This document shows, piece after piece, positions 1 through 64,000 of a DNA stretch of 64,000 nt. The stretch comes from Phoronis australis. Lineage: Eukaryota; Animalia; Phoronida. The stretch is from assembly GCA_002633005.1 (NCBI GenBank), contig NMRA01000564.1, forward strand, positions 151,438 through 215,437, given 5' to 3'. The position numbers were made by a program, and so were the translations under genes. Position 1 is the stretch's first letter; the number at the start of each line of letters is the position of its first letter. The notes under the pieces were generated by a model, which was not told the DNA's origin, did no database searches, and worked only from the letters and a program-made list of their open reading frames with translations.

Positions 1-266
1 TCAGTCTGCCTCAGGGTGTTTAGTTTCTTCGACAACAATAAAAATTTTTGATATCAACATCGTGTTTTGCCTGGCCCAACCTGTTGTACTACATATATCG
101 GTTTGATTTTTTTTGTTTGTAACTGAAACCATAAATCAAATTTTACAATTTATTTCCAACGTTTGCATGTGCGTGTCCAACAATAAGCAGTCCGAACTCA
201 ACTTACGTCAGTACTGAAGTAGAACAGAAAACCAGAACGTTTACCTGCAGTTTGATTTCAGAGGTA

Positions 267-1926
267 TTACCTCTGGACAGGCGGCAACGAGGAGTACTGA
301 CGTGTTGATGTGATTGCAACAATACAACTAGAATTCAATATTAAAAATCTTTCCATGCAGCTCGTAAACGGCGGTGCTACGATTAACAGGTTATTAAGCA
401 ATCTCTGCTAAAGGATAAAAATTCTGGCAATATTTACCGTAAATTATCAACTTAACTTTGTGCAACTGAAAAATGATGAATGCTGCTGCATAAGTCTTGT
501 TACTATGGTAAGACGGTTTTTTAGTAACCGTTGCTTAGGAACTGTCGCTCCCAGTTAAAAATCGCCAGCATAGTCTAAAGTACCAATATGCCAAGTTTCG
601 TGCTTTTGTCACAATTAGAGCAATTTTACCCCTTTTGCACCTTACCTTGCATCCAGACTATCCAATCGTGCCTATACTGTTAATTTAAATCGTTCTGATG
701 ACCAAATTTGATTGCGACACTCGAAACGCATTCCGACATACTTACTCAGGCTCGATGCAGTGCCAGCTGATGAGTTCTTTGTCCTCAGTGAAGTAACAGT
801 TATTATAGTTACCGCTGGTGTGGGGACCGACAGGAATGATTTCTTGCTTAACCTTGCAGTTGTTACATGCGCATATGCTGGGATGCATGTCTTGACCAGA
901 GCAAGCAACGACAAGGCATAGTGCAGCGATGAATGTCTGTAATAACAATATTTAACTTTTTTCATAAATGCTTGCATTTATCGGGAATTTCCTAAAAGAA
1001 GCCCACCCAAACGTACGTCCACGGGCGTACCTTTGAATTTTTTTCCAAAAATATGTTCATGGGCGTATTTTCGGTATCTTCGTATCTTCGGATAGAAAAT
1101 ACGCCCGGACGTATATTCGCTTTTAATTGACGTTACTTTTCGAAATGTCGTTTTCTGCATAGCCGATCATTTCGAAAATTCCGGGTACTAAAGTTACATT
1201 CGCACTGGCAACTTTAAACGTTTTGGCTAAATCGTGTAATCTGAAAACGCCTTAGCAATAAAGGCGAAACGTTGTTTTTTATCTGCGCTATATAGTTTTT
1301 CGTTGCAACCGCCTAAACAGAGACACATCAGCCAAAAAAATGTTCATGCGTTACCGAAGAGCCACCTTTAGATTAAATTGGTGATTGTCATCCTCGTGAA
1401 AACGACTTGAATTTAGTCGTTGCAAGATTTGAGCTTTGCGCTTTTTAAAATGACTTTTTAACTACTGTATATTTCGATGTTTTCTGATCAAAAAACAATC
1501 TGTCAACTGCTCGTCACTTTGTCAATTTTTCTGCTAGAAGGCAAAGCACGTCTCTTTATTTGGTATGGCGAGACATAGACGTAGTACAGTTCCCTTATAT
1601 GGAAAATATGACTTTCGACCGTTGCTGTAAAAAATCTATGGCAATTTCAAGCAATTGATGCAAGTCCTCACAGACTGTTTAAAATTAGTTATAAAAGTAT
1701 AGTAGTATTCAACTTTATTCTGAAATGCACTTGGAATTATTTTTGGAAATTGATTGCTCCACTGGCTTGCTGTGCTCCTCGGATTCAGAGTGTGAACACA
1801 CGTGATAATCTGCCGCTAAAGGCAACACAATCGAAATATAGCAAACCAATAACAAAAGCTTTTAGACGTTCATCGCAAAATACGGTGACTGAAAAGCTTT
1901 CAGTCTATATTTACCTGCATCTCCAT
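267..1926 (-). CDS. Small secreted cysteine-rich protein of unknown family (~87 aa; exons 1926-1915, 936-746, 327-267)
   Basis: Exon 1 is ATG GAG ATG CAG followed by a gtaaat donor. After the acceptor ttattacag, exon 2 reads TFIAALCLVVACSGQD...WHCIEP+GA with a gtaagt donor. After the acceptor ttctag, exon 3 completes D and reads CIVAITSTRQYSSLPPVQR*. All phases match. The N-terminus is a hydrophobic signal-peptide-like stretch and the mature part has 6 Cys. The C-terminus could instead splice onward through a donor at 270. Confidence 0.65.
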
Positions 1927-2005
1927 GTTTCTGGCTGTCTCTGACGAACTTTTGTCCTTCTGATGTGACTAACCAAAAATGACGTCGTTTCTGCAGGCAA
2001 GGCCA

Positions 2006-2014
2006 CTTATAAAG
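2006..2014 (-). promoter_or_regulatory. Putative TATA box of the small secreted protein gene
   Basis: TTTATAAG on the minus strand about 80 bp upstream of the ATG at 1926. Confidence 0.35.
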
Positions 2015-3798
2015 TGTCTGGGGGTATACGCATGCGCGTTTGTTCAACATGGTGAATATTGAATCAAAAACTAGATATTTGAAATGATTTGCCTGTCAAT
2101 TCGAAAACTGGCCTATCGGTCACACAAATTGTACGAGCGGTACTTAGTGGGCGTGTCTTAGAGACATGTGATGGACGTTCCCTTGGACACGAGCCATCAA
2201 TATTATGCCCGTGGTGTACTTGTATATTCGCCTTCTTGTCCTGAAAGATTTGGTGGAATTATATTTTTTTGTTTTTCCTTGACTACCAGATTGGATGAGG
2301 AAAGAACAATAGTGAAACAGGCTAGTTACATACCTATCGTCCCGTCTAAAAAATCCTTTGCAAGCTCTACAGTTAAAAACACAGTAGGTGGCCGTGTCAC
2401 AAACGCCGTTAGGGCTATAAGTCGAGGTTACGGAAATACCTGAAGCGTTCCTGATGCTGCGACGGATAATAATTTGAGGCTACGCGGAAAATACCTTGGG
2501 TGTTCAGGAAGAAACCAATACTGGGAGCTCTCATCAAGAAGGTTGCCTACTAGGGGTTAATTCACAAACATATAAGGTCAACATTTATTTCATTATGATT
2601 TATTCCATTATGGTGATACTTTGAAGGTATATTTTGAAAGGGTGGGACTCCGGGGTCCCTGGTACACTGTCTCTCCTTCGGGGATGTTTCAAAATCCCAT
2701 GTTAAAACAAAGGTAGCCCAGATTTTGGTGGTTGAAGACAAATGATATACAGGGTGTATAAAAATGTGCTCACACTTCAGTTCAACGCCGGAAATTCAAA
2801 AGAAGTCCCCGTGGATCAGATTCTGCGCTCGTGCGCACCTTGGATTGAACGTGGATGCGTGAGCCACGTGAATAGCAAAAAACGACTAAGTTTTGAAAAT
2901 AAAAATAACCATAACATATTCCTTATAACCTCTTATTAAACTCACGATTCCAGTTGAGTATTTTGCATAAGTCCAATCCAATGTTTGGTTGTGTACACCC
3001 GGCTGTGTATTGGAATTTACGCTCTTGGTTTGTTTGCGGAAAACTCCGATAAACACCAAACGCAATGATTCCCTGTACTGTAGAATATATAGAAAATATT
3101 AAACGAGAGCAGTTTGCACTGGATGCGAGCTCATTCGTCCGCAAGTTGGATACCTTACCTAGGAACGACTACATTACGAATAGCAGTGTCTCGGATAAGG
3201 TGTTTGCGTTTCAGCTTTCCGTTCGATTTCGAGCAGTGATAAGAGCTATGTGGAATGTATCTGAACATTCGGTTATTTCAACTTCCATATTTTCAACTTT
3301 TTATTAACAAGCCGGGCACCAGCATTTTATTTGACCTACCTTTTTAAGTCAATTCAGTGTCTGAGCGAAATTGTATTTTGTAAATGGTGAGTCTGCTCCC
3401 ATTTCGAAATCGGGGACACAGATTCTCATAAAATTGTTCATTAATTTTAAAGTAACCTTAAGTATCAACAAAAAGATATCATTTCTGTGGATTTTGGATG
3501 GTGCACAAATAAAAAGTGAGTTTGCCAACTTTTCTTATCTAAATCGCTACTGCAAAGATACTTCATTTAAAGTCTGGGAGAAACACGCATTTTGAATGAG
3601 CGGTGTTGCTGCCATCATAGTGGCAACAGATGGTTCCTTCGATACTGTAACTAGATGGAGCTATCAAATACTTTTTGCTGACAATGTCATAGCTGAATAC
3701 AGTGGCTGCCACCTATGAAGTGCCAAAAGCTTTTTACATGAGAACCTTTCTGCGCGTTGAAATATTCTTATTCAACGCGCGCTTTTACTTAATTGGCG

Positions 3799-5310
3799 AG
3801 TAGTATTGGCTAATCAACGCGCTCAATTAGTTATTCAAAGCCATTGAATTGGTTCTTAAAAATGAAGAGCCAAGGGTTCTTAAGTGAGTACCTCTCCGCG
3901 TGTTAAAATGGGCTTATTTAACACGCTCTTTTGCTTATTCAACGCATTGTTTTAGTTGTTCAACGCGATGAGATCATGCTCATTCGATACGAAGTTCGTC
4001 CATTTCCGCGTGATGTTATCGTGTACATTACTACTTGTAGTTTTTTAGCTTTTGCATCGAATTTGGCGGGTTTTCCTAATCTTCGAATAAATTGAAAAAC
4101 TACGACTATCCTTTCAAATATCGTTGGCCAACTGGGTGAACGTATTTTACGTGCGTAAGCTAATTCTTGTTAGAGGCGTAAATTAATTACTTGCGGCGTA
4201 AAGTAATTATTTGCGGTGTAGAGTAATTATTTGCGCCGCAAATAATTACTTCACGTCACTAAATAATTACTTTAAGCCTCTAACACGAATTAACTTACAC
4301 ACTTAACTTATCGGCGTATCGTTCACCCATTTGGCCAACGAAAGACAAATTCAAAGACTATGTGGATAGGTACTGGTATCTTGACAATACTCTCCATCGT
4401 ATCCCGCGTTTAATGTATTCAACATTCGTCTTAAATTGTCGAGTTTGTACAATTCGAATTAGGACTCAGTCCTCAAGGTCACTCGCTCAATAACTAGGTA
4501 TGCGTCAAATATTTACAATGAACAGATATTACATATCAAAAAAGTTTCAAATTCATTGTCACAGTGGAGAAAAGAAATTTTTAAATTAAAATCTTCGCTG
4601 CTTACGCCTGTAAGGTGTTAAGCTATTGAACAACAATTGGTGAATATACATGTAGGTTTTAGTTCTCTTATATATTAATTGAAAAACAGTTCCATTTCCT
4701 TAATATTCCATTAGAAAAGAGGAAGTCCCATTGGGCACGAAAAACCTTTCTCAAGCTCTGTTTATACATACTTATAAAGTTGTACGGAAAATGACGAATA
4801 TCGTATCGATTCAACGTCGTTGAGATGGTTTTTAAACGAATACATTTCTGTCCTTATTCAACTCGCAGAATTGCTCTTTGAACACATATTGTTACTAATT
4901 CAACGCGTACTTTTAATCAGATTTTATAGTCCAATCACGCCCGTGTTCACAAAACTCAAAATTGCGGAAGACATTCTACATGCGAGCAAGCCAAGTTTCC
5001 AAAAAATTCTCCACTACGGCCAAGTTTCTTGAAGGGTGCTTCATCGCAGCTGTACGTATGCATACTGACTGTAAACTTGTCTTTGATTGGACATAACTAA
5101 TGATTATTCAATGCGTTGAATAAACAAGACTACGCGTTTAAATAGCAACAGTACGTGTTCCATAAGAGCAGAAAAATGATCGTTTAAGAACTAAATTAAA
5201 TGGTTGAATAAGCAACAGTGCGCGTTGAGCGAGAGCAGAAAGATGGCCGTTGAATAAGTAATTCAGCGCATTGAATAACTAATTCAGCGCGTTGATTGGG
5301 CAATACTACT
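3799..5310. mobile_element. Foldback-like element with degenerate inverted arms built from TTATTCAACGCG units
   Basis: Left arm agtagtattggctaatcaacgcgctcaattagttattcaa (~3799) is a near reverse complement of right arm ttgaataactaattcagcgcgttgattgggcaatactact (~5271-5310). tattcaacgc motifs repeat on the left and gcgttgaata motifs on the right. Confidence 0.6.
4121..4341. mobile_element. Palindromic MITE with internal ~20-bp repeats, nested in the foldback element
   Basis: Termini tcgttggccaactgggtgaacg and cgttcacccatttggccaacga, with internal aattatttgcggcgtaaa units. The same family occurs at 51628-52139. Confidence 0.7.
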
Positions 5311-6796
5311 TGATATGGGAGTAACGTGGTCGTTCAAATGTGACACCGAGCCTGATTATTCGAATTAAACTAATTTAACACATATCTTGCTGAGCCGTTT
5401 CGAATCAGTCATAATAAAAGTGTAATTCGTCTTCCCTCATATCTTTGTTTCCTTCCAAGGCGACGTTCCTTGTATGTGTTCAGCGGAGAGAAAGAATGGT
5501 CAAAATCCTTTATGAGTGACCACATTCTAGAATTCATAAAAATCAAATTTTACAAATTAAATTTTGAAATGACGCAAGAATAATACAAATTTCATTTTTA
5601 ATAATTTTTTTAATATTCGTGAGCTCGATTATTTAGCTTGTGCATTCAAACCAGACTGTCATCACTTTTGGGACACGTTGTGATGCATCCCCACACCATC
5701 GACATCTAGGTGGGCGAGATTTATATTTCCGCCACCAGAACTGTCAATGTAAACGACAGAAAATCCTGTAAACTACGTTCCTACCATTATTTTTTCCCAA
5801 CTATCAGCTGCCTTTGTCAAGATGTTTTCCCAAATCATATGGGTAAGCGTGATTTATATTACTAGTTGCTTTTTGCAACCAGTAGAAATAGTCACGTAAA
5901 TGATCACATGATGATGAAATCTCCACGAAACTCAAATAATTCGTCGCTTAGAGGGCACTGAATAGTTTCAATTGTTTAAGAAGGTGGATATTGCGTAGAA
6001 TAAGGAAACTGCAAACTTTCAAAATTATCGTAATGCATGTAGCTTTACGTTACGCCGATCGGCTAGGCAATGGTACTTTCCACGGCCGACCTCCTGAATA
6101 GCCGAATCGCAAACAGATGATCCTCCGTTTGACAAAACATTCCAAAAATATAGATTGGCATTCCATTCCCATCTTTCTTGAAATATAATCGAATGTCCCT
6201 TTGTCTATTCCGAGTTTTTCGTGGAGATTGTTTCAAAATATATCCACTGCGTTTAATGCAAAAGACTGGTACCTGTTCGGCCGAATAAGTAATTGACATG
6301 CGATCGAAATCCAACACATAGCTGAATTACTTAGCGTAATGGAACAGTTATTGACTTTCTTACTCGGTCAATGCGTTGGTTTTCATAGCACAAAAATACG
6401 ATTCTTGAAAATGATATAATAGCATGGGCGAAAGTCAATAATTGTAGAAAAAATACAGTTTGTTTATGTTAGTAGCTGTTTTATTACTTAGGACTTCAAT
6501 TACACTATATTCGGTTTACTGACACAGGATTCCAGAATTTTGTTTTCACACGTGAGGTCCTTTGTTCTCGTTATCAGCTACAAACAAAATAAAACTTAAA
6601 TTAACGATAAAATATAAATATTCAAAGCTTTTTAAGATTAGATAAAAAGGAAACCATGGCCAGTAGAACTCATATCTTAATCAAAATCCGACAGTATGAA
6701 GTAAAGTTAGAGTTGGATACAACTTGAAAGCACGGTTTCAGACTAGATGAACTGTGAATATTATTGTCTCTTGCAGATTATATATTTGCGTAAGAA

Positions 6797-9700
6797 TTAC
6801 TGTACGTTGACTAGAGCTGGGTCAACTTTATCTTAAGATAGTAACGTAGAATGTTTTGCCATACTTTCTGAGGAGTAAAGTATCTCCGCTGACAACAGCA
6901 ATTCTAGTGTCTGTCAGAGAGCATTTTTTGAATTGCAGAATTGACAAAGGTGTTGCAGCAGGTACGCAGAGTTGTCACTTACGGCATGCGAAGACTTTTT
7001 TCCATTGGGTGCTCGCTCCCTTCACCTCACCGGCTATTGTTTCGAATACCGCGCACTGAGAGGCCTTGTGGTCCAGATCGAAAGCAGCATTTCGCAGGAG
7101 CACGTCGTGGTGGAGATCTTTGTCCACGGTATCCTCCGTTTGCTCGCGGTAAATGGCATCTTTTATTCTTGCTACAGAGAATATTATTAATTCAGTAAAC
7201 ACTCAACAAGCTGAAGAAAAGAGGGCATTAGAACATAAGATGACGTCAGCTCGGTTGAGTTCTATGGACGTAAGAATCTCGCGAAGGAAGCTGGTGTGAT
7301 TACGGTTTAGGCAGATGATCTTCCGTAGTTTGCATTTGATGACCTATTAATCCAAGCGTAAACTCGAGATCTCGAGTTCAAACTCTAACTTACAGTGTTC
7401 GAGCACGGAAAAATAGACTCGTATCGTGAGTTCGCACAAAGAATAGAAAATGGCAAAAACGATTTCGAGTTCCATATCAAGTGCAAAGTTTAGACCCAAG
7501 TCGGGTTTCTGTAGCTTGGCCAAAAACAAAAAAAATGTGGGCTCTGTTTAAAAACAATTTTGTGGAGTAAACGGCTAAATGGGGATTGCTGTGAAGTGTA
7601 TTCAGAGTTTTAAAGATATTTGAGTAAAATAAAGTCCGCCCATTTGACTTCGGCTTTCGTTTACGCGGATCTGGAAGTTCCGCAATTTTGAAATCACTTC
7701 TTTGTTCAAGTCGAAACTTTTGTTGCAAATACAGATTTCATTCAAACAAATAGAAACAGGAAAAATCTGGTTGGTCATGACATATTTTAGACCAAATTTC
7801 TTAAATTCAGAGGTCAAGAGCATTTGGAATCTTGTCTCCGCTCTGGAACTGCCGGAACAATCATGAATTTGTAATTTTGGAGAGAAAAATATCAAATTCA
7901 TAATTTTGTCCCTTTTGGCATTTCTAATTTATCCCGATGGCCATACCAATGCAAAAAGTCATGGTTACGTTGAATTTGTTTATTTGTGAGAAACTCCAGT
8001 AAGTGCAGTCTCTGTGTAAAGTTATGCTTTTTGTAAGGTTATTTGAGGGCAAGGGTTTTGAACTAATGTGCAATTTTGACGAAATCCATCGGTCACTAGG
8101 TCTAGATTCCAATGCTATGATACAGATAATGACGTAGGATCTAGCTATGCGAGTAGAAACATTTCGTTGACTCTCAAGTATTCGTAAACTGACTTCATCG
8201 ATAAGTTTATGCCACTGTGAGTCAACAATCAACGACACAGAATTTTATTTCAAACTCATTTAAGGAATTTGTGTGGCGAATTTTCTTCTGTATTTAGTTT
8301 TATAAAGTATTAAATAATCCATAACGTGCCCTTCATCTGAACATGATTACAAGACACGGCTTGTATGAACTTGCATTGCTGTATTTATGATAAAACGAGG
8401 AAGAGGTTCACGTTGTTATACTGCCATTCTTATCTCTTTGTCCCCAGTAAACATGTCTATATGGCATTATACCTATTTCAAAGAACTTGCGTGCCACTTC
8501 AAGGTTGCGTCTAGTCAACCCATCGAAAAGGCCACGGCGGGTGGTGTGTTTGCGACATGGTGTCCAGCATCTGAAACGCAGAGCATCTTTCATGTGAAAA
8601 ACAAAGCAGCATCCGGTGTAAACATTTCAATGTGGTCATACCTGCAAGTCTCAGTTTGGGCAGTTAACTACTACGCTAGAATTTGTCTTTTACATGTAAA
8701 AAAACAAACATGTTACCGTTTTGAGCTCTTACAAGAAAAAAATGAAATTTTCTTTGGAAAGCTTCTGTTACAGCAGTCAAAGTACCACAAAACACTTACA
8801 TGACCAATTATAAAAAAATAAACTATACGTGAATACAATGAAGTTAGTGAATTAACGAATTCTGAATCTTCAACGCGTGTCACTGCTGAAGCATTGACTA
8901 CAGTAGACGTCTGCTTTAGTTTATCACGTATCCTGTATTACCTTCTTAAACTTCAGCAAAAGCGTTTTCAAAATTTCTCTGTGAATAGGGTGATCCTGTC
9001 AAGAATTGCAGTATCCTTTAAAGAAGTTTGGTATAAACGCAAAGAGTAAGTCCGCCTTAAAATACCACGCTTCTCTCTTTTGAAATAGCCACACTATTAT
9101 TCATGCGCGCACCCCCCATTTGGCGAAGTGGGCAAAAAGGTCCGCCTCTGAGAAACGAAAAGTACGAGCAAATGAGACAAATATCCACTAAACAAGCACA
9201 AACGCGCAATTCACGGTGATGCCCCTTTTTGTCACCAAAAGGTCCACATCGTCAGGAATTCGAGCCGCCCATATTGAAGGCTGGGTGCGCGCACATATTA
9301 TTGGAATAACTGCGGTACAAAATGAGTGATATTGCACAAAGTGGTCGCGGACAAATCTGAAGAGAATGAGTTGAGGGAAGAACCCATCAATCTCACTTGG
9401 GGTTCTTTTCTCCGTCACATGCGCAGTCCGGCACTATCCAGCTCAGAGCTCCTGGGTTTTTGCACTCATCGAAATCGTTAATGGTTGTTGTGTCGTCCTG
9501 CAACAAAAGTTTTGATTAAATTCAGCTCAGCTCTCTTCTGTGCTTCGTCTTTTCACATATGATATTATTTCATTGCACGGCTCACGCTAAATTGGTACAT
9601 AATGGATTACATACCACATCATGTTACATGTACCTTTAGTCTAATATAGTTAGGCTGTTTTAGTGTCGGTTGTCAACATAATTCAAATGTCAGTTAACTT

Positions 9701-11965
9701 ATTTTTGCTAACACGACCACTTAAACTTTTTGGTGAATCACTCAAGTCGCATGTCAAAAGACAAACTACAAAAACAACGCCTTCAATAGATCCATTGGAG
9801 CGTAGTGTTCATGTATGCTTAATGACAAGAAATATTACCAAACCAATTTCCCTCAATCCATTACGGATGTAGCGATCTTTCCTCTCACATATTTAAGGAT
9901 GAAGCCATATGCATAAGCATGACCCTCAATGAGTTTCGGGTTTTATTTCCAGCACACAACTTGAATTGTAAATCAAGCTGTGCTAGTGTCCCACTTACGC
10001 TGTTATCTCCGTTGAAGTTTCCGCAAAGACCACAGACCCTGTTGCCATAGCTAACTGGAAGCCAAATTCTCACGTCTATCCAGCTGGTACCGACGTGGAC
10101 AATCACCTTTAGCCCAAAATTTGTCATGACATTAATGGAACCTCCGCTATTGGTTATCCAGAGCTTATTGGTGAGCCACGAGTATGTAGATGGAACACTG
10201 ACGGGAAAACCATTGATCTGGAAATTGACGTTACACAAGATGCTATTATATTACCTATATGTTCTGACGTCACTGTTGCAGTTGCACCATAAGTGCCTCC
10301 ATAAACATTACTCAAAAGTTTAAATTGGTTAATCGTATATTTCGTATCTGTCGATTGGCTAAAAGATGCTTCCTTTAAAGAGGCATGGAACGCAAAAACT
10401 CATCAAAAGTATCTCTTAAACAATTCCCGACAAAAGCACCCTCTCGCAACGTCTACTGCGGAGTTATTCATTTTCCCCTGTGAAGGAATTTCTAGACAAA
10501 TTCACAAAGTTCACGACTTTTGAAATACGATCGAAGGAAATAATACGACGATACCTTTATAACTAATTCTAAAGAGACATGGATCGTGAAAGCTCGTCAA
10601 AAATATCTTTTAAACAATTCCTGACGAAAGTTTCATCTGGCAACGTCTAGTACAGAATACAGAAAATTTCTAGAAAAAAATCACAAAATTCAATATTTTT
10701 GAAATATGCGCGAAAGAAAAACTATGTGGTTACCACAGAGTTTCTATTCTCCTTCCCACTCATGATATGTACGCTCATGCGTTCAGTCAGTTGCTTGAAG
10801 TCGCTTTAGGTCAAAGGTCACATTTTCCATATAAGGGAATTGCGCTACGTTTATGTCTTGCCTTGTGGGAGAAAATCGGCGAAGTGGCTATGAGTTGAAA
10901 ATTAGAAACTAAAAAAATGCTTTGATATCAACAGAAATTAAAAATCTTTACGAACAAACCCTAAAAATACCTGTTGAGTAGTTTAATTCTGTTTCAGTGG
11001 CAGAGAACTGCTTTTAATATTGCAATTTAGTCTGTTTATCGCGTTCCAGGCCTCTTTAAACAGGTAGGACATTAATCGCCTCTTAATCGGACAGGTTGGT
11101 GCTCAAAGTGGTCCTGATTTTTTTACATCAAAGGTCAAAGGTTACATTTTCCATATAAGGGAAATGTGCTACGTCTGCGTCTTGCCATACCAATTCAGGA
11201 GACGTGCTTTGCATTGCGGGAGAAAAATCTATGAAATGACGAGCAGTTGACTGGTCGTTTTTAAACTAAAAGTTAAGTAGTTAACATCAACAGATATTCA
11301 ATTTTTACGAAGAAATTGTAAAAATACCTGGTGAGCAGGTTGAATTGTGCCACTAACGCATAACTCTTATATAATTGGTTATACTGAGCCATATTTCCCA
11401 GATCAACACGTCAAGGAGTTTCTTTTCAAAATACGTTACGTCCACAGGAGTGAATATAATCAAACCTACTGAAACGCATAAATCGTAAGTGTAAATGTCC
11501 CCATCAGTTTCAAAAGAAGTAAGCAAAGTGCACATAACATACACTAGAAAAAGTTAAAACCAGTGCTTTATTTGTAAAGTATAAACTTTAAAAAACACTC
11601 ATGGGAAGTGTTGATTCCAAACATCTAAGACAGAATTGTTTTTAACTCTCATGCTATGCATGTTAGAATCTTTACCTTAACTCCTGAGAAGTCAATACTG
11701 ACAGTTAATCCAAAGACTTTAACCTCGACATAAACTATACAAGAGACTGGATTAGCCGCAGTGCCTCCATTACATAACTTATGTCGAGTGAGGACTTGGA
11801 AATGTTGCAAGTTGCCTGGAACGCACAGCTCGCTCATAATGTACAGGCAGTCTTTGCCGTAACCGTGAAAGTCGTAGTGCAGACCGTCGTAAGTTTTCCA
11901 ATGGGGGTCGCCAGTTCCTGAGCACATGCCGACAGGAGACCTTTGTACAGTAGCTCCGTGTAGTT
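6797..11965 (-). CDS. von Willebrand factor type D (VWD) domain protein with degenerate C8-like C-terminus; 5' exons unresolved (exons 11965-11676, 10217-9999, 9497-9397, 8570-8473, 7171-6983, 6816-6797)
   Basis: VWD hallmarks CSGTGDPHWKTYDGLHYDFHG and YGNRVCGLCGNFNGD. The six exons have canonical sites and compatible phases (in 1, then 0, 0, 2, 1, 1). The last exon is less certain. Confidence 0.8.
10379..11055. mobile_element. Non-autonomous DNA transposon with TTAA target (Kolobok-like) in a VWD-gene intron
   Basis: ttaa|agaggcatggaacgc ... gcgttccaggcctct|ttaa. A second partial left end lies at ~10572. The internal segment ttttccatataagggaa recurs at ~11147 and, inverted, at ~1565-1610. 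Confidence 0.6.
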
Positions 11966-14148
11966 CTAGGTGAAAAATCTTTTGTTAAGAATGAAATCTG
12001 TTGAAGACTACTGCAATATGTGTTGTCAAAGACGTTTTTTCGTTGCTTAATTTTTTTCTGCCCCACGGGTCTGCTACGCCACGACCAATACGTTGCCGAG
12101 TAAGTAGACCTACAATTTCGCTATCAAATCCACAGTTGCGAAAATATCCTGAGATACCTTAGGCCGTGGATCGACAGTGTTCACTGGAGTGGATAATAAG
12201 TAATTTCAAGCTATCGATCATGAACTCGCCAATTTTAATTCCCCATTAACGGTTTAGCGTTTTAGACAATAGACGTTTACTTTTATTTTTAAATAGGATT
12301 AATCGTTATTGCTTTAACTAAATATATTTTCCTAAAGACAAAACTTGCTAGTTTTATTTTGAAACAAAACAAACGTGTATCAGCAACAAGTGTCAATTAG
12401 TAAAAAAGCCTTGTGTGCGCACATTTACACCTATACACCTTTATGTGAAGCTGCTGGAATTTTAACACGGGAAGGAAAGGCAGACTCGGACGACAGAAAA
12501 ATAGAAGTAGTGTACTGTTTCTACAGTACAGGACCGCCGAGAAGTCGTTAAAATCCGATCAATTGGGTTTGGTACAGACTAATTACAAAATTGTAAACAA
12601 ACACACACTGTTTAATGTATTCTGTAAAAATGCAAGCAAATACGACAATGAATAATATTCAATAGTTTGATCAACCCAGCAAGTCGGAAAACTAGATTGA
12701 ACGAAACCGACTACGTCATAGCAGGTATGGAATAAGGAGTCGGCTATTCGATTGCTTAGTATGATTCCACAGAGATTTTACTATTTTCTTTTTGTCTTGG
12801 ACATTTTTCCTGAAGTGTCAAAATTTTTCAAGACATTTTGAAAATCAGTCGGACAAAATTCGTCATAAGAGCATGGGTTTATACAAGAGTCTAAAAGTGG
12901 GAGTCCACATTTCCCCAAAAATCACACTTTACGCGCCTTGTTATTGCTAAGACTGGCGGTCCGTCCGACCAAGGAGTACACTCCTTGGTCCGACGCTACC
13001 GCGCTGTCGCCGCGGAGGCAATGTAGAGGCTTATCCACCCATCTAATAGGATAGTGGAATAAGAATAAATATAAATGTCATTGGCCTAGCATAAATCTTT
13101 TATTTATTTAATGATTTTAAAAGGAGCTTATATACCGCAAATTCACACTCAATTTTCATATCAAATAAAAACACAAATATACAAACTGAAAATACAGCTC
13201 TGTGCATACTTGATTTTGATGGTTTGTGGCATCTGAGTAAGATTTGCGACAGTTTTCAAAATCAGGGCCCATTTCATAGCCACTGTCTGCAGACAAACGC
13301 AACAGATTATCAACACCAGTGTTGTATATAGAATACGACATTGATGGGCCAAGGCAATGTCTCCTTTTTTTCAAAAAAGATGCACAGGTGGTAAACGTAA
13401 GGAGACATGAGTAAATTGCTTGTAATGCATATTAAAGTCATTGTACAACACCCGTTGACGATGAATGTTCGCACAGCTTTGGAAAACCTCTGGGAAAAGG
13501 AAGTCTATGGACGTGTCTGAAACAGTACGCGGAAACACTCGCTTAATAAAGTTTGCTACTTTCATAGTAGTGATGTTAACGGCTACCAAGTCCAAAAATT
13601 TAACTCAAAGGTGAACCTCTGTAGCAATATCCAGTCTTCCCATTAAATAAATAGTTTGAAGTGTCTTGGTTAGCGAGTTGGGTTTGTGTCATACATGGTC
13701 ATGGACTTGGCAGTCGATCCAGTTTTTTCTCAGTCTCATGTCTTACACCGTAGTGTATGGATGAATTGCTTAATGTAGACGAAAGAGAATCGTTCGCTCG
13801 ACTTACCTACAACTAAGCAGAACAACGCTCCCAAAAAATATAAAGCTGACATCATCTCTGCAGAGTGACCAGGCTGCAAACAGGACAACATTTTAGCATT
13901 TATCGTAATCTATTTTGCCCGGGGTACGCCACGAGCTATGTTGCAGAGTAAAACAAGAGGAGGATTGCGAATATTGTCATTTATTATGACGTAATAGATA
14001 AAACTAACTAAGACTCTGCAAGATGGGCATGCAAAAAACGCCCACAGGCGTGTACAATGAATAGCCCTGCAAGAGGGAACAAAACAAAAAAACTGCCTGA
14101 AGGGCTTAAAGGAAAAGTATAGAACATGAAAACAAAACTTGAAAAAAA

Positions 14149-14362
14149 NNNNNNNNNNNNNNNNNNNNNNNNNNNNNNNNNNNNNNNNNNNNNNNNNNNN
14201 NNNNNNNNNNNNNNNNNNNNNNNNNNNNNNNNNNNNNNNNNNNNNNNNNNNNNNNNNNNNNNNNNNNNNNNNNNNNNNNNNNNNNNNNNNNNNNNNNNNN
14301 NNNNNNNNNNNNNNNNNNNNNNNNNNNNNNNNNNNNNNNNNNNNNNNNNNNNNNNNNNNNNN
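14149..14362. other. Assembly gap (N run)
   Basis: Continuous N characters. Confidence 0.99.
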
Positions 14363-14439
14363 GCCTGGGGAGCGTCGGACACGAAGTTGTGCAGCCAACG
14401 AACGTAGGAACTGCCAAGGATGAGAACATGGGGCGACAT
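14363..14439 (-). pseudogene. Start of an SGNH/GDSL-hydrolase-like ORF, probably a retroelement fragment, running into the gap
   Basis: MSPHVLILGSSYVRWLHNF resembles block I (hhhhG[D/H/S]Sh) of the SGNH hydrolases carried by some retrotransposons. Only 25 aa are visible. Confidence 0.35.
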
Positions 14440-16822
14440 GGGGTATAACGTGAATAAAAAGGTTGGTTAAAATCAGAAAAAACGGGACTTACCTCGAAAA
14501 GGACGAAGTAAAGCAGGAACGAGAAGTGACAGAGCGTCGCACCCGAACGGAGTAAGGGTCAAAGGTCGAAAGGAAACGAAGAAATGCAAACAAAAAATGA
14601 AGAGAACGAACGTAGGTCTTGTAGATGACGAGGTAGGTGGCTGAATTTTCTTTGTTATTTGCAAAAGCAACTGTTTTTTTCTGAAGACGCTGTCGGATAC
14701 ATTTTTTGGGATTTTTCTGGAGAATGCATTTACGAGTGGTTTTGTTTTGTTTTTGTATTTTTGTACCAGATTTAAATAGCATAATTCATTTCGTTGTTTC
14801 AAAAAGAGTTTAATTTGAAGTTTCGCCGTTTTATACTCCAATCTCAGTTCCAGCATTTTTAATCCGGCGACTAGTAAATATTTATCATGCACGCCAATCA
14901 AAATTGGCCTTGGTACATGCAGAAGAACAATTACCACTGATAATCGAAGATTTGAAGCCACCATCTTAAAGTTTTCTTCTGCAAACGGAAGTTTATTTAC
15001 TGAATAAATAATAATACCAAAACATCAGGAAGAACTTACTCGACAGATTCGTTGCAACCCTGGATATAGACGGCGACTTTGAAGCTTCGAACAAGTTCGC
15101 GCAGCTGTATGCGACAGTTGCACAAACTCTACAATTAATTCACGTTTCGAATGAAGATTATATGTTGAAAACGTGGCCGCTGAGATTACAGCAAAGCTCG
15201 AGTAGCCAATGAGGTAACAGCGATCATCGGCACGTGCTCGAAAAATACAATTAGCAATTTCTCTTCAGCCAATGATTTGTTTTTGTTTGTAGTTTGACAC
15301 ATCCACCGTATGCCATTTTTTCGTGTTTATTTATATTTCAGCAAGTGCACTTCTTCTGTACATGCACGTTTTCTACATTTATCAGGCTACTTACCTACCA
15401 AAGTGCTGCATCCCAATGTTTCCGAGACTGAATGACGATAATCTTGTTCCAGAAATAATTCCAAACTTTTATCGGTAAATCACCAAAATTGGTCTTTCAT
15501 TTGTCCGAGTGCTGATGACGAATAACGTCATTCATCCTCGAACACATGTACCTGTTTGATGTTAGATAACGTCAATCACGGTAAGAAGTGTTCACAAGTG
15601 TTAGCCTACTTCATTTTTGTCGTTTGTTCTTCGCAATCGTTGAGCCGGCGTCAATTCCTTTGGCTCAGTCACTCAATGGGCCTACCTATGATGCACCGCC
15701 ATCTAAATAACTGCGCAGCAACAACTGCATCTGCCAAGACGCAAAGTTCAGTTGTTGGACTGCGTTAATAATTTTGTATACTCTAGAAATGACAAAAAAA
15801 TCATTCCTCATACAACGCACCCCTCATCTAGTTGAATCGGGCCTACTCAAGGTCTTCGACGCGGATCCAGGATTTGAGTTGGGGGACCCAAGCAGGGCAG
15901 AGTACGTATTAGACATTTGCATCCCCGAACTGCCAAATGGAATCTGAAAGGATTTAAGGGGGGGCATGGCCCCCTTGCCCCCTCCCTCCTCCCCTCCCCC
16001 GGAGCCACCGACTGGAATAAAAATGAAGATTGTTTTGTTATTGATGTTGTTTTAGTCATATGGGGAAGTGTTCTAAGAACTGTTACGCACCACCCCGCAC
16101 TCATTGTCGTCAGTTTCGGTTGTGGTAGCTGTTGACTGACATATTAGACAGTGTACGGTAAAATAATTTATTTCAATTAAAGAATGCGAGGGCCGGCTGT
16201 AGATCACGATCCTTTCTGCAATTGGTCAACACACTGACTTGTTTGATTGTAATTGGCGTTGTGGCCAAGGTGTGTGACAAGTTTATCGACTACGTGGCTG
16301 CTTCAGTTACAAAGTTCCCGCATTCGTAGTTCGGTAGGTTAGATGCAAGCAGGTGCACCCTACGGTTGAAAATGGGGAATACTATACTTAATAACTCTCA
16401 AAATCGGGTGAATTTAGAATACACCATCGAACTCGGAAAGTTCACTCATTCCGTTCACGTTGATAAAATTTGCACTACACTAAAGCAAATTACATGTTTA
16501 TAAAACGATGTAAATTTTAAGCGACTTCTTTCAACTATTGGCCGCTTTTATTCACCAACTGAAACAAAAACTGATTAACCCAACATTCTTTCTCCTATTC
16601 TATGACACAAGTTCCAGATAAGGAGAAAATGGGTAACCGTGAGAACAATAACAACAAAAATTCTTGAAAATGAACACAACATGTCACTTGTGGAGTGATT
16701 GACTTGTAATAAATATTCAATTCCAAGTTCACCCATACGCGATCTTGTAAGATTAAGAAAAATTCCAAGCAGGCACAGCAGAGTGATCACTTTATTCACC
16801 GCTAGATGACTCTGTTATTAAC

Positions 16823-16834
16823 ATAATGGCGGCC
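16823..16834 (+). promoter_or_regulatory. YY1-like motif near the probable FASTKD5 transcription start / non-coding first exon
   Basis: ATAATGGCGGCC resembles the YY1 consensus AANATGGCGGC. A downstream donor ctg|gtaagt (~17037) could pair with the acceptor tttcag at 18250. Confidence 0.4.
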
Positions 16835-17326
16835 CCCTTGTAGACGTACCGTGGTTGAGCGAAACTGGAGAACTATAATCTCACTCTCCGTTGTCAGAGA
16901 AACTTTTGAATTATACCGCTTACTAGCTGAAAACGTGGACTTGAACTTTAAAATGTTCATTAGGCTCATTCTCAGAAGATTTTTGGGCTAGTGAAATTCG
17001 ACAAGTCATATTTTTTCGCTATTTTCTTTGCTTCTGGTAAGTGTTATTCAAGCACAGGTACCTTTAAGTAGCTCTCTACAATATAACATAACATTTATTA
17101 TGTTATATTGTAGAGGGCTACTTAAAGGTGCCTGTGATTCAAGGGTCACAAGCTCAGGTAGGCAATTACATCGCCCTAACCGGCCAACCGAGGCGAGGGG
17201 CTACGTGTTGTCTAAAGTTCAGGCACCTGGTTACAATTAGTAATCCGAAGGTGCTCTAGTCCAAAATATGTATAAGTTTTCAGAATGGGGTGTATTTTTC
17301 ATGTTTTTTCTACATGTAATAGTACA

Positions 17327-17787
17327 TGTAGAAAATTTCAGCGTCTCCTGTGGGACTTGAACCCAGATTGCACGTGCGACAACCAAGTGTCTAAACCATT
17401 CGGCCAAGAGGCAATTGCCGCTTGGCAAGCGACTTTATCTGACGTGTCATCACAACCGAAAGTCACGTTTCACAACACTACTCCCCCTTCCACGGAACAG
17501 GCGCCCCCGCTGGCTTTTAGATCTCATCAACTCTAAAGCGTCTTGTAATTTGCTGTCACTAACGCTCTCTTTGTGCTCTGAATCCATCACTACCAGGTCA
17601 CCCCCTCTCCATCCGCCATTTCGGCCGACAATGTAGAAAATTTCAGTGTCCGGTGAGACTTGAACCCAGGTTGCACGTGCGACGTCCAAGCGTCTAAACC
17701 ATTTGGCCAGGAGGCAATTGCAAGTGGCTTATAGAGGCTTTATCTGACTGCACGTGTTGTCACGAGTGGAAGTCACATTTCACAACA
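17327..17787 (-). mobile_element. Miniature LTR retrotransposon (TRIM) with tRNA-derived LTRs (Helenus-like)
   Basis: Direct repeats at 17327-17477 and 17632-17787, each TGTAGAAAA...CACAACA. A 4-bp TSD TACA lies on both sides. The minus-strand polypurine tract GTGGAAGGGGGAGTAG abuts the 3' LTR. Each LTR holds tRNA A and B boxes. Confidence 0.85.
17342..17412 (-). pseudogene. tRNA-like sequence inside the LTR (possible GTC/Asp anticodon); second copy at ~17647-17715
   Basis: Minus strand reads gcctcttggccgaatggtttagacacttggttgtcgcacgtgcaatctgggttcaagtcccacaggagacg, with A box TGGCCGAATGG and B box GGTTCAAGTCC. The stems are imperfect. Confidence 0.7.
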
Positions 17788-18273
17788 TACACAACACTTC
17801 GGTTGTTAGTCGCAGTGATGCAGGCCTATCACCGAAAACAACCGCTTGCCGGGTACTGTCAATACACTTTGTTCGGGTTTCTGCACGTGCGGAATCAGAC
17901 CACAATTTAGCATGTCTTGACTATTGGTTACAGCCCAATATTCCAAAAACCAGTGCGATTCTTCAAGTGCCACAATGTATCTGTGGGTGTTATAGAATTT
18001 CCTCAAAAATTGCATTTTAATGGTTCATGGCTCAGGTGTGCCTTATTAGTGAGTAGACTAGTGCTCCTCCAGTAGTTATACTTATATCTCTTTGCCTTAC
18101 ACTCTTACATTTGGCCTTGTTTTCTAAATATTTGGCCAGCTCCAGAAATTCAAAACAAGCTCTTGGAAATGTGTTGGTGGGGGCTCTGTTAGAAATATCT
18201 AGCAAGTAATTTTCTCATTCAGCAATCTGATGTTTTTTGTTTACTTTCAGGATGATGGTACTGATCACTACAA

Positions 18274-21200
18274 ATGGTTAGAGTTCTTTGGAGAAGCATG
18301 TGGCTGTCTCTGACCCGGAGACATTGTCTTGCCTCCATTATGCCGTTAAAGCAATTCAGCCACAACGTGACGGGCAAATACTCTCAAATTGATACTATGT
18401 CGTCGACAAAAACTGAGACTCGAAATGAGGATATATTCTTTCATAATATTGTGAAAAGTAGAACGTCTTCACGGATCATTACTGAACTTGATTATGACAC
18501 AGAGGAATGTTTAGACAATGCAGTTAATAAATTATCTCTGGAGTCTGACTCAGGATGGTCTGATATTAAACATCGTCTTCTGTACTTATCTGAGGCGCAA
18601 CTTCTTGGTCTGATATCAAAGATTTGTTCACTACATTCGGAGTGCTTCACTACAACCTTTAGCACTGTTCAATTTGACACAATCCGTAGGCTAGTGTCCG
18701 TATGTTCTCAACATGTGCCTAAGTGGTCTGTCCCCACACTCCTTGATGTATTAGACTCCTGGTATAGCCTTGGACTGTATTTTCAACATTGGCCTGTACA
18801 GGATTTTGTTAATGTTACGTATCGTGCTATTCAAAAGATGGATCGAACATTGACATCTGATGAACTTGTCGGATTAATGTTTTACGTTAGTTTAGCACGG
18901 AAAATGCCTAGAGAGCTTCTGCATAAGATTGAGTGTGATTGGAAGTTGGTTTGCAATGATCTCAGCATGAGTGAACTATCAGTGATATGTATTGGCTTCT
19001 TTAAAACAAAGTCAAAAGTAAACTCAGTGGATCTTCTCCGCTCTCTTGCTGAAAGATTGAAGAGTGAATACAAGCAAGTCCACAGCATCGAAGCCGCAGC
19101 CTTCCTCAAATGTTTCACTAAATCAATTGGACGTATAACTGCGCGCGTACAACCCTCCTTAACAAGCAGTCTTCTTGATACCTTCGATGCTTTCTCCTCA
19201 AGATTTGACTCGTTGTCTGACACTGCTGTTGTGCATACTTTGTGGTGTTCATTCGGACTGCAGCAAAGTACAGAACAACTGTTAAGTTCGGTGGCAAAGT
19301 TCATTGCAACGCAGCAGCTGCACACATGGAGACTTAAAGACCTGTCTCGTCTTTTCTTCATACTGGCTAACTTTTATACTAGTATTGATGAATATAATCA
19401 CATTTTCACCACACTCACGGAAGAGCTTCGCAGACCCGAACGACATGTGGAGATTCTGGAACACCCGCATTGTCTGGTGACAGCTCTCATTGGATTATCC
19501 ATGGTTGAACATTTTCCCGTTGATCTGCTGAATGTTGTGTTCAGTGGAAAAGTGCTGTCCGCATCTAAAGTGGACATCAGACGAGATCTGATTCAGCTCA
19601 GAGAGAGTGTGAAACTTGAGAAACAGGACTACCAAATCCCACGCATGAGCAAAAAGTTTGAAAGGGTAAGAATTGCATTTGTTGACATGGATGTGCTGTA
19701 AGCGAAGGTTTTAAATAGTTGCAAGGAGTGGAACACTGTTTTGAGGATTTGGGTTACTGCTCCCCCTATCGGCAACTTAAATAATATTGGTGCATTAACT
19801 TTTCATACTTTTTTTAAATTTAAGTGAAAAGTATGTGTGCTGAAAAAATTGGAAGGAAAATAAACTAACCAGCTGCTTCTTGCCCAACTTATATGATCAA
19901 CCCTAAAGTGTTGAAGTGGGGTAACTTTGTCAATCTACTAGATTCTGTTTTGCGAGTTTGGCTCTTGTCTGTCTCATAATGCGCATGACCTGACAGCAAA
20001 TTTCTGTCATTTTCTGAGAAATTTAGGTCATTGTTTTGTACAAATTGCCAATACCCTCCCGAGTTTTTTTTGCCATTGTGCGGTGCCCTGCTGGATGGGT
20101 ATATCACTCATTGTTTGTTTGTGCCAATTACATTATGATCGCAATTACTCTATATTAGCTTCCACAAACACGGCGTCCAAATCTGAATAAGGACAAGTTG
20201 AGTGAGAAAGAAAGTCTACTGAAGCGCCTCCTACAGACATTGGACCCTGCAATGGTGCCATCTGTTGTCAACCTGCTTCCTTATCTTCCAACCTATGGTG
20301 AGCTGCTTACTTATGGTCTATTTTTTGTTAATTAAGAAAATTTTTATACGGAATTTTAGTTTAGGTACTGTGATGGAAGTGTTTTTGTAACTGACTATGT
20401 ATTTGATGATGTACAGCAGTGGGTGTGGGTACTTTGAATATGTTGGTCCTCTCCATCTCCTGTTTTCTATTAAACATTTTTACAGACTGCGTACCATACG
20501 CAAAACATGCATATTCACATGAAAATTCAGCGTGTAGTATGCCCATATGCATTGACTGCATAAATACATCAAGAAAAAGATGATATACATCAAGAAAAAG
20601 ATGACCCAAACTGTAACTCGTGTATACTGTAGGTTTTAATGGTAAGTGTAAAGTTGAAGTCGTGGAAGAAGATAATTCAAAAATTGTGTTTCTTTCACAA
20701 ATTTGAATTGAAAATAACTCATCTCGGTACAGTGGCACACTTCGGGTTATCAGTCATCTTTCATTGTCATTCACACAAAAATTTGCAAATCACGAGGCCA
20801 CTGTCGATTTGGTGCTCACCTGATGATTATCTTATTCTTACATTTCTTAGTTTTGCATTCATGAACTTGTATAAGTTGGAGTCACGTGTTAAGTATTATG
20901 TCAATATTTGCTCTATATTTTACTGTATTTAATCATGTGTTTTAATATGTGATTAATTTTCATGAAAGTCATTAAACTTCAAAGTTGTTTAAAAGGTAAG
21001 ACACTGGACAAATACCAAATTAACACACAATGTCAATGCGCTTCCTTTGTATTTGAATAATAAGCACAATACCTGTTCAAGGAGGTTGGTTTTAAGAGCC
21101 GTGTCTCTTCACTAAAATCTACAAATTTTCTGAGAAATTTTCAAATTTTCTGAATATTCCAAAGCAGTTTTGGTAGTACACAAGTTGATGTGCGTTTTGA

Positions 21201-24200
21201 AAATCCCCATTTCAAATAATTAATATACTTGGCTCATGTTGTTTCCTGCATTGGACAAAAGGCATCAAACCACCTACTCTCTTTTTATTCCTGGACATTG
21301 TCTTGTATCTGTTGTATTTTGATGGTTTTCTACTGTTTTGCTGTCAGAATGTGCTGATCTGTTAAATGTTTTTTTAAATTAGATGTTGTGATAGAAATTT
21401 TCAAGAAAGATAAAGCCATTGACAACAACAAAGACCTTTCCAGGACTTTGACAAGGTTACAAGATAATGTTATCAGGTGCTGTATTTGAATTGCCTCTTA
21501 TCTCTATTAAGACAATTAATTTAATAACCATGTATTGAAAACTGCTTTCCAACGGAACCTATACACAGCATTCTGTACTGTCTGCAAATGGCTTAACTTC
21601 ATTGGTAACGGTCATTTAGTACCGGACTATAGTGGTATTAAATTTACTCTTCTTCAGAATATTGATTTAGGAACTGGTGTAAAATGTATTCCATCAGCAT
21701 AACTCTGTGAAAATGCTTATTTTTCACCGAAGCAAATATGGCTACCAAAGTAAAATTTTCTTGTCGCTTTAACAAGTTCACGTGAGCGTGATCAGTTTCG
21801 CGCCATTACATCAGCCTCAGTCTTTGGATCGCATTAGCTGTGTGTTCTGTCTTGCTCTAAAAGTATCATGAGTTCCCAGAAAGTGAGGGGTGTAGATAAA
21901 TCTGTGTGGTCGAAACTACGATCCTGATACGCCATTGTAGCTTGAACAATCGTCTAGTTGTACTGATTTCAGCTTCACCTTGATACAGGTCTCATTTCAA
22001 ACTGTCAACACAGAAATTTGTGGTCTTCATCTGTTAGACCTCAAATGATAGCCGGTAATGTGGTTGGGTGGGAATGCTAACGATTTGATACAGTGTTTCA
22101 TCTTAGTTATCAAAGGAATGTTACACTGTTTCTTCATTTCGGTTTGGCCAATGGGAAACNAGCAAATATGGCTACCAAAGTAAAATTTTCTTGTCGCTTT
22201 AACAAGTTTGCGTGAGCGTGATCAGTTTCGCGCCATTACATCAGCCTCAGTCTTTGGATCGCATTAGCTGTGTGTTCTGTCTTGCTTTAGAAGTATCATG
22301 AGTTCCCAGAAAGTGAGGGGTGTAGATAAATCTGTGTGGTCGAAACTACGATCCTGATACGCCATTGTAGCTTGAACAATCGTCTAGTTGTACTGATTTC
22401 AGCTTCACCTTGATACAGGTCTCATATCAAACTGTCAACACAGAAATTTGTGGTCTTCATCTGTTAGACCTCAAATGATAGCCGGTAATGTGGTTGGGTG
22501 GGAATGCTAACGATTTGATACAGTGTTTCATCTTAGTTATCAAAGGAATGTTACACTGTTTCTTCATTTCGGTTTGGCCAATGGGAAACCAGCCCAAGAA
22601 CTTATTCGCCCCTTGCTCTTAAAATGGATTTGCATGCAAATTTTTATCCTTATTGAAGTAATTGATTGCCAAAAATTTCTCACAGAAGATCTTTTAACTT
22701 GGTTTCTAGGGTTGCTATTTTAGTACTACCTTCAAATTGTTTCTATGGTTACCGAGACACCAGTGGTGCTGTTACATACCAGCTCATGGGTATCCATGTA
22801 ATGAGAAAGAGACACCTGGAGATCAAAGGTTATGTTGTTGTACAGGTAAGCACCCTTGCATGTAGAAAGTAAGCTCCAAGCCTCTGGACATCTTTATAGT
22901 TAGGAATGCATTGCAAAGTGTGACAGGCAAAATTCATTAATTCATGTGACTTTATAATCTGACCTAAAACCCGACTTCACCACACCTTGATCCTCCTCAA
23001 TGCATTACAATTTAATGTACCATATCAAATATAATACGCTTGTTCGTGCTTGTTTGTGGATTGGTGGGAGACTTAGTGTCACTGCGTGGCCTGGTGCTCG
23101 TTTCCAAAATCTCTTGTTGTTGTGACAAGCTGGTAATTATGATGTATTTGAGTCATTAAATTCTTGGTAAAATCTCTGACACCAAATGTTAACCTTATTA
23201 ATCATTATTTGTGCATTTTCATGGATTGATGGAGGAATTCTGCCACTGTGTCAGTTGTTTTGAATTTTTTTGTGCTTGCAAGCTGTTGATTTTTATCTAC
23301 CTGTTATTCTGGAGAATAAAGATCTGTACGCATTTAAGTAATTAAATAATTGATAGCATTACTGTAAAATTTCACCTAATTGTCACAAAAATAAATGCAA
23401 TAAAATACCTCTTTTTTGTTTTTCAAGGTCATCTAACATTGCTGTGATTGCTCAAAATTTTTCATTAGACATCGTCGGCTGGTGACTGTGGTGCAAAACT
23501 TGAGTATGATGTATGGAAAATTGAAAAATTGATAAAATAAAATTTCGCATGTTTTGTCCTAAGTTCGTGAGATTCAGGGCTTGGAATTTTCCGCGGAAAC
23601 GCGGATTTCCGCTTTTTTCAAATGTGCTGTCCGCTTTTTTTATAATATTTCCGCGTAAAAAAAATCGGATTTGATATAAAATATCTGCGGCAAATTCCTT
23701 ACTTACCGCGGCGTCGCAGACGACATTCACCTCGAAAAGCGGAAGTTGCTCTTTATGTTTCGGAGGAACGTAAATTGTCAACATTGCCGGGGCACCTGGG
23801 ACAGCGTGGTGGGATTTTCAATGGCGTCTCGTGTTATTGTTAAGCGCGGCAACAAATACTACCGCTCTGCAGCCAAAAATGTGTGGGGTTGGGAGTGCGG
23901 ACGGGCGAGCCAAGAGCTAAAAGGACGCAGACGCAAGGTACTGGTGGTGGAAACATTTTTTTTTAGACCTCCCGATTTTTGTCGAGGAAAGGTTCACATT
24001 GACCATTTCAAGGCATGATTTGGGCCGTAAAAGTTTCCGCGTTTTTTGTCACTGGTCATTCCAAGCCCTGGAGATTTTAGTGTAGATCTACTTACATATA
24101 TTTATATACTAACATGTATTTTAGTACATATCTACTTAAAAATATATTTATATACTAACATGTATTTTAGTATAGATCTACTTAAATACATTTATATACT

Positions 24201-25536
24201 AACATGTGTTTTAGTATAGATCTACTTAAATATATTCTATATACTAACATGTATTCCATCTGTCAATCCGTACAAAACTGTACATTTATCGAGGTGTCCG
24301 AATTATTCGACATTTATCCTGCAATGGAAAGAACAGTGACATATGAAATGCAAATTCATTTAGAAAACTGAGTTGATAGCAGATAGACAGAAACAGCTAT
24401 GCTGAAGGTAGAGGCCTGCTGTTATCAATAATGTTCATTGTGCAAAATGAAATTAGTGTCGCTGAATGTTTGCATATTGATTATTTAGCATTTTGTTAGA
24501 AAGTAGAATATCTTGCCACACATGGCAGATCACTCGTTACGTGTTCTTAATGAATTTAAAATTTCTGGTCGAAGATAGGATTTCAAAATAATGAATCAAA
24601 ACTTGATGTTCAAATGATCAGTTTTTCTCGTCCCAGGACGTATTTTATGCAACTTTGATTGAAGTAAATCCTGCTCCATTCATCAACTAAGATTACAAAA
24701 CAAGATCTTCATACAGTGTCAGTGAGTTATCGTTTTCAGCTATGGGTTCTGTAACTTTTGTCAAACTAATGATGCTGTGAGTGGGTTAGACGTGGGTTGT
24801 CATTGTTATAGGCTATTGGTCGTCTTGTCTGCTTGTAGATGTCCACACAGCCCACACTAGTAAGGACACCCACCCACGACATCAAAGGCTGTACAAACCA
24901 TAGCCAAAAACGCTAACTGATACTTAACTCATAGACTGTGTATGAAGATCTTTTCAATATTATTTCATCAACTAAGTATTGTGGCTGTTGTATTTTTTTC
25001 CAGAATTTTTGGCAGAAAAAGCACCTTAGTATTGGTCACTTGTCTGAGAATGCACATGATGTTAATTGGTGACACATCCAGTGGCAAATTCAGAGAGGAA
25101 TGAAAGAGCCCATCCCCCCATAAAACTCTGATTTTTATGTAAAAACTTGGTCAAAATTGAGATTTAAAAAGTATGTATGTGGGTAGTAAAGGTGTATTCA
25201 TATCCCCTCATGAGCAAGTGTTTCACACATTGACTTCAAGTACATTCAGGTCATTAATCCTTCCCCCTCCCCGACGGTACTCAAATCTGTGGATCCACTT
25301 CTAACATCATCTTTTTATTCTTCATGAGAACAGTACCTCCACAACGTCGATATGCTGATTCTCACTACCGTACAGTCTCTACCCTCGAGAATGTCCTTAA
25401 CCCTATTTTCTGTTCACCTTTTCAGGTGACATCAGAAGATTTGAACAGGGATGACTTCAACATCAATGAACGCATTCATTCAGCTATTGAAACAAGCGTT
25501 CGTTTGAACCACAGCATAACAGAAAGTCAAAGTTAA
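18274..25536 (+). CDS. FASTKD5: FAST kinase domain-containing protein 5-like, mitochondrial (~623 aa; exons 18274-19665, 20159-20297, 21383-21476, 22710-22845, 25426-25536)
   Basis: A 464-codon helical exon contains FASTKD5-type motifs (ELSVICIGFFKTKSKV, WRLKDLSRLFFILANF, HPHCLVTAL, FPVDLL). The C-terminal RAP domain reads VAILVLPSNCFYG...QLMGIHVMRKRHLEIKGYVVVQV. The N-terminus is Arg/Ser/Leu-rich like a presequence. Exon phases are consistent. Confidence 0.8.
21731..22589. repeat. Near-identical 429-bp direct duplication separated by a single N (probable assembly artefact)
   Basis: 21731-22159 is repeated at 22161-22589 with only a handful of substitutions, and position 22160 is n. Confidence 0.85.
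23575..24070. mobile_element. hAT-like MITE with 6-bp TSD
   Basis: gagatt|CAGGGCTTGGAAT ... ATTCCAAGCCCTG|gagatt. Confidence 0.8.
24075..24256. repeat. AT-rich minisatellite, about 4 copies of ~45 bp
   Basis: The unit ttttagtatagatctacttaaatatatttatatactaacatgta is repeated four times. Confidence 0.85.
24702..24953. mobile_element. Degenerate palindromic MITE
   Basis: Termini aagatcttcatacag and ctgtgtatgaagatctt, with further imperfect internal complementarity (gctatgg / ccatagc). Confidence 0.5.
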
Positions 25537-25866
25537 AGGCTTACAACAAAAATGCTGAAAGTTAAAGCTTTTTACAACTTTTGTTTGGTGACATATGTCC
25601 CAAATGAACCATGTTTAAGTTATATTTGCTGTCAGAGAAATTTGAAAAATGAAATTCATATATTGTGTCCTGAACTGAAAATTTTTTACGGAGAGCTCTC
25701 AGAGACGTAATCTTGTTATTGTTCCAGTGCAGTTTGCTTGCTTACAAGTCGTTTGACAGTACCATTATCGTAACTGGCCCCAGTAGAGAGGGTGGGCACT
25801 CCCGGGACACCTTAGGCCATTGATGTCCTTAGCTCTTCTCATGATGTCATGCCCCTGGCACGAGTA

Positions 25867-26060
25867 GTGTAAAAATGGCCAGTTGCCACTTTGGGCAACT
25901 GAATGTAGGACTGTTCGAAAAAAATTTGTTTGCTGGAGTATTTGGTTCAGCTGGGAAGAGTTAAAGACATGGATGGTCTCCTAGGGTGTATCTATGCACA
26001 AAGGTACTTACGTTGAGGTTTAATCGGTGTTAGGCATAATTCGCCAAAAAGCTTCCGGCA
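25867..26060. repeat. Dispersed repeat; second copy at ~46398-46612
   Basis: Both copies share gtgtaaaaatg-ccagttgcc...tttgggcaa-tgaa and ggcataattcgcc-aaaagcttccggc. Confidence 0.65.
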
Positions 26061-27892
26061 TATGGCAGCCATATGTGATGTCCACCATCTCTACTGCGGC
26101 CAGTTGATACGATGGGTCTAACAGGTTATTGGCTCATGCATCATCCAAATGTGTCACTCAGTTTTTATCTTACTCAAAATTGTGTGGTTTAAATCCTACC
26201 TTGGACGTCAATTCAGTTCCTTCAATATGTGAAAAGCATCACTGTGACCACGCTGAACTCATAAATTGTCAAATGTAGTGATCGGTAAAGCTTGTTGCCT
26301 GACTTTTGTCGAAGTCATCAAGAATGCTTTAGTAAATTCATACAGCTTCGAGCAACACCCGCACACGTACAACGTAAAGTGACAACCAGCATTCTGTCCT
26401 AGAAACTTTTTTTGTGATTTAAACCACATACCAATATAATAACTGATCTTAACGTGTTCCAAACTCAGTTGAGTAGTTCCTGGGCTTTGAGACCATGCTT
26501 GGTGCATAAAACGACCCTTTGTGAAGCTGTCTTGTAGGGCTTGATCTCAACGAACTGGGAACTGTCACTTCTTTCCAATCCAACAAATTCCGTCTATAAA
26601 TTTAACTTCTCAAGAATTTGAAACCAGTTCCTCAACAGTCCTTGGTCTAAGTCAATTCGAAGGGAATTATGGGATGGAAAGTGGAATAAAAGTTACGTTG
26701 AACACAGCATGTTGCAAGTTTTCATGAGACTGCGCATACACTTGATTGAACCATGGCTCAAGTTATTGCTTGAAAGGAAATGGTCGTCGCTGTTAATTCG
26801 TTTATTCCAGTTTGAATTTTGCAATTTTTGCGTGACCTTAATTGGCGACGCATTGAGCGTACTTTTGCAGACGTGGCTTACTTCAGTTAACCCAAATTGG
26901 GGGTTTGGGTAGACACAAGCCCAACTTTTCAATGAATAATTTTTCATAGCACCACTTAGTACAAACAAAATTTCATCTGAATGTCATATATCAAAGTGTT
27001 TTTAATTAAATTCACATCCAATGCATAAATGGTGTAAAATGTACCTCACAAGGTTTTGGGTGCTTAGGATAATAACTGACCAATCTCAAGCTCCGCCCCC
27101 TTATGAAAAGTTGACAAACGAACAATAAGTTTTACCCGACGTCTTGTTTGTCACGTAAAATTTCGTCTTGGAAATGAAGGTGTGTCAAGAATGCTGCGTT
27201 CTGATTGGTCAGTTAGGCTGTCACTCAACATCCTGGCGATAGGTCAATTGCACAGTTTGATTTGAAATGGGAACTGCATTTTCAAACAGAAAGAAAAGGA
27301 TGATGCCCACAAAGTAACTACAGCGATGATGTTAAAAGCATTATAATTCTTATGCAAGACATTTACATTTTAAATCCATGTGATAACGTATACACATACA
27401 TGCAAATATGTATCATTTAGTGACCGTTCTTACTGAATGAAGCTTACAACAACAGACAGGGCTTGTTACAGATATCAAGAAGACAATGGGTATAATTTTA
27501 GTAGAATATTGAATTAAAACGCAATACACAAAATCCAACAGGCACATCTCGCTCATTTAATTGAGCATTAAGACACTCTTCAATTTCTGTTACAATACCC
27601 TCGATGCACTAGTGTTTAATATACAATTCTCTTATTACTTTAACACAAACTGACTATATTCACCCATCATCACATTCGACCATTCACTTAGTACAAGAGA
27701 GAAAAACCCATTACAATACAATGTGGGAAAACATTCCGTTATTCATGTGGTAACACCTGATGAAGAAGACTACAATATAAAGCTAGTCCTAACAGTACAA
27801 GCTATAGCATAGCATGCACTAGAGACCAAGAAACCACATTTGTTGAGCGAGATTAATGACCTACAGCCCACTTGACCAGCCGTTTGCAAGGC

Positions 27893-47063
<19,171 letters not shown>

Positions 47064-47114
47064 TTTTTCGGTCTGGTTTACAGCGAACAGGACTCCTCAA
47101 CACAACCTCGATGA

Positions 47115-47185
47115 TTTTTGAATAAGCCCCGTCTTTGAAATCAACCAATCACAACACATTACTATTCGCAGCGCCATCTAGAGTC
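47115..47185 (-). promoter_or_regulatory. KIF11 core promoter with CHR-like TTTGAA motifs, a CCAAT box and a CTCF-like motif
   Basis: TTTGAA at ~47117 and ~47134, AACCAATCA at ~47143 and GCAGCGCCATCTAG at ~47168, all 55-120 bp upstream of the ATG. Confidence 0.5.
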
Positions 47186-47230
47186 AGAAATTAGAGAAGC
47201 GCACAGTGATTAGAGCAATGAGCTATATAT

Positions 47231-48167
47231 CAGTGGCGGATCTAGGATATCACAAGGGGGGGGCCCAACATTTTGTCCGGCTGTAAAAATTTGCGCAAAC
47301 TGAACCACGATTGTAGATGCGCATAGCACCAAATGGGGGGAAATTTTTCTGTTTTGACCTCTAAAAATCAAGTATTTTCCTTGATTCCTGAAGTATTAAC
47401 CAAGAAAAAAAGGCAAAAAAAAACACGGAGAACGTGTCAAACAGGAAAATCTGCAAATACCAAAGACTCGAACTCACGACCTTGCGCATAGAGCGCGCGT
47501 GCGTTACCACTACACCACCACGATTTAGCTACTAATCTCATACTAAGAGAAGTACTTGTTTATGGTCCACAGCGTTTGCGCGCGAAACCTACTTCTTTTT
47601 GTATTGCTTATAACACGTTTTGTGCCATCGATTCTTAACAAATTTGTCGTATTTAAAAGTCTTAAAATGCCCAAAAGACCAAATCCGTTATTCGTGTTGG
47701 CAATAATGACCGGGGATTGCTTTGGAAATCGTCTTAACATAAGGTTTGACAAAGAGAGTATTGCGAGTTTCTGAGCTTCTGTTTTTTCATCGTCACTCAG
47801 GTTCCATTTTCTTTAAAAATGAAGTAAATTTTCTTCATTGCACAGTGGAGCAGACGACGGAAACTGAGTCGTAGTGCGCAGCGCATCTGCCGGTCGCTTG
47901 GGATATCGCGGCAGAGCCTATACTTAGCCATAGTTCCGTTACGAATGCGCCGTGTTCCGAATTTGACACTTGAAATTGGATTTGAGCCCCCCCCCCCCAA
48001 CACTAAAACTGCACACATTTAAATCTTTTTTCATCCGTATACTTTTAATTACCGGGGTTAATTAATAAACTCAACATTTATTTCCCTACGCTCTTACTGT
48101 TTTATTTTTTTGCGGCAGCCAAAGGGGGGGCCCGGGCCCCCTGGGACCCCCCCTAAATCCGCCTATG
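47231..48167 (+). mobile_element. ~937-bp MITE with 5-bp TSD and internal tRNA-like segment (copy A)
   Basis: tatat|CAGTGGCGGATCTAGG ... CCTAAATCCGCCTATG|tatat. A/B boxes lie on the minus strand at ~47465-47522. Confidence 0.85.
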
Positions 48168-48633
48168 TATATATATGTACTTATATTTATCTCATCGGAT
48201 TAGAGACCGTGGAGGGCTTGCTAACGTCTTTAATATTAGTCACGACATCTTTTCACATAAGTGAAAATGTGTTATTTTTATTGTTAAAACAATAACCACA
48301 ACACCTTCAACGTGAAGTCACCCGTCCCTTGAAAATGACAAAGTCTCTGCTGCTCAGGCCCAGTCATTTTCGGTCGGGTTAATCGATCGGATGATCTGTC
48401 CGTTTAGTTCCCGTAATCGTGATTGCTCGGTTGCCCCATTCTGCTGTGCTAGAACTTGGAATATCACTTGATCTCAGAATCACGCGTGCCTGAACGATGC
48501 CTAATAAAATTCTAATTTTGACTGACTCGCGTTTTGAGTAAGCAAAGCTCGGTCGCCGCGGAAATGGGATACGGGCCTAGTCTAACAGAGACCAGCGAAA
48601 ACTATAAGTACAGTCGTGACACTATTATAAATG

Positions 48634-49979
48634 AGAATCGTACGCGCTCGAGCATCGCATCTTACCATAGGCGGATTTAGGAGGGGCCCAGGCCCCCCGG
48701 GCCCTAATTGGCTGCTGCAAAAAACTTGATAAAACAGCAAGAGCGTAGGGAAATGTTGAGTTTATTAATTAACCCCGGTAATTAAAATTATACGGATGAA
48801 ACAAGATTTAAATGTGTGCAGTTTTAGTGTTTGGGGGGGGGCTCAGGTCCAATTTCAAGGGTCAAATTCGGAACACGGCGCAATCGTAACGGAACTATGG
48901 CTAAGTATAGGCTCTCCCGCGATACCTCAGGCGACCGGCAGTGGCGCTGGGCACTACGACTTCGTTTGTGTCGTCTGCTCCACTGTGCAATGAAGAAAAT
49001 TTCTTCATTTTTTAAAGGAAATGGAATCTTTGTGATGATTAAAAAAACAGAGGCTGATGGTAAGATGTCAATTTTAATCGAAGCCTTAGTGAATCACTCA
49101 GAAACTCATAATTCTCTCTTTGTCAAACCTTAACTTAAGACGATTTCCAAAGCAATCGCGTCATTATTGCCAACACAAAAAACGGATTTAGTGTTTTGGG
49201 CAATTGAAGACTATTTTAAATACAACAAATTTGTTACGAACTGATTGCACAAAGTATAAAACATGTAATAAGCATTACAAAATGAAGGTTTCGCGCGCTA
49301 ACGCTGTGGACCATAAACAAGTAGGTCTCTTACTATCAAATTGGGAGTTAAATCGTGGTGGTGCAGTGGTGAAGCACGCGCGCCTTATCCGCCAGGTCGT
49401 GAGTTCGAGTCATTTGGCGCTTGCGGCTTTTCCTGTTTGACACTTTTCTGGGTTTTTTGCCTTTTTTTCTTGAATAATACTTCAGAAATCAAGAAAAATG
49501 CTTGATTTTTAGAGGAAAAAACAGAAACCCCCCTCCCGACTTCCCCCCATTCGACCGGTGCTATGCGCATCTACAATCGTGCTTTGAGCAAACGTTTACT
49601 GACAAAATGTTGCCCCCCCCCCCTAGATCCGCCACTGCTTACGCACGAACCATCTACGAAACTATGAATCATGCATACGAACTCAAGAATCACGCTTATG
49701 AACAAAAATCATGCGCACGAACCACTCCGATACCTCGGAACAAAAACCGCCGGTTTGTCGGAAACCGTCGCACGAGCTATGAGGCTACTACGCACAAGCA
49801 TCAAGCGATAACCGTTTGTTCATGCGTGTGGCTCGATGCTCGTGTGTATGATTTTGATTTTTGTGGTTTGTGGGCACGATTTTTTGTTCGTATGACGTGA
49901 TTCGTTGAGTTCGTATGCATGATGAGTACGTATAAGTAGGTGGTCGTCGAGCGTAAGATGCGATGCTCGTGCCGATTCT
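48634..49979. mobile_element. Older palindromic MITE whose left arm is interrupted by copy B
   Basis: Removing copy B rejoins agaatcg...cgagcatcgcatcttac|gcacga, the reverse complement of tcgagcgtaagatgcgatgctcgtgccgattct at ~49947-49979. The inner arms are atgcatacgaactcaa and ttgagttcgtatgcat. Confidence 0.7.
48666..49637 (-). mobile_element. ~972-bp MITE with 5-bp TSD and internal tRNA-like segment (copy B, inverted relative to A)
   Basis: cttac|CATAGGCGGATTTAGG ... CCTAGATCCGCCACTG|cttac. It is a colinear reverse complement of copy A. The A/B boxes lie at ~49353-49411. Confidence 0.85.
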
Positions 49980-51286
49980 ATGCGGGTACCCCTGGAGAAG
50001 AATGTTCTAAACAAATCGAAATTAAGTTTCCGTGGCCTGGTCATGGTTAGGCTACTACTGAGGGAGTATTGATAGAATCCATTCGTGGAATAAAAGGAGG
50101 CATGTTCCATCCAAACTAAAAGTTTGCACTCCTTCATACGCCCGGTTAGATACGCACATCAGTGGCCAGGCAACTATAAGACTGCCTCCAATCGGATATT
50201 TGTTACATATTCCAAACATAAAATTTTTGTTTGAAATCAGTGTCTATCTCAAAATGACACGTGTCTTAAATACTAAGGCTGATCCATGTTTTTCATGGTG
50301 TGATCAACGTGAGGATCAGGCTTTAATGCCCCGGTACATTGAGCAATAAACTAAGAACGCAAAATTCATGTCTACTGAAATTTTATCAGTTTTATAACCG
50401 TCAAGCGTAAGGAACAGAATTTCTGCCGGAATATTCTCAACACGCCCAACGTTCGCTTCAAAGTATTCTTACACACTGCAACTGCAAAATTTTTTACTAC
50501 CCAAATCTCAATTACGCCATAATCAGTGATATCTAGGACTAAAGTGCAATGGAATTTTGTTTTCTACACATTTGGCAATCACTGGTTAGGTAAACGTTGA
50601 TCATTGTTTTAGTTGGAAAGTCTTGTTTGATTATTTGTCAATCCTACATCTGGAACAGCTAAGACCGGGATTTCCGCCCACTATTGCACGACTTAAACTG
50701 TTATCTCACAACTTCGCATAATAGGAGACTAGAGAAGCCACAAGTAATGTCCAATTTTCCTTGAAGCCAATCATTTTACGTGATTGTGATTGTTATTTAG
50801 CGATATCTTATCATGGGCCTACGGCGTGGACCCTAGACATGTATATAATACATTTTGTAAGCCTGTCTATTAGGAAAATCTCAAAGGTGCAAGGGAGTTT
50901 TTCGCCGAACGCACTCTACAATAGATTTTTTTGGAAAAAAACACGATATGGCAGACAGTTTCAGCTTTTGCGACACTCTCATGGTGAACTCCCAAGGTTT
51001 CGTAATTTATGTGTTAAAATCCATCATCACGATTCATTCAGTTGAAGACCCATACCTAATTCAAGTCTTTTTATTACGAACTTTCCTGATCAGTAAACCT
51101 GAATTATAAAAATCAGCAATGTGCTGTGCAAAGAAAGACAACGAAGGGAATCTTGGAACAGAGTTTGTTGAAGACAGGACATAGGCGCAACGCAGCAGAG
51201 GCTATGTCCAAATTGTGCGGAGATGGACAATGAGAGCAGTCGTGTGGTTACACTTTTTTCTCTAATTACTAAGCCCAATCCCACTC

Positions 51287-51451
51287 CAATGGCGGATTTA
51301 GAAGGGGGTCATACCCCCCCCCCCCCNCCCCCCCCTAACTCTCACAGATTCCATTTGACAGTTCGGAAGTGGGAATGTCTGACTGGCAAAATCCTGGCTA
51401 ATACACTGCCCTACCACCCTCCCCCAACTAAAAATCCTGGATCCGCCCCTG
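51287..51451. mobile_element. Short MITE of the 5-bp-TSD group
   Basis: cactc|CAATGGCGGATTTAG ... CTGGATCCGCCCCTG|cactc. A related inverted, degraded copy lies at ~15857-16015. Confidence 0.75.
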
Positions 51452-51627
51452 CACTCTTGCAAGTGGTAACGCAGTTGCCCATCTACGATCTCTGGTCCTG
51501 TAGCAAAAATAGCCTGAACAGCGTTAACAAACATGCAGCCGCGGATTCAGAGGGAAGACTGCGGGGTCCCTATTTTCAGACACCAACCTCCACAAATTTG
51601 TACAAGGCGTGTTTAACCGCTGGTTAT

Positions 51628-52139
51628 GGTTGACCAAATAGGTGAACGTTATGCACGCAAATTATGTGCGTAATTTAATTCTTGTTAGTGGCTTAAATTA
51701 ATTATTAACGTTATTAACTGCGTAAATTAATTGTTTGCGGCGTAAAGTAACTTTTTACGTCGTAAATTAATTATTTGCGCCGCACATTAACTTGTAACGG
51801 TGTAAATTAATTCTTTACGGCAAAAAATAATTATTTGCGGCGTAAATTAACTTTTAATGGCGTTAATTAATTATTTGAGGCGTAAATAAACTTTTAACGG
51901 CGTAAATTAATTATTTGCGACGTATATTTGTCGTTGCTTAAATGAGTGAACGTTACCCACGTAAATTACGTGCGTAAATTAAATTTAATTTACGCTGTTA
52001 AAAGTTAATTTTCGCCCCAATAAATTAATTTACTCCATTAAAAGTTAATTTACGCCTCCCATAATTAATTTACGCCACTAACAAGAATTAATTTACGAGG
52101 TTAATTTACGTGCGTAACGTTCACCCACTTGGCCAACGA
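51628..52139. mobile_element. Compound copy of the palindromic minisatellite-bearing MITE, immediately upstream of the astacin gene
   Basis: Two left-type ends (gttgaccaaataggtgaacg at ~51629 and cgttgcttaaatgagtgaacg at ~51932), one right end (cgttcacccacttggccaacga), and an expanded array of cgtaaattaattatttgcgg units. Confidence 0.7.
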
Positions 52140-52326
52140 TAGGTGATCAGCTGTAAACAACTTGATAACTTTTGCATGTGGTTTCAATTTGAATTTGATG
52201 CCGTCCGACTGGATGTGGCACATTTAGTAGATCCGGGACCGTCACATTTCACGTCACGAAGGCATAACCGAGTTTCCTTACAGTTCGTTTTTAAAGAGGC
52301 AAGTGCGTATTTGTAGATTATTAAGC

Positions 52327-55300
52327 ATGCGTGGTCGCACGATGGTGTTGCGGGTATTCGCTATTGCGGTAAGTTTTTACACATACAATTTGTACAACCT
52401 TGAAACACGATAGGAAATGGGCTTTATCATTCATTGTTGTGAAGTACTTGATGTGTGAATAATAAAATTAATAACTTCTGTAAATTCCGAGTAATTCCCG
52501 GTTAAACTGACTACACAAACACAAATCAAACATTTTATTCTCATGAAATCGGTCTGATAATTCCTTACGGTGGTAGGGTCCTATTTCTGATATGGCGTTG
52601 CCAAAAAGAACAAAGGAACCATGAGCGAGTCAAAAAACTCGTTCAGATAAGTGGACTCGAAATTGGCGCAAGATCGCATAAGCAAATATTCAGGGGCTAT
52701 GAATTGGTTATACAGATACCTCTAAATTTACTGTGTACAAAACATTCCATTCAGTTTTCCTTGTGTTGTGGGACGTAGTCAAGTTCCAGCCTGCGAAAGA
52801 ATACCTGGGTCTGTACGTATATGCAGAAATCAGTTCACGATGATAAAAGTGGATACGTGTTTGTCATTTAACCAAAGAACTCACCTGCTTGAAACCAGGG
52901 AAGGTTCACAGTTATTTTTTTCATGTCTCAGGCGTGTGTGGTGCTCTCATCGCCAACGCCAATGAACAGAGCGGCATTTGAAGACGCGATGTTGGAGCCT
53001 GAGCCATACACAGATAAGACGATTGATCAATTAATTATGAGCACCTATGTGAGCATGGACGGTAGGTACTTTTATCGACATTTAATTTTGTATTTCCCTT
53101 ACAGTCCATTCAAGTACATATATGGCAGTCAACAAAAATGTTTCATTGTCGAAAACAAATTTTGTATGCTGGTGTATGATATAAAGAGGTGCTACTGATT
53201 GCGGTGTCATTTTACTGCAACTTTTGTGGTGAATAGAATATGGCATACCACAGACCTTCATTTCAATGGGCATACCTTGTGATGATACCTGGGTGTTTAT
53301 TTGTGAGGTGATGGTGATGACAGTGTAAAAGGCAGTGATTCGTCCTAATCGTTATTTTATTACCGCTATCGGCTCAAAAGTATATACATATCGTAAAAGC
53401 TTCAAGATGTCCACTTTTTAAGGCAACATATTGGAATCAAAGTTTAGTTCTGTAGCAGTGTAATATGTGAAAAATATTCAACCTCATCGATAAACTGTGC
53501 CCATAGAAGGATTTAGGGGGGCAGGGGGTCCGCCACCCCCCCCCCCTGGCTGGCGCAAGCAAAATTAACCAGTAAAAAAGCGTGAAGCGTGAGGAAATAC
53601 TGAGTTCAGGGGCTAGGACCGGTAGCGGACGAGGGGGGAAAACACGTTCCCGTTTTTTTTTTATTTAGTCCACCGATATATTTTCTGAACAGAAGGTATA
53701 CATCCTTGGCCCCCGCACCTTCCGGGCCTGCGTACACGTGCAATCGCGCTTTGCTTAATTCCATCCCCGAGGATGTTGGGCCCTCCCTCATGGTCCTAGA
53801 TCCGCCCCTCCCATGTCCGGGCGGGCTTCACCACCTACACCTAGCTCTTCAAGTTGTGTCCCAGTTTCCCAATTGTCACAAAAAATCTCATTTCCCATCT
53901 CCGGACCGATTCCCCTATTGGTTTCGCCGTTGACGTAAGATATGTTTGAGAAAGCGGGCACACCACCCACCCCCCCCCCCTCCCCCTGCCCTCGGATGCC
54001 TACGGTTCCGCTTGCCTGAAATGTTTTAGTTTGGAAAATCAAAACTTTAAATGTTGTGCTTGCAGATGTGAGGTCCGCCTCTGTAATGAACAACGGAACT
54101 GTCCTTGCCGAGTTAGATATGATGTTGACAGAGGATCAGTTCCGAAATATGTACAGACAAGGCGACTGGGAGGCTGCTTACCCTATCGAGTATGTAACCG
54201 TCAAGGCCTTTGGTAAACTGCCTCACACCACACTTTTTATGTACAACCACTCATCAATTCACAGCAGCATGAGCGTCAAGCGTAAATTCGTTATTATTTT
54301 GCATAGGACCTAACTGTGCAGTCTTGTTTCCATATTGCTGAAGAGCTCGACATAAAGAGGTCAACCTGAAGTAGTCTGAAAACCAGAATGTTTTTTTACA
54401 AAATGCATGTATTGTTTTCATTAAAACTTGTTTGACGTCAATAACTGGTGATTTCCAGCGAACACATGTGGTGCAAACAACTCGCTATTTAACTCTTTGC
54501 AGAGACGCTAAGCGCCGGCGACGTAATATCCGGAATACTCGTCTGAGATGGACCAATGGCGTGGTTCCTTACGAATTGAGCCCTGGAAGTTTTAGTAAGT
54601 TGGCTAAAAGCAACTATTATAGTGGGCAAGACCATGTTGGTAGTTTTTGGAGACTAAATTGTTGCAGTAGGTGGAAATCTTGACCTCACTCAAGAATTGG
54701 GAAGTTGCTTTGAAATTCAGTTGGTGATTAGGCTAAAGTGCGAACCCCGGTGAGCTAAAATGCAAACCAGTTTCAACTGAAATTGCTCAGATGGACGCGT
54801 TTAACTGATATTTACATGCTGATCTAACTGCGAAAAAAAACTTTTGTTTTGCGATGAATATATTATTTGGATCGGTAAAGCTACACCAATTGTCTTCGAA
54901 AATAAAACCATAAAACCCTTCAGCAGCGTATTGCGTTTAATTTAACGTTTGAATAAAGTTCAGTTTCATTACTCATCAGTCAATCGGTTTTTTGCTGATA
55001 GATGTCTTCTGAACCCCCATTGCACAGTTCAAAATTACCAATAATTTCGCAATTCTAAATACTATGCACAAATTTCTCTATGAACGGACCACAAATTGTT
55101 ATACGTGGTCGTAGAAGAATTTTGCAGAAAGTCGAACGCGAATAGAAACGACTTTTATATGTATTTTACAGGCACTTACGATCAAGGTCTAATCCGCCAG
55201 GCGGTGTCTGAGTGGAACGCTGCAACTTGTCTCAATATCCGGCCGGCCACCTATTCTGACCGAAACAAAATCCGGATGCAAAATGGTCAAGGATGTAACT

Positions 55301-58300
55301 CAGCCCTAGGGATGGTGGGAGGAACACAAATCTTGAATCTACAGGCTCCCGGTTGCCGTTACGTAAGTTACTAATTTCCAAGATCACTGCTAAGGCGATA
55401 GTGGTCAACAAAGTTATTTCTGGTTGAGCAAATGAAACTTTCTAGATAAGTAACAACCAGGCAGAAAATTTTCTACTGTTCTGCGGCAAAAAAAAATGTA
55501 AAGGCAACAGTCTAAGTCTGTAAAAGGTCATTGGTTTGAAGTCCTCGTGTCGGCTTCTATAACATTTAGAAAAGTGTGCGTTTCTTGAACATTTATAACA
55601 AGGCGACTTAATTAAATATAACTAACTGTACTCAGTTTAGTTCAGTTTATAGCAGCCGGCATAGTTTCATCACTGGCGGATCTTGGATGACAACGGGGGG
55701 GCAACTACAATTTTCGAAAGAAAATGTCTCCTTTTAACCCCCGAAAATGGGATGCCGGTGGCTTTTTATCTCTTTTTTGGTCGTGACCGTAGAGGGGAGG
55801 GAGCATCCCGGTACCTGCCTAAATTTGCATAGTATGTGTTTAGAAATATACGAAGAATATGTCACATGACAGGTTATATAACGTCTCACGTTTTCTTTTC
55901 AGAAAGGGCTCTACTTACACGAATTGGGTCACGCGATAGGATTAGTCCACGAGCATCAACTTCCGGCACGTGATGACTACATTTACATCCAGTACCAGAA
56001 TGTTTTCCAAGGATGGGGAATATGGTTCAATAAATACAAAGATGCAGAAATAAACACACATGGTGTTGACTATGATCTCGGATCAGTGATGCACTACGGT
56101 GTCACGGTAAGCAATCAGGGTAGGCTTCCACCAATCGGACAGTCTCTCAACTTATGATAAGTTTTCTTACGAGTCTTGAAATCGGGTTGCTAGCTGTTTC
56201 GTTTTGTTAGACCGCGGATTTAGCATTTCGTAAACTCTTAGATGAAAGTTCGTCTGCTTTTTGATTTGAAGGCATTCTCAAAAGATGGGACGTCAAAGAC
56301 CATACGAACGCATGATCCTTCGAAAGAACACCTCATTGGACGAGTGTACGAGAAAGGGCTTACGTTCGCCGACATTAAAATTGTCAACTTGATGTACAAC
56401 TGCGCAGGTACTGCAAGTGAAATGAACTAAGACTACATTAAAATGACTGGCATGGGCGGCGTAGCACTGAAATAAGTGGGGGGGGGGGCTATNCCACCGC
56501 CGCTATGGTGCGCCGCCCATGAATGATTGAGGAATTACATGCAGCCCCATAAATTTTTGAATGTGTAATGATAACAACTTTACTGATTCTACGATCGTGC
56601 ACTTAGTAGAGTTTAGGACTGATTCAGTTTTAATGCAAAAACTAGGCATAATTTTATATCAGACGACCGGGAATGTTGTTTTTTGTTATAAACTAAGTGT
56701 TGCTGTTTGCATTTATATTCATGTTCAGCTCATTGTCGAGATGGAAAAAGGTGCATAAAGGGAGGATTCAAAGACAAGCGATGCAACTGTGTTTGTCCCC
56801 CCGGAGTCACCAATTGCGTGGAAGGAGGGGTAGCCCCCAGAACAACTCCAGCACCAACGACGTCTACGGGTGGCGGCGGTGGTGGCAGCGGAGGTGAGAT
56901 GTGGCCAGTTTACATTCAGGGACAAATAATTCCTCCACAAGTGCCAATGTAAGAGCTCGTTGTCTCACAACAATCGCTCTCCGCGCGGGTAAAAAGTACT
57001 GCAGATTGTTATCAACGAACTGATTTTGGGCGCCCTGATAGCGGTGGAACAAGATGGGAAAATGTGAGGTCTTGCAAGGTTTTTGGATGACAGTGACCGA
57101 TTGGGTTACGGCAAAACAGGGTTTTGTCTTGATTTAAGCTTGGCTTATGTCATCTTCGGGAAAAGGTAGCCAGACATGTAATCAATCTTTCCATTTGCTT
57201 AGGAAAAAAGATATATACGGTACATAGCTAGGTTGAATTCCAGACCCTCTTGTTTCCAACAGTTGAAAAACGAAATTCTCGGATATTACAACATAGTAAG
57301 GTAATTTACCATAAGAGCTTGAATTTTGAACAATTTAGTAGTAGGCGAATTCCTTTTGAAGGACTTCTTGTTTGACATTGTAATTCATTTGGTTATGTAC
57401 CATTCCAGTGTGAATGGGTGTGAAAGTTTTGTTATAAAGTGCGTTTATGCATTTACCCCATGCTTTGATTAACATGACTTAATTAAGGCATATTTTATGA
57501 TTAACGTGTACGTGTTTATCACTGTAATTATATAATGTCATGGCTGCCAATGCAATAAAGGTATTTGTTCGAAAAATAGGAAAACTTGTGAAAAACTTAC
57601 TCCTAAGTTGGGCTGAGCGGGATAATGGTCATGCAGTATTACAAAGCATGTTTCAAATTCTATCAGAGCTGTAGATTGTCCCAGTCGGACACTTTGTCCC
57701 GGTAATAGCGATTGTTTTTCATTGTCTCTTCCGTTAGGGTGTACCAACAACCATGGTAGGTGTCCAGTCTGGGCCAACGACGGGTGGTGTACTCGCGGCT
57801 GTACTGAGTGGATGAATGAGAATTGCAAAAAATCTTGTAATAAGTGTACCGAAACGCCCCCGCCACCGCAACGGACTACGCCACTGCTGTCGCCGCCGCC
57901 ACCGCAACGGACTACGCCACTGCTGTCGCCGCCGCCACCCCCAGGATCCACAACGACCACACTCGCCACTCCGCCACCTCCTGCGTCATCGACTACTGTA
58001 GCGCCGCAACCAACGACTGACGGGGGAGAAACAGGCGAAGGTAGAAATGACCTTATTAAAAGTCCAAAGGACTTCGTTTATATTAGCGCTCTTCTGACAG
58101 TTTCAACGAAGTTAACTTGAATACCGCCTCGTGTAGATTCTGCAGTCTATTTCTATATGGGCCGATGAGAGAACCTTTTCCCGGTGTTTCATTCTTAGAC
58201 AAATCACGTTCATGTAATTTGTCGCCGTATCTTCCTTTAACACGCTAATCAAAACGAGCAACAAGATCTCTGCTTAAAATTCTCGATATACAAGTTCATT

Positions 58301-59289
58301 ATGACAAAATGCGTCATTTAAAGGTGCATTTCGCCCCGTTCAGCTTAGGAAAAACTGAAAATCTATTAAAGTGTTTTACTTTCATAAATCGGTATCGTAA
58401 TACTACTTATCATAATAGGATTCTATTTGTTACTAACAAAAACATCGGAACTATCAGAGATTCGAGAATGAAACACTTTAGCGTTTATAGGCGTTGGCCA
58501 AAACTAAAATTGCGAATTCGAAAATGGCGCGTGTAGTCATTGCTTGAGTTGTCGGCTCAAATCAAGAACGGGTGGTCAATGTATTGTTTTTAAACCTCTA
58601 ACGCTTCCGTTAAGAAATCGCGTGCTTGAATTCGCTCGGGTGCACGATCATAATTTATATGAGACTTTAATTTTCGTCCCTGCTTTCGAAAATCTTTTGT
58701 AAACAATAAGCCTCGTTCTTTTTCAGATCCAGGCTGTTACAGGGAAGGACCGCAGAGAGATCTGCCTCTGAGAGCTTACGGAGACCAACAAAACACGCGT
58801 GAACGGTGTCGCGAAGCATGCCGAGAACGGAACTATAAATATGCTGGGGTGCAAAATGGTGTAGGATGCTGGTGTGGCAATAGTTACGGCAGATACGGCA
58901 AGGCTCCCGAGGAGCAATGCAGTTATTCATGTTCCGGTAACGCTGCGCAGACATGCGGCGGCTGGTTTAAGAACTATATTATGAAGGTTATTCCTGATGA
59001 ACGAATTAACTTGCCAGGATGTTTCCGAGAGTCACATGACAGAGAATTGTATCATAGAGCTTACAGCGATGACAACAACACGCGAGACCGTTGCAAGACG
59101 GTATGTCGAGAGGGTGGTTATAAATATGCGGGTGTACAAAATGGCGTAGGATGCTGGTGCGGAAACGAGGCGGGCGTTCATGGAGCAGCACAAGCGTCAG
59201 AATGTAGCACGCCGTGCTCGGGAAATCGGGACGAGACATGCGGTGGATGGTACATAAATTACGTAATGGAATCTGGCTATGGGTCTTAG
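52327..59289 (+). CDS. Secreted astacin (M12A) zinc metalloprotease with EGF-like, ShK, Pro/Thr linker and two WSC domains (exons 52327-52368, 52932-53061, 54066-54189, 54503-54594, 55172-55362, 55903-56106, 56272-56407, 56729-56893, 57738-58040, 58727-59289)
   Basis: Signal peptide, pro-region ELDMMLT and basic site KRRRR. The catalytic domain has WTNGVVPY, zinc motif HELGHAIGLVHEH and Met-turn SVMHY. ShK reads C-x6-CPVWANDGWC...WMNENCKKSCNKC. Each WSC repeat has GC[YF]RE...YKYAGVQNGVGCWCGN...C...CSGN...TCGG. Exon phases are consistent. Confidence 0.92.
57860..57940 (+). repeat. Coding tandem repeat, 2 x 36 bp (PPPQRTTPLLSP)
   Basis: ccgccaccgcaacggactacgccactgctgtcgccg is duplicated exactly. 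Confidence 0.9.
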
Positions 59290-59324
59290 AAGAAACAATA
59301 TTCCTGTATGAAAAAGGGGATATA

Positions 59325-59325
<1 letters not shown>

Positions 59326-59349
<24 letters not shown>
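59326..59349. repeat. (TA)n microsatellite in the astacin 3' UTR
   Basis: A tatata run starting about 35 bp after the stop codon. Confidence 0.9.
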
Positions 59350-59355
<6 letters not shown>

Positions 59356-59473
59356 TCATTGCTGCAACTTAAAGTGTACGAATGTGAGCGCCACGAGTCG
59401 GGGAAGGTGATATCAGCCACACCGAGAGATGAGCCAGGTCGCGAAGGCACTGCACCGTATTGCCGCGCCATTA

Positions 59474-59597
59474 GGCCCATGGCTGTCTTTGCGGAACTGC
59501 GCTTATGTGCGAAACTTAGGCGCATGCGCCAATATGAAAACTACTTGGGCAAAAAGGTCGCCGGAAAAAGTCATTATTTCGGATAGCTTCATGGGCC
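59474..59597. mobile_element. Small Tourist/Harbinger-like MITE
   Basis: tta|ggcccatg ... catgggcc|taa, with internal inverted gcggaa/accg segments. Confidence 0.4.
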
Positions 59598-61959
59598 TAA
59601 AGGCGTGGTTATACCGTAAATGTGTATACTTAAACAACATTATCACCGTCACAGATGACAACACTTCCTTTTTGCTCCAACAAGAACAACAGATGGGTGC
59701 ATCGCTCAAAAATTATGTTAATACCCAGTAAAGTTGATTTTCAGAACTCAATATTTGTTCATTTGTGACGTTCAACCGAATTTCAAGTTATACAGCATTA
59801 TAAAGAAAAGCTCACAAAACTAAGAACATTTCACACATTATATTTGTCCTTCCTACACCCTGATTTCTGTTAACTATGGGAGTGGATAAGATGGTCAAAC
59901 ATTTATTCCGGAGGAGTGTTCAGCCATGGTTCAAGTTCCGTTTATGAGTTTTGGTCGACTTATGTTTTCAAATTTATTGTCGTCTTGTGAGTAGACCTAC
60001 GAATAACGTGTTGTTTCTAGGAAGCATTTGATCGTGTAATTATGAAGTACGAATGGTCGAAGTTTTATATCCTTCGACGAGTCCCTGGGAGTCCCAAGGA
60101 TGTAACACAACTGTCTTCAGGAGAAAAAACTAAAGACGGTTGCTCAATTCGCCAGCATTAGCCCCCCCCACGCTTGCAGTGTGTACTTACACGGTTTGTG
60201 AATTTAACTGAAGACCTTGTCAAAGGAAATAATTTTGTTATCCTAAAGTGGCTATGAACACGGGATCGTCCAAGAAGCAAACTTTTGTTTTGACCACCGT
60301 GACTTGGAGAAGTAAATATGGTCAAAACTTGTTCCTTAATAGTATAAGTGGTTTCTGGATTTGCAAAGAATTGACATTTTGTTTTTATTTGAAAAGCCTT
60401 GACAAGACATTTTCTCTGTTCACGAGTAATAACAAACTGTCAGTTCTTTGTAATCCCTGAAATCACTCCAGTTTAACTATGGAACAATTTGAGACCTATT
60501 TTTATAACGGTTTGTGGTTTAAATTATAAATGTTGTTTTTGTGACGGAACTTCGGGAGATTTATAGACGCTTCAACCTACTGGTTACCAAAAAGTCTTTC
60601 CGGCTCGTGTCTCAAACAACGCATCTTGGAGCACGTGTCTCAAATAACACATCTTGAAATGATATAAACAAGCAAACTTTATGCGTATATGTATTCCCCT
60701 TCAGGTGCCAATTTTTTCCACAAATCTCATGGAATTCCGCTGAGACAGGTCATTCAGTTATTGCGCTACGGGTCGGAATGCCGTCACATGTATTAACATA
60801 GCACATAAAGAGCATTCAGCTGTCCGAAAATGTCAATCTCTCATCACGAAAAGAATATAAACACATATCAAATCGAAATTCATAATTTAATAATGTTCTT
60901 TCAGCAAAATAATTACAAAATTCACTAAAGATTTCGCAGTTTACTTTTTAAATTTTTGAAGTTTTAATTTCTACAAAATGCATATGGTTGAATGGCAATC
61001 CACAGTAAAACCGATGCGAAAGCACATGTATTTGGCTATAGGGCACGTTCCTATTACACTGACATTTTTCAAATGATAAAAAACTTTTTGTCATTGGTGA
61101 GAGCAAATTAAGGAAGGCGTGTCGTTGTGAGAGAGTTAATTGCAATTAACAATTAAAATTGTTCACGTACCGGTACATATAGTATGTTCAAGAATAAACT
61201 GCGGGTTCCCGCTGAGGTTTTCCAATACCACCGTCTTTGAGCAAGACGATAAAACTTAAAAAGCTTACAGTCGAACCGCGTGACAACGTACGTGAACGTT
61301 CCAGGGTCGCAAACGTTTAGGTCCTAGCGGGAGGCGTGTTCCGATGTAGCATTAAATCTTGACCAAGCGAAAATTGCCCTTGCGTCATTTTGTATTATTG
61401 TTTTCAAGGTTGACAAACGATCGTGGGTCGGTTTTAACCGGGTCTCAATATGATCATAGACTATATAATCTATGATATGATGTGCAAATTGTGTACAAAT
61501 GACGTAATTGCCAGTTGTTAAAAGTGAAAAATTGTGGCATATCCGATGGTGATTAAATAAAAAATGAACAAGCCTTATTGCCTGTATTTTGCAGCAAATG
61601 TGGTCGTTTTGAACCTCAAGCCTTAATTGCCTGAAACTTGAGTGTCATTAAACTGTTTCCAACATTCCGTTGGTGCATACATAGAAATTCGAACATAAAA
61701 TTTCGTTTGGCAGTGTAAATCATAGACATCACAAGATTATTAAGATGTCTATAGTGTAAATTCTTAACCAAAGTGAAGCTAAAATAACACTAACTTTAAG
61801 CCACCGATTTCCCAAACTTTAAGAACGGAAATAAAATGATTCAAACACGCCTAAATAATGCGTCCACATATAAATATGTGGGCGCATAAAAACAACACAG
61901 ATAACAATGCGCCCACGAATGCACCGCTAACGATGAGCTTCTAGGGGTGTTTACTTGAA

Positions 61960-63422
61960 ACTTGAAATGGCAACTAGATGGCGCAAAATATGTCGAGTCC
62001 ATCCAAAAACTTGTATGTGTCATCAAAGCTACTTACCAAATTTCATAAAAATCCGTCAAGGAACATCGCAGAAAATAGAGGAAATGAACGAAAAAATGAA
62101 ATTGCCACTAAGTGGCTATAAGCAAAAAACGCAACTGCCATTAAGAGGCGCCAAAGTAGATAAAGTCGTCGGAAATTCATCGTCAGACTTCCGCTTCACA
62201 TTAGGAATTCCACAACTATCCTTAAAGTGATTTGGTTGACAGAGGAGCAGAACCAAACAACAAGACTCGAAAACAGTAAAAATGTCCACAAGGTGGCACA
62301 AAAAGCCTCGAATTTTACCAAAAACCGGATGATAGCGTCACCTCACTATTAGATGCCTAACCTGCCAAATTTTATGAAAATCCATTGACGACCTCTTAAG
62401 ATACAGAGGTAAACGTAAAGAACTAAAATTGCCACTAGGGGGCACACCGGTAGCCCTATCCGTCCGAAAGTCGTCACCCTCTGTTGTCAACTTCAGGCAC
62501 CAGCAAAATTCAATACAGATCCTGTAGAGCATTTAAGAGATACAGCCATGGGCACAAAAACAAATAAAACTGCCACTAGGAGACGCCACAGTAATCGAAG
62601 TTGTCGGTAAATCGTCGTCAGCTGCCTTCTTCACAATAAGAATATATATGCCAATTTTCAAAATCATAGAGCGGTTTGGTTGATAGAACGGCGGTCGCAA
62701 AAAACAGACTCGAAAACAGTAAAAATGGCCACTAGGTGGCGCAACGTACCTCCAATCCGTCCGAAAACAAGAGGATGGCATCATCTCACTATAATAGATG
62801 CCTAACTGCCAAATTTTACGAAAATCCGTTGAGGACCTCCAAATATACAGAGGTAAGACTGAAAAATTAAAATTGCCACTAGGGGGCACACCAGTAGTCG
62901 GAGAGGGCCAAAATTCATTGTCATTTGTCGTCAGCTTCATGGGAACACATCTGCCAAATCTCATCAGTCAAGATCCTGTGAGGGGTTTAGGAGATACAGC
63001 CATAGGCGCAAAAACAAACAAAACTGCCACTAGCAATCGCCACAGCATTTGAGGTCGTCGAAAAATTGCAGCCAGCCAATTTTCAAAATCATAAATCATC
63101 CCTGGAGCGATTTGGTTGATAGAATGGCGGACACCAAAAACAGTAAAATTGGCCACTAGGTGGCGCAAAATACCTCGACTCCGTCCGAAAACAGGAGGAT
63201 GCCATCACCCATTAATAGATGCTTTTAAAACTGCCAAATTTTATGAAAATCCGTTGAGGGCTTCTGAAGATACAGAGGTAAGCGTAAAAAACTAAAATTC
63301 CCACTAGGGGGTAAACTGGTAGTTAGAGAGGTTCAAAATTCGTCGTCCTCCGTCATCAGTTTCAAAGGAACACATCTGCCAAATCTCATCAAGATCCTGT
63401 GAAGGGTTTAGGAGATACAGCA
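61960..63422. repeat. Degenerate tandem repeat (~420-440-bp units) rich in CTCF-like motifs; possibly a Helentron/DINE-type core repeat
   Basis: Blocks tgccaaattttatgaaaatcc, gatacagaggtaa, gccactagggggcac, gatcctgt..ggagatacagc and gccactaggtggcgc recur with a period of ~430 bp. Confidence 0.75.
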
Positions 63423-64000
63423 GCAGACGCAGGATGCCGGACGTCTAGACAGAGACAACTGCAATATGAGACCACATATAAATACGTGGGTGCATAAAAA
63501 GTAAACCAACTTGGACATTTAGCAGCAAACTTTATTATCATCAGTACCCACTGTGTATTGTGGATATTTTTCTCGTAACACATTTTTCTCATAACAAGTT
63601 TCTTTGTTTCCTCCAACACGTTGCCAGCATCAAAATGCACAAATCTGAGAGATTCTCACCTGTTTAGCTAGTACACTGGCTAGAATACCAACACAGTACA
63701 GAAAGTGAGATACTACACCACTCAATCAAAATCACCTTAACCTTGAATGGAGGACTGACTCTACACCAAAACTGAGGTTCAACTCGGCCTTTGTCTTAAT
63801 TCTTTTAAGACTGAAAATCTAGAAATGATCATTTTGTCATATTCCTGCCTTGTTTATATTTTTATCCCATAACATCAAAAAGCAATCGTACCAACAACAT
63901 TCCCTTCATCATAAGTACAACGGGCAATAAGAACTATTTACACACTTACTTAACAAAGTGTAAGCCCTCTTACACATGCACTTACTTAACAAAGTGTAAG

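What the first reader, a model, noticed from the sequence alone, without database searches (positions are those of the whole stretch)
17327..17787. Complete miniature LTR retrotransposon whose LTRs are built around a tRNA gene (Pol III-driven TRIM)
Seen in the sequence: two ~151-156-bp direct repeats with TG...CA ends, a perfect 4-bp TSD (TACA at 17323-17326 and 17788-17791), and a ~154-bp interior with no recognisable protein domain. A minus-strand PPT (GGAAGGGGGAGTAG) directly precedes the 3' LTR. Each LTR contains a tRNA-like sequence with A box TGGCCGAATGG and B box GGTTCAAGTC in the element's sense orientation. Known: plant Cassandra TRIMs carry 5S rDNA in their LTRs. From memory, a rare TRIM group named Helenus carries tRNA-like LTRs and makes 4-bp TSDs in animals. 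Inference: this is an LTR element that uses an internal Pol III promoter in SINE fashion and is mobilised in trans by a Gypsy-type partner. It may be a new family in this lineage. It sits antisense in the probable 5'UTR intron of FASTKD5.
Basis: partly seen in the sequence, partly recalled or inferred. Interest (0 to 1): 0.85.

Follow-up and report, generated by a model that had tools for sequence, protein, structure and literature searches.

The report
tRNA-bearing miniature LTR retrotransposon (Helenus type)
This is an old copy of a small, gene-less, repeated jumping element that carries a decayed tRNA look-alike, likely its promoter, in each of its two terminal repeats; it is a new family of the Helenus kind described in 2024, not a new kind of element.

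Summary
A 461-bp minus-strand element (17327-17787) has two TG...CA LTRs (156 and 151 nt, 126 of 148 aligned letters identical), a TACA target-site duplication, a polypurine tract, and box A/box B motifs in each LTR. Public reads show a dispersed family. LTR and interior depth are far above single-copy, 11 contigs end exactly at the LTR terminus with unlike flanks, and a related empty site holds one TACA. This copy is old (K2P 0.17) and its primer-binding site is decayed. Another copy (2 RNA reads) has the tRNA-Lys-type site common in animal Helenus. It meets the Helenus definition (Kojima 2024). None of the published consensus sequences I read or motif-searched matches it, so it is a new family. 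Pol III transcription and a Gypsy helper are inferred, not shown. The only sense-strand T4 runs lie at the LTR ends, which predicts a short ~79-nt RNA and a ~384-nt read-through template. The host phylum is unresolved. This scan has noted such elements on other DNA: 45 notes in at least 14 genomes match the words, none by sequence. Verdict: new member of a known kind, low to moderate interest.

The parts
17788..17791 (.). Target-site duplication TACA at the element's 5' side
   Evidence: Sequence; a related empty site carries one TACA
17632..17787 (-). 5' LTR, 156 nt, TG...CA
   Evidence: 126 of 148 aligned letters identical to the 3' LTR
17699..17709 (-). Box A of the 5' LTR (TGGCCAAATGG)
   Evidence: fits TRGCY..YGG of PMC10886601
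17657..17666 (-). Box B of the 5' LTR (GGTTCAAGTC), starting 43 nt after box A starts
17637..17640 (-). T4 run at the end of the 5' LTR; predicted leaky Pol III terminator
   Evidence: One of only two T4 runs on the element's sense strand; role inferred
17613..17631 (-). Position of the primer-binding site, decayed in this copy (starts TTGTCGGCCG)
   Evidence: Another copy reads TTGGCGCCAACTAA here, a tRNA-Lys-type site (table 5c, 2 reads; Fig. S2)
17478..17631 (-). Non-coding interior, 154 nt, repeated in the genome
   Evidence: depth; no Pfam hit; no Rfam hit above 12.4 bits
17478..17491 (-). Polypurine tract GGAAGGGGGAGTAG abutting the 3' LTR
   Evidence: 13 of 14 purines; GGGGAGTAG ends the interior of 4 published bivalve Helenus families
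17327..17477 (-). 3' LTR, 151 nt, TG...CA
   Evidence: 11 contigs end at 17327 with unlike flanks
17342..17412 (-). Degenerate full-length tRNA-like unit in the 3' LTR (box A 17406-17396, box B 17363-17354), with D and anticodon stems broken
   Evidence: Rfam RF00005 positions 1-71, 12.9 bits, E 4; ARAGORN negative
17332..17335 (-). T4 run at the end of the 3' LTR; predicted end of the unit-length RNA
   Evidence: role inferred
17323..17326 (.). Target-site duplication TACA at the element's 3' side
   Evidence: Sequence
18274..19701 (+). Host context: first coding exon of a FASTKD5-like gene; the element lies upstream and antisense, in a probable 5'UTR intron
   Evidence: Pfam FAST_1 E 5e-6, just under its curated cut-off; named relatives; stranded RNA cover starting near 18251

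Best explanation
It is an old, dispersed-family copy of a non-coding miniature LTR retrotransposon of the animal Helenus type, whose tRNA-like LTR sequence likely serves as an internal RNA polymerase III promoter and which was likely copied and inserted by the proteins of an autonomous Gypsy element. Shown: two LTRs, PPT, 4-bp TSD, box A/B in both LTRs, a repeated family with shared termini, a related empty site, and a tRNA-Lys-type primer site in another copy. Inferred cycle: (1) Pol III would start near 17715 in the 5' LTR. (2) Most transcripts would stop at the T4 at 17640-17637 (about 79 nt). (3) Some would read through and stop at the T4 of the 3' LTR, giving an RNA of about 384 nt with about 81 nt repeated at both ends. 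(4) A Gypsy particle would package it, prime minus-strand synthesis with a host tRNA at the PBS and plus-strand synthesis at the PPT, rebuild two identical LTRs (U3 about 65, R about 81, U5 about 5 nt) and integrate with a 4-bp duplication. This copy has since decayed and is probably inert. My odds: Helenus-type TRIM about 0.9, Pol III promoter about 0.75, the leaky-T4 detail about 0.5.
For: Anatomy. Family, from runs X1-X4 (one sample, possibly the source of the window): summed depth 5006 and 1592 over the LTR bins and 518 over the interior, against 42 for the single-copy exon. 11 contigs end at 17327 with flanks of agreement 0.42. RNA loose ends of diverged copies keep CTACA at one end and TGTTGTGAA at the other (table 7). 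Empty site: a contig joins 17307 to 17799 with one TACA, 19 of 22 letters matching the expected empty site; two more contigs skip the element (17308-17811, 17318-17831). One origin for both LTRs: of 24 listed variant rows in the LTRs, 13 have other copies matching the partner LTR, and 5 distinct columns have both LTRs sharing a letter that other copies lack. Helenus signatures: box A/B, PPT ending GGGGAGTAG as in 4 bivalve families, LTR end TTTTCTACA as in Helenus-1_PiIm, PBS TTGGCGCCAACTAA in another copy against TTGGCGCCCAACTAA in bivalve families, sizes within the bivalve/nemertean range. T4 terminates 75% of transcripts in a human U6 cassette (PMC5725217). Kojima infers Gypsy helpers for animal Helenus from PBS and TSD length.
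Against: This copy's PBS lacks the TGG start and pairs poorly: by eye, 7 of the first 11 letters match the tRNA-Lys-CTT end and 12 of 18 match the tRNA-Ile-AAT end printed in Fig. S2. The family PBS rests on 2 reads of one copy. The tRNA structure score is below any threshold. RNA reads give no sign of a Pol III unit: family reads lie on both strands (86:54 and 85:49 at 17362-17397), 84% and 89% run on into unlike sequence, and no start or end pile-up is seen. These standard libraries could miss an 80-nt RNA. No Gypsy domain was found in 119 frames of the window, and no genome was available to look further. The empty-site contigs have depths of 39-60, not the half depth (about 20) of this haplotype, so they are probably paralogues of a low-copy flank repeat, not an allele. 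Pol III activity is unvalidated for Helenus itself.
Confidence: 0.82

Rival explanations
1. It is a TRIM with the same anatomy, but it is transcribed by Pol II from U3 like ordinary TRIMs; the tRNA-like stretch is a passenger left by an old SINE insertion, or acts as a TFIIIC-bound insulator or packaging signal.
For: A T4 run lies between box B and the PBS, so Pol III would mostly stop before the interior. No Pol III start pile-up in two RNA runs. Helenus promoters are untested.
Against: Both boxes are kept in both LTRs at tRNA spacing (43 nt start to start) while the cloverleaf stems have decayed, as expected if only promoter function is selected. The interior has no T4 run on the sense strand. 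The lower divergence of the tRNA part (9 of 86 against 13 of 62 in U3) is not significant (p 0.10).
Confidence: 0.12
2. It is a retrozyme-like element: the LTR holds an unrecognised self-cleaving RNA that cuts read-through transcripts to unit length, with the tRNA-like part as promoter.
For: Earlier unchecked notes of this scan report tRNA-plus-twister LTR elements in other animal genomes. The T4 problem needs some solution.
Against: No hammerhead, twister or other ribozyme family appears in Rfam scans of the region at E up to 1 or of each LTR and the interior at E up to 10. Only 25-27 nt lie between box B and the LTR end. This copy is old, so a decayed ribozyme could be missed.
Confidence: 0.03
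3. It is two tRNA-derived SINE copies in tandem, or a local duplication, with chance TG...CA ends and a chance 4-bp match.
For: The LTR-like unit is about ten times deeper than the interior, as a SINE would be. The two repeats are only 85% identical. A 4-bp match alone is weak (about 0.005).
Against: The tRNA-like unit sits 71-78 nt inside the repeat, not at its head. The PPT abuts the 3' repeat, the interior is itself repeated, and another copy has LTR + PBS + interior in the same order. Termini are precise in 11 contigs. An empty site has one TACA. Both repeats share 5 private letters. Excess LTR depth is also what solo LTRs give (Table S3).
Confidence: 0.03

Closest known systems
Animal Helenus TRIMs (TRIMp3), Kojima 2024, PMC10886601; nearest in layout are the bivalve and nemertean families. 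I read main-text parts 1-5 of 6 and further passages, supplement parts 1, 5, 6, 7, 10 and 11 of 11, and searched the whole supplement for six motifs.
   Same: Size (461 bp; LTR 151-156, interior 154), tRNA-like unit in the 3' half of each LTR with TRGCY..YGG and GGTTC, 4-bp TSD, PPT ending GGGGAGTAG (4 bivalve families), LTR end TTTTCTACA (Helenus-1_PiIm), tRNA-Lys-type PBS followed by AACTAA in another copy, LTR excess over interiors, non-functional cloverleaf.
   Different: No published consensus that I read matches. 4 of 6 motifs (TGTTGTGAAA, AATGGTTTAGAC, GCACGTGC, GCAATTGC) occur 0 times in the supplement, though line breaks could hide a match. Box A is TGGCCRAATGG, whereas most animal LTRs I read have TAGCTCA or TGGCTCA (by eye), which hints at a different source tRNA or SINE. 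This copy is old and its PBS is decayed. The host phylum is unresolved.
Cassandra TRIMs of plants (passages of PMC7215508; as summarised in PMC10886601)
   Same: Non-coding TRIM with a Pol III gene fragment in each LTR; reported to be transcribed from the 5' LTR into the 3' LTR, with promoter and terminator in the LTR.
   Different: Cassandra carries 5S rDNA (box A and box C) and is found in plants. This element carries tRNA-type boxes A and B, has no 5S match, and its predicted terminal repeat is about 81 nt against 18 nt.
Ajax TRIMs of nemerteans (PMC10886601)
   Same: Animal TRIM of about 420-435 bp with a Pol III promoter fragment in LTRs of 154-163 nt.
   Different: Ajax has a 5S-derived promoter, 5-bp TSDs and a tRNA-Leu PBS.
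tRNA-derived SINEs (SINE2), as described in the introduction of PMC10886601
   Same: Internal tRNA-derived box A/box B promoter in a short, non-autonomous retroelement.
   Different: SINEs have one 5' tRNA head and a LINE-like tail and use target-primed reverse transcription. This element has two LTRs, PBS position, PPT and precise TG...CA ends.

Membership tests
Helenus (animal) | Short non-coding element (TRIM; 311-1263 bp in the paper) | tested here: met
   461 bp; no Pfam family in overlapping frames
Helenus (animal) | Two LTRs at the ends | tested here: met
   156 and 151 nt, TG...CA, 126 of 148 identical; precise terminus in 11 contigs
Helenus (animal) | [quoted passage not shown] | tested here: met
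   Both LTRs; 2 matches in the window against 0.005 per shuffle. Full-length but weak Rfam tRNA alignment on the 3' LTR only
Helenus (animal) | PBS complementary to a tRNA 3' end just inside the 5' LTR: this copy | tested here: inconclusive
   No TGG start; by eye 7 of 11 to Lys-CTT and 12 of 18 to Ile-AAT as printed in Fig. S2, in a copy whose LTRs have diverged by K2P 0.17
Helenus (animal) | PBS complementary to a tRNA 3' end: the family | tested here: met
   Another copy joins the LTR end to TTGGCGCCAACTAA and then the same interior (2 reads of run X5); Lys-CTT type of Fig. S2 with one C fewer. Thin support: one copy
Helenus (animal) | PPT before the 3' LTR | tested here: met
   17491-17478, 13 of 14 purines; same ending in 4 bivalve families
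Helenus (animal) | 4-bp TSD | tested here: met
   TACA on both sides; one TACA in a related empty site. TSDs of other copies could not be read
Helenus (animal) | Interspersed multi-copy family | tested here: met
   Depth about 10x (interior) to 40-120x (LTR bins) over single-copy; unlike flanks at the terminus. Summed contig depth is not a copy number
Helenus (animal) | Autonomous Gypsy partner with the same PBS (inferred in the paper) | not testable with these tools
   No genome held; no RT or integrase domain in 119 frames of the window
TRIMp3 | Transcription by RNA polymerase III | tested here: inconclusive
   Two RNA runs show family reads on both strands and no start pile-up; such libraries can miss short Pol III RNAs
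Cassandra / Ajax | 5S rRNA-derived sequence in the LTR | tested here: not met
   No 5S match at E up to 10 in either LTR
SINE2 | Single tRNA head at the 5' end and a LINE-like tail, no LTR pair or PPT | tested here: not met
   tRNA-like unit starts 71-78 nt inside each repeat; PPT and paired repeats present
Retrozyme-like LTR elements | Self-cleaving ribozyme in each LTR | tested here: not met
   No ribozyme family; a decayed or undescribed fold could be missed

The most novel reading that the evidence does not exclude
This is an independently born Helenus lineage (a different source tRNA, box A TGGCCRAATGG) in an animal phylum outside the six on record. Its layout exposes a rule for tRNA-driven LTR elements that I did not find discussed: a minimal T4 terminator at the LTR end makes one promoter yield both an abundant ~80-nt tRNA-like small RNA and, by leaky read-through, the unit-length template whose whole tRNA-like part serves as the R region.
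Probability: 0.25. Interest if true: 0.5.

Novelty: new member of a known kind. Interest (0 to 1): 0.25.

Why it matters
Helenus elements rest on one bioinformatic paper; my searches found it and three papers or reports that mention it. A further animal family with a different box A supports the proposal that tRNA-promoter TRIMs arose several times by SINE capture. Its simple layout, with T4 runs only at the LTR ends, gives a concrete test of how Pol III can make a full-length LTR template. The Kojima paper uses 'terminator' once, for Cassandra. Such families also inflate tRNA gene predictions and seed Pol III boxes in introns, here upstream of a FASTKD5-like gene. This particular copy is old and probably inert, so it is a marker of the family and not the best test object.

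Tried and rejected
No whole genome is held, so copies, solo LTRs, tandem arrays and other TSDs could not be listed. No second copy lies in the window. Pattern scans found 0 matches in viral contigs and in metagenome contigs. No RNA holder was listed for 15000-21000; that blank is no evidence on expression. The scan's notes hold no look-alike sequence, nothing near this place, and no Helenus note among this genome's matches for 'LTR retrotransposon' or 'tRNA'. Functional tRNA: rejected. Source tRNA: not assigned, since the anticodon region varies between copies. Ribozyme in the LTR: not found. Tandem arrays: the 'goes back' joints can be LTR-to-LTR mapping mosaics, so I do not claim arrays. Chimeric origin of the two LTRs: U3 is not significantly more diverged (p 0.10). 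Allelic presence/absence: not claimed, since the empty-site contigs have paralogue-like depth. Host phylum: KIF11 exons were compared with 61 of the 120 listed hits, a 60-row quick tree (2 rows dropped, careful search unfinished) and a 23-row tree. Placement was unresolved. AU tests did not reject grouping with molluscs, nemerteans, Owenia or Lingula (p 0.34-0.61), although the 23-row tree put the row outside a protostome set at 95 SH-aLRT. A stalk-exon search found nothing. The ESM atlas gave FASTK-family hits only. tRNAscan-SE, Repbase and Dfam are not available. Supplement parts 2-4, 8 and 9 (by the order of the file, mostly fungal and wasp consensus sequences, the plant and Ajax ones, and Fig. 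S1) were covered only by the motif search, which bears on the claim that the family is new.

Full report
Observation. The element lies on the minus strand at 17787-17327. It has a 156-nt 5' LTR, a 154-nt interior and a 151-nt 3' LTR. The LTRs share 126 of 148 aligned letters, with 22 mismatches and 11 gap columns, and have identical first 10 and last 14 letters, TG...CA. TACA flanks both ends. The PPT GGAAGGGGGAGTAG abuts the 3' LTR. Each LTR has box A and box B starting 43 nt apart. A box A/B pattern, written after I had seen the sequence, matches only these two places in the window, against 0.005 matches per window in 200 shuffles. As a structure the tRNA-likeness is weak: ARAGORN finds none, and Rfam aligns all 71 model positions to 17412-17342 at only 12.9 bits, E 4, with D and anticodon stems broken, and finds nothing in the 5' LTR. 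No other copy lies in the window, and the overlapping frames have no Pfam family.

It is a dispersed family. No genome was available, so I laid public runs of the same species label. Runs X1-X4 are one sample, which may be the source of the window and so is not independent. In X1, summed contig depth is 5006 and 1592 over the LTR bins and 518 over the interior, against 42 over the single-copy exon; in finer bins the interior is 291-659. These sums are not copy numbers. Eleven contigs end exactly at 17327 and run on into unlike sequence (agreement 0.42, median 251 nt); some may be interiors of other subfamilies and not flanks. RNA reads from diverged copies keep CTACA at one end and TGTTGTGAA at the other (where 18 of 181 loose-end rows were shown). 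One contig joins 17307 to 17799 with a single TACA; 19 of its 22 bridging letters match the expected empty site. Two more contigs skip the element. Their depths (39-60) exceed this haplotype's depth (19-23), and the flanks are themselves repeated, so these are probably paralogous empty sites and not an allele. They still show that the element was inserted with a 4-bp duplication.

The two LTRs come from one insertion, and it is old. One search showed 40 of 121 variant rows. I used the 24 that fall in the LTRs, leaving out four rows from one contig, eleven interior rows and one flank row. In 13 rows other copies carry the partner LTR's letter, as expected for private changes after insertion. 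In 7 rows (5 distinct columns) both LTRs share a letter that other copies lack, as expected if both were copied from one template. Four rows fit neither. K2P distance is 0.17 (15 transitions, 7 transversions), and 10 of the 22 differences are CpG-type.

Primer-binding site. This copy's interior starts TTGTCGGCCG, without the TGG that pairs with a tRNA's CCA. By eye it matches 7 of 11 letters of the Lys-CTT site and 12 of 18 of the Ile-AAT site printed in Fig. S2. Two reads in run X5 show another copy in which the LTR end is followed by TTGGCGCCAACTAA and then rejoins the interior at 17616 (table 5c). That is the tRNA-Lys type that dominates the bivalve list and heads the wasp list, where several families read TTGGCGCCCAACTAA. 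The support is one copy and two reads.

RNA. About 18-19% of two runs of one study were read (280 and 258 reads laid). The FASTK exon is covered on one strand only (about 20:0 and 9:0), starting in the bin that holds the AG at 18249-18250, with no cover over 17974-18225. This fits an intron; the upstream exon was outside the stretch laid. Family reads are mostly under 90% alike, lie on both strands (86:54 and 85:49, element sense first), run on into unlike sequence in 84% and 89% of cases, and show no start or end pile-up. This fits copies inside host transcripts and neither shows nor excludes a Pol III unit. The gene is FASTKD5-like: FAST_1 at E 5e-6, and 3 of the 10 top clusters are named FASTKD5-like, 1 holds a RAP-domain protein and 6 are unnamed.

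Mechanism. The inferred cycle is that of an LTR element driven by an internal Pol III promoter. The only T4 runs on the sense strand are at the ends of the two LTRs. T4 stops 75% of transcripts in a human U6 cassette (PMC5725217, abstract and one results section read); other hosts and contexts may differ. A start at the tRNA-like 5' end (17715) would give about 79 nt at the first T4 and about 384 nt at the second, with R about 81, U5 about 5 and U3 about 65 nt. That RNA has all that reverse transcription needs to rebuild both LTRs. Gypsy proteins are the likely helper, following Kojima's inference from PBS and TSD length. None of these steps is shown here, and no helper lies in the window. The main rival is a Pol II TRIM with a passenger tRNA-like stretch. 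A ribozyme was not found.

Comparison. Kojima 2024 (PMC10886601; main-text parts 1-5 of 6, passages, supplement parts 1, 5, 6, 7, 10 and 11 of 11) defines Helenus as TRIMs with tRNA-derived LTR sequence, PBS and PPT, with 4-bp TSDs in animals, in six animal phyla. Every testable feature is met, except that this copy's own PBS is inconclusive. A motif search of the whole supplement found GGGGAGTAG 5 times (4 at the ends of bivalve interiors) and TTTTCTACA twice (once as an LTR end), and four LTR motifs 0 times. Most animal consensus LTRs I read have box A TAGCTCA or TGGCTCA, not TGGCCRA (by eye). So this is a new family, perhaps from another SINE capture. Cassandra (passages of PMC7215508) and Ajax carry 5S sequence, which is absent here. 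Searches for Helenus and TRIMp3 gave the original paper and three that mention it; I read passages of two and saw the third only as a listing. The scan's unchecked notes hold 45 findings with these words in at least 14 genomes, none similar in sequence.

Host. The window is from an animal (KIF11, FASTKD5-like, astacin, VWD, WSC and ShK domains). KIF11 trees left the phylum unresolved, so a new phylum record is possible but not shown.

Verdict. A real, old copy of a new Helenus family: new member of a known kind, interest 0.25. The part worth testing is the predicted short and read-through Pol III products.

Noticed in passing
window 17306-17335: A perfect 13-bp inverted repeat with a 4-nt loop spans the left junction: the flank holds a reversed copy of the LTR's last 9 letters plus the TSD. 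It is one of three such hairpin sites in the window; the 9-mer occurs 7 times in 64 kb. The paralogous empty site differs inside one arm. Chance or later quasi-palindrome correction.
   Followed up: partly
window 17047-17142 and 17126-17228: A 45-bp, 91% inverted repeat overlaps a high-copy short repeat (summed depth about 7000 at 17072-17205) with ends AGGTGCCTG...CAGGCACCT after a TTAA. It looks like a MITE; 'Kolobok-like' is recalled, not tested. The miRNA hits are below threshold and reflect the hairpin.
   Followed up: partly
window 16402-16803: Two further high-copy repeats upstream (summed depth 1518 and 6564), so the region before the FASTKD5-like gene is dense in small repeats.
   Followed up: no
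window 17229-17326 and 17788-17900: The DNA into which the element inserted is itself a low-copy repeat: about four contigs differ from the window on each side.
   Followed up: partly
window 18252-18281: An out-of-frame upstream ATG ATG right after the acceptor opens a 9-codon frame that overlaps the FASTKD5-like start codon at 18274, a possible overlapping uORF.
   Followed up: no
window 29294-45828, minus strand: Kinesin-5 (KIF11) gene in many exons, converging on the FASTKD5-like gene.
   Followed up: yes
window 55084-59286, plus strand: Exons with astacin, ShK and two WSC domains, probably one secreted metalloprotease gene.
   Followed up: no
window 47231-49637 and 21731-22593: An inverted repeat of about 1 kb at 80% identity, and a 433-bp tandem duplication at 98.6% identity that could be real or an assembly artefact.
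   Followed up: no
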